Assembly (NCBI GenBank): GCA_025056555.1
Contig: JANWVZ010000003.1
Location: 1 to 50,556 of the forward strand
Reading direction: 5' to 3'
DNA: 50,556 bases
DNA from: Gemmatales bacterium
Lineage (GTDB): Bacteria > Planctomycetota > Planctomycetia > Gemmatales > HRBIN36
Shown here: positions 1-50,556 of the stretch, piece after piece
How positions within the stretch are numbered: the first letter of the stretch is position 1
Layout of the letters: each line of letters starts with the position of its first letter
Notes under the pieces: model-generated
Seen by the model: the letters and a program-made list of their open reading frames with translations, nothing else
Database searches by the model: none
What the model was told of the DNA's origin: nothing
Program-made: the position numbers and the translations under genes

Positions 1-136
1 CAACACTTGTAGGTGGATGCTAATGGCCTGCTGAGGAAGCCATCTTGGGAGGCGACTGTCGCAGATTCTAAGGAACTTACGGCCTATCAGCTTCTCCGCA
101 TCGCGGGTCGCGTAGCATCTATACCTTCCGCGATAG

Positions 137-586
137 GCCGATATAAATAAGCCTGCGTCGCCCGCCCAGCTCCCTGACGCCTATGGACGCATTGTCCGCT
201 TATATGGGCGCAACCCCCCCGCGCCCCTCGTTGAGTATCTTTTTGAGGAATCGGAGTCGGACGCGGTCTTTGCGCTCGAGAAAGCATATTGCTCTGAGCC
301 AGTTCAGGAAAAGAAGCAACTCGCTGGACTGAAGAAGTCGGTTCACCTGATTGAGAGTTCTGCCTGGCGTATTGAAAATGACCTTGTCCAGTTGGCACAC
401 TTAGACATAGCTAAGAAGGAGATAAATACATTAGCCGATGCTGACGTGTGGTGGAAGCGCAGATACATCGTGCATGCGTTAATGAAGTATCCTTACTTTC
501 GCACGCCGGAATTGGTGAAGAAACTGCAGAACGACCCGCATCCATTGGTGCGCGAGTGGGCGAAGCATATCAAGCTTAATAAATAG
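137..586 (+). pseudogene. C-terminal remnant of a helical (HEAT-like) hypothetical protein, possibly an immunity-type gene
   Basis: The frame of the listed 392..586 ORF stays open back to an in-frame TAG at 134-136 (about 149 codons: ...GRNPPAPLVEYLFEESESDAVFALEKAY...WWKRRYIVHALMKYPYFRTPELVKKLQNDPHPLVREWA...). No ATG near its 5' end; LQNDPHPLVR is HEAT-repeat-like. Confidence 0.5.
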
Positions 587-1221
587 CAATCTACCGGGGA
601 CCAAATATTTCGCTGTAAGGGAGTAATATGAGTCTTGTTGGTTGCGGAAATTCATCGCGCCGTCAGTAGCGGGATGATCAACAAGCAATTCTGTTCCTAA
701 GCAGAGAAATGTTCAAAGCACTGAGCAATGAACAGTCGGCAGTTGAATGCTCAACCAGCAATCTGGCTCGAGGCACTGGCGCTTTCATAGTGTCATGAGC
801 TGGCCTACCAGCGAGGTATCAACTCATAAGTAGTTCCGTCCCCAGGCGTAAGTAGGATGGTCGTTTCTTGCGAGGGGCCGGCTATCGTGAAGTGGTCGAT
901 CGTCGGTTTGGCCTTTGGGTTCATGCCCAGGCTGCTGAGTTATATAGTCGGTCAGTTAGGAGCCGACTTATTGGTGGCAATGGCGTGCTGGGGATATGAT
1001 ACCATAGCTTTATACTGAGCAGCGCATTAACCCATGCAGTCAACGAGACCTATGTTACCGATAGTAGCTTAACTATCACCTGGTGAAGGGGGACTGGATG
1101 AGTTGTGAGGGAAGAGATCGCGATGCATGTTGGATTGGGAAATTAATGTTCCCGTGAATGGGTCGGAACCGACGCGAAGTTTAGTCAACTGAGAAATAGA
1201 AATCGCGACTAAGCGCCAGTA

Positions 1222-3135
1222 TCAGATCAGGGAAGACGTCGCTGATTCAGTATAAGACATAAGGATAGCAGGTTCCTCGATGCCGTCTAAGGCGGGAAAT
1301 CGGCGGTCGAGGATCAGTTCGGCTAGTTGACGAGCCAAGCGAACATCGTCGTCGGTAAGACGAGAACCGCTCCAGCGTCGGCGGAGTTCACGGCAAAGGA
1401 CGTCTGCGGCGAGGACCCAGGCTTCATCATTTTGCCGGTCGGCCCAGAGTGCGGTGACCAAGACGGTGATGGTATCCTGAATACGTCCCGACATTTCCAT
1501 CATTTTGACCTGGCGGTCAGCCAGACGCAGTTGGTAGCGTCGTAGCATGGCGGAAATTTCCTCGGCATAGCGGGGCAAGACCGCTTCTGCCCACTGGGCA
1601 TGGGGACGCAGTTGACGGTGCAATTGGGGAACGTAGGAAACCAGATGGGGGCGCAGCCGATGGGCGAGCCACCATTGGCCATAAGCCCATAATTCCCTTC
1701 GCAACCGCCAAACATGAAGTGGATTCCACATCCGAAAGGTTTTCATGCCGTAAAGGTTGAGCCGGCGTCCGATAGGCTCGAAGAAGCGTCGGCCATGTTC
1801 CTTAGCTAAGGACTTGAAAAATGCCAAGGCCAACATTTGGCCTTCACCTTCGTAAATGCAGGGAGCGAGGAAATCGTGGACATTATCGCCAAAGAGGTGC
1901 CCGTGCAGAAACGCACGTCCGCCGTGAGTTTTCATGAGAATCTCGATGGCGGACTCTTTCATTGCTTCGCTTCCGAAAATCTTGGCAATAATGCCTTCCA
2001 ACTCGCCGCGATAACCGAGGTCGAGTAACCATGATCCCCATTGGGTAAGAGCGTCAGCGGCGGCGATGTATCCGGCCAACTTGGCCAAGCGAAAGCGTAC
2101 CAACTCGCGAGCGCCAATCGGTTCACCATAAGTGCGACGGAAATGCACCCAAGGTATCAGCGAGGCCAGCATCAGGCGCATGCTTCCCGCGGCTAACGCA
2201 CATAAGGCCAGGCGACCGCGATTCAAGCCGTGATAGGCAATCATCAAACCGTCGCCTCCTGGAGGCTGTAACAGATTTTCCGCGGGTACAAAGAATCGCT
2301 CGAAATGGAGGCCGTTGTTGTAATTGTGAGCCAGGGCATAAAGACCATAATGCACGATGCGAAAGTGTTCGTTTTCCTCGTGGGGTAATTCGACCACGAA
2401 CACTGCCGGCCGATTTTCGAGCAAGGCCACGAGGGCGATCAAACGACCGGGAATGGCATTGGTGATGAAGAGCTTATCACCAGTAATCTCAAAGCCGCCA
2501 GGAACGGGTCGAGCAATTGTGCGTAAGGCGGTGAGGTCCGAGCCGGCATTGGGCTCTGTCAGGGCAAAACCGGAAAGGACTTCGCCGCGCGCCAAACGGG
2601 GCAGGAAGCGTTGTTTCTGTTCGGGCGTGCCGAAGGTCATGAGGGGATCCACCGCACCGATACAGCCGTGGACCGAAGCCAGGCCGGCGATGGTAGCGTC
2701 CAAGGTAGCCATGCGGGTGAGAAACGAGGCAAATTTCGCAAAAGGGATGCCACTACCACCATATTCAGGACTGATCAACAAGCCCCAATAACCAGCTTCG
2801 GCCAACTCCTGCAATAGTGTATCGGAAACTTTGCCCTGAGCATTCCACAAACGATGGGCCTGACGAGCGTTGCGGAGGACCTCATAACAGCGTTCCAGCA
2901 CGGCATCAGACGGGGCCGACTCCGGCGGTGGAGGTCGAAACATGCTGATGGGGACTTGGCCTTCCCACACGGCGCGGTGCACCGGACTATTGACGGTCTG
3001 ATACTGCGGTTGAAAGAGCGCTTCCAATTGCTCATCGGCGCGATCGACCGCTCCGAGCCGGCGGACCTCCTCGGCGCTCTTGCCGGCTTGTGCCAAAGCA
3101 GTCTCCGCGAAGCTGGGCCGACCTGCTTCTGCCAT
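1222..3135 (-). CDS. acyl-CoA dehydrogenase family protein
   Basis: 637 aa; motifs GFALTEPNAGSDL, GDKLFITNA, LNRGRL, R..YGEPI, HGGR and CIYEGEG, plus a C-terminal extension. Confidence 0.93.
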   Translation of the reverse strand: MAEAGRPSFAETALAQAGKSAEEVRRLGAVDRADEQLEALFQPQYQTVNSPVHRAVWEGQVPISMFRPPPPESAPSDAVLERCYEVLRNARQAHRLWNAQGKVSDTLLQELAEAGYWGLLISPEYGGSGIPFAKFASFLTRMATLDATIAGLASVHGCIGAVDPLMTFGTPEQKQRFLPRLARGEVLSGFALTEPNAGSDLTALRTIARPVPGGFEITGDKLFITNAIPGRLIALVALLENRPAVFVVELPHEENEHFRIVHYGLYALAHNYNNGLHFERFFVPAENLLQPPGGDGLMIAYHGLNRGRLALCALAAGSMRLMLASLIPWVHFRRTYGEPIGARELVRFRLAKLAGYIAAADALTQWGSWLLDLGYRGELEGIIAKIFGSEAMKESAIEILMKTHGGRAFLHGHLFGDNVHDFLAPCIYEGEGQMLALAFFKSLAKEHGRRFFEPIGRRLNLYGMKTFRMWNPLHVWRLRRELWAYGQWWLAHRLRPHLVSYVPQLHRQLRPHAQWAEAVLPRYAEEISAMLRRYQLRLADRQVKMMEMSGRIQDTITVLVTALWADRQNDEAWVLAADVLCRELRRRWSGSRLTDDDVRLARQLAELILDRRFPALDGIEEPAILMSYTESATSSLI

Positions 3136-3175
3136 CGGTTTGTTTTCCTGCCGCGGAGGGCTTCCCCAATAGGTA

Positions 3176-4705
3176 TTATGGTCCTGCCAAGCGCAATAAC
3201 CACCATGCCAGGGCGGCGCCCAGGGTCAAACCGAAAGCAATCCCCAGCCAAATCGGCCAGTTTGACTTCAGCCGTGCCAGAACTGGCGGTGAGTCCGGAG
3301 GAGTGGTGTTTGGCGCGCCTGTGGAGCGGGGTCGGCGCAAGTTCAACTGATTGACCCGCACGGTAGAATCAGCCAAGGTACTCGACTTGTCGGCCGCATG
3401 ACTTCCTCGTGGACCTTGGCTACGACTTCCTCCAAGAACTTCGCTCGAGCTGGGCGTTCTGGCGGGCGTGCCTGTCAAGCTGATCTTGCTCAGTGAGGCT
3501 GAGGCTTCCGACGATACTTCGGTCAGGACCCCCGAACGAGCTTCTGCGGACTTGCCAGTTAACCGCGGTGAACTGGAACTGCCCCCTGTACTAGCCAACG
3601 TTGCCAGCAGTTGGTCGGTCGAAGCCGGTCCGGTAGCGGAAGGTGTGGTTGGTTCCACTCCGGGAGGTGGCAAGAGTCGGCGGAGGTCCACCAAAGGTTC
3701 TAAAGCGCGAGCGACGTCCTCCGGCGTCTGCGGACGGTCTTGCGGTTTCTTGGCCAGCATGGCGTGCAACAGCTGGACAACTTCTCTGGGCACATCGGGG
3801 CGGATGTCGCTAATCGGGTTCGGTATTTTCGTCTGGTGCCATATAAGCTTCTGCGCAACCGTACCTTCGGGAAACGGAGGATGCCCGGCCAGCACATAGT
3901 AAAACGTTGCGCCTAGACTATAGATATCCGCGCGGATGTCAACCACATGGCTGTCTATTGCCTGTTCGGGAGCCAGGTAATCTGCTGTCCCCAGGACTTT
4001 TTCGTCGTATTTGCGAGTGAGAATATCCTGTTCGTCGAGGAAGAATCGCGCCAGTCCCAGATCGAGCAGTTTAACAACTCCCGATCGGCTCACCAACAAA
4101 TTGGCCGGTTTGATGTCACGGTGAATCAGCCCGACGCTGAACGCGTGCTGCAATCCTTTAGCAGCCTGGTAGAGGTAATGCACAGCGCGGGCGACATCGA
4201 AAGGCCCATGAGCCTTGACCAACTCCTGCAAACTGACACCATCTACATATTCCATGACCAGGAAATGCAAGTCTCCTTCCTGATCCAGGTCGTAGGCGCG
4301 GACAACATTAGGGTGGTCTAGAGCGGCAATAGCTTTGGCTTCACGATAGAAGCGTTCCAGGGCGGAACTTTCTCCCGAACGGGAGCGTGGCAACACTTTA
4401 AGCGCCACCAGACGCTTCATGAACTTATGTTCGGCCAAGAATACCATTCCCATGCCGCCGCTGCCCAGCCGACTCAGGATCTTATATTTGCTGATGAAAA
4501 AACCTTTCCACCGGCCTGCCAGTAATTGTTCCGCCTGAAACGGGGTCAAGAGGCCGCGTTGCACCAGCAGATCGGCTAACTGCGCCGGCTCACAAACTTG
4601 ACCGCCGGCGCACACCTCCCGCGCCAAACCGTCTAGCCGCTCGGCTTCGACCAGACCGCTCTTATGTACTAAGTCGAGGAAGGCTTCTAACGTCGCTATG
4701 GCCAT
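3176..4705 (-). CDS. Hanks-type Ser/Thr protein kinase with C-terminal membrane anchor
   Basis: LGSGGMG, VALK, HRDIKPAN, DLG, GTADYLAPE, DIYSLG; Ser/Pro/Thr-rich linker; hydrophobic tail WPIWLGIAFGLTLGAALAWWLL. Start placed at ATG 4705 (MAIATL); the ORF is open to 4798. Confidence 0.93.
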   Translation of the reverse strand: MAIATLEAFLDLVHKSGLVEAERLDGLAREVCAGGQVCEPAQLADLLVQRGLLTPFQAEQLLAGRWKGFFISKYKILSRLGSGGMGMVFLAEHKFMKRLVALKVLPRSRSGESSALERFYREAKAIAALDHPNVVRAYDLDQEGDLHFLVMEYVDGVSLQELVKAHGPFDVARAVHYLYQAAKGLQHAFSVGLIHRDIKPANLLVSRSGVVKLLDLGLARFFLDEQDILTRKYDEKVLGTADYLAPEQAIDSHVVDIRADIYSLGATFYYVLAGHPPFPEGTVAQKLIWHQTKIPNPISDIRPDVPREVVQLLHAMLAKKPQDRPQTPEDVARALEPLVDLRRLLPPPGVEPTTPSATGPASTDQLLATLASTGGSSSSPRLTGKSAEARSGVLTEVSSEASASLSKISLTGTPARTPSSSEVLGGSRSQGPRGSHAADKSSTLADSTVRVNQLNLRRPRSTGAPNTTPPDSPPVLARLKSNWPIWLGIAFGLTLGAALAWWLLRLAGP

Positions 4706-4894
4706 AGCTGGCCTTATCCGGCGAGCGATACCCGCCTTCTCCTCGAAGGTTCTCTGGCTTCCTTGCGACGCTCCGTTGCCGGGCCAATTAATCGGCACCT
4801 CTCTCTAGTATAGCTAGGGATTTCCCCGAAGAACAACTCGGGTTGGGTTTCTTATCACAGTGTAATCCTGATGCCGTCGCTGCTGAACAATATT

Positions 4895-4926
4895 CAAGGG
4901 GTCGGGGCTAGCCACCCGCCCCCTTG
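4895..4926 (-). terminator. GC-rich hairpin, possible intrinsic terminator after the cytochrome c gene
   Basis: CAAGGGGTCGGG...CCCGCCCCCTTG inverted repeat with one mismatch, about 45 nt after the cytochrome stop; the U-tract is weak. Confidence 0.4.
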
Positions 4927-4970
4927 CTCCTAAGGAAGTGTGCAGTTCGCGCCTGACTTCTAAGAAAGCA

Positions 4971-5381
4971 TCAGGGTCGATGCTTATCGTGACACTCGTC
5001 GCACTTTTTATCTAACGCCTTAACGGCAGCCAGTACCTCCTTGGCATCTTTCCTGTTAGCAGCCTCCTGTATTTTGGCGACGTCCTGGGTATATTCCTTG
5101 CACAACTTAACCCAACTGGCTTTCGGCCCTTTGGGGGGGTCGTTTTTCTCCATCAGGCTAATCAGGCGGGTGAATTCTTTGGCGTCCTTTTGCAGCTTGG
5201 CCCAATCCGGCTTAGGCTTCTTCGCCTCAGCCTCGATGACGTCCTTGAGGCCTTTCTTGACCCGATGGGTAATGTCCATGATTTCATCCACGCCGGGAAT
5301 ATCTTGCTTCAGCGCGAGCGCCAGGTTGCATAAAGCCAGCAGTGCCAATCCCAGCGTAAGGCAGATCCCAATGCGTTTCAT
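4971..5381 (-). CDS. secreted class II-like (c'/c556-type) cytochrome c
   Basis: AGGAGG RBS before ATG 5381; signal peptide MKRIGICLTLGLALLALCNLALA; helical Lys-rich body; C-terminal heme motif CDECH. Confidence 0.85.
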   Translation of the reverse strand: MKRIGICLTLGLALLALCNLALALKQDIPGVDEIMDITHRVKKGLKDVIEAEAKKPKPDWAKLQKDAKEFTRLISLMEKNDPPKGPKASWVKLCKEYTQDVAKIQEAANRKDAKEVLAAVKALDKKCDECHDKHRP

Positions 5382-5493
5382 AAGGCTTCCTCCTGTCACG
5401 ATGCTTGCATGCTCGTAAACAGTTCGAGGCAGGTATGCCACAGGCAGGTATTTCCCATAAATACTAATCCACTGCTCCAGCGTCAACGGGTCG

Positions 5494-7443
5494 CTAGGGA
5501 GAAGATGAGCGGGATGGCGATTTTACTTGCAGCACTTGCACCACGTCACTGCCTTCTTCACGGCCTCCCACCAGGACACGCACAGGCACGATGTATTGCC
5601 CAGGCTCGACGTTTGCAGGAATGCTGAACTGAGAGCGGAAGCGGGTCGTTTGTCGCGCGGGCACCCGCACACTTTGGCGCGATGGTTGTTGCTGCCAGGG
5701 CCAGTGCCATTCGACTTCCAGAACTTCGGCCATGGCTCCTGTGTTCTCGACAACCAGCGTGCAGACCAGTTCTTTACCGGCCTGACACTCCAGCACGAAG
5801 GGTTCCACAGCAATGCGATGGGGATTCCAATCTCGCCGATGGTCGCCGCTCACGCACAGCGCGTCAGCAGCTGCCACGGCTGCTTCTGCCCAAAGGACGC
5901 GCCGCCGAAAATCCTCCGCATTGAACTCCATCGCACTGCCGTGTTCCGCCAGGATCCAATCCGGACTTATCTCCAGCACTCGCCTTGCACTCGCGGAATA
6001 ACCATCCGGTAAACCTCGGTTCAAACCCATCCAGCCCCCACTGCCACTGTACTGATCCTGATGAAACCAGTTATCCGCCGTGAACAAACATCGCTTGCCA
6101 TCTATCGTGGTTTCCACTCCCATGGTGTAATAAGTCTGGCCGGGGAGATGATGAAAACGAAAACTGTATTCGCGCCAATACCGCACTTCGCCCGGTTCGG
6201 CAGTCCTTGTGATCCTTACCGGGCGTGGATCTAAGAAGGGATGACGCCACTGCAACGGTGCTCGCAAGGGCTGAGCCACGATATCTAAAGTCCAAACCTC
6301 GCATTGCTGGGCTATGTATTCGGGCAAATCATACACGCCGTCATAATGATCATAATGGGCATGCGAAATCATCACGACCTCAACAGGTCCCAACTTCCTT
6401 TCCCGCTGCAAACGCGCTATCTGTTCCACACTCCGCTTGCCCCATGGATCCACCACTAACAAGCCTCCATGTTTAGATACTAACACATAGGTATTGCCGG
6501 TTAGATAAAGATGGGGAGAAAGGTGCGACCATGGTTTTTCGCCAGCCGTGGCGGATTGTTCCGGGGCTAGGAAACGATAGGAAGGCGGCTGACCGAGTAC
6601 CTGCTTAGTATAGAACTCAAAACTCTTCATTTGCCCCGCTTTCTCGAGCCGCTGAATCGTCAGTTCCAGGGCTTGTGGAATGCTATCTAATATCGGTGCG
6701 CCATGAGCCGGAAGCAGTGCTCGCAGATTACGGCGTGAAAGTTGCCGGAGGGACTCGGCTGCAGGTTTGAGTCCTGCATCGGTCCAGTGATCCCAGTCCG
6801 TCGTGTAAGGTGACCAGATTTTTCCAGGCGCCGCCAAACTGTCCCCACAAAAGGCAATGGCCGCTTGTTCCCCCAAAGGTCTCGCCAGATAACATAAGTG
6901 ATCCCGACTATGGCCTGGCGTGGCTAAGACCTCGAATTGCCATCCCTGCCATTCGAGAGTGTGGCCGTGTTCGAGAGTTAAATCTAACCCATCTATACCT
7001 TGGGGGAGCACTAAGTATGCAGTTCGCGACGACCGCAAGGGTAATACTTCCTGCCAATAACGTTGCACTCCTGCCGGGGTAAGCCAGGCTGCTGCCGCTT
7101 TGGGGCCGCGTATTCTTATTCCCTGGCGCACTAGTTCTGCCGCTTGCCAACAACTGTCGCGGTGGTGGTGCGTGAGCAAGACCATATCAATTTTGGTAAT
7201 TCGGAGCCGCTTCAACAGACTCTGCAGGTCCGCGCCGGCGGGCGCATCTATGACTATTGCGCGGTTCTTCTCGACAATAGCATAGGCTGCTGGCTCTCCC
7301 TGCGAGCGGTAAATTCCTGGCAGGACCTCCTGCCAACCGCTAAGGCCGTTGCTCCCGAAAAAGTCAGACACCCAGTATGCGGAACAGATTGCGCTCAAGG
7401 CCAGCAAGAAGGCTGCCGTCTTCGTTCCTATATGCTCCTTCAT
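5494..7443 (-). CDS. metallo-beta-lactamase-fold hydrolase with two MBL domains and a C-terminal Ig-like region
   Basis: Domain 1 THHHRDS...TPGHS...GDS...PAHG; domain 2 SHAHYDH...LPGQT...TADN...AEHG; hydrophobic N-terminus; beta-rich C-terminus. Confidence 0.85.
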   Translation of the reverse strand: MKEHIGTKTAAFLLALSAICSAYWVSDFFGSNGLSGWQEVLPGIYRSQGEPAAYAIVEKNRAIVIDAPAGADLQSLLKRLRITKIDMVLLTHHHRDSCWQAAELVRQGIRIRGPKAAAAWLTPAGVQRYWQEVLPLRSSRTAYLVLPQGIDGLDLTLEHGHTLEWQGWQFEVLATPGHSRDHLCYLARPLGEQAAIAFCGDSLAAPGKIWSPYTTDWDHWTDAGLKPAAESLRQLSRRNLRALLPAHGAPILDSIPQALELTIQRLEKAGQMKSFEFYTKQVLGQPPSYRFLAPEQSATAGEKPWSHLSPHLYLTGNTYVLVSKHGGLLVVDPWGKRSVEQIARLQRERKLGPVEVVMISHAHYDHYDGVYDLPEYIAQQCEVWTLDIVAQPLRAPLQWRHPFLDPRPVRITRTAEPGEVRYWREYSFRFHHLPGQTYYTMGVETTIDGKRCLFTADNWFHQDQYSGSGGWMGLNRGLPDGYSASARRVLEISPDWILAEHGSAMEFNAEDFRRRVLWAEAAVAAADALCVSGDHRRDWNPHRIAVEPFVLECQAGKELVCTLVVENTGAMAEVLEVEWHWPWQQQPSRQSVRVPARQTTRFRSQFSIPANVEPGQYIVPVRVLVGGREEGSDVVQVLQVKSPSRSSSP

Positions 7444-7506
7444 GAGATTAGTGTCCCACTAAATCGGCTGGTCCAGACCGGCAGAGGACTGAGGAGCAGG
7501 TCGCTG

Positions 7507-8358
7507 TCATCGGTTCGGCTCCTGCGCGAAATCAATGCGAGGCAGGTATGGAATAAAACCGGCACTATAGGCATCACTTAGCAAGCGTTCGACCGCCTGA
7601 CGCTCTACCGGCCCCGCTCGCAGAGTTCGCTGGTTAACGTACATCTGCACAAATTGACGTCCTTGCTCCCGACTTAGTCCCCGACCAAACTGTAACGCAT
7701 AATCCAGGGCCTCTTCCGGGTGCTTAAGAGCGTACTCTATGCTTTCACGCAACAATCGGACGATTTGGCCGATGACCTCGTCTCCCAAGTCACGACGGAC
7801 GACGTTAGCACCCAAAGGCAGAGGAAGACCCGTTTGTTCAAACCACCATCGGCCTAAATCGGCAACTAAGTATAAGCCCTGCTGGGGATACGTAAGTTGA
7901 CCTTCATGGATGACCAACCCGGCTTCCACAATCCCTTCCTGCACGGCCTGAAGTATCTGATCGAAAGGCATCACACGATAGGAATACCGAACTCCGAGGT
8001 ATAGTTTCAGCAGCAGAAAGGCAGTAGTCAGCACGCCCGGGACTGCAATCGTAGCACGCTCCAAGTCGTGTTTAGACATACTGCTCCGCCCCACCACAAT
8101 GGGGCCATAGCGATCTCCCATACTGAACCCGCTGGGCAACAGAAGATATTTATCCGTCAGATAGGCATAGGCGTGCACGCTTACCGCAGAGACTTCGAGA
8201 TCGCCCCCCAGGCAGCGCTGATTCAGTGTCTGGATGTCCTGCAGTTCGTGCTGAATTTCCAGACCGTCAGTCGCTATCTTACCTTGGGTCAGGGCGTAGA
8301 ACATAAAGGCATCGTCGGCATCAGGACTGTGTCCGATCCGTATTACCTTCTGAGGCAC
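7507..8358 (-). CDS. mqnD: 1,4-dihydroxy-6-naphthoate synthase (MqnD-type, MqnA/MqnD family), futalosine menaquinone pathway
   Basis: IGHSPDADDAFMFYAL, DIQTLN, YGP, PG..TTA, IHEGQLTY, DLG.WW...TGLPLPLG, MYVN. Confidence 0.85.
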   Translation of the reverse strand: MPQKVIRIGHSPDADDAFMFYALTQGKIATDGLEIQHELQDIQTLNQRCLGGDLEVSAVSVHAYAYLTDKYLLLPSGFSMGDRYGPIVVGRSSMSKHDLERATIAVPGVLTTAFLLLKLYLGVRYSYRVMPFDQILQAVQEGIVEAGLVIHEGQLTYPQQGLYLVADLGRWWFEQTGLPLPLGANVVRRDLGDEVIGQIVRLLRESIEYALKHPEEALDYALQFGRGLSREQGRQFVQMYVNQRTLRAGPVERQAVERLLSDAYSAGFIPYLPRIDFAQEPNR

Positions 8359-8914
8359 ATCGTTCTCCTTGACTTCTTCCCAGTTGTCTCCACTGACGCA
8401 GTTGCTCCAAATATAAAGCGCGCATCTTTAGCAAGTCGTCATCATACCGTCCGTCCTTGAAGTCGAGAAAGCCCCATTCCATAGGCTGATACTTGCCCTG
8501 CTTATAACGTGCTATCAGATCTGCCCAGATACCGTCAGTCAGGTAAATCTTCTGCCCGGCTCTTTTGCAGGACGCCAGCACGATCTTATTATCATCCAGA
8601 TAGCCTATGTCCACGTTCACTAAGCGATTTCCGTCTCGCGCCAGGCACATCTCCAAAGCGGTGGTCAATAACTTATACTCCGCAAGTTTATCGGGCAGCT
8701 GAAGGTGAAGGAAGCTTATCAAGCGGCGATAGAGATTAGGCCCCATCTCCGGCTCATAATAATGCGTAACGTCGAAACGATAATCAACACTGACATAATC
8801 GAGCGGGCCTAACCTTTCTTGCAGCAGAAGCAGCGCACGCTGCAAAGCGGTCAGGTCGGCCCATAGGATGGCGGCGAAAAACTTAACCGGATCAGGAGGC
8901 TGGAGCTTGACCAT
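8321..8914 (-). CDS. DUF4416 family protein
   Basis: F..THYYEPEMG..L.R...SF, R.VNVDIGY, LAS.K, IYL.DGIWA match the family as I recall it; overlaps both neighbours. Confidence 0.75.
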   Translation of the reverse strand: MVKLQPPDPVKFFAAILWADLTALQRALLLLQERLGPLDYVSVDYRFDVTHYYEPEMGPNLYRRLISFLHLQLPDKLAEYKLLTTALEMCLARDGNRLVNVDIGYLDDNKIVLASCKRAGQKIYLTDGIWADLIARYKQGKYQPMEWGFLDFKDGRYDDDLLKMRALYLEQLRQWRQLGRSQGERCASEGNTDRTQS

Positions 8915-9722
8915 ACTTCTCTCCGCGTCGCTCCAAAATGTTCAGGGCCTGATGAACGACAGGCAGGGCTATACCAAATATCTGATGAATCTGCCGTGCT
9001 AAGTCGCAAGGCGGTAACTCTTCACGCAGCACACTCTGATGCTTGCGGCGCTGCAGGCGAGTGCCCTTGAGATAGATATGCTCTCCTTCCCGAACTTGTG
9101 TCACTAGCGGATAACGCATCATGTCCCAATCAAAGGACTCATCCCAGACGCGAAGAAATTCGCCCCAGTCCACAGGGCTCGTCTTATAAGTGATGCGAAG
9201 CTGGCGCTCGCCCCGAGGACTGACGATATATAGGTCTAACTTATCATCTGCCGGCCGAGGCATCAGATACACCTGATGGAAAGGCGACCTCAGTTCCAGA
9301 CAATCGGATTTGGGTAGGGGCAGAGGATCGAAGAGCAAAAAGCCTGGATCGAGTAAATGGGGTTGTCCATCTCGCCATAGTAATAGTGCGCAGTGAGTGT
9401 TCGGCCCATACGGACGGTCGGCGAGAATGGGTTGCGCTTGCCAACCCAGCTGGCGTACCAGGTGAAGCAAGGTCGCGGTGAGTGAGAAACAGGTACCACC
9501 TGTGCCCAACCGGATATGATCCCGCAGCACCTCGGCCGGATCAGGGCGAGCTTCAGTAACACGGCCACGCTCGGCTTCTCGGATTATTTTGCTGAGATTT
9601 TCGTAAGGCAACCGCGCAAAGGCGCGACTCACCTGTGCCAGTAACTGATTTGGTTCCTGGCGCAGGTCAATCCCGAAATGTTGCGTAAAATAACAAAGTG
9701 TTTCGTCAGTAATGATTCCCAT
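8892..9722 (-). CDS. arylamine N-acetyltransferase family protein
   Basis: PYENL, GGTCF (catalytic Cys), THCAL (His), LLDPGF (Asp): the Cys-His-Asp triad. Start placed at ATG 9722. Confidence 0.85.
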   Translation of the reverse strand: MGIITDETLCYFTQHFGIDLRQEPNQLLAQVSRAFARLPYENLSKIIREAERGRVTEARPDPAEVLRDHIRLGTGGTCFSLTATLLHLVRQLGWQAQPILADRPYGPNTHCALLLWRDGQPHLLDPGFLLFDPLPLPKSDCLELRSPFHQVYLMPRPADDKLDLYIVSPRGERQLRITYKTSPVDWGEFLRVWDESFDWDMMRYPLVTQVREGEHIYLKGTRLQRRKHQSVLREELPPCDLARQIHQIFGIALPVVHQALNILERRGEKYGQAPAS

Positions 9723-9800
9723 CGCCGACTCGTCCCGGCGTTTTGATTGCCGTACATTATCATAGGACACTACCTGCCATAGGTAAATCAAGGCAGGACC

Positions 9801-12299
9801 ATGACGCATACTAACATGACGACTGGGATACCACTAAGTCTGCGGGAATACATGGTCAAAGGCGTCTTGGCCGGCGGACTGATGACCGTCGCCTTGCAGA
9901 CGCCCAGCGTATTGTGCGCCCTGCTGCTCTACACGAGCATCGTAGCCGGCTTAGTGTTAGCGCTCTCTGCAGTTGCTTATAACGTTGTAGTCCGACAGGC
10001 CCAGCCGGTGCGCGGTCGTTTCTGGCCTTTTGTGTTTTATCTTATTCTGGAAAACCCGGAAGCTGTTTATGGTGGCATTCTACTCGGGCTGTTTGCAGGG
10101 CTGGCGAACTGTCTGCTGGCACGATGGAGCGGCCTAGCAGTTGACTGGTCGGTGCCTGAACTCGCAGGAGGTGTGTTGCTTGGAGCGCTGTCCGGAATTG
10201 CTGTGCCTTATTTGGTACGCTGGCATAATCGCTGGCTGCGCAGCGGCACGGTACTGACTATCGCGGGTCTGGTGACGGGTGCATTTGTCCTGACCATGAC
10301 CTGGTATCCCGAATGGTTTCCGCGACTGTCCCCGCAATGGTTTGCAGTGCATCTGCTCAGCGCTGCCTTATTAGTGCACCTGCTGGCGTTTACCGGGCGA
10401 ACCGAGGAGAGCGAGTTGGAGTGCGGTCTGACCACTATGTTCGTCGCAGCATCACTCTGGGTGCTATTACCGGAACGGGGGCGTTTACTGGGCTTGCTAA
10501 TTCCTTTAGTATGGTATGTCATTTACACAGGCACTATGTTACCTCATGTTCAGGTGCTAAAACATGTTTTGCGGGGCTGGAATTATCTGGAGTTGGGACA
10601 ATTTCGGGAGGCGATTTTGTCGTTCCGCCGCGCCTTAGAGATTCAACCTTACAGCGCCTGGGCCCGTGAAGGCTTGTGGCGTGTCCACCGGAAATTGACT
10701 GCTGATCTGCTGGCTCAACAACCGCAACTTCGTGAGTTATTAGACTTGGATCTGTGCCTGCAACGAGTAGCCGAACTGCTGTTGCAAGGAAGCCCCTTTA
10801 CCTCATACCTGGAAGAGGCCGATAAGTTGCTCAACCTGGTTCTAGATCAGGATCCGAACCGCCGACCCGAGGTTCTTTACTGGCGGGCGGTTCTGTTGAC
10901 TCACGGAAAGCATTATGACTCTGCTGCCGAAGCCTTGCTCGAATTATTAGATCGTCGCCACTGGCCGGGGCCTTCACCCTCTCGCGATAGCATCTTAGCA
11001 CGTGCCTGGCAACTGGCCTTACTGGCCCATGATCAACTTACCCGGCGAGTTGAGGAACTTCTTTGGCAAATACCGGGCAAACGGATCGAGGCAATCGCCG
11101 ATATCGAAGGTGCCTTGAAAAAACAACCCAATGATTCCGTTGCACTGGAACTGAAGGAATATCTCTACTCGGGCCTGACCTATGAGGAGTTTGAGGCAGT
11201 TCGTGAGGCCGACCTTGATAGTGTCGGGCATCTTGACTTTTCCTATCTCTATGAGCAAGGCCAGCAACTCCTTCAACAGGCAGAACGCTGGCAACAGGGG
11301 GTTGGTTTCTTGCGTATGGCAGCCTACGGCTTTGCGGAAAAAGCGCCGGGGATTTATTATCAACTGGGCGAACTATATCGTCAAAGAAACGATGAAGCGA
11401 CCGCCCGTTATTATTATGAGCAGGCAAAGTTAGCGGCTCGGGACTATGGTCTGGATCGCCTACCCGCTGAAGAAAAGCAGGCCTATTTTCGCGCCGTCCA
11501 TCAGTTGGCCCAATTCGCTTATCAGAATCAGGACTTAGATCGGGCCATTGAGAATTTCATCCTCTACATGGAATCACCTCAGGCAGGAACAGACACCTTG
11601 CGTCTGATTACCGAACTCTACGAACGTAAAGGAGACGCACTTTCCGCGCTTATTTGGAACGAAAAGGCACTGTCCCTCGACAGTTCCAATCCCCAACTGT
11701 TAGAGCGCAAAGATAGATATTATTATTCGGTCACGCCGGAGGACTTATTGGCGCAGCGCCCGCGCGTGGAAAAGCATTTCGATGCGGAATATTGCTTGCG
11801 CAAGGCTAAGATGCTGGTGGACCTGCGCCAGGCGGGTGAGCCTCAGCTGGAATGGGCTTTGCATCTGGTACGCCTGGTATTGGCTTTAGACCCGAATAAT
11901 CTCCGCGCCTTAGTGTTGGCAGGCCGAGTATTCCACCGGGTTGGCAATGAGGAAGAAGCAGCGCGCCACTATGAACGAGCGCGTGCTGCTCGGCCGGAAC
12001 GTTTCAGCAACCGAGACGAGGAGGAGGCTTGGTATTGGGCAACAGTGCGCCTCGGGGATTACTATCTCTCCAATGCCCGGCGGCCGGATTTGGCCCTACA
12101 GTGTTATAGTGATTATCGCAACTCACCCAAAAGCGGCGCCGATACCCTCTACAAAATGGGGCAGTGTTATGAACAGTTGGGAGATACTGTCCGAGCGGCC
12201 AAGTGCTATCAGGCAGTCACCGTTTACGACCATCCCTTGGCCAGCGAAGCCTATGCTGCACTGGCGCGGTTGGAAGCTGCAGGACGATCTAACGTCTAA
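9801..12299 (+). CDS. integral membrane protein with a large TPR-repeat domain
   Basis: N-terminal ~250 aa with about 7-8 hydrophobic segments, then many TPR-like units (e.g. YLELGQFREAILSFRRALEIQP, YKMGQCYEQLGD). Confidence 0.8.
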   Translation: MTHTNMTTGIPLSLREYMVKGVLAGGLMTVALQTPSVLCALLLYTSIVAGLVLALSAVAYNVVVRQAQPVRGRFWPFVFYLILENPEAVYGGILLGLFAGLANCLLARWSGLAVDWSVPELAGGVLLGALSGIAVPYLVRWHNRWLRSGTVLTIAGLVTGAFVLTMTWYPEWFPRLSPQWFAVHLLSAALLVHLLAFTGRTEESELECGLTTMFVAASLWVLLPERGRLLGLLIPLVWYVIYTGTMLPHVQVLKHVLRGWNYLELGQFREAILSFRRALEIQPYSAWAREGLWRVHRKLTADLLAQQPQLRELLDLDLCLQRVAELLLQGSPFTSYLEEADKLLNLVLDQDPNRRPEVLYWRAVLLTHGKHYDSAAEALLELLDRRHWPGPSPSRDSILARAWQLALLAHDQLTRRVEELLWQIPGKRIEAIADIEGALKKQPNDSVALELKEYLYSGLTYEEFEAVREADLDSVGHLDFSYLYEQGQQLLQQAERWQQGVGFLRMAAYGFAEKAPGIYYQLGELYRQRNDEATARYYYEQAKLAARDYGLDRLPAEEKQAYFRAVHQLAQFAYQNQDLDRAIENFILYMESPQAGTDTLRLITELYERKGDALSALIWNEKALSLDSSNPQLLERKDRYYYSVTPEDLLAQRPRVEKHFDAEYCLRKAKMLVDLRQAGEPQLEWALHLVRLVLALDPNNLRALVLAGRVFHRVGNEEEAARHYERARAARPERFSNRDEEEAWYWATVRLGDYYLSNARRPDLALQCYSDYRNSPKSGADTLYKMGQCYEQLGDTVRAAKCYQAVTVYDHPLASEAYAALARLEAAGRSNV

Positions 12300-12356
12300 G
12301 TTATGAAATCTAAATTCATGCTTTGGAGTAGGGACAAGCAGGAGAAATGTACGCCC

Positions 12357-14507
12357 TCAGTCTAAGTTCTGCGGTCGAAAATCAAGAACCTTAACGAGGA
12401 AGGCCCACTGATCGGCAATTTCCTCGATCCATTTGGAAGTGGGTTTACCGGCCCCATGACCAGCCCGGGTTTCAATACGTATAAGTACGGGAGCATTACC
12501 CGCCTGCTGAGCCTGCAAGGCAGCGGCAAATTTGAAGCTGTGCGCCGGTACGACACGGTCATCGGTGTCTGCCGTGGTAATTAACGTCGCGGGATAATTG
12601 CGCTTCCCACCTCGCAAAAGGGCGTGATATGGTGAATAGGCATAGAGGGCCTTAAACTCCTCGGGGTTGTCGGGAGAGCCGTAATCATCTACCCAATATC
12701 GCCCAGCGGTGAATTTATGAAACCGTAGCATATCCATCACACCTACCGCCGGCAAGCAGGCCCCGAATAACTCAGGTCGCTGGGTCATGCAGGCACCTAC
12801 TAACAAACCGCCGTTCGAGCCTCCTTGAATGGCTAATTTTCCTGGCCGGGTGTATTTATTCGCGATCAGCCATTCTGCGGCAGCGATGAAATCGTCAAAG
12901 ACGTTCTGCTTGTTCAATCTGGTGCCCGCACGGTGCCATTCTTCGCCGTATTCCCCGCCGCCGCGAAGGTTGGCCAAGGCGAACACTCCGCCCATTTCCA
13001 TCCATAGGAGACGACTTACGGAAAAAGTAGGCGTGAGGGCGATGTTAAATCCCCCGTATCCATAGAGCAAGGTCGGGTTATTTCCATCCATCGCAATCCC
13101 CTTCTTATGGGCGATGAACATGGGAACGCGCGTGCCATCTTTGCTCTTGTAGAAAACCTGCTTCACTTCATAGTCGCCGGGTCGAAAATCTACCTGGGCA
13201 CGACGAAATATATTGCTCTGGCCTGTGATGAGATTATAATGATAGATAGAGGGAGGCGTAGCGAAACTCGAAAACGTATAGAAAGTCTCCGTATCGCTAC
13301 GTCGGCCGCTAAATCCGGTCACGGAGCCGATACCCGGAAGTTCCACATCGCGAATGTGCTTACCTTGCACGTCATAGAGGCGCACCAAACTCTTCGCATC
13401 CTGCAAATAAGTCACGATGAAAAGATTTCCCACAAAAGATACCGAGATCATCGCATGTTCGCTTTGAGGAACAATCTCGCGGTAATGCTCTGGCTTGGGT
13501 TTCCGAAGGTCCACGGCGATGATACGACCGCGCGGAGCATGGAGATCGGTCTTGAAATAAAACACCGGGCCGTCGTTGCCGAGAAAGGTATATTCATTTT
13601 CGAAATGGTCAATCAAGGCTACAGGCAGACCATATGGCTCCGCTAAGTCTTTATAATAAATGCGATACTTGTCATCGGTACCTTTATAGACAGTGAGGAT
13701 CAGGTAGCGGCCGTCTTCGGTCACTTCGGGAATAAATCCCCATTCGGGCTGGTCTGGCCGGGCATAGACCAGTACGTCATCGGATTGGGGAGTGCCCAAA
13801 CGGTGATAATAGACCTTCTGGTTCAGATTGAGGGCCTGAAATTCCTGACCTGGCTTCGGCTCGTCGAAACGACTGTAGAAGAAACCCCGACTATCCTTCG
13901 TCCAAGCCAGTTGCGTGAACTTAGTCCATTTGATAAGGTCCTCCAGGGTGCGGCCGGTATCTAATTCTAATATCTTCCAAGTGCGCCAGTCGGAACCGGC
14001 CTCCTGAACGGCATAAGCCAGGTAGCGGGCATCGTCGCTGACAGCCACACCCGCTAAAGCTATAGTGCCGTCCTTAGACCAAGTATTCGGGTCGAGCAGG
14101 AGCCGGGGTTGACCATCCAAGCGTTCGAGCATATAGAGCGCGTTTTGATTCTGCAGTCCATCATTGCGTTCATAGAAGTAACGCTGCCCTACCTTGAATG
14201 GGGTGGTGTATCTCTCGAAATTCCAGAGCTGGGTCAGCCGCTTCCTGATGGCTGGGCGTTCAGGGATGGCTTCGAGAAAGGCGAATGTGACCTTATTCTG
14301 GGCTTCCACCCAGGCGGCTACCTCCGCAGACTTGCGCACGTCCTCTTCGAGCCAGCGGTAGGGATCGGGCACTTTGATACCGTGATAAGTATCGTAATGT
14401 TCCACCTGCTTAGTCTCCGGATAGCGAAGTTGGCCTTGGGCCAGCAAGGAGACAGACATGGCCAGCATCAAGATTGTTGAGATACCAGGCGCAAGCGTGC
14501 ACCGCAT
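12357..14507 (-). CDS. prolyl oligopeptidase (peptidase S9A), secreted
   Basis: DPYRWLE, YGYGGF, RGGGEYG, GGSNGG (Ser), DDRV (Asp), AGHG (His); signal peptide after ATG 14507. Confidence 0.96.
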   Translation of the reverse strand: MRCTLAPGISTILMLAMSVSLLAQGQLRYPETKQVEHYDTYHGIKVPDPYRWLEEDVRKSAEVAAWVEAQNKVTFAFLEAIPERPAIRKRLTQLWNFERYTTPFKVGQRYFYERNDGLQNQNALYMLERLDGQPRLLLDPNTWSKDGTIALAGVAVSDDARYLAYAVQEAGSDWRTWKILELDTGRTLEDLIKWTKFTQLAWTKDSRGFFYSRFDEPKPGQEFQALNLNQKVYYHRLGTPQSDDVLVYARPDQPEWGFIPEVTEDGRYLILTVYKGTDDKYRIYYKDLAEPYGLPVALIDHFENEYTFLGNDGPVFYFKTDLHAPRGRIIAVDLRKPKPEHYREIVPQSEHAMISVSFVGNLFIVTYLQDAKSLVRLYDVQGKHIRDVELPGIGSVTGFSGRRSDTETFYTFSSFATPPSIYHYNLITGQSNIFRRAQVDFRPGDYEVKQVFYKSKDGTRVPMFIAHKKGIAMDGNNPTLLYGYGGFNIALTPTFSVSRLLWMEMGGVFALANLRGGGEYGEEWHRAGTRLNKQNVFDDFIAAAEWLIANKYTRPGKLAIQGGSNGGLLVGACMTQRPELFGACLPAVGVMDMLRFHKFTAGRYWVDDYGSPDNPEEFKALYAYSPYHALLRGGKRNYPATLITTADTDDRVVPAHSFKFAAALQAQQAGNAPVLIRIETRAGHGAGKPTSKWIEEIADQWAFLVKVLDFRPQNLD

Positions 14508-15036
14508 GGCGAGCCTCCAGTAAGTTGAGGCGGGACAGTATCGAGTGTGTTCATTGTATTTCTCTGGGCAGCGAGGAACACTAACTGCGGGTGGAGAATG
14601 CAACCAAGGTCAAGGCCCTCCGACGAACCTAGCCTAGGACGGGCACTTGGCGGTTTACTGCGAGGGATGCCGAGAGAAGTTGCCTGGAATCACACGCCTC
14701 ATTAGGCAATTGTTTTCCTGAGCAGCCACCGAGTTAGGTTTACCTCGCCTGCGGCATACGTTTGACGACTCGACACGCGATCTAAGGAGTTGGGAACCGG
14801 TTGACCGCGTTTGAAATTTGCTTTATCGTGGGTCGTCACAAGTCGCGCACAGGAGTTCGTGGCATTTGATGTGGAATACCTAGGTTGAATCGTTTGACCT
14901 GAAGGATGGCCGACGTGGATCAACGATGTCCGATATAGTTGCGGCGGGGACATGGCGCGTGCAAAAAAGCTGCTTAGCAGAAGCGTTTCGATACGCTATT
15001 ATTGGCAGCATCGCGAAAACCTACGAAGGTTAGACT

Positions 15037-15630
15037 ATGGCTCAGCAACTGATGCCCGTCTCTTACATTGTGTTCGGGATACTCCACGTCATTTTCGGCT
15101 TTTTGGGATTGTTCTGCGGAGGGATAGTTGGTTTGCGGCAACCGCAATTTCGGGTGGGGCCAGCGGAGGGCCAAGTGGACCTTTGGCAGATAATGGTGCA
15201 GGCTAACCCGGAGATTGCGACGTGGTGGACAGTAAGTACTGTATTCGGATTGGTGGTATCAATCATCTTGGTGATGGCCGGGATCTTACTTCTGGCGGGC
15301 AGTTACAAAGGTGCTATATTGTCGCTAGTGTACAGCATAATCCGAATTGTGACGGCTGTGGCGGAACTGGCTTTTTCATTTCTCAAGCTGTTGCCGGCCC
15401 TGGAGGACGCTGTTATTCAGGCCCTGCCGAACGCTCCTGCGGCGGAACGAAATATTGCCTTGTTGATATTCAAGCTTGCTCTTGCGCTGAGCGGAGTCGC
15501 GACCTTGATCTATCCGTTGGTGGTGTTAGCGTTCTGTATGGCCTGGCTACGAAGTCTTGGCCAAGCCACCGCACAAGAGTGGCAGGAACACAGCCTGGAA
15601 GCAGACGGCGAGCGCGACTGGCCCAAGTAA
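15037..15630 (+). CDS. hypothetical membrane protein (about 4 TM)
   Basis: 197 aa with four hydrophobic segments; fills the gap between convergent/divergent real genes. Confidence 0.7.
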   Translation: MAQQLMPVSYIVFGILHVIFGFLGLFCGGIVGLRQPQFRVGPAEGQVDLWQIMVQANPEIATWWTVSTVFGLVVSIILVMAGILLLAGSYKGAILSLVYSIIRIVTAVAELAFSFLKLLPALEDAVIQALPNAPAAERNIALLIFKLALALSGVATLIYPLVVLAFCMAWLRSLGQATAQEWQEHSLEADGERDWPK

Positions 15631-15633
15631 CCG

Positions 15634-16386
15634 TTAACTCTGAGCGACGGCGAGGGCTTCTTCTTCGGTGATGTTGATATTGGAATAAACGTTTTGCACG
15701 TCATCGTGGTCGTCGAGCATCTCCATGAGTTTCAGGACTCGTTTCGCCGTTTCCGGTTCGACGTCCACAGGGGATTTCGGAAGCTGGACGATCTCGGCGG
15801 AGAGAACCGCGATATTATGCTGTTTGAGAGCGGCCTGGACTTGCGAGAACATGGAAGGATCGCAGGTGATTTCGTACTTCGAGCCAGTGCGCTTGAGGTC
15901 TTCCGCCCCCGCTTCCAGCGCGATTTCCAGAAGGCGGTCTTCGTCAATTGCACGAGCGTCCACTACGACCAATCCTTTGCGTTCGAAGAGCCAAGCCACA
16001 GCTCCGGCGGAACCCATCTTCCCGCCACCTTTTTCAAAGAGCTTGCGGATTTCGCTGGCCGTGCGATTGCGGTTATCTGTGGCGCATTCAACCAGAATGG
16101 CTACACCCCCCGGTCCATAACCTTCGTAGGTAACTTCCTCAATAGCTTCGCCTTCGAGTTCCCCCACGCCCTTCTTGATGGCGCGTTCAATGGTATCTTT
16201 GGGCATGCCCGCCTCACGGGCTTTCTCGATGGCGTAGCGTAGCTTGACATTAGCTGCGGGATCCGGCCCGCTTTGACGGACGGCCACCTGAATAGCACGA
16301 GCAAGCTTACTGAAAAGCTGTCCTTTGCGCGCATCGGCAGCGCTCTTCTGACGCTTAATCGTTGCCCAGTGAGAATGACCCGCCAT
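15634..16386 (-). CDS. yebC: YebC/PmpR family protein
   Basis: MAGHSHWATIK, YEGYGPGGVA, TDNRNRT, DDVQNVYSN. Confidence 0.95.
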   Translation of the reverse strand: MAGHSHWATIKRQKSAADARKGQLFSKLARAIQVAVRQSGPDPAANVKLRYAIEKAREAGMPKDTIERAIKKGVGELEGEAIEEVTYEGYGPGGVAILVECATDNRNRTASEIRKLFEKGGGKMGSAGAVAWLFERKGLVVVDARAIDEDRLLEIALEAGAEDLKRTGSKYEITCDPSMFSQVQAALKQHNIAVLSAEIVQLPKSPVDVEPETAKRVLKLMEMLDDHDDVQNVYSNINITEEEALAVAQS

Positions 16387-16603
16387 GCTGTTTCTCCCGG
16401 ACGTATTGCTCGGCACAGCGGCCACGCGCTGGCCAACTGGTGAGTTTATTTTCCACTCCTGCGTGCACTACTGTCGGGCACGAAGAGCGGGTTCCTCTCC
16501 ATTGGCATTATCGGCACGATCATCTTCAACTTCCAGGGGGTAATCTGAATTTGAGCGACGACGGCTCGGATGAAGGACTCCTCGTAAAGCGGAGAAAGGA
16601 TGC

Positions 16604-17317
16604 CTAACGCACAGATCCAGACGAGGCGGGCTCAGTGCCGAAAGGAATCGGAGTGGAACTATACCGTTGAAGATAATCAGGCAGTTCAGCGAGGGAAGCC
16701 AGAAGACCGTCAGGCTGGCAGGAAGCCAAGTACTCGGCGGATTGCGCACCGGTGGGCACTGCAAGCACAGCGATGCCAGCTTGGCGCGCTGCCTGAATAT
16801 CTACGTCCATATCCCCCACATAAACTGCATGCCCCGGTGCCACTCCTAAGCGACGCAGTGCTTCCAAAAGCATGTCCGGCGCCGGTTTAGGCCGAGGCAC
16901 ATCCTCTGGCCCTAAGACGGCGTCCACACTACACGGAGCAAGGAAATGTTCCAGAAGTTCACGAGTGAAGTACACGGGTTTGTTGCTGCAGACAGCGAGT
17001 TTGAGCCCCGCGCGCTTTAATTGGGAGATAGCGAACTCAGTTCCCGGCATGAGCCGAGTCAGTGGCCGCATAATCTGTTCATGATGTTGGCGATAGCGTT
17101 CCAGCGCCTGCTGAGGATTTACGCCGGGCACGGTGTGGCATAGCAGATGTAACGCCCCGCGGCCAACGTGCATGCGGACTTCCTCTATAGCTAATGGTGG
17201 CAGTCCATACTGTGCCCGCACATGGTTGACACTGCAGGCGATAGCTTCGAAGCTGTCCGCCAGTGTCCCATCGAAGTCAAAAATCACCGCATGCACAGAG
17301 CAGGGAAGCTGACGCAT
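16604..17317 (-). CDS. HAD-superfamily hydrolase (phosphoglycolate phosphatase-like)
   Basis: FDFDGTLADS, CSNK, KPAPD, YVGD..VD. Start placed at ATG 17317. Confidence 0.88.
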   Translation of the reverse strand: MRQLPCSVHAVIFDFDGTLADSFEAIACSVNHVRAQYGLPPLAIEEVRMHVGRGALHLLCHTVPGVNPQQALERYRQHHEQIMRPLTRLMPGTEFAISQLKRAGLKLAVCSNKPVYFTRELLEHFLAPCSVDAVLGPEDVPRPKPAPDMLLEALRRLGVAPGHAVYVGDMDVDIQAARQAGIAVLAVPTGAQSAEYLASCQPDGLLASLAELPDYLQRYSSTPIPFGTEPASSGSVR

Positions 17318-17738
17318 CTGAGTAATTCTTCGTTCTGATGGCCTGTTCAGTCTATAGCCATTAGAAGAGCGAATCCAGAGCCAAAGCATATAGTAGGTCC
17401 AACTGCTTGACGAGGAAGACATGCATTAGTTTTCGGGCTCGAGCTGGCACTCCGCACGTAACGCAGCAGTTCCTCCAGCGAAACCAGGGGTGCGCACTTT
17501 AGTTCCAGCTTTGGGCCAGCATGCCACACCCACCAACACCGGTTGCTCTAACTTGATAAGGGGGACGTTTTTTTGAGATGCATTTGGAGCCGCGAATCCG
17601 GATTTGGCTCGGCGTAGTGGGCCGACATCCACATGTGCAGATCGAATTTATTACTTTCTTCCACTTACTTCAGCGCTATTCAACGGATTCCCTGTCATGC
17701 CAATGACTCGGAAATTCTCTGCCCAGGAAGGAATTCTG

Positions 17739-17950
17739 ATGACGCCCCAAGCAATCGCCCAAATTGGGCCTGTTTTTGCTGGATACCTGGGTCCCCTATG
17801 ATTCCACTTCCTTCAAAGGCTCATCGCATAGCCAGCCACATCTTGGCACTTTCCCTGGAACCAACCGAACTGATTCTACTCCCTGGGTGATAATTTATAC
17901 CGAGGATTACACAGATTTGCACAGAGAAAACCCTTTGCCGCGGATTAGCC
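17739..17950 (+). mobile_element. possible degraded IS701-family transposase N-terminus
   Basis: RBS-like AGGAAGG then MTPQAIAQIGPVFAGYLGP; shifted frames give HLGTF and Y/C-RGL..TDL, resembling from memory IS701 N-termini (HL.TYCRGLLSDLPRKS). Heavily broken; no terminal inverted repeats seen. Confidence 0.3.
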
Positions 17951-18014
17951 AACTGTTGTCGGTCAGGGTGATGCCGAGTCGCGCTTATCTAGGGCCTAAC
18001 CGGCTCCTCATAAT

Positions 18015-18190
18015 CCTAGCTAAAGCATAACATCATCAACTCGGTTGCAGCACAGATCCTTGGCTCAGTTGCAGCATACATTCATTCACTGGCTTACAGC
18101 ATACTATCTTTAGCATTAGTCACAACAACTACATCACTAACTCGGTTGGAGCATAACCACATCAGCTAAGTTGTACCATAACATCCTTAG
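18015..18190. repeat. degenerate tandem repeat, ~25 bp x 7
   Basis: Consensus about CTCGGTTGCAGCATAACATCATCAA; AGCAT-like anchor at 18024, 18049, 18073, 18098, 18124, 18150, 18175. Confidence 0.75.
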
Positions 18191-18299
18191 AAGCTGAGAT
18201 GCTTTGCTGGTAACTGCGCATATTTCTGTGGTTGAATTTGACTGTCACCCGGCCGTGATGTTAGAGGGAACAGTGCTTCGCCTCTTATTGCGTACCGCT

Positions 18300-18438
18300 G
18301 TGTCCATCTGCATAATCTGCGACCATCTCCTTAATCAGTGACCATCTCCATAATCGCGATCATCTCCTTTCCTTAATCGCGACCATCCCCCTAATCAACG
18401 GTCATTCTCTTAATCGGCGATCATCTCCGTAATCTGCG
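18300..18438. repeat. tandem repeat, ~19 bp x 6 plus partial copies
   Basis: Units start at 18314, 18333, 18352, 18375, 18393, 18412, 18431 (partial); consensus AATCNGCGACCATCTCCTT. Confidence 0.9.
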
Positions 18439-18510
18439 TTCAGCAGCGTAATCCGCTGTTTGCTTTCGCCATGCACCTCACGTCTGCCCTGAGAGGACGA
18501 TCCGAGGCAT

Positions 18511-18579
18511 CACTGGCTGTTGCGGGAGGAAGCTGCCCAGCTACCCGCAATAGTGTCGGGCGTCGAAGCGGAGTCGGCA
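18511..18579 (-). pseudogene. possible second, highly degraded RHS repeat-associated core fragment
   Basis: Translates CRLRFDARHYCG*LGSFLPQQPV, with the spacing of the RHS-core motif ARYYDPxxGRFLSxDP. Confidence 0.35.
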
Positions 18580-18713
18580 ACGGCTCTGCTGGCATCGCGG
18601 GATAGCAGGGACGCGTTACCTCAGCACGTTGGCACATTATTACCAGCGGCGTATCCTGCTGACCATCCGCTCGCACCGAACACGCGGCCAATGATTCGGA
18701 TTGGCGCTGATGT

Positions 18714-19136
18714 TTAGGAGGAATATTCCGTTTCTTCAAATTCGATGTCTGAGTCAGCACAGATAATGTCAGCACAAATAGCCCATCCAAGCTGAAGGTG
18801 AGTCAGGGGACGTTCAACGTGACACCAGATAGCGTGCTCCTTTGGCAAGGGAGGTGGTCCTAGCATAGCCGAACCTAGGTCGTCATAGAAACTGAATCGA
18901 AGTTCAACCAACAACTTGCGGAGTGCGCCCAGAGCGAGCTTCCGCCAATATAACTCGGGGATGAAGTAGGGTGGGTCATCCGGTGGAGTGCGATGCCAGT
19001 GGCGAAGAGCGATTTCCTTATACCTGAGGAATATAAGTCATTCAGGTTGGTACGTGTCCACGAAAGTTATGACCATGCTTGCCCCCACATCATTCAGGCG
19101 AACCTCGATAATCTGTTGATCGAGCATTTGGTTCAT
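18714..19136 (-). pseudogene. putative immunity gene with one premature TGA
   Basis: AGGAG RBS, ATG at 19136, 140 codons in a single frame to TAA at 18714, broken only by TGA at 19038-19040; starts 27 nt after the toxin-like ORF. Confidence 0.55.
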
Positions 19137-19163
19137 GGTGTACGTTTCTCCTGACTGGCAAAG

Positions 19164-20125
19164 TTAAGACAAATTCCCCCTATGATGATGAGCACGGTAT
19201 CCAGAGGAATCATAGCGAGGACGATACCGCCTTTCCGGAAACTTTGGGCCGAGCCGCATTACGCTCCCATTAGGCCAAATCCAAATCACTGATCCATCAG
19301 GATGACGGTACTGGACATACCAACCCGCGGTTGTGTAATGAAACTCGAAGCGCTGGCTGCGAATAGCAATATGTGCGTCGGCCCAATCCAGCCCTTGGAG
19401 GTTGGGAAGTCTGGCCGCGGCGTTATTATCCCGTGGGAGTGAAAGGCCTGTTGCTGGCTGTCCTACGCCCCCAGGAGCAGAAACTGTGAGGGACCGTTGC
19501 TGTGAAGTAACAGTCTGCGACACGGGATGCAGCTGCCGCCCAACCTTAGGAGGACACCAGCGACCTCTAGGCCGGCATGCAAGATCAGCCCATTGTGATA
19601 TATGTCGTAACTACCTCGCCCAACCTGCGCCAGACTCTGGCCCATGTCCCAAACCAACACTGCCCGACCAAATACACCAGCACGTGTCGCCGCAGGTAAC
19701 TGGGCTAGTTGTGTAGTGCCAGCAGTGATCAAAAGTTCCCAACCGTGGCGTGCGGAGGGGAAGCTGTTGTTATAGTACGGGCGGTGTTCACATCCGCAAC
19801 TGGCCAAATTTCGATCGGCTCATTGCGAAAGCTAAGGGTTAGCACCGACCAGGTCGCCTTGGGAATACCATGCACGTTAGCCTGAGCACCGATACGTAAG
19901 CCATCGGCCGCCGCCGCTCAGGTTTTCGGATGGAACAGCGTTCCTGTAGCTTGATAGGAGGCGCACCCTGTCTCACCCACCCACCAGGCACCACCGCAAA
20001 GAGCTACGACAAACAGGATGAGAGGAACCGCTTGACAGCTGGGGTCTCTGAACGAGGTCGGAACGTTGATGACATTGCAATACAGATTGAGAGCGCCGGC
20101 GGCGAAGCCGAGGGGGTCTTGTGTT
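19164..20125 (-). pseudogene. orphan RHS C-terminal core fragment plus frameshifted toxin domain
   Basis: QDPLGFAAGALNLYCNVINVPTSFRDPSC (~20121-20035) is a degraded RHS-core end (DPLGF.AGD.NLY.Y..N.P....DPxG). Downstream pieces 19463..19807 and 19164..19523 are in different frames. Confidence 0.7.
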
Positions 20126-20384
20126 CTCTCGCGGTCATATCCGTATATATATATACAAGGATTCCGTACTAATTCCTCTATCATAGGGTGATGCATCGGG
20201 ACGGCGATTTTGTGAGTTCTAAGCATAAACTGTTAATTAAATGGCTTGGAGCGAGGCTGTTCGCGAATTGCCCATTTACCGTGAGCGCGCGGTTGTCTAA
20301 ATAAGCGATGTTCTTGTGGAACTTACTCGAGGGGCGACGCTGGGCGTTGAGGGTGAGGGCGTGCTATTGACCAAAACGTAACCC

Positions 20385-20880
20385 GACGGTGGATTCCGAG
20401 CCTTATCGTGCAGGTAAGTGGGCTCATTGGATCGTGTGATTAGACTTTGCGCCTCAGCTGGTGGTGGATTCCGAGTCTAATAGTGAAGGTAAGCGGGCAA
20501 AGTGGATGGCATGCTTAGATTTCGCGTGGCAGGCGGCCCATTAGGATTATTACAGTGAACCTAAGTGCGACAGTTGGAGTGCAAGACTAGGCTTTACACC
20601 GCACCGGTGGTGGATTTCGAGTGCTATAGTGATGGTAAGTGGGGAAAGTGGATTGCATGATTAGACTCAGCGCCGCAGGTGACGGCGGATTTCGAGTCTT
20701 AGAATGAAAGTAAGTGAGCAAATTGGATCACCTGATTAGATTTTGCGTCGCAGACAGTGGTGCATTCCAAATTTCATGGTGAAGTTAGATACGGAAAGTG
20801 GAGCGGATGATTAGAGTTTGTGCCGCGGGACGGAGGTAGATTTTGAGTATTATAGGGGAGGTAAGTAGGGCGCGGCGGAG
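20385..20880. repeat. degenerate tandem repeat, ~75 bp x 7 (last copy partial)
   Basis: GGTAAG-like anchor at 20413, 20488, 20560, 20634, 20709, 20784, 20860; consensus about GGTGGATTYCGAGTCTTATAGTGAAGGTAAGTGGGCAAAGTGGATCGCATGATTAGAYTTTGCGCCGCAG. Confidence 0.92.
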
Positions 20881-21458
20881 CATGTTGTTATTCCAAGCAG
20901 CGCCAGGCAGTGGGGCAGACCGCAAGTGGTGGCGCGACTAACAGAAACTGGCGTTCTACTCCTAATGGGCGTTGCCAAGGATTGTTCGGAGGGCAGGGGC
21001 GAACCACTGCGTGAGGTTTACGGGCATGGGTATTTCGGCACTACGTCGGCGCGTGGCTGACCACTTCAGATGGGTGTATCCATGTACCGCAGAGGGATGA
21101 CGTATTGCCGGGCGACATTGAGCCCTACCTTCTAACATCGGCAGGAACGAGACGGCGGACAATGTGAGATGGGAGCTAGGTCTTCGAAAAACTGGGCGTT
21201 ATCCGTCTCTGCGGAGCTTTCCTAATAGGCGGATGTTCCGACAGGCTGAGCCGGGAAGCGGTGCGGAACATGCCACGATATCGGATTCGGTTTCAGCACA
21301 TGGTTACGATCCGAAGGTCGCGAGGGTTGATCATCTCAGCAACTGGATTGAAGGAATGCGCGGAAGTTTGCTGCATCTCTGGGATGAGAGGAGCACGTTG
21401 ATGGTTTTTTGAGAGGAAAAGCCCAGGGTGGTACAGGGGTGGGCAGAAGGCGGCAGTC

Positions 21459-22214
21459 TCACTGTTTCAAGAGTTCCAGAATCACGGGTTTGACAGCCTG
21501 AGCCCACAATTCGTATCCCTTTTCGGAAAGGTGGAGGTAATCGGGCATGATTTCTGGAGGAATGTGCCCATCTGGCTTTATGAACAAATGACCGATATCG
21601 AGATACTTCACAGTTTTGCCTCCGTCGTCGAGTTTGGCAATGATTTGGTTGACTCGGGAGATTTTTTCCCGCTGAGCCTTGACGGCCGGATTCGACGGGT
21701 CTTTGCCCCGTGGAAAGATACCCAAAAGCAACACCTTGGTCTTGGGCGAGCGTTGATGAATTTCGCGGACGATAGCGGTGATGCCGTCAGCGATTTCCTC
21801 CGCAGTGTTATCATTGCCGTTGGAATTGTTGGTCCCGATCATGAGCATCACCACCTTGGGCCGGATGCCGTCCAACTCGCCATTCTGAATCCGCCATAAG
21901 ACATGTTGGGTCCGGTCGCCACCAATTCCGAAATTGGCGGTCTTCAGCGGGACAAATTCGCGCTCGAAAAGGCTGGCTCCTGGGGCTTTCGGGTTGTGCC
22001 CCTCACCGCCCCAGGCGTCGGTGATGGAATCGCCGAGGAAGAGCACGTCAATGCCACCACGTTTCGCTATGGCCACGAACGTCTCGTGCCGTTTGAGCCA
22101 GTTGGCATCGCGTGGAACGGGTTTGACTGCCGAATGCAGCTTCTCCTGCGCTTGCGTTCCCAGGGGCAGCGCGATGGCCATCAGAGCGCAGACAAGACTT
22201 CGCAGCGTGGGCAT
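21459..22214 (-). CDS. secreted GDSL/SGNH esterase (PAF-acetylhydrolase IB-like)
   Basis: AAGGAGG RBS, signal peptide, FLGDSIT, GIGGDRT, IGTNN, DYLH. Confidence 0.92.
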   Translation of the reverse strand: MPTLRSLVCALMAIALPLGTQAQEKLHSAVKPVPRDANWLKRHETFVAIAKRGGIDVLFLGDSITDAWGGEGHNPKAPGASLFEREFVPLKTANFGIGGDRTQHVLWRIQNGELDGIRPKVVMLMIGTNNSNGNDNTAEEIADGITAIVREIHQRSPKTKVLLLGIFPRGKDPSNPAVKAQREKISRVNQIIAKLDDGGKTVKYLDIGHLFIKPDGHIPPEIMPDYLHLSEKGYELWAQAVKPVILELLKQ

Positions 22215-22333
22215 GGCAGTTCCTCCTTAGTTGGCCGTGGTAGTGTGCGTCATTAGACGGAGTACGATGGTATCGTCAAGCAGGAGGACAGGCCAGTTAC
22301 CATAATTAACACCAGAGAAACAAGGGGGAGGTG

Positions 22334-23035
22334 ATGTCGGCGGAGAAATCTGATACGCAACGCCCACGGATGCTCCAACGGATTCGGGAAGCGGTATATG
22401 CCGGTAATCGTTACGGAAGTTCCGAAGAACCCGGTCCACGCGGCCAGCTGGCCTATCAGGGAGTCGGGGAGACCGACCTGGTGCAGGGCTTTGCGTACTC
22501 CTTGCGACGTGCGGGGGGGCATTTTTACTATGCCGAGTCGAGCGGAGCAGTGACGCGGGTGATAATTCCTATCCTGGAAAATGCCGGGGTGCATCGCGTC
22601 GGTATCAGTGCGGAATCCCTCTTTGATGAACCGCTGTACTTGGAGAGGAGGCTACAAGGATTTGGACTGCAAACCTGGCGACCAGGGCAGGAAGTCGGCG
22701 ACACTGCGGCGGGAATCAAGGAAACGCTTTTCGCACTGGATGCGGGAATAACGGGCGTGGATGCATTGGTCGCGGAAACGGGAACGATTGTGCTGGCGGC
22801 GAAACCGCAGCGGCCTCGATCGTTGAGCTTGTTGCCACGGCTGTACGTGGCTGTGGCTCGCGCCGACCAGATTGTGCCCGATTTATTCGATTGGTTTGGG
22901 GCGCACCCGCCGACGACAATGCCCTCGGCCTGGACGTTCATAACGGGTCCGAGCAAGACGGGCGACATCGAGCTGACGCTGGTCACCGGCGTGCATGGCC
23001 CTGGTGAAGTCCATGTCGTTGTTTACCCGGCATAA
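22334..23035 (+). CDS. LUD-domain protein (LutC/YkgG family)
   Basis: VAETGTIV, RSLSLLP, FITGPSKTGDIE..LV.GVHGP. Confidence 0.88.
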   Translation: MSAEKSDTQRPRMLQRIREAVYAGNRYGSSEEPGPRGQLAYQGVGETDLVQGFAYSLRRAGGHFYYAESSGAVTRVIIPILENAGVHRVGISAESLFDEPLYLERRLQGFGLQTWRPGQEVGDTAAGIKETLFALDAGITGVDALVAETGTIVLAAKPQRPRSLSLLPRLYVAVARADQIVPDLFDWFGAHPPTTMPSAWTFITGPSKTGDIELTLVTGVHGPGEVHVVVYPA

Positions 23036-23129
23036 AACAAAAGTGCGGTGCTTGCTCGGCCCGTCCGCCAATATACAAAAAGGGGCATGCCCATAAGAGC
23101 GTGACTGAGTGAGCAGAAGGGAAGGACGC

Positions 23130-24278
23130 ATGGCCAGTGGTGTGACGCTGCCGTTACGACCGGGGCTGGAAGGCGTCCCGGTCGCGGAATCCGCAATCAG
23201 CTTCATAGACGGACAACGGGCCCGGCTGAGCTACCGCGGTTATGTGGTGGAAGAACTGGCACGGAAAAGTTGCTACGAGGAAGTGGCCTGGCTGTTGCTG
23301 CGCGGGGAATTACCCACTCAGCGGGAGTTGGCAGATTTCGACCGGCAATTGCGCAGCCATCGCCGCATCAAGTATCGCCTGCGCGATTTGCTGAAATGTT
23401 TGCCCGAAACAGGCCATCCCATGGGCGCGTTGCAGGCAGCAGTGGCGGCCTTGGGCATGTTTTATCCTGCTAAAGATGTAGCTAATCCGCAGACCAATTG
23501 GGAGTCGGTAGTACGTATCATAGCCAAGATGCCGACGATTGTGGCCGCCTTTCACCGTCTGCGTAACGGCGACGACGATTTGCCCCCGCGGGATGACCTG
23601 GATCATGCGGGAAATTTCTACTGGATGCTCTTTGAGCGCGAACCCTCCCCGGCAATGCGCAAGGTACTGGATGCCTGCCTGGTATTACACGCCGAGCATA
23701 CCATGAACGCCAGCACTTTTGCCGGGCGCGTGGCGGCCTCGACACTGGCCGATCCGTACACGGTGGTCAGCGCGGCTATCGGCACCTTGACAGGCCCGTT
23801 GCACGGCGGGGCAAATGAGCAGGTTCTGGATATGCTCGAGGAAATCGGCAGTGTGGAGCGGGTGCGGCCCTGGCTCCGGGAAGCCTTAGCCAAGAAACGC
23901 AAAATTATGGGCTTCGGGCACCGGGTGTACAAAGTCAAGGATCCGCGAGCGACTGTGCTTCAGGAATTGGCGGAACACGTTTTCGCAGAGACCGGTCGGC
24001 CAAAACTTTATGACATTGCTGTCGAACTCGAACGCGCTGCCGCCGAAGAACTGGGACCGAAAGGCATTTATCCCAACGTGGATTTTTACTCCGGCATTGT
24101 TTACATGAGCCTGGGGATTCCCAAGGATTTGTTCACGCCGATCTTTGCCATTTCGCGCGTGGCCGGCTGGCTGGCGCATTGGCTGGAGCAACTTCAGAAC
24201 AACCGTATCTTCCGCCCCGAGCAGATCTATGTCGGTAAACCTGACCGTGGGTACATTCCTTTGGAAGAGCGGCCGTGA
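23130..24278 (+). CDS. gltA: citrate synthase
   Basis: GLEGV, LSYRGY, LHAEHTMNAST, GPLHGGAN, MGFGHRVYK.KDPR, YPNVDFYSG. A methylcitrate-synthase role cannot be excluded. Confidence 0.9.
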   Translation: MASGVTLPLRPGLEGVPVAESAISFIDGQRARLSYRGYVVEELARKSCYEEVAWLLLRGELPTQRELADFDRQLRSHRRIKYRLRDLLKCLPETGHPMGALQAAVAALGMFYPAKDVANPQTNWESVVRIIAKMPTIVAAFHRLRNGDDDLPPRDDLDHAGNFYWMLFEREPSPAMRKVLDACLVLHAEHTMNASTFAGRVAASTLADPYTVVSAAIGTLTGPLHGGANEQVLDMLEEIGSVERVRPWLREALAKKRKIMGFGHRVYKVKDPRATVLQELAEHVFAETGRPKLYDIAVELERAAAEELGPKGIYPNVDFYSGIVYMSLGIPKDLFTPIFAISRVAGWLAHWLEQLQNNRIFRPEQIYVGKPDRGYIPLEERP

Positions 24279-24377
24279 GCAGGCCATTACGACCTTTTTT
24301 CTTCCGCAAAGAATTGACACCCGCGAGTCGGAATAACATCTGCACTCGGTTGGAACCAAAGACTGGGCCAGAAGATT

Positions 24378-25655
24378 ATGCTCGACCCGCAATTCGTGGC
24401 CGAAAATGCTGAACTGGTGAAGGAGAATTGTCGACGCCGGCAGGTTCAGGCCGACGTCGATCGTGCCGTGACTCTGTATCAGCAACGCAAGGAACTGACA
24501 CGGCAGGTGCAGGCGCTGCATCAGCGGCAAAACGAACTGCAAAAGCAAACCGGCCGTGAAAAAGATCCAAGCCAACGCCAGGCGCTGATCGAAGAAGGAA
24601 GGCAATTACGCAGCCAAGTGGCGGAGTTGGAAAACCATTTGCGCCAGGTCGAAGAAGCGCTCCGCGCGGTTCTGTACACCATTCCCAATCTGACCCATCC
24701 CGAAGCACCGCCTGGTTCACGGCCGGAAGACAATCGCGTCCTGCGCACCTGGGGAGAACCCCCACAGTTTTCGTTTCGCCCGAAAGACCACGTTACGCTT
24801 GCCGAGAAGCTCGATCTGGTGGATTTCGAGGCAGGCTCTGCGGTGACAGGTCCGAAATTCTATTTTCTCAAGAATGAGGCGGTTCTGCTGGAACTGGCCC
24901 TGGTGCAGTATGCTTTCCAAACTTTGTTGGCTGAGGGTTTCACGCCGGTCATCACACCGGATTTGGCCAAAGCGGAGGTGGTAGAAGGAATCGGCTTCAT
25001 TCCTCGAGGTCCGGAGACGCAGATTTACAGCGTGGCTCATACCGATTTATGCCTGATTGCCACTGCAGAAATCACGCTGGGGGGCATGCACCGCGACCAG
25101 CTTCTAGAAGAGAACAAGTTGCCGCTTCGATACGTCGGCTTGTCGCACTGTTTCCGCACCGAAGCTGGTGCGCCGGGGCGTGAAGGGCGCGGCCTGTTTC
25201 GCGTGCACCAGTTTACCAAAGTCGAGATGTTCGTCTTTTGTGTGCCCGAACAAAGCGAACACTGGCATCAGGAACTTCTTCGCATCGAGGAAAAACTTTT
25301 CCAGGGGTTGGGGATTGCCTATCGCGTGATTGACACGTGTGCCGGCGATCTTGGTGGGCCTGCTTATCGCAAATTTGATATTGAAGCCTGGATGCCTGGT
25401 CGCGGGGAACACGGTGAGTATGCTGAGGTGACCAGCACTTCCAATTGCACCGACTACCAGGCGCGCCGCTTGAACATCCGCTATCGTCCCACGGGTCAAA
25501 AAGGAACACGGTTCGTGCATACGCTGAACGGGACCGCCATCGCTACCAGCCGAGCCATTGTGGCCATTCTGGAGAATTATCAACGGGGCGATGGCTCCGT
25601 GGTGGTACCGCAAGTGCTGCGTCCCTGGGTGGGTAAGGAGTTGATTGGGCCGTAA
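24378..25655 (+). CDS. serS: serine--tRNA ligase
   Basis: N-terminal coiled coil, TAE, CFRTEAG, GLFRVHQF.KVE, SNCTDYQARRL, HTLNGT. Confidence 0.98.
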   Translation: MLDPQFVAENAELVKENCRRRQVQADVDRAVTLYQQRKELTRQVQALHQRQNELQKQTGREKDPSQRQALIEEGRQLRSQVAELENHLRQVEEALRAVLYTIPNLTHPEAPPGSRPEDNRVLRTWGEPPQFSFRPKDHVTLAEKLDLVDFEAGSAVTGPKFYFLKNEAVLLELALVQYAFQTLLAEGFTPVITPDLAKAEVVEGIGFIPRGPETQIYSVAHTDLCLIATAEITLGGMHRDQLLEENKLPLRYVGLSHCFRTEAGAPGREGRGLFRVHQFTKVEMFVFCVPEQSEHWHQELLRIEEKLFQGLGIAYRVIDTCAGDLGGPAYRKFDIEAWMPGRGEHGEYAEVTSTSNCTDYQARRLNIRYRPTGQKGTRFVHTLNGTAIATSRAIVAILENYQRGDGSVVVPQVLRPWVGKELIGP

Positions 25656-25698
25656 CCACTCGCGCACGGGCGGAATGCGTGGAAAGCCCTAATTCGCC

Positions 25699-26943
25699 AT
25701 GCCTAGTCAGAAGCGGCGGATTGTCATTCTCGGCTCAACAGGCTCCATTGGCAGAAATGCCCTGGAAGTAGTTGCCGCGTTTCCTGATCGGCTGGAGGTG
25801 CTGGGCTTGGCGGCGCGACGTAATAGCACGTTGCTGCTGGAACAGGTGCGGCGGTTTCAGCCACGCTGGGCGGTGCTGACGGATGAAACGTTGCGTTCCC
25901 GAGTTGAGCCGGATACGTTTCGCCCGACGGTGTTACGCTTCGGGGAGTCGGCGCTTGGGGAATTAGCACAAGAGTCCACCGTTGATCTGGTGCTGGTGGC
26001 CATCATCGGGGCAGCGGGGCTGCTCGGTGCTTGGTCGGCCATTGAAGCGGGCAAAATCGTCGCCCTGGCCAATAAGGAAGCCATGGTCCTGGCCGGGCCT
26101 CTTCTGCTCCAGCGGGCGCAACAATGCCACGCGCTTATTCTTCCTGTGGATAGCGAGCACAGTGCTGTATTTCAAATCTTACAAGGGCGCAACAAAGAGG
26201 AACTGGCGCGTATTGTGCTAACGGCCAGCGGTGGCCCCTTTCGCGGTCAGACCCGTGCCGCTTTGGAGCAGGTTACTGCCTTGCAGGCTCTGAACCATCC
26301 CACTTGGCACATGGGGCCGAAAATCACTATTGACTCGGCCACGCTGATGAATAAAGCCCTGGAAATCGTCGAAGCCCGATGGCTGTTCGACGTGGCGCCT
26401 GAGCAAATTGTCGTCCTGATCCATCCCGAGTCAGTAGTGCACGGCTTCGTCGAGATGCGCGACGGCGCAGTTTTTGCACAGCTTTCGCCGCCCGACATGC
26501 GATTGCCCATCCAATACGCGCTGCTGTACCCGGAGCGCTGGCCGGGACCGGCAAAGCGACTGGATTGGTGGGCGTTGCGGACCCTCCATTTCGAGCCGCC
26601 TGACGTGGAAACCTTCCCGGCCTTAGAATTGGGATATCAGGTAGCGCGGCAGGGCGGACTGAGCGGAGCGGTGCTGAACGCGGCCAATGAAGTGGCTGTC
26701 GAATACTTCCTCCAAGGCCGCTGCCGATTCCTGGACATACCGCGTGTGTGTCGTGCGGTTCTGGAAGCCTACTTGAATCAGGCCGAGGGCCGAGCCCGTC
26801 CCAGTGCGACCCTGGGCGAGGCGGAGCGGCTAAGCTCGCTCGCTACTCCGTCCGCGCTGGCGCTATCTGCCCTGACCTTGGAGAACATTCTCGCCGCCGA
26901 TCACTGGGCGAGGCAGGAGGCTCACCGTTGGCTCAGCAGCTGA
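25699..26943 (+). CDS. dxr: 1-deoxy-D-xylulose-5-phosphate reductoisomerase
   Basis: ILGSTGSIG, LANKE, PVDSEH, TASGGPF, HPTWHMGPKITIDSATLMNKALE, NAANE. Confidence 0.98.
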   Translation: MPSQKRRIVILGSTGSIGRNALEVVAAFPDRLEVLGLAARRNSTLLLEQVRRFQPRWAVLTDETLRSRVEPDTFRPTVLRFGESALGELAQESTVDLVLVAIIGAAGLLGAWSAIEAGKIVALANKEAMVLAGPLLLQRAQQCHALILPVDSEHSAVFQILQGRNKEELARIVLTASGGPFRGQTRAALEQVTALQALNHPTWHMGPKITIDSATLMNKALEIVEARWLFDVAPEQIVVLIHPESVVHGFVEMRDGAVFAQLSPPDMRLPIQYALLYPERWPGPAKRLDWWALRTLHFEPPDVETFPALELGYQVARQGGLSGAVLNAANEVAVEYFLQGRCRFLDIPRVCRAVLEAYLNQAEGRARPSATLGEAERLSSLATPSALALSALTLENILAADHWARQEAHRWLSS

Positions 26944-29144
26944 ATAAGCATTCTGCCACAACTTCCGATTCCGTCACGGCTCCCCCGCCGCGGCGAATCC
27001 CCATTGCGAATTGGCTCCTAGCCGCTCTGATTCTGGCGCTGATCGCATGGTGGTTCTACGGCAAGCCGTGGCAACAAGTCCTCCAGAGCCTGACCAATGT
27101 GCTCTTGCTGCTGGGGGGCTTGACTCTGGTGATTTTTGTTCATGAACTGGGGCACTTCCTGGCTGCGAAATGGTGCGACGTACACGTAGAGACTTTCAGC
27201 ATCGGTTTTGGTTCCCCGATTCCGGGACTGTGGTTTCGCAAAGGCGAGACGCTTTACAAAGTGGCGTGGATTCCGTTAGGCGGATACGTCAAGATGCTGG
27301 GCGAGCTTCCTGGCGAGGAGTCGGACCCGGAGATACTCAACAATCCACGGGCCTATCAGAACAAGCCGGTCGGACAGCGCATGCTCATTATTTCCGCCGG
27401 GGTGATCATGAATCTCGTGCTTGGAGCCGGTTGCTTTATTTACGCCTATATGGCTGGAAAAAGTGAGGTGTTACCACTGGTCGGTTATGTCGAACCCGGT
27501 TCGCGTGCGGATCAGGCAGGTTTGGAACCTGGTTCGCTTGTGCTACAGGTCAACCGCAATGAACGGCCTGCCTTTGAGGACTTGATGTTTGCCAGCGCTA
27601 CAGCCCGCGCCGACGTAACGCAGATTTACCTGCGCTGGCAGACCCCCAACGGAGTGGTGCGCGACGCTTACATTGCCCCGCGAAGATTGCCTCACGATCA
27701 GCGCCCGCTACTGGGTCTGGGCCCTATGCCAGGATTAAGCCTGATTCGGATGGAGGTTGACAACGATGGCCCCGTTGCGCCGGACAGTCCAGCCGCGAAC
27801 CGAGGATTTCGTCCGGGAGATGTGTTGCTGGGGGTTCGGAGCGTGGGCCAGGGCTTCGAATATCGCCTTCTTTCACGAGAAGAGTATCAGAGCGGCCAAG
27901 CGGAACCGCGTATTCGTGGTCTGCGTCAGCTGAGTCGCGCGCTTTATCAGCTGCGGGAACAGCCGGTGGCTTTTCACGTGTGGCGACCTGAAACGGACGA
28001 AGAACATTGGCTTGAGGTGCCGCCTAACCCTGTGCGCTGGTTGGGCTTGACGCTCGAACTGGGTGCCATAGTCTCGATCAACCCGATTACCGAGCGGGCA
28101 TGCCAGTCCGACGCCCGGCTGCAAGTCGGAGACGTGATCACCGCAATCAATGGTCAAGCGATAGGGGATCCGTTCCGTCTGCCCGAGCGCCTCGAAGCGC
28201 TCGCGGGCCAAACGGTCAGCCTCACCGTGCGGCGCGGCGACCGAGAATTGAAGATTCCCGTCCGACCGCTGGCCGATGCTCCGTCATGGTGGGAATACGC
28301 CCCGTCCCGCCCCCTCGCCCCCTGGGCGATTCCTGCCCTGGGCATTACTTGCCGCATCGAGCCGGTCTTAGTGGCAGACCTGGACACGGAGCGTTTTCCC
28401 GCCCGCGACGCCGAATCCCAGCAACCTGTGCGGCTACCGGCTGGTACGCGGTTTACTCACATTGAACTTCAGGACCGTTCGATGCGCAATCCGGGCACTT
28501 GGCGGACGATCAGTTACCGGTTTGGGGAGGATGAAACCGCCGCAGACGTGGTCGCCTGGCCTTATATTTTCTGGTCGCTCCAAAGCACCTTAGTCAGCGC
28601 CGAGGTCATTCTCAGCGTGCAGATTCCTTCCGAAGATGGCCCCGTTACCCAACGAGTGCGCTTATCCGCCAGGAGCATGTCCGACTGGTTCAATCCCGAC
28701 CGCGGCCTGATGCGCGACCGCGAAAAACTCGTCTATTATGCCCCCGATCCGTTCCAGGCCATTTACCTCGGCCTTCGCGATACCCATCGCACAGTGGTCA
28801 ACATCTACCTGACCTTGAAAAATCTGTTCACCGGCGACATCTCCATCCGCTTACTCAGCGGCCCGATCGGTATTGCGGAAATGGGTTACGGCATGGCCAG
28901 CCTCGGCTTCAACTATTTCGTCTGGTTTATTGGAGTCATCAGCATCAACCTGGCGGTCATTAACTTCTTACCCATTCCCATCCTGGATGGCGGGCACATG
29001 CTGTTCCTGCTGATTGAAAAAATTCGCGGCCGTCCTGTCAGTCGCCGTGTGCTGGAATACGCGAGCATCGTTGGCCTGATGCTGATTCTGCTACTACTTA
29101 TTCTGGCCACTACGATGGACATCACCCGCTTCCTGAGCCGCTAA
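26928..29144 (+). CDS. rseP: RseP-like intramembrane zinc metalloprotease (M50) with an extended PDZ region
   Basis: HELGH, IPLGGYVKM, GV.MN, NFLPIPILDGGH; TTG start at 26928 after AGGAGG, overlapping the end of dxr; classical dxr-rseP synteny. Confidence 0.92.
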   Translation: MAQQLNKHSATTSDSVTAPPPRRIPIANWLLAALILALIAWWFYGKPWQQVLQSLTNVLLLLGGLTLVIFVHELGHFLAAKWCDVHVETFSIGFGSPIPGLWFRKGETLYKVAWIPLGGYVKMLGELPGEESDPEILNNPRAYQNKPVGQRMLIISAGVIMNLVLGAGCFIYAYMAGKSEVLPLVGYVEPGSRADQAGLEPGSLVLQVNRNERPAFEDLMFASATARADVTQIYLRWQTPNGVVRDAYIAPRRLPHDQRPLLGLGPMPGLSLIRMEVDNDGPVAPDSPAANRGFRPGDVLLGVRSVGQGFEYRLLSREEYQSGQAEPRIRGLRQLSRALYQLREQPVAFHVWRPETDEEHWLEVPPNPVRWLGLTLELGAIVSINPITERACQSDARLQVGDVITAINGQAIGDPFRLPERLEALAGQTVSLTVRRGDRELKIPVRPLADAPSWWEYAPSRPLAPWAIPALGITCRIEPVLVADLDTERFPARDAESQQPVRLPAGTRFTHIELQDRSMRNPGTWRTISYRFGEDETAADVVAWPYIFWSLQSTLVSAEVILSVQIPSEDGPVTQRVRLSARSMSDWFNPDRGLMRDREKLVYYAPDPFQAIYLGLRDTHRTVVNIYLTLKNLFTGDISIRLLSGPIGIAEMGYGMASLGFNYFVWFIGVISINLAVINFLPIPILDGGHMLFLLIEKIRGRPVSRRVLEYASIVGLMLILLLLILATTMDITRFLSR

Positions 29145-29196
29145 TGGCCCACGGTGATCTTGCCCTCCTTTTTTCCGATCCTGTGGGGATTTTGCC

Positions 29197-31017
29197 TCAA
29201 AATGCTGCAAAGCTGATAAAGAGGGACCAGGCGATGCCCAGTAGCCACCAGTAAGTACTGGGGACTGGGACAGACTCGTAACTCTCAATCCGCAGGCAGT
29301 CGGGCTCGGCCAGATATACGGTAACGTTGGGAAAGAGGGGTTCGGTCAGGGCCTGAGTTGGGGGCAGTAGTAGGGGATCGAATTCCCCTCCAGTGGCCGT
29401 GTGGATAATGCCCCCGACAAGCGGGAAGAGCGAACCGAGAAACTCGAAGAAACTTCGCGGCTCCGACTCGCTGAAGCCGACCAGGCGCGTTGATCTACCT
29501 GTCTTGAGTTGGTCCAGGATGCGCTGTGCTTCTGGCGAAGGGCGCCACCGCGCCCAGTGTTTCATTTCGCGGCGTAGGATGACGCCCTGAATCGGCTGCG
29601 GATAGAGCGAAAACAAAAGCCAATCGTCCACCACGGCCAAAGTGGGCACGATGGGCCAGGTGTCGAACAGGTCCCCGGCCCCCTGCATGTGCAGGCACAT
29701 CAGTTCGACTCCCCGATACTGTCGCCTTCGGAACTCCATCAGAATCCCATTCTCGAATTCGACCCGTTTCCACTTGGCCAGTACCTTGCGGGCCGCAGCG
29801 CTGTCCTTAAGTTGCACGCCAAGGATCACGCCCGTGGACAACACACCATCGGCGGTGGCGTCGCTGGTGAACCAGACGGAATCGAGATGCGGCAGCAGTT
29901 CTTCGAGTGTTTTCATGGCGGGGGCTTTCAGAAAACGTTGGAGGTAGCGCCGCACTTCCTGGGCTTCCTCAGGCCCCACGAGGACTTCTGCGGCGCCTTC
30001 GATGGTGCGCCGAAGTTCTTGAGCAAAAGCGGGGAGGTCGAGCTGGAAGACGGCAACGTCCCCTCGGGGCGATAACGGGGGCAGGGATTGCAGGTTTTGC
30101 AAATACGATTCGATGCCCGATTGGGTGCCGGGAAAGAGAGCGGCCAGACCGCGCCGCTTCCCCGTTGTCAGATGCACGCACAAGGTGCTGCGGAGAACTC
30201 GGTCTTCAGCGCCCAGGTGCCAGGTAATAGCGGGAATATCCTCCAAACCGCTGGCCGCCATCAGTTTTCTCATCTCGGGTCCCAATCGCTCCAGGGCCGC
30301 CATCAGGGGTTGGCCATAGACGTATCCCCGGAAGAAGCTGGTGTATCCCGGACCAGCCATCAGCCGTTTGTACCATTCGTTGTGCAGCACGCTGGGCCTC
30401 TTGCCTGCCAGGACCTCGAGGGTTGCCTCGGGGGATTCCGGCCCCACCAGCAATACCAGGTGTTCCGCTTCTGCCCACCAGGAAACATGCCAACCAGTGT
30501 CCCCAACCTGAATCTGTTGAATGTGCCGGTCCCGCAGTTGCACAGCGGCCAATTTCCACTGCTGGCTTCCCGCCAGCAGACGCAAGAGCTTGGAAACGTG
30601 CGGTTCCTCCTTGGCTTGGCGTGGCAATATCATCGTAATCTGCCAGCGCAGCTCGCCGGCATCGAGCACCTGCACGCCGACGACCAACCCGTCCTCCAAC
30701 ATGCGCCCCAAAACCGGGATCAAATGCTGCCGAAATACGGTGCTCACCACGGCTCCCGGCAAATTGTCCAACGCGTTGCCGATGGTCTCCCCCAGTTTCT
30801 GGACCGCTTCCCGCAAACCGTTGTGCCAAACTTCCGCCAGGGCTGTTTTTTGGAGGACCTGTTGGTGTCGGGCATAGCCGTCGTAACGCAGATAGATAGC
30901 GCATCGGCCATCGAGCAGCGCTTCGGGGGCCACTTGTCCTTCGGGCACGGGTGCCGCCTCGAGGACGCTCCACATCAGGAACCAGGTCACGAGCATACCA
31001 CTGATCCGCCACAACAT
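29197..31017 (-). CDS. hypothetical exported protein
   Basis: 606 aa ORF with strong RBS (AAGGAGAGG), signal-peptide-like N-terminus and hydrophobic C-terminal tail; no catalytic motif recognised. Confidence 0.75.
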   Translation of the reverse strand: MLWRISGMLVTWFLMWSVLEAAPVPEGQVAPEALLDGRCAIYLRYDGYARHQQVLQKTALAEVWHNGLREAVQKLGETIGNALDNLPGAVVSTVFRQHLIPVLGRMLEDGLVVGVQVLDAGELRWQITMILPRQAKEEPHVSKLLRLLAGSQQWKLAAVQLRDRHIQQIQVGDTGWHVSWWAEAEHLVLLVGPESPEATLEVLAGKRPSVLHNEWYKRLMAGPGYTSFFRGYVYGQPLMAALERLGPEMRKLMAASGLEDIPAITWHLGAEDRVLRSTLCVHLTTGKRRGLAALFPGTQSGIESYLQNLQSLPPLSPRGDVAVFQLDLPAFAQELRRTIEGAAEVLVGPEEAQEVRRYLQRFLKAPAMKTLEELLPHLDSVWFTSDATADGVLSTGVILGVQLKDSAAARKVLAKWKRVEFENGILMEFRRRQYRGVELMCLHMQGAGDLFDTWPIVPTLAVVDDWLLFSLYPQPIQGVILRREMKHWARWRPSPEAQRILDQLKTGRSTRLVGFSESEPRSFFEFLGSLFPLVGGIIHTATGGEFDPLLLPPTQALTEPLFPNVTVYLAEPDCLRIESYESVPVPSTYWWLLGIAWSLFISFAAF

Positions 31018-31216
31018 ATTTCCTCTCCTTCTGGTGAAGTTATTTGGAATTGCGTCGCAGAAAGGTTAGTTATGCCATCAGAGAATTCAAGCCCTGGGCT
31101 AGACAGAGGGAAACAAGCGGGGGGGCAACACCGATGGGCCTTTGCCCATCTTGGCAGTGCCGACTCAGCCGTTGAACCTCGTATCGCGGCTTCGCCGAAT
31201 CGAGGCGGAGAATCCG

Positions 31217-32398
31217 TCAGGGTTCGGCTGGCCTGACAGCAGTGATGCGTTTGACCAGCATGGTGGCATAACAACCCCGCGGCAGAACACATTGCAGATA
31301 CAACTTGCGCTTGCCGCTCTGGAGTTCGTCCTGTTCGAGCTGGTAGGCCAAATCCTGCGGGAAAAACACTGCGGCGCGTTCTCCGCGCGAGAAAAACGGC
31401 TTGCGAAAATGGCGGAGGCGCAATTGGCGTAGCGTGATTTTTTCGGCCGCCAGAACATCTTCGAGAATCGGCCGCAGCGGATGATCTTCCACGAGTTTAA
31501 GCCGCGCGCTCAGGTAGGGTATCTGCAACGACTTCAAGGCGTGCCGTTGTTCAGGATTCAGTTGCCGATAAAACCACACCGGCCCCGTCTTTAATTCCAC
31601 CTCCCAGAGTTGTTGCGGTCGGCAATGTAATTCGAGCCAACGGCTCAGACAGCGGTTCCACAGGTAGCTTTGGTAGGCCGACAAATACAACGTTTTCAAT
31701 TCCATGTGCAGGCAGGCAAAGGCGCCGCGAAAATCCTGAGGATGGTCGCACAGATAACTGATGACGCTACGCACGTTGCCGCGGGGTAACTGTTCTTTGA
31801 GCTGCGACCAGTTCCCCCATTGCTTGCGGAGCAATTCCTTGAGTTTTCGGATTGAGCTGCGGTCGTGCTCGTGCGGTGCGCTGAGGGCCAGTTGAAGGGC
31901 CGTTTCGTAATCTTCGTGGATGAGATACCAAGCAATGAAACGCCGCTCCGGCGTGACCGAACCAAACCGCTGATCGTCGAAGTAATTAGGCACCCCATCC
32001 TGCTGCAGTTGCTCCAGACTTTCAAGGGCCAGCCGTGCTTCCGCGGCAGAGAGATCGCGAATTGTGATCGCGAACCGATTGCCGGTCACCAGTTTCGGAC
32101 CATACGGAACCCCGATTTGCCCCAAATAATGCAGATGCAGGTGCGTCTGTTTCAGGCCCCGGCGGGGACCGTGGAGAATACTGAGATACTGCGTGGTGCT
32201 GGCATGACGATCTTTGAGCCCCCCGTAGCCGATACGCCAGCGCGGGATTTTCCATTTGCGGCAAATGGCGTCGAGCGCCTCGGGAGTACCGAGCGACTCC
32301 TTCTCCAGGCGATAAAAGGCATAATTGCCTTCGCTGCCGGGCTGGACAGCGGTAAGTTCTTCGACGCGGAAATCCTGCGGTAGTTGTTTGAGTTTCAT
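31217..32398 (-). CDS. truD: tRNA pseudouridine(13) synthase
   Basis: P.DFRVEE, GLKDRHASTTQY.S, GNRF.I.IR, PNYFDDQRFG, SAYQSYLWN, LPRGCYAT. Confidence 0.95.
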   Translation of the reverse strand: MKLKQLPQDFRVEELTAVQPGSEGNYAFYRLEKESLGTPEALDAICRKWKIPRWRIGYGGLKDRHASTTQYLSILHGPRRGLKQTHLHLHYLGQIGVPYGPKLVTGNRFAITIRDLSAAEARLALESLEQLQQDGVPNYFDDQRFGSVTPERRFIAWYLIHEDYETALQLALSAPHEHDRSSIRKLKELLRKQWGNWSQLKEQLPRGNVRSVISYLCDHPQDFRGAFACLHMELKTLYLSAYQSYLWNRCLSRWLELHCRPQQLWEVELKTGPVWFYRQLNPEQRHALKSLQIPYLSARLKLVEDHPLRPILEDVLAAEKITLRQLRLRHFRKPFFSRGERAAVFFPQDLAYQLEQDELQSGKRKLYLQCVLPRGCYATMLVKRITAVRPAEP

Positions 32399-32534
32399 GG
32401 TGGAGAGTCAGGCAACGACTGCCCAGCTTCGGTACGTCCGATTGCCCATCATGGTCGCGGATACCGTTACCCTGGAGCGTCGGGTTGTGCTACTTGGCAA
32501 GCCCAATCAACCGAAGTCCTCCCGGAACTAAAGT

Positions 32535-32603
32535 AAAAAGGCCGAGGGAGCGGTCTGAGACCGGTCGCCCAGGCAGCCCCAGAGGTAACCGCATCCCTCG
32601 GCC
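32535..32603 (-). ncRNA. candidate structured small RNA or leader hairpin ending in a U-tract
   Basis: GGCCGAGGGAUGCGGUUACCUCUGGGGCUGCCUGGGCGACCGGUCUCAGACCGCUCCCUCGGCCUUUUU: 10-bp and 5-bp outer stems, a 9-bp inner stem with 3 G-U pairs, then U5. Confidence 0.55.
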
Positions 32604-32609
32604 ACTGGT

Positions 32610-32637
32610 ATTATAGACCCACGCCCAGTGGGGGCAA
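32610..32637 (-). promoter_or_regulatory. sigma70-type promoter
   Basis: TTGCCC (32637-32632), 16-nt spacer, TATAAT (32615-32610); predicted +1 near 32603, pointing toward truD. Confidence 0.6.
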
Positions 32638-32917
32638 GCATCGCCACCGCGAATTTTCCGAGTTCCATGACTCATCAGTCCGAGCTCAGTCCGCGAGAAG
32701 TCTTGCGCTCTGCGGGGTGGGCGTCCTGGCTTGGGTTCGGTTCCCGCAGGTCGAGTCTCGCGTGGCCTGCGCTGCTGAATCTGAAGCGCGCCATAGAACT
32801 CGTTTGGGTGCGGCTGCAACTTGTCCCCCAGGGTTCGTTGGGCCTGAGAATTATAATAGTGTGTCCCTGGCCCGGCGTTAGCGCCCCGAATAAGCCCCAC
32901 ACCGGCAGAGGTGCATC

Positions 32918-33295
32918 ATGGCTATTCCACAGCAGCCGGTACCGCGGAGGAACGTGATTTTCGTCATCCATCCGTATAAGTATCACGGCACCTGGGTGTT
33001 CGACGACCCGGACAGGGGCCTCAGCAAAGAGCCCTTTGTCGCAGGGGCCGATGTGGTCCTCGACCGCATTACCGCCCATATCCCGGAGGCTGAGCATGGC
33101 GTCACGATATTGTTTTCCGATCAGCCGTTTCCAGGGTATGAGCATGAGTTTGTGTGGATGCGCGACGAATTCGGGGGCGCCTGGTATACCGACCCGCGCA
33201 CTGGTCAGGAAGGCTGGCTCTGTTCGGCATTACTGCGTTACTTTCCCGAACCGCCGCCTCGGCTATACGTCCAAGTCCAGCCCAGAAAGAGTTAG
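32918..33295 (+). CDS. DUF6717-like conserved hypothetical protein
   Basis: I.PYKY.G.WVFDD...GL..EPFV.GAD, LFS..PFPG, G.WY, EGWLC.AL..YF...P; GAGGTG RBS. Confidence 0.75.
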   Translation: MAIPQQPVPRRNVIFVIHPYKYHGTWVFDDPDRGLSKEPFVAGADVVLDRITAHIPEAEHGVTILFSDQPFPGYEHEFVWMRDEFGGAWYTDPRTGQEGWLCSALLRYFPEPPPRLYVQVQPRKS

Positions 33296-33439
33296 GGTTT
33301 CGCTCTGCCGCCCAATTAACCCACCAAGTGTAGCCGCGCGCATTTTCTCTTCGGCGATTGTACCACCCGCATGTCGCATTTGAGCCGAGGGACCAGCTAT
33401 GCGGGAGGCTCCGGGCTTCGATGCGGCGGGAAACGATCG

Positions 33440-34633
33440 CTAGGGCGCCTGAACTTTCCGGATTTTGCGTTCGGCTTCGCGTTTGAGTTGTTGGTCGCGA
33501 TGGCTGGGAGAAGCGAGCTCAATGGCTTTTTTCCAGGCCGCCACCGCCTGTTCCCGTTCTCCCAAGGCCAGGTGCACATCGCCGAGGTGATCGTAGAGTT
33601 CCGCATGCTGCCCATCTGGTAAGGCCACCGCCTGCAACAATAGTTTCTTCGCCTCCGCATACTGTTTTTTCTTGTAATAGACCCAGGCGAGGCTGTCCAG
33701 ATAAGCCGCGTTTTCAGGTTCTTTCTCCAGGGCCTTGCGGATCATTTTCTCGGCCTGGTCGAGGTTGCGATCATGATCGACCCAAATGTAACCGAGGTCG
33801 TTGTTATACGTCGGATTGTCCGGCTCTTTCTTGAGCAGGACTTGCAGGTATTCGGTGGCTTTATCCACATCGTTCATTTCCGCATACAGGCTGCCCAGCT
33901 GATAGCGAATGAAATCAGCAACTTTTTCGTTATTGGCTTGGGCCAGGGCCTTCTGGTAGAGATCGGCGGCTTTGCCGTACTGGCCGGTGAAACGAAGCAG
34001 CCAGGCCTCCCGCTGGAGGATGAGGGGGTGCTCATCGAGCCCGCGAACCGCCTTGAACTTGGCGAGGATATTGTTGGCATCGTCGAGACGGTTCAGGTAG
34101 GCATAGACGATGATCATCTGCAGGGTGACGAAGATTTTGCGGCTTTCCATTTCTGGGGTGCTCGCTTCCATTTCGAGGATTTCCCGCCCTAAGCGCTCGG
34201 CCTGGGCGAACTGGCGCGTGCGCATGGCCAGGCTCATCATCAGTTCCCGCAGCTCAAACTCGCGCATGGTACTCTTGATCAACCGCGCACGCTCCATCAG
34301 GAAGCGATAGAGTACTTCGGCACTTTGGAAGTCGTGGATTTCGTCGCACAGGTGCAGCACAATATAGGCGGCGTTGTAACCCAGGGGGCTGTCCTTCTGC
34401 TGGGCCAGTGCCACAGCTGCCTGCACCAGTTCCTTCAGTTGCTGGCGGGTGCGTTCGCGACTGAGCCGCTCAATGACAGCTTGAATCTGGTCGGTGCCGG
34501 TGATTTCGTCGAGTTTCAGCACCTCCAGTTCCCGATCGTTCCGCGGCGCGAGGTGGGCAACCGCCGCGGTAGCCCCCCCATGCAGCAACCCCACCAGGTA
34601 CAGGGCAACCGTCACCATACCAGATCGGTACAT
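33440..34633 (-). CDS. exported TPR-repeat protein
   Basis: Signal-like N-terminus; NNDLGYIW, EPENAAYLDSLAWVYYK, YDHLGDV. GGAGG before ATG 34633; the ORF is open to GTG 34645. Confidence 0.88.
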   Translation of the reverse strand: MYRSGMVTVALYLVGLLHGGATAAVAHLAPRNDRELEVLKLDEITGTDQIQAVIERLSRERTRQQLKELVQAAVALAQQKDSPLGYNAAYIVLHLCDEIHDFQSAEVLYRFLMERARLIKSTMREFELRELMMSLAMRTRQFAQAERLGREILEMEASTPEMESRKIFVTLQMIIVYAYLNRLDDANNILAKFKAVRGLDEHPLILQREAWLLRFTGQYGKAADLYQKALAQANNEKVADFIRYQLGSLYAEMNDVDKATEYLQVLLKKEPDNPTYNNDLGYIWVDHDRNLDQAEKMIRKALEKEPENAAYLDSLAWVYYKKKQYAEAKKLLLQAVALPDGQHAELYDHLGDVHLALGEREQAVAAWKKAIELASPSHRDQQLKREAERKIRKVQAP

Positions 34634-34892
34634 GATGGCCTCCACTTCCTTCAGGACAAAGGGTTTGCCCTCATTATAAGCTGGGTAGACTTTTCCTTGC
34701 GCGGACGATGCGGACCAGCCGGGCGCACTCGGCTTGAGACGCTCGTCGCTGGCCAGGACCTCCGTCTCCTCTGACTATGCTAATCAATACCAAGTCTTTT
34801 GGCCAAGAGCAATTAGCCTGAACGGTGCTGCGGACCTTGCTCCCAACGGTTGACGCGCGATAGCGTCCAACCTCTGGAACCGACCTGTCGCT

Positions 34893-37800
34893 TCACGGCG
34901 CCGATTCTTCCCGACTTGGTGTGGCATCTTTACGGTTTCGCTCGCGCACGAAACGGTTGCCCTGAAGCACGTAGCCCGCATCCCTCAATTGTTTCTGCGT
35001 CCAAAATAACCCGGATCCCGTAGACATGTTAAACAGGCCCTGACGAAATCGCACGCCCCATCGGTTCTCGCCGGTGGCTTCGTTGACCAGCACAGGGACA
35101 CGGCGGTAAATGGCTTTGGTCAGTTCAGCATCCTGTCGGGTGCGGAAAATCGGGCACGTCCTGGTGTTGGGGTTGATCAAGGTGAAATCGTGGGCCGTAA
35201 GCGCAAAGCGTCGCCCTTCATCGCGAAGGTCGCGTGCGCGGCTCAGGAAAAATGCCAGCACAGGTCCCTCGGCGTCGGATTCGTGCTCGGCGGTTTTGTC
35301 TGCGGTGTTCGGCGGTTTCCCATCAGATCGGCGCAGCGTCATCAGGCAGAACTTGTAGCTTCGGTGGACACCGAGGAAGACGCCTTCTTTATTCTCAAAA
35401 TCGAACAAACTGACGAGTTGGCCAGTTTGCACCAGATGATTGAAAAACTCCCGGTTGTTGACATCGGTAGCGATGCCGCTAGGAATGACCACACCGGCCC
35501 GTCCCCCCGGAGCGAGGAGACGTAAGAAGAGTTCTGCGAAGACTGAATAGTAATTGATACGCCCTGATGAAGTCATGGCGAAGCGTCGAGAGCTGCGCAG
35601 ATACTTGCGTAAGGCATCAGCATCATGAAGTGCCTGCTGATAATCTCGCCACAGGGCTAAGTTTCTTTTAGGCAAATCTGAAATTAGTCGTTCACGTATT
35701 GCCTTATTTGCTGCGGTGGCAATTTCGGCATCGCGTGTTGCGAAGAAGACTTGTTCCTCAAGCTGTATTAGTTCCCAAGGGGGATTGCATAAGACGACGT
35801 CGAAGCCGCCTTGGAGAAAGACGTCGGGAAACTCCAGAGGCCAATGGAAAAACCGCAGGCGCTGGGCTAATTGGTCGGCACTGGCCAGAGGAGCGCCCAG
35901 AGCAGGACCCTGAGAGCGGAATTGACACAAGGTATCGGTGGTGATGACCGCGGCTCGGTCTAAAGTCTGGTCGCGGGCCTGAAAGAAAGCGGCCACATAG
36001 AGATCGCACAGCTGGCGCTGAGGTCTGGCATGCTTGTGCCAATCCTCGAAACGCTGCTTCTTATCGCGCACCACCTGCGGCGAGTCGTCGGCCAGGCGCG
36101 CCAGGGAGGAAAGTTCCTGCGCCAAGGGGGCTAACTCCTGGGAGGTAAATAGCAGGCGCTTCTGGCCTCGGACCCGGTCCGCCTGTTCCTGGCGATTGGC
36201 CTTCCTGATGGCGCGGGCTAATGAGGGATCATCGCCACTGACCGGGTCGAAAGCCGTGTTAGGGATACCGTCGTTCAGAACGGTCCAATCCAGAACTCCG
36301 ACGAGCGAATCGCCACAGCGGATGCGATGGTCGAGGAAGGTGAGGGGTTTGTGCGGAACGTGGCTTTCCAACCAGAGGGCCAGTTTACACAACTGGACAG
36401 CCAGAGGGTTCTTATCCACCCCGAAAATGCAGTGGGCAATGACGTCGCGAATAGCGACGCGCTGAGCTTCGGGAGCGGGCTCTTCGTCGCCAGTACGAAT
36501 CCGCGCCAGTTCTTTGCCCAGCCGTCGTGCCGCCGCCAGCAGGAAATGTCCCGAGCCGCAGGCGGGGTCAATCACCTTGATCTCCAGAAGTGCTTTTTCC
36601 TTGTCGGAAGGATTGGCCAGAGACTGACAGCGTTGATAGAGGATCGGCTCCAGGGCGCTGCGCACCAGCTCCTGCACCAGTTCCGGCGGGGTGTAATACG
36701 ACCCCGTGGACTTGCGTTGCGTGCCCCGCTGAAAGGTAAACTCCCAGCTTCCGGCCTCGGTTCGGAACACCGGGTGATTATCGAGCAGACTTTCGTATAC
36801 CGAGCCGAGTTCCTCGACATCCAGAGCGGCATAATTGACGCGACGAATACTGTGCCCGGCACTTTCGTCGTGGTAATAAATCAGGTGCCGCACCGCCTGT
36901 AGCAAATCGCGATTAGCCAGGCAACACTCATCGAACACAATCGGGTCAAAGAGTTCCCCATCCAGGACGGGCAATCCCAGCAGCGAAGCCAGGGGTTGCC
37001 CTTGCAATTCGGCACACGGTGTACCATCCGCCAGCAGTTTCCAGAGCAGACACAGTCCCCACCAGAGATCCCCGTCGTCGGTGTAAGCGCTTCGCCGGTC
37101 GACAAGCCGGCGGAAACGGCTCACGCCGTAGTGTTCGCGGTACAAACGATGGGCACCGAGCAAGCCCCGGTCTTCGCACACCAAAAGGAACAGCAGCCGA
37201 TAAACCAGGCAGAGCAAATCGCGATAAAACTCCAAAGCCGACAACGCTTCGCCGGAAGCGTTGGCACACTGGCGGGGATCAATCCGACGACGCAGTTCGC
37301 TATTGGCGGGATGCCGGAGAAAACCATTGGCCAGGGTCTGCAGGCATTCTTCAACGCCTTCCCGCAACCGCTCGCGGACACGACTTCCCTGCTCAACCGA
37401 GTTGCGATAGTAGACTTCCAAGGGGCAGGCGTCAATCTGGGCCTCCGCCACGGGCAAGCGGGTGCGGTGCACCAGCCGGTAGAAGACGTTGAAATCCAGA
37501 AAGAGCTGTTCCTCGAAGATGCGAGCCAGGTCGAACTCGATGTAGGCCAGGCGCCGAATGTACGAGCAATCGCGGAGAACTCGCAATACCAGGCCGTTAG
37601 TTACCAGGCCCCAGAGGTGCTCGGTGCGATTGAGAAACTGCTGGAGCAAGGAATGGGGAGCCAGGCGTGGCCGACCGCTGGGCGGAACCTTTCCCAGTTC
37701 CTGACGCGCGCCGACGATGTGCACGGGGGGCGCCCACGCCTCTGCCCCGGCCCGATGGGAAATGGGATAGATCTCCTGCTCCACCTGGTAGGGACGGCTG

Positions 37801-38090
37801 TTGTAATGCAAGTCGTAGCCCAGCATGCTGAACAGGGGGACTACCCAGGTATCGCGCGTGACGGAAGTAGCGCTGTCCTGAGGCGGCAGCCGGGCCAGAC
37901 GATTCTGAAACACTCCCCATTGCGCCCGTGCATCTGCGAAAATGGCTGCGATTTCCTCCGTGAGCGGGCGCTTCTCCGACAGGCCGAAATCTCGGGCCCG
38001 CTGATAGTCCAGTTCGCCTTGGAGCAGGCGTTCCAGCAGATCGGCACTGAAAAATCCGCCCTCAATGCGCACGGCGGGAAAAAGACTCAT
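34893..38090 (-). CDS. Eco57I/DrmMI-like N6-adenine DNA methyltransferase, probably C-terminally truncated
   Basis: EELGSVYESLL, RKSTGSYYTP, DPACGSGHFL (motif I), GVDKNP, CGDSL, FFHWPLEFP, NPPW (motif IV), INPNTRTCPIFR. Confidence 0.88.
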   Translation of the reverse strand: MSLFPAVRIEGGFFSADLLERLLQGELDYQRARDFGLSEKRPLTEEIAAIFADARAQWGVFQNRLARLPPQDSATSVTRDTWVVPLFSMLGYDLHYNSRPYQVEQEIYPISHRAGAEAWAPPVHIVGARQELGKVPPSGRPRLAPHSLLQQFLNRTEHLWGLVTNGLVLRVLRDCSYIRRLAYIEFDLARIFEEQLFLDFNVFYRLVHRTRLPVAEAQIDACPLEVYYRNSVEQGSRVRERLREGVEECLQTLANGFLRHPANSELRRRIDPRQCANASGEALSALEFYRDLLCLVYRLLFLLVCEDRGLLGAHRLYREHYGVSRFRRLVDRRSAYTDDGDLWWGLCLLWKLLADGTPCAELQGQPLASLLGLPVLDGELFDPIVFDECCLANRDLLQAVRHLIYYHDESAGHSIRRVNYAALDVEELGSVYESLLDNHPVFRTEAGSWEFTFQRGTQRKSTGSYYTPPELVQELVRSALEPILYQRCQSLANPSDKEKALLEIKVIDPACGSGHFLLAAARRLGKELARIRTGDEEPAPEAQRVAIRDVIAHCIFGVDKNPLAVQLCKLALWLESHVPHKPLTFLDHRIRCGDSLVGVLDWTVLNDGIPNTAFDPVSGDDPSLARAIRKANRQEQADRVRGQKRLLFTSQELAPLAQELSSLARLADDSPQVVRDKKQRFEDWHKHARPQRQLCDLYVAAFFQARDQTLDRAAVITTDTLCQFRSQGPALGAPLASADQLAQRLRFFHWPLEFPDVFLQGGFDVVLCNPPWELIQLEEQVFFATRDAEIATAANKAIRERLISDLPKRNLALWRDYQQALHDADALRKYLRSSRRFAMTSSGRINYYSVFAELFLRLLAPGGRAGVVIPSGIATDVNNREFFNHLVQTGQLVSLFDFENKEGVFLGVHRSYKFCLMTLRRSDGKPPNTADKTAEHESDAEGPVLAFFLSRARDLRDEGRRFALTAHDFTLINPNTRTCPIFRTRQDAELTKAIYRRVPVLVNEATGENRWGVRFRQGLFNMSTGSGLFWTQKQLRDAGYVLQGNRFVRERNRKDATPSREESAP

Positions 38091-41014
38091 GACGACACCC
38101 TCGGTTGCAGAACTAGCAGACCGATGACATCCACCGGTCGCAACGGACGAACTTCCAGCTCCTTCTGACGTTCTCCCAGGAACCGCCGGATCCGCCGATG
38201 GGTGTGGCGCAAAGCCTCAGCCCGTTGTTGCATATGAACGAGCACATCCCTGTCCAGTTGCGGCCACAGGTCCAGGGCCGACTGGACTAGATCGCGTTTT
38301 TCTGCCAGGGGCATGTTGACTTCGGCCTGGGCTTGCGCCAGCAGACTGCGGGCTGCCGATTCCTCCAGCCAAGTCAACGGCGGTACCAGGCCCTGGGTGC
38401 CCCAGATGCGCACTTCCTCGACGAACATAGGCGGGGAGCCCAGCCGCTCCAGCTGAAAACGCAGGCGCACCAGCCACAGCACCGTTACCCTGGCCACCTT
38501 GCCGGTGCGCAAGGCGCCCGCGCGGGCAGCCGTCGCTTGGCCGTGACGGCTCAGCGCGTCCTCGAACAGATAACGGGCCAGCGCGGTTACCCACGGATGA
38601 TTTCTCCCGACATACTCAGCCTCCGGCGGAGTCGGCGAAGCGAAGCTGATGTACCAAAATGTACTTGCTGAGCCACGGCGACTCGGCACACGGCTTTTGA
38701 CAAGAAAACGCAGGGGCTCCGGCAAGTGTACCAGTTCGGCCTCACCCAGCGCCAGACGGTAAACTGGCGCCGGGGCACGCCGAACGCACTCCAGTGGCAC
38801 CTGCAACCGCTGACACGCTTGCACGACAAATTCCCGCACAGCCTCTGGATCGCCCAGAACGTCGTCGGTCTGCTGCAGCTCATCCTGGACTTCTTCGAGT
38901 TTTATCGCCCGCTGCGCGAAGCGGCTGCGACTGAGCCGTTCGGCGCGGACGTCCCGTTCCCAGTCTTCATGCAGTTTCCGAATGTCTGGCGTATCCAAAA
39001 GCAATCGCAGTTGGGACGACGCGGGACTGCCGGGACAGAGAAACAACCGATGGAGCACCGCCTTCCACACCTGTTCGCTCTGGTGAGGCACAGGAACGTG
39101 CGTTCCCAGCGTACGGTGAATCTCGCGGGCCTTGCGGAGCAGCACCTCTAACACGGCGCCATCTACGGGATTATTCCGACCATACAGCAGCACGGTGCGC
39201 ACGACCGCGGCCGTTTGCCCATACCGATCCACACGGCCTTCCCGCTGTTCCAGGCGGTTGGGATTCCACGGTAAATCGTAATGCAGCACCGCGGTAAATT
39301 TTTCCTGAAGATTGATGCCTTCCGATAAACAATCCGTGGCTACCAGGACCCGCGGTCGTTGGCCATCTATTTCTTCGATTTTCAACCGCCGTTCTTCATC
39401 TCCAAGCCGACCCGTGATACATACGACCTGCACTTCCTGGGGCAACGCCTGGCGCAGATGCTCGGCCAGGTATTCCGCCGTCGCGACATAGCGACACCAC
39501 AGGATCGGCGCGAATCCCTCGTCAAGCAATTGCTGTGTTTTCTGCACCGCGGCTTGCAACTTAGCGTCGTTGGCCAAACCCGAGGCACTCTGAGCCAGTT
39601 TCACCAGCGATCGCAGATACCGGCGCTGGCGCTCCGACCAATCCGCTTCTGCCGCTTCCATGGCCGGGATCGGCGTCTCGTCTTCCCAGCGTCCCGTGTC
39701 TCGCTCCAGGACAAACGGCGCGAATTCATCGGTTTCCGCCGCAGCTTCGTCGTCCGCCCCGGTGAGTAAAGCACTCCCCGGCTCGTGAGCCGCGGCTCCT
39801 GGTCCTTCCTGCGGCAGACCGCTCCGTCGTTCCAGGGCGACCAACGCCGCCTTCGGACTGGACATGACGCACCGCAACAGCGCCAACACCCCCCAGTAAT
39901 GTACCCGCTGCTGATGGGCTCCCAGCGACTTACTCTGGCTCAGCAGTTCCGCGCAGAGTCTATAGGTGCCTTCGAAGAGCTTTTCACTGGCTTCATCCAG
40001 GGCATAGGTGATTTCCTCGGCCTGGCGCTGGGGAAAGGAGTGCGCTTCCTTCCAATACTGTTGAATGTCCCCACGCGTCCGCTGCACATAATGCCGCGCC
40101 AACTCCTGACGCTGCCTCTCGTCGAGTTCGGACAGATTCCATTCGCCAAATTCCGCACGCAATAGGGACAATAAGGATTGAAAATCGTCGCGGATGCCGG
40201 AGTGAGGCGTGGCGGTCAGGAAGATCAGGTGGCGTTGCGGATGCTCGGCCAGTTGCCGCAGCAAAGCATGGCGTTCCTGCTGGCCACCTCCGTGTGGTTC
40301 GGTGGCTCCGTGCACCTCATCTACGATGACCATTTCCGGACAGAACTGCACAAACTGCGCGCGATTTCGCTCCAGTTTGACGAAATCAATGCTCGCCACC
40401 TGAATTGGGTAGTATTCATAGACACTCTGACCGGCCGGCGCGTCCCGCTCGAGTCGGCTCACCGTGCCAGAGCGAAACACCACCGCCTCCATGCCAAATT
40501 TCTCCGACATCTCCCGCTGCCACTGGTCGCACAAATACGGCGGACAAAGCACACACAGCCGACGGATTTCCCCGCGGTCGAGCAATTCCCGCGCTATCAA
40601 TAACGCTTCAATCGTCTTGCCCACACCAACGTCATCCGCGATGAATAAGCGCACCGGATGCAACCGCAACGCCATCATCAGCGGTACTAACTGATATAAG
40701 CGGGGCCGAATTGAAATCCGTCCCAGACAACGCAATGGGGCTGCTCCCTCCCGTAAGAGCAGCCGCGCCGCGTGCCACAGCAGGTACACGGCAGGGGTGT
40801 CCGACACGTCGTCCACACTCGGTAACGGAAACTCCGCGGGGGTCATCTGCTCCCATTTCAGGCGGGTGCTTACCAATTCGCGCAACTTAGCGTGTACTTC
40901 GATTACGTCCTCGTCCGTCCCGATTAACGGACGCAAGCGCAAGAGGCTAGCATCATAGCTGGGCAAAACCACCCATTCTTTGCCGCGATAGCTGACCACT
41001 GCTCCCACTTGCAT
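38087..41014 (-). CDS. SNF2-family helicase, DrmD-like
   Basis: ADDVGVGKT, DEVH, TATPH, ATDCLSEGINLQ, YDLPWNPNRLEQREGRVDRYGQ; ATGA overlap with the methyltransferase start. Confidence 0.9.
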   Translation of the reverse strand: MQVGAVVSYRGKEWVVLPSYDASLLRLRPLIGTDEDVIEVHAKLRELVSTRLKWEQMTPAEFPLPSVDDVSDTPAVYLLWHAARLLLREGAAPLRCLGRISIRPRLYQLVPLMMALRLHPVRLFIADDVGVGKTIEALLIARELLDRGEIRRLCVLCPPYLCDQWQREMSEKFGMEAVVFRSGTVSRLERDAPAGQSVYEYYPIQVASIDFVKLERNRAQFVQFCPEMVIVDEVHGATEPHGGGQQERHALLRQLAEHPQRHLIFLTATPHSGIRDDFQSLLSLLRAEFGEWNLSELDERQRQELARHYVQRTRGDIQQYWKEAHSFPQRQAEEITYALDEASEKLFEGTYRLCAELLSQSKSLGAHQQRVHYWGVLALLRCVMSSPKAALVALERRSGLPQEGPGAAAHEPGSALLTGADDEAAAETDEFAPFVLERDTGRWEDETPIPAMEAAEADWSERQRRYLRSLVKLAQSASGLANDAKLQAAVQKTQQLLDEGFAPILWCRYVATAEYLAEHLRQALPQEVQVVCITGRLGDEERRLKIEEIDGQRPRVLVATDCLSEGINLQEKFTAVLHYDLPWNPNRLEQREGRVDRYGQTAAVVRTVLLYGRNNPVDGAVLEVLLRKAREIHRTLGTHVPVPHQSEQVWKAVLHRLFLCPGSPASSQLRLLLDTPDIRKLHEDWERDVRAERLSRSRFAQRAIKLEEVQDELQQTDDVLGDPEAVREFVVQACQRLQVPLECVRRAPAPVYRLALGEAELVHLPEPLRFLVKSRVPSRRGSASTFWYISFASPTPPEAEYVGRNHPWVTALARYLFEDALSRHGQATAARAGALRTGKVARVTVLWLVRLRFQLERLGSPPMFVEEVRIWGTQGLVPPLTWLEESAARSLLAQAQAEVNMPLAEKRDLVQSALDLWPQLDRDVLVHMQQRAEALRHTHRRIRRFLGERQKELEVRPLRPVDVIGLLVLQPRVSS

Positions 41015-41389
41015 CCTCGTGATCCCTATCGTTTCCCCGCCCCCGCCTTTTTGGAGGGAGAACTGGCTTTTTCGATTTCTTCCTGGGCATCCGAACTCTG
41101 ATTGTATGAGCCGATTTCTTCCATTAGGAAGACCCGGCAGTTCGCAGCTTCCCGAAAGACCAGGGCATGTTGCAGCACTGACTCATTCCTCTTGAACAAA
41201 ATCTGCAGGCACGCTGGGAGCCAACGTTCAATCTGGTTAACTGGCGACTAAAGGCCCGTCGCAACCTGCGATAGATAAGCCTCGCCATTTGGAAGACTTA
41301 TTATGGTCTTCGCATCATGGAGTTTACCGGGACGTCAGCGCTGGTCGTCGTGCAGCACTTTGGAAATGCGGTCAGACGGCAAATAAGGT

Positions 41390-42427
41390 TCACTTGGTAT
41401 CCATGCTAACGCTGACCATGCGTCCCGAAGTAGCCGATTCGATTTCTTTATAACATAGAGCCAAAGCCAGGCGCGCCAATTCACCGCTCAATTCCTGCGG
41501 GGCTCGACCCTGAACGACTGCCTGAACCGCTGCTTGTAACTCCGCGGTGAATGCTGCCGTCGGATCGTCGCCGCCCATCAGCTTTGGTTGTTCCGTGCGA
41601 CCGTCGGCCCAATAGACTGTCAGGGGCGAGCCTAAGCGGTAACTGACGGTGGCCTTCTCAAAATATAGTTCAAAGCCGTGGGTGAATTCCCGCCCCTTCT
41701 GGCAGAGGGCACCGCTGGAGCAGGTCAGACAGGCTGGCCCGTCGCTGTCGTAGATATAGTGCGTAGTCAGGTGAGTCACGACACCATTCTCAATTACCCC
41801 CCGTGAATACACCGCCCGAGGGACGCCCCCTATCAAGGTTACATAATGAGCATCGTGAATGTGTAAATCAATCGCTGGCCCGCCAGTCTTAGCCGGATCC
41901 GCGATCTCGGCAGACCAGTCGGGCTTGCTGATAATGCGATCTAAGTGTCCCGCTAACAGTTTCCCGGCCGCTGATGATCGCGCTAACTGCAAGGCCCACG
42001 CAAATTCCGGCACATACGCCAGCACCTGTCCCACCAGGAGAAGCTTACCCGTCTGTTGCGCCGCTTCTACCATTCGCGCCGCATCTTCTAAGCTCAATGC
42101 TATAGGTTTTTCCACCAGCACATGCTTACCTGCCCGCAAGGCTTCTAAGCTGGCTTGCGCATGCATACTGGTCGGCAAACAAATATCCACCAGGTCTATA
42201 TCGGGATCTGCTAATAATTCACTAAGCCGACTATAGGCCTTGAGATCGCGCAAATCCATAAGCTGACCTGGCGGCCCAAAATTTCCCCGAATACCCCGCC
42301 AATCTCCGGCCCGCTTTTTCGGGTCGCGACTGACGATGGCAGTTACTCGCGCGTTGTCCAAACGCTGCGCTGCCAGATAGTGAATCATTCCCATAAATCC
42401 AATGCCCACAATACCCACTCGCACCAT
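41390..42427 (-). CDS. Gfo/Idh/MocA family oxidoreductase
   Basis: VGIVGIGFMG, KHVLVEKP, DLHIHD. Confidence 0.92.
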   Translation of the reverse strand: MVRVGIVGIGFMGMIHYLAAQRLDNARVTAIVSRDPKKRAGDWRGIRGNFGPPGQLMDLRDLKAYSRLSELLADPDIDLVDICLPTSMHAQASLEALRAGKHVLVEKPIALSLEDAARMVEAAQQTGKLLLVGQVLAYVPEFAWALQLARSSAAGKLLAGHLDRIISKPDWSAEIADPAKTGGPAIDLHIHDAHYVTLIGGVPRAVYSRGVIENGVVTHLTTHYIYDSDGPACLTCSSGALCQKGREFTHGFELYFEKATVSYRLGSPLTVYWADGRTEQPKLMGGDDPTAAFTAELQAAVQAVVQGRAPQELSGELARLALALCYKEIESATSGRMVSVSMDTK

Positions 42428-42535
42428 ATTAATTTCTCCTGTCCGCTGGAACGGAGGTCAGCAGAAATTATAGTTAGTGAATGGGCTGCCTCCGGACGAC
42501 GGCAGGTGCCGGTCCGGACACCCACGGCAATTATC

Positions 42536-43402
42536 CTAGTCCTCAGCCATCACGGGATTCCTCAGGATACCGATTCGCTCGATCTCGATCTCGACCACGT
42601 CCCCCGGCTTGAGGAACACCGGCGGCTTGCGTGCGAAACCGACTCCTGGCGGCGTGCCGGTAAAGATCAGGTCTCCGGGTTCCAAAGTCACCACTTGGGA
42701 AATATAGGAGACTAACTTATCCACGGAAAAGATCATCTGATTCGTGTTACTGCGTTGCATCACTTGGCCATTTAACCGAAGTTCGATATGGAGTTGATGT
42801 GGATCGGGTATCTCATCTCGGGTCACTAATGCCGGGCCGATTGGGGCAAAAGTGTCAAACGTTTTCCCCGCTAGCCACTGACCACCCGGCTTGCGTAACT
42901 GCCAATCCCGAGCTGAGACATCGTGTCCTATAGTATAACCTGCAATATACTGTCGCGCTTCCTGCTCTGCAATGTACCGCCCTCGTTTTCCAATCACGAT
43001 CACTAATTCTGCTTCGTAGTCCACTTCCTTACTGACCTTCGGTAAGCGTATGGGCTCTTCAGGACCGATGACGGCGCTGCTGAATTTGCTGAATAGGACC
43101 GGCTCAGCGGGAATTGCAGCGCCACTTTCTGCCGCATGATCCTTATAGTTCAGCCCAACGCATATTACCTTAGGCGGATCGGGTATCGGCGCCGCTAAGC
43201 GTATCGGGCCGCGCTCATATATCGGCTTCTCAATGCGCTCAGGTAACTGTTGCAACTGCGCGTGAACCACCTCTCCTAAACGTAATAGTTCGCGCACGGA
43301 CGAGGGCAAGTGAGAGAGATTCGTCGCTATGTCGAGGTATCGCCCATTCCATTCTAAACCCGCCCGCAAACCGCTTTCTGTTTGCAGCGTCACGATTCGC
43401 AT
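42536..43402 (-). CDS. fumarylacetoacetate hydrolase family protein
   Basis: CVGLNYKDH, DYEAEL, DVSARDWQ, GKTFDTF.P.GP, GD.IFTGTP.GVG. Confidence 0.93.
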   Translation of the reverse strand: MRIVTLQTESGLRAGLEWNGRYLDIATNLSHLPSSVRELLRLGEVVHAQLQQLPERIEKPIYERGPIRLAAPIPDPPKVICVGLNYKDHAAESGAAIPAEPVLFSKFSSAVIGPEEPIRLPKVSKEVDYEAELVIVIGKRGRYIAEQEARQYIAGYTIGHDVSARDWQLRKPGGQWLAGKTFDTFAPIGPALVTRDEIPDPHQLHIELRLNGQVMQRSNTNQMIFSVDKLVSYISQVVTLEPGDLIFTGTPPGVGFARKPPVFLKPGDVVEIEIERIGILRNPVMAED

Positions 43403-43435
43403 GACCGACTCCTTCTGGCGTTTCCAGGATTATGC

Positions 43436-46400
43436 TTAGGTCTTGGTTTCCACCGCGTGACCAGCGGTCAATCCATTAGCCCGTTGAAAATAGACGCTGT
43501 TCTTGCCCAGCACACTTTCTAATGCTGCGCAGTCAAGATGAGCTACGTCCACATGATAGGTCTTATCTAATATCAGCAAAGCTCGTTTATCCTTGCGGTC
43601 GCGAATCTCCAGGAAAACAGGGCATTGCCCCGGGTTACGCTGGAGAATATCACGAATTTCCTCGATAACACAGGGCCTGTGATGCCGAAGCGTCATTCTT
43701 AACAATACAGCGCGGGTTAATTCCCGTAACGCCTGCGGGTAACTGAGCACCCGGGTGACTATGAATACGGGAGTGTCCCGCGTGCGGTCTAAGGTACCTC
43801 GAACCAAGACCACACTCTCTTCCGCGACCAACTCTTGACAAGCGGCAAATTCGTCGGGGAAGATCAGGCACTCCAGGCTGTCCTCTAAATCCTGCAGTTT
43901 GAAGCGGGCCATTTTAGTATTACCAGACCGACTCTTACGGGCGTGGCTTAGACGCACCTCAGTTATCATCCCTCCCAAGAGAAGATCGGGGGGCAACTCC
44001 GCATTCGCCGCAAAACTTAGAAGCTGGCGAATGGACATAGTAGTCAGCGACGCTAAGCGCTCGCCCCAGGAAGCTAAAGGATGCAAAGCGAAGTAAAAAC
44101 CGAAGGCTTCCTTTTCCCGACGCGAGCGCTCTTCGTAAGACCAGTCTTCAACGTTAGGCAGTGCACGTTTGACCACCTCGCTGGCAGGTTCCAGACTATC
44201 CAGAAAGCTCCGCTGGCCCGCTTTGCGATCTTCCTGGAATCGCGCTCCGCTGCTAAGGGCATCTCCTAAAGCCTCTAATAACGCAGCCCGCCGACCAAAC
44301 TCATCTAATGCTCCTGCATTTATCAAGGTTTCTAAAGTACTTCGGGATACCACACGCGGATCTAACCGACAACACAAATCATAGAGGTCCTTATAAGGTC
44401 CACGCTGGTTCCGTTCCGCAACCAGAGCTTGAGCGGCACTATATCCTACTCCCCGCAAGGCTGCCAAGGCATAGCGAATCTGACCCTGCTCGACCCGGAA
44501 CTCCACCTGACTGCGGTTAATGTCGGGCGGCAACACGCGCACCCCGATTTGTCGGGCATGGGCGACATACTGGGCAAGTTTTTCCGACTTACCTATTTCG
44601 CTCGTCAGTAAGGCAGCCATGAATTCCGTAGGAAAGTGGGCCTTCAGATAGGCCGTCTGATAGGCCACAAGTGCATAAGCAGCCGCATGGGATTTATTGA
44701 AACCGTAACCGCCAAAATGAACAATCTGATCAAAGATTTCCTCGGCAGTTTCTCTCCGAACTCCACGCGCAACCGCGCCTTCGATAAATTCCTGCCGACG
44801 TTGTGCGATCGTCTCCTGCTTTTTCTTACTAATCGCCTTGATACAGGCATAGGCATTAGACAAATCCACGCCCCCCAATCGGTTGAGTATTAACATTACT
44901 TGTTCCTGATAAACCATGATACCATAAGTTTCTGCTAGCACTTCTTCCATAACAGGATGCTGGTAGACGGGCTTTTCGCGGCCGTGCTTGCGGTTGACAT
45001 AAGCATCCACCATGCCTCCGCCCAGAGGTCCGGGGCGATAAAGAGCATTGCAGGCAATCAAATCACGAATATTATCCGGCTTGAGGCGTTGCAACAGATG
45101 CCGAATGCCTTCTCCCTCGAATTGAAACACTCCCACAGCATCGCCCCGCTGGAGCATAGCATAGGTTTTTTCGTCATTAAGCGGCAGGCGATGCAGATCA
45201 AGGTCCCGCCCGTGATTTTCCTTGATTAACTGCACGGCGTGATCCAGCAACGTGAGTGTCCGTAAGCCCAGGAAATCCATTTTTAGCATGCCAACTTTTT
45301 CGAGGTCTTCCATGGTCCATTGGGTAATCACTATACCATCGCGTCCGGCAGTACGAGGATGTTCCGGCTCCTCAACGGCATTCGATTCCTCCCCCCCTTC
45401 AGTGCGTTGGGGCCAAACTCGTTGCACCGGAACATAGTCCACCAGCGGGCCGTTGGCAATCACCACCCCAGCAGCATGCGTGCTCACTGTGCGATTAGTA
45501 CCTTCCAGCTTCAGGGCGATATCCAGACATTCACGCACCTGCGGATCAGTTTCATATTCCTGCCTCAGGTCATAGATCGTTTCCAGGGCCTCGGCTAAGG
45601 TAACACCGGGAGTTCGCGGAATCAGGCGGGTGATCTGTTCTACTCGCGAACGGGGTAATCCTAATGCCCGTCCCACATCCCGTACAGCCGCCCGTGCGGC
45701 TAAGGTACCGAAGGTACCGATCTGCGCCACACTATCTGCGCCGTAGCGTTGACGCACATAATCCAGGACTTCCTCCCGACGCAGCTGGCAGAAGTCAATA
45801 TCTATATCAGGAGCCTCGGCACGCTTAGGATCGAGAAATCGCTCAAATAATAAGCCATACTCCAGGGGATCTATGTGACTCAATTGTAAGACATAGCTCA
45901 CCAGTGCCCCGCACGCTGAGCCGCGTGCGCCATAGGGAATTCCCTGAGATCGGGCAAAACGCACGAAATCATGAACAATAAGAAAGTAACCTGCAAAACC
46001 CAGCCGGCAAATAATCTCCAATTCGTGTTCCAGGCGCTCTCGTGCTCGTGGAGGAGGTGGATTGCCATAACGCTGTCTTAAGCCCTCCTCGCAAAGTTGA
46101 CGGAGATATTGTTCGGGAGTAAGTCCGCCAGGCGGGCAGAAAACCGGATAGTGTCGCTTAGTAAAATCCAAATGCAACGAACAACGTTCCGCGATTCCTT
46201 GACTGGCTGCCACGGCTTCCTCATAACCGGGGAAAGCGTCATACATTTCCTGCGGCGAGCGCACGTAAAACAGATTACTGCCGTAGCGCAGGCGGTGAAC
46301 GTCCTGCCGTTGTTTCCCTGTATTGATGCAAAGTAAAATGTCGTGCGCTTCAGCATCCTCCTGAGTCAGATAATGGGCATCCGCCGTGGCTACCAGCGGC

Positions 46401-47002
46401 AAATTCAGGCGCCGTGCAATTTCGACCGCCCCTTCTAAGCATCGCCTTTGAATCTCCAGGCCATTATTCTGGATTTCAATGTAAAAACGATCGGGACTGA
46501 ATGTTCGCGCTAACCAGCGCGCCAATTCGGTGGCCTCCTCGAAACGATTCTGCAAAATCAGGGTGCTGAATTCACTCGAGGCACAACCGCTAAGACAGAT
46601 CAACCCCTGGTTACAGCGCTCGAGAAGTTCCTTATCAATGCGGGGGCGATAGTAAAATCCCTCCAGGAAGGCTAACGACGCCAACCGAATCAGATTGCGG
46701 AACCCTTGCTCATTATAGGCCAGCAGAGTGAGATGATAAGCCGCTTCGCCCGTGCCACGGCTGTCGCGCTCAAAGCGGCTGCCGGGAGCGACGTAGGCCT
46801 CATAACCTATGATCGGCTTTATGCCTTGAGCGACACAATGTTGATAAAACTCAATGGCACCATACAGATTCCCGTGATCTGTCAGCGCCAGGGCATTCAT
46901 TCCCAGCGACTTCACATGACTGACTAATTCCGGAATGCGACTGGCACCGTCGAGCAGACTGTAGTGGCTGTGACAATGCAGATGGACAAAGGGTCGGGCC
47001 AT
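43436..47002 (-). CDS. dnaE: DNA polymerase III alpha subunit
   Basis: PHP domain HLHCHSHYSLLDG, RGSA, FERFL, PDIDIDF, KMDFLGL, GFNKSH, C-terminal OB fold. Confidence 0.98.
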   Translation of the reverse strand: MARPFVHLHCHSHYSLLDGASRIPELVSHVKSLGMNALALTDHGNLYGAIEFYQHCVAQGIKPIIGYEAYVAPGSRFERDSRGTGEAAYHLTLLAYNEQGFRNLIRLASLAFLEGFYYRPRIDKELLERCNQGLICLSGCASSEFSTLILQNRFEEATELARWLARTFSPDRFYIEIQNNGLEIQRRCLEGAVEIARRLNLPLVATADAHYLTQEDAEAHDILLCINTGKQRQDVHRLRYGSNLFYVRSPQEMYDAFPGYEEAVAASQGIAERCSLHLDFTKRHYPVFCPPGGLTPEQYLRQLCEEGLRQRYGNPPPPRARERLEHELEIICRLGFAGYFLIVHDFVRFARSQGIPYGARGSACGALVSYVLQLSHIDPLEYGLLFERFLDPKRAEAPDIDIDFCQLRREEVLDYVRQRYGADSVAQIGTFGTLAARAAVRDVGRALGLPRSRVEQITRLIPRTPGVTLAEALETIYDLRQEYETDPQVRECLDIALKLEGTNRTVSTHAAGVVIANGPLVDYVPVQRVWPQRTEGGEESNAVEEPEHPRTAGRDGIVITQWTMEDLEKVGMLKMDFLGLRTLTLLDHAVQLIKENHGRDLDLHRLPLNDEKTYAMLQRGDAVGVFQFEGEGIRHLLQRLKPDNIRDLIACNALYRPGPLGGGMVDAYVNRKHGREKPVYQHPVMEEVLAETYGIMVYQEQVMLILNRLGGVDLSNAYACIKAISKKKQETIAQRRQEFIEGAVARGVRRETAEEIFDQIVHFGGYGFNKSHAAAYALVAYQTAYLKAHFPTEFMAALLTSEIGKSEKLAQYVAHARQIGVRVLPPDINRSQVEFRVEQGQIRYALAALRGVGYSAAQALVAERNQRGPYKDLYDLCCRLDPRVVSRSTLETLINAGALDEFGRRAALLEALGDALSSGARFQEDRKAGQRSFLDSLEPASEVVKRALPNVEDWSYEERSRREKEAFGFYFALHPLASWGERLASLTTMSIRQLLSFAANAELPPDLLLGGMITEVRLSHARKSRSGNTKMARFKLQDLEDSLECLIFPDEFAACQELVAEESVVLVRGTLDRTRDTPVFIVTRVLSYPQALRELTRAVLLRMTLRHHRPCVIEEIRDILQRNPGQCPVFLEIRDRKDKRALLILDKTYHVDVAHLDCAALESVLGKNSVYFQRANGLTAGHAVETKT

Positions 47003-47428
47003 TCACTTCTACTCCTGGCTATATAGCTTCTGTCGCTCTCGGCATTGTAGCAAGGCGACCAAGTGTTACGTTGCCGGAATCAGTGTTTCAAGTTTTCAGA
47101 GGGTATATTAGCAGTTGAGCGACCAATCGAAAAAGCTGTTCCGACTGGGAGCACGGTCTCGGTTTGAATCGCTAGGAATGCATAACCTTCACAGGCAATC
47201 GGTTCGTTGGGCACTATCTTGCCAATTACCTCCAAACGGACCCATAACCCCTGCCTTGAATTATAAAGCGCAAAGCATAATATATCCTGTGATCCATCAG
47301 CACAGTATTCACATTCCTCGCGTCGAATTAAAATAAGGGTACTGAGTTAGCGGTTTAGCACCGAAGGTCAGTCACTTTGGCCACACATCCAAGCAGGTGT
47401 TGGTAACGGGAGAGGTTGTTGAGTGATG

Positions 47429-48709
47429 TTATTCCGGAGGATGAGTGGAGCTGACAATTTCGTCGAGCAAGTGGCCGAGCTTAGTTTTCTTTGCCAGCAG
47501 GTAATCACGATTTACTTTGGTAGGCGAAATTACGATAGGTACCCGCTCGACGATTTTAAGTCCATAACCATCGAGGCCCACAACTTTCTTGGGATTATTC
47601 GTCAGGAGGCGGATTTGTCGGATACCAAGATCATAGAGAATTTGCGCTCCAATACCATAATGGCGCAGATCAGGAGCGTAGCCAAGTTCGCGATTAGCCT
47701 CCACAGTATCTAAGCCTTTTTCCTGCTGCAATTGATAGGCATGGAGCTTAGGGAGCAGTCCGATGCCACGACCTTCCTGACGCATGTAAAGAAGGCAACC
47801 TTTGCCCGCTTCCGCTATCTGACGCAGCGCTTGCTGTAACTGAGCACCACAATCGCAAAGCATACTATGGAAAATGTCTCCAGTCAGGCATTGTGAATGA
47901 ATGCGAACCAGCACCGGCTCTTCCTGAACTGGTACCACGCCACCACTATCATCACCGACACCTCCCATGCACAAAGCTATATGCGGTTCAGGGTCCACAA
48001 CCGAAGTATAAGCAAACAGGCGAAATTCACCGAATGCTGTCGGCAGCATCAAAGTGAGTTCACGACGAACGAGTTTCTCCCGTTGGCGACGATACTTAAT
48101 CAGCTCTTCAATGGTGCACATTTTCAAGCCATGCTGACGGCAGAACTCACGCAGGTCCGGAATGCGAGCCATATGGCCGTCGGGCCGCAGGATTTCGCAG
48201 ATAACTGCGGCTTCCCGCAGACCGGCCAATCGGCACAAGTCCACGCCTCCTTCAGTGTGGCCTGCACGCACCAAGACGCCGCCAGGATGCGCCCGTAAAC
48301 CGTGTACATGACCAGGACGCACTAAATCAGAGGGTTGACTCCTCGGATCAATGGCAACCTGAATGGTTCGTGCCCGATCATAGGCGGAGGTTCCTGTCGT
48401 GATGCCCCGCCGTGCGTCGAAGGACACAGTAAAAGCCGTGCCCATGGGGTTGGCTTGAGGAGCTTGTAGAGTCAAGTCCAGCCGGTCGCAAATCTCAGCC
48501 GACATGGCCAGGCATAATAAGCCGCGGGCCTCTCGGAGCATGAAATTGATAGCTTCGGGGCTGACCTTTTCGGCAGCCAACACCAGGTCCCCTTCATTCT
48601 CGCGGAATTCATCGTCTACGAGCACAATCATTCGCCCGGCCTTGAGTTCCGCCAAAGCCTCTTCAATGCTGCAGAAGCCCTCTTGTCGAAGATATTCCTT
48701 TTCACTCAT
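47429..48709 (-). CDS. ribBA: bifunctional DHBP synthase / GTP cyclohydrolase II
   Basis: RENEGD, R.GHTE, VRIHSQCLTGD...S..CDCG.QL, QEGRGIGL, LLTNNP.K. Confidence 0.96.
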   Translation of the reverse strand: MSEKEYLRQEGFCSIEEALAELKAGRMIVLVDDEFRENEGDLVLAAEKVSPEAINFMLREARGLLCLAMSAEICDRLDLTLQAPQANPMGTAFTVSFDARRGITTGTSAYDRARTIQVAIDPRSQPSDLVRPGHVHGLRAHPGGVLVRAGHTEGGVDLCRLAGLREAAVICEILRPDGHMARIPDLREFCRQHGLKMCTIEELIKYRRQREKLVRRELTLMLPTAFGEFRLFAYTSVVDPEPHIALCMGGVGDDSGGVVPVQEEPVLVRIHSQCLTGDIFHSMLCDCGAQLQQALRQIAEAGKGCLLYMRQEGRGIGLLPKLHAYQLQQEKGLDTVEANRELGYAPDLRHYGIGAQILYDLGIRQIRLLTNNPKKVVGLDGYGLKIVERVPIVISPTKVNRDYLLAKKTKLGHLLDEIVSSTHPPE

Positions 48710-48744
48710 GGGGATTTCCTAAGTTGCCAGCACGGTCTGTCAGT

Positions 48745-49701
48745 TCACGTCAGAGAATCTCGCCGATAGACCATACCGCGATCCACCATTTCGAATCCCA
48801 GATCGCGCAGACATTTGCGAAGGGTTGGTGCCTGTTCTGGCACGTGCATCTCGACCAACGTGTAATACTGTTGTTCAAGATATTGTAAGGCTCGGGCCGC
48901 CAACACTGCTTCCAGCCCCTGGGCATTCGCATCGTCAGCTACTTGCAAGTTGAGCAAGCCTACAGACGGCTGTTTCCATCGCCAACCGAATAATTCCATT
49001 TCCCACATATCCATCTGAGCTAACACCCGCCCCTGATGCACCAACTGAAACCGTAACATCTCTAAAGGTGAGGTAGCGCATGCTTCAAACCAACTTGATG
49101 GTGTCGGTTGGGCAGTGACCTGCAGCTGACACTGTGCCTTCCACGCCGCCGCCGCGCCACTCACCTCATAAGTGCTACCGTCTAAGACCCGTTGATAAAC
49201 GGCGTGCATCGCTCCAACCCGGTAGCCACGTTTTTCCAGAAAAGGGCGTGCATCCCGATCCGATTCCAGGATACCGGACGGTTCACTGCCTCCATACAAG
49301 CCCCAATAAAACGGACACAGCGGACGATGGCTGCCAAAGTAAATCTCGCTGACACCCCGCCCGCGCAAATAATCTTCCGCACTCCGAAGCAACTCGCTGC
49401 CGATCCCGCGTCGGCGGTATTGGGGATGCACTACAAGAACACAAATCACACCGCGTTCCATCGAAAGATGCTGCCCCGACGCATCGGGACCGAACCCAGC
49501 ATGTGCCCAGCCAATAACCTGTCCCCCCAGTTCTGCCACCAACAGTCCTTGCGGCTCAAAATATGGCTTACTCAAAACGGCCAGTTCCAGACAATTCACG
49601 TTTACCAAAATCCCCGCACCTCGGCCCGTGAGAGCCTGGTTCCATAAACGCACTAAGTGGGGGGGATCGCTGTTGCGAAAAGGTCGAATACGCCAGCTCA
49701 C
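48745..49701 (-). CDS. GNAT-family N-acetyltransferase (tandem GNAT-like)
   Basis: VHPQYRRRGIGSELL acetyl-CoA motif; second degenerate GNAT half. Start placed at GTG 49701; the ORF is open to 49767. Confidence 0.8.
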   Translation of the reverse strand: MSWRIRPFRNSDPPHLVRLWNQALTGRGAGILVNVNCLELAVLSKPYFEPQGLLVAELGGQVIGWAHAGFGPDASGQHLSMERGVICVLVVHPQYRRRGIGSELLRSAEDYLRGRGVSEIYFGSHRPLCPFYWGLYGGSEPSGILESDRDARPFLEKRGYRVGAMHAVYQRVLDGSTYEVSGAAAAWKAQCQLQVTAQPTPSSWFEACATSPLEMLRFQLVHQGRVLAQMDMWEMELFGWRWKQPSVGLLNLQVADDANAQGLEAVLAARALQYLEQQYYTLVEMHVPEQAPTLRKCLRDLGFEMVDRGMVYRRDSLT

Positions 49702-50086
49702 CGCGCTCTTCCCATGGCCACGCCTCATCCTTCGGACCCATGCTTTATAGCGTAAGGCCCCTAGCAAAAACAGTCCACCCCGTCTTCGCTACATGGCTTG
49801 CCCCCTCCTTCCGCAACTGCCGCACATATCGCAGATTGGAAGCTACCCTTTTCTAATCACGTCATTCCGCAATAACAATTACTGCAAAAATTCCCTTGAT
49901 AACCTTCTTCATAACCCGTAGCAACATGCTGTGACATTCAATGCACAATGCAATAGAAACTCCACAGATTTCATATGTCCTAATAAACTTCCTCCTATGG
50001 CTCTGCTAAATGTTGCCGTTCTCAGATGCTTAGTGGTCGGATTTTCTTAGATCCCAGCAAGTAGCGCCAGTCATACCCATCCTGGA

Positions 50087-50121
50087 ATAAACAAAACGGG
50101 CGCGGCTGTTGGCCACGCCCG
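50087..50121 (-). terminator. intrinsic terminator
   Basis: Minus strand CGGGCGTGGC-CAACA-GCCGCGCCCG followed by TTTTGTTT, about 80 nt after the stop at 50199. Confidence 0.75.
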
Positions 50122-50198
50122 CGACGGTTAGGCTTACGGCAGGGTGACTTAGAAACTCAGTCGGCCTTTCTCAGGGACATCCTCAGCCTCTAAGTCAC

Positions 50199-50555
50199 TT
50201 AGTCCAGATTCAAGCTAATCAGATAATTTTCCAGACCCTGACGTTGTTTGAGAATCTCCTGCTGCAGGGCCTTGATACGGTCCTGATACTTCTCAATCAT
50301 CGGCTCCTGTTCATCCAGTTTCTTCAGGTACCGCTTGTACGTCTCACTGCTCGGCGGCAACGTCTGCATGTTCGCCCGCAGCCGTGCTTGGTCGTCTTCT
50401 AGTATCTTCAACTCCGACTGCACCTGGTTCAGCTCTTGCTGCAACAGTGCCAGTTGATGCTTCATCTTCACTACCTGCTCCAGCGCCTCCTTGACTTTCT
50501 GGCTGGTTACCGGACTCTGCAGGAAGAAGCGGATCGTCTGGTCGTCGGCATTCGA
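50199..50555 (-). CDS. 3' end of a gene running off the window; coiled-coil C-terminus, possibly DUF4139-type
   Basis: Frame open to the window edge: SNADDQTIRFFLQSP...DQARLRANM...YKRYLKKLDEQE. Confidence 0.7.
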   Translation of the reverse strand, partial: SNADDQTIRFFLQSPVTSQKVKEALEQVVKMKHQLALLQQELNQVQSELKILEDDQARLRANMQTLPPSSETYKRYLKKLDEQEPMIEKYQDRIKALQQEILKQRQGLENYLISLNLD

Positions 50556-50556
50556 C

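Follow-up and report, generated by a model that had tools for sequence, protein, structure and literature searches.

Among described systems, those closest to the locus analysed here include the Qrr RNAs of Vibrio, multi-copy, sigma-54-dependent regulatory small RNAs with differently controlled paralogues, and the thrS operator, which mimics the anticodon arm of tRNA-Thr. To our knowledge, regulatory RNA is a nearly blank field in Planctomycetota. Published accounts describe rnTrpL of Sinorhizobium meliloti as a small RNA derived from an attenuator (PMC6614838) and archaeal L7Ae as having a k-turn in its own 5' UTR (PMC5539422).

Here we analyse a minus-strand hairpin that precedes truD in a 50,556-nt stretch of DNA from a Gemmatales bacterium (contig JANWVZ010000003.1 of assembly GCA_025056555.1, hereafter the window). 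On comparative sequence grounds the hairpin represents the minus-strand RNA of a candidate, previously undescribed small-RNA family specific to Gemmatales. We place at roughly 55% the probability of our preferred reading, namely that the locus is a small-RNA gene of this family whose hairpin would double as an attenuator of truD and whose RNA would act via its near-invariant loop; the reading draws on sequence features, conservation, covariation, strand, synteny and stand-alone copies, all of them observed directly.

The hairpin locus upstream of truD

The transcription unit and its surroundings comprise the following features.

32632 to 32637, minus strand: -35 hexamer TTGCCC, from sequence reading and a promoter consensus scan; TTGCC is common to all four species of the genus
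32610 to 32615, minus strand: -10 hexamer TATAAT, separated from the -35 by a 16-nt spacer
32603, minus strand: predicted transcription start, G32603, the first base of the hairpin, placed by promoter geometry
32540 to 32603, minus strand: 64-nt hairpin RNA body, delimited by fold, covariance-model match and covariation
32554 to 32587, minus strand: 34-nt core, identical in four of four species of the genus in alignments in which the flanks and basal stem vary
32561 to 32576, minus strand: apical element CUGCCUGGGCGACCGG, comprising the top of the upper stem and a 9-10-nt loop
32535 to 32539, minus strand: U-tract UUUUU, predicted 3' end of the small RNA, from sequence reading
32399 to 32534, minus strand: 136-nt spacer before truD, which read-through transcripts would span, unconserved within the genus
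31217 to 32398, minus strand: truD, an archaeal/Pus7-like paralogue of 393 aa (Pfam TruD, 1.2e-68), with its ATG at 32398
32918 to 33295, plus strand: divergent neighbour DUF6717 (Pfam DUF6717, 5.8e-16), outside the unit and marking its upstream boundary

An earlier note on this DNA had placed +1 of a TTGCCC-N16-TATAAT promoter at the first G of a 64-nt fold, and both a reading of the minus strand and the consensus scan return the same arrangement, with G32603 as the seventh base past the -10. The site agrees with the consensus at 10 of 12 positions and is the sole sigma-70-like site that the scan finds between 31000 and 34000; since shuffles of that interval yield 1.0 +/- 0.9 such sites, the promoter match alone proves little. 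The promoter spacer (32616-32631, minus strand) also holds CUGGGCG, the same heptamer as in the hairpin loop; in the spacer it is not conserved in the three congeners and is thus probably a coincidence.

The end-to-end fold that the note had described is likewise borne out: the hairpin has a minimum free energy (MFE) of -42.4 kcal/mol, as against -27.0 +/- 2.9 kcal/mol in 200 dinucleotide shuffles (z -5.25), none of which folds as well. Predicted pairs join GGCCGAGGGA with UCCCUCGGCC and GCGG with CCGC, followed by a 9-bp stem that includes three G-U pairs. These upper-stem G-U pairs exist on the minus strand only, as had been claimed, which accounts for the weaker fold of the complementary strand (-36.4 kcal/mol, z -4.55). 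The five U at 32539-32535 follow the hairpin as read earlier, and the distance from there to truD, previously given as about 137 nt, measures 136 nt.

By sequence, the locus has the makings of an intrinsic terminator, with a stable GC-rich stem-loop followed at once by a U-tract, although the window's U-tract is only 5 U long. A generic terminator scan of the region did not list the 64-nt hairpin, which is longer and more interrupted than the template of that scan. The order promoter, hairpin, truD on one strand of the window is that of an attenuator, and the consensus scan found no second promoter-like site in the 136-nt spacer. Neither an antiterminator nor an aptamer-like pocket was found: the spacer is unconserved and the MFE and centroid structures of the hairpin are identical. 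Moreover, with the predicted +1 at the first hairpin base, no upstream RNA could compete with the hairpin.

Other identities were considered for the element. A role as terminator of a neighbouring gene was rejected, since the upstream neighbour DUF6717, which is missing from the hairpin loci of relatives, is divergent on the plus strand, and some 800 nt separate the hairpin from the end of the minus-strand gene that comes next on that side. A small ORF that runs through the hairpin (32528-32668, minus strand) was rejected because family members carry 1-2-nt indels and change in a compensatory way. Hammerhead and k-turn readings of its GAUGA/CUGA motifs were set aside as well, the partner motifs not being in the places that the consensus of each requires. 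SRP RNA is found elsewhere, with RF00169 matching another contig of the assembly (C353, 49.9 bits, above the cut-off) and not the hairpin site, and no tRNA or tmRNA lies within the window. A search of the whole window with Rfam 15 gave no match at gathering score; with E up to 10, the one match in the interval 32300-32900 was to an lncRNA model that has no structure (12.5 bits, gathering score 45), and a search of 10 diverse family members gave only an unrelated, weak tRNA-Sec match elsewhere in one locus, in keeping with the earlier note, in which the element was not recognised as any known RNA family. No description of the hairpin RNA or of a truD leader was found in the main texts of the open-access papers searched; the candidate-motif lists of large comparative studies stand mostly in supplements.

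The note had also allowed for a multi-copy REP-like repeat. A BLAST search of the own genome, a 3.8-Mb, 87%-complete assembly, returned only the element itself (E 1e-52; next best 16 nt, E 0.37), and the covariance models find one match there; being single copy in its own genome, the hairpin is no REP-like repeat. Further upstream in the window, a TPR protein is encoded at 33440-34645 (minus strand), and a 1065-aa ORF at 34893-38090 (minus strand) carries Eco57I, N6_Mtase and MmeI_Mtase domains and is likely a type IIG/IIL restriction-modification enzyme.

Distribution and covariation of the family

A BLASTN search gave matches to the element in three of the three remaining species of the genus and none in 57 additional relatives. 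In all three congeners truD lies downstream on the same strand, the flanks are unalignable and the changes in the basal stem are compensatory, save that in one species three pairs are replaced by a GGA/GAA internal loop. The hairpins of all four species fold at -40 to -42 kcal/mol. Each is preceded by TTGCC-N17-TATAAT (TATTAT in one species), which ends 6 nt before the hairpin, and each keeps a T-rich tail.

A first covariance model built from these four sequences matched 8 of 15 genomes, the own genome included, with weaker matches in three more genera of the family; the matches in these three further genera agree with those of the genus in shape and apical sequence and come with promoters of their own. 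A second model matched 73 of 151 Gemmatales genomes, spread over 43 of 61 genera, which are lower bounds because the search was run with Infernal's stricter filters; under the same filters 78 of the 151 gave no match. By family, and excluding the own genome, the matches fall in 13 of 14 genomes of one (f1) and 59 of 136 of the second (f2). In a class-wide sample, a third model of 31 sequences matched 18 of 35 Gemmatales (own genome excluded) and 1 of 115 Planctomycetia of other orders, and in a phylum-wide sample it matched none of 150 other genomes. The sole match outside Gemmatales (L055, in genome G246) is without the loop motif and sits among direct repeats at regular spacing, much like those of a CRISPR array; to judge by these features, it is a repeat-like false positive. 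The window hairpin itself scored 98.3, 86.1 and 72.2 bits in three model searches.

Some genomes hold several copies, with 2-6 matches per genome. In one complete genome (G019) the loop string of the genus occurs six times exactly against three model matches under strict filters, so that copy number may exceed this tally. Copies can also stand in tandem, about 90-185 nt apart, as in L034 (1411-1482 and 1501-1569), on contig C287 of G143 (12266 and 12451) and on contig C6 of G142 (20570 and 20660); at L034 both lie directly upstream of truD.

The conservation and covariation that had been proposed as a check are both present. Already in an 8-sequence alignment 11 of 25 pairs change on both sides, and in the 31-sequence alignment (30 distinct) compensatory changes occur in 19 of 24 pairs. 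In the latter, 92.3% of cells are paired as against 78.8% in shuffles, with 0 of 500 shuffles reaching any of five measures, in alignments that were fitted to the covariance model and so favour structure, although even in the raw sequences both stems, basal and upper, stand out clearly. When the 3' partner is slid by 1-3 columns, pairing is at most 54%.

The family consensus begins with a basal stem, G-R-Y-C-G-A-G-A-G-A / U-C-U-C-U-C-G-R-Y-C, followed by a variable middle and by an upper stem that ends R-C-U-G / C-R-G-Y and carries the loop A-N-U-G-G-G-C-G-A; in the window's genus a C replaces the first A and one extra C follows GAC. The apical element CUG-NN-UGGGCGAC is near-invariant in both the 31-sequence and a 20-sequence alignment, and its family consensus written out is CUG-A-N-UGGGCGAC-RG.

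Transcription signals, truD linkage and the apical loop

Across the family, 26 of 49 loci have a sigma-70-like promoter whose -10 stops 6-8 nt short of the first hairpin base. At six more the -10 ends 31-40 nt upstream, where an extra small 5' hairpin and a GAUGA-like stretch precede the main hairpin, and at one the only promoter match lies 65 nt upstream; at the remaining 16 no promoter passed the threshold, several of them showing near-consensus hexamers by eye. At least 5 T occur within 8 nt past the stem in 47 of 49 loci, with a run of at least 4 in 42. The conserved unit is, as predicted from these signals, promoter plus hairpin plus U-tract. Many truD leaders of Gemmataceae seem to be transcribed from a start 30-40 nt further upstream and to carry an extra small hairpin and, after it, a YUGAUGR stretch, the last bases of which lengthen the basal stem of the main hairpin; such leaders, with the extra hairpin about 45 nt upstream of the main one, include L024, L027, L030, L033, L035, L036, L038, L039, L042 and L045. 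Two unlinked paralogues (L049 and L063) have TGGCAC-N5-GTGCA in place of sigma-70 hexamers, a sequence that we take to resemble the sigma-54 promoter consensus and that hints at differential control.

The earlier note had offered two interpretations, a stand-alone RNA or a leader that gates truD, and comparative data support each, the former by copies unlinked to truD and the latter by truD within 9-187 nt of the hairpin in 21 of 30 loci. In these 21 of the 30 best-scoring Gemmatales loci truD lies directly downstream on the same strand, the distance being counted from the end of the hairpin model to the start codon. In nine loci it is 31 nt or less, which leaves no room for a separate promoter, so that truD must there be transcribed through the hairpin. 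At locus L017 no U-run follows the hairpin and truD starts 19 nt later, making it a pure 5' UTR hairpin at that locus. Since the linked arrangement occurs in both Gemmatales families, it is probably ancestral. The class search gave a second set of 20 loci, most of them in a single genus whose genomes measure 8-10 Mb and hold 2-3 matches each; in this set truD is adjacent in 2 and unlinked in 18, so that over both sets the hairpin lies between a promoter and truD in 23 of 50 loci and away from truD in 27.

The unlinked copies are hairpins of about 62 nt with strong promoters and U-tracts, mostly multi-copy, and adjoin genes that have no relation to one another (amine oxidase, SDR, MotA/ExbB, PALP, SUFU, epimerase, luciferase-like and SET). 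They have what is expected of a trans-acting small RNA, namely a promoter and terminator of their own and no tie to one downstream gene. Conversely, in five genomes with unlinked RNA truD is present and no hairpin was found upstream of it (best 14 bits, E 0.07, with filters off), and three genera keep the RNA elsewhere while their truD is without it. The RNA is thus not tied to truD, nor is truD tied to the RNA.

The near-invariant loop was compared with possible pairing partners. Of 15 loci of the leader variant with the extra 5' hairpin, which the window is without, seven have in the loop of that hairpin a stretch of at least 4 nt (GCCC, CGCC, GCCCA or CCACU) that is the Watson-Crick complement of part of the main loop. 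After two near-identical loci are merged the count is 6 of 14, against 1.6 expected with the main loop shuffled and 2.3 with the 5' loops shuffled, and is reached by 3 and 9 of 2000 shuffles, respectively; because the loci are related, this complementarity is suggestive and no proof. It suggests that the UGGGCG loop may be a pairing surface. Between the loop and the truD leader or the first 60 nt of coding sequence no consistent complementarity was found, with z below -3 in 1 of 23 loci, and a short-pattern scan for the loop motif in four genomes gave counts similar to those of reversed-pattern controls. A further complement of the loop's GGGCGAC occurs in tRNA genes of the own genome: GUCGCCC stands at the T-stem/acceptor junction of tRNA-Asp and of both tRNA-Pro genes, a region that is double-stranded in the folded tRNA.

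TruD, rival readings and comparison with known systems

Under the preferred reading, sigma-70 RNA polymerase would start at G32603 and transcribe the 64-nt hairpin, and most transcripts would end at the U-tract (32539-32535), yielding an RNA of about 69 nt that is essentially one long terminator-type hairpin. A read-through fraction would carry truD, such that a single promoter with a leaky terminator gives much small RNA and little truD mRNA. The released RNA would act through its apical loop CUG-NN-UGGGCGAC, most likely by loop-to-loop or loop-to-strand pairing with GCCC(A)-type partners. Outside this explanation, the conserved adjacency to truD could mean a direct link between the RNA and TruD.

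The own genome encodes two TruD paralogues. The window's TruD has as its best solved relative the archaeal 1z2z (2.3e-35) and lies near yeast and human Pus7, E. coli TruD being distant (2.8e-9); the second, on contig C88 (L074, 988-2148, minus strand), is of the canonical bacterial type (1sb7, 1.2e-41). The catalytic motif GLKDRHA, with its Asp, is retained in each, and a check of five other Gemmatales genomes found both paralogues in every one. The Pus7-like enzyme is encoded by 102 of 151 Planctomycetia, among them 35 of 35 Gemmatales; as judged from the model searches, the distribution of the RNA is much narrower. In 19 regions upstream of Pus7-like truD from other orders, whose genomes are model-negative, neither a tRNA nor a common hairpin was found.

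TruD acts on the tRNA D-arm, and the D-loop consensus is a loop of 7-11 nt with a first A, GG in mid-loop and a last A. The family apex, G-[A N U G G G C G A]-C on a 4-bp stem, has the outline of a D-arm, a likeness that rests on about four low-information positions; the tRNA-Ala D-arm of the own genome, GCUC-AACUGGGA-GAGC, may serve for comparison. In one genome (G006, locus L085) a tRNA-Gln(CUG) gene with UGUAA at positions 11-15, and hence U at position 13, ends 2 nt before the truD start, in the slot held elsewhere by the hairpin. The congener G010 (L107) has no tRNA before truD, which makes this case an anecdote, and a tRNA gene as the usual upstream neighbour of truD was rejected, since it is seen in this one genome and in none of 20 further upstream regions. 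As given in a 2025 study, the recognition sequence of Thermus TruD is UNUAR and that of Pus7 is UGUAR (PMC12084886). By that consensus, UNUAR occurs nowhere in the window RNA and in 7 of 50 family members at scattered positions, and the hairpin is unlikely to be a TruD substrate.

These observations bear on several rival readings. We consider it unlikely, at odds of about one in six for any direct TruD-RNA interaction, whether as decoy or operator, that the hairpin is a TruD-binding autoregulatory operator, in which a Pus7-like TruD would read the D-arm-like apical stem-loop (4-bp stem, 9-nt loop, first A, mid-loop GG, last A), binding would set termination or translation, and the unlinked copies would serve as sponges. 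Adjacency of the RNA and truD is kept across two families despite TruD proteins that outside the genus are only 38-52% identical and despite changing other neighbours, and an invariant loop sequence is what a protein site would be expected to show; the apex further resembles D-arms of the own genome, and the tRNA-Gln gene in the slot before truD would suit the idea. Yet the conserved part of the RNA lacks UNUAR/UGUAR, three genera have the RNA elsewhere and a truD without the hairpin, the TruD paralogue extends through Planctomycetia while the RNA is found in Gemmatales only, and the tRNA-Gln case is a single genome whose congener does not share it. A shade less likely is the more specific version, in which the hairpin would be a D-arm-like but non-modifiable decoy bound by the Pus7-type enzyme, read-through or translation of truD would be set by free TruD, and the unlinked, multi-copy and partly sigma-54-driven paralogues would be sponges.

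We find it more doubtful still that the element acts purely in cis, as a leaky, constitutive terminator and a stabilising hairpin at the 5' terminus that together hold truD expression low, while the released RNA has no function. Such a role would suit the 23 loci with the hairpin between promoter and truD, and L017 in particular, but a plain terminator or stabiliser has no need of an invariant apical sequence of 13-16 nt, and the 27 loci away from truD, with their own promoters and unrelated neighbours, as well as the several copies in some genomes, speak against it. That there is no RNA gene at all, the hairpin being a DNA-level palindrome (a repeat, recombination or protein-binding site) or a product of chance, is very improbable. 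The complementary strand does fold well too, but the own genome holds one copy of the element, G-U pairs persist and G-U/G-C/A-U switches occur on one strand only, the strand on which promoters and U-tracts are conserved, and in a strand test at one locus the covariance model scored 56 bits forward and 25 bits in reverse.

The preferred reading, of a small-RNA gene whose hairpin would double as the truD attenuator, gives the locus interest in several respects. The family is cleanly supported by covariation, compact in architecture, order-wide and near-invariant in its loop, and is ready for curation as a new RNA family. Its position in the truD leader together with free-standing paralogues would make leader and small RNA the same molecule, and it offers a testable entry to the control of RNA-modification enzymes in bacteria. 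A direct TruD-RNA interaction, if true, would be the most interesting outcome: if TruD binds the hairpin, this would be a new class of enzyme-RNA feedback, and if the decoy reading holds, the first autoregulatory operator described for a pseudouridine synthase, with sponges that tune TruD on tRNA or mRNA.

In comparison with known systems, the hairpin family resembles rnTrpL in that an RNA released by termination in a 5' leader would be a small RNA, one promoter giving both a short RNA and a read-through mRNA; unlike rnTrpL, it has neither leader peptide nor alternative antiterminator, starts at the first base of the terminator hairpin and has unlinked, multi-copy members. With substrate-mimic operators such as those of thrS and L7Ae, it shares the placing of a conserved stem-loop in a leader whose gene encodes an RNA-binding enzyme; the family's own apical loop has, on few low-information positions, the outline of a D-arm, the arm on which TruD acts, but the hairpin is without UNUAR and persists away from truD, as truD persists without the hairpin. 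Like Qrr, the family has several paralogues per genome with an identical loop (2-6 matches), two of them with a sigma-54-like promoter sequence, whereas there is no sequence or structural homology and the hairpin RNA is a single hairpin of about 62-72 nt. Finally, a GC-rich stem followed by a U-tract is shared with ordinary intrinsic terminators, from which the element differs in its roughly 25 bp over 64 nt, three times the usual length, in having a promoter and not a gene directly before it, and in a loop that is conserved across the order.
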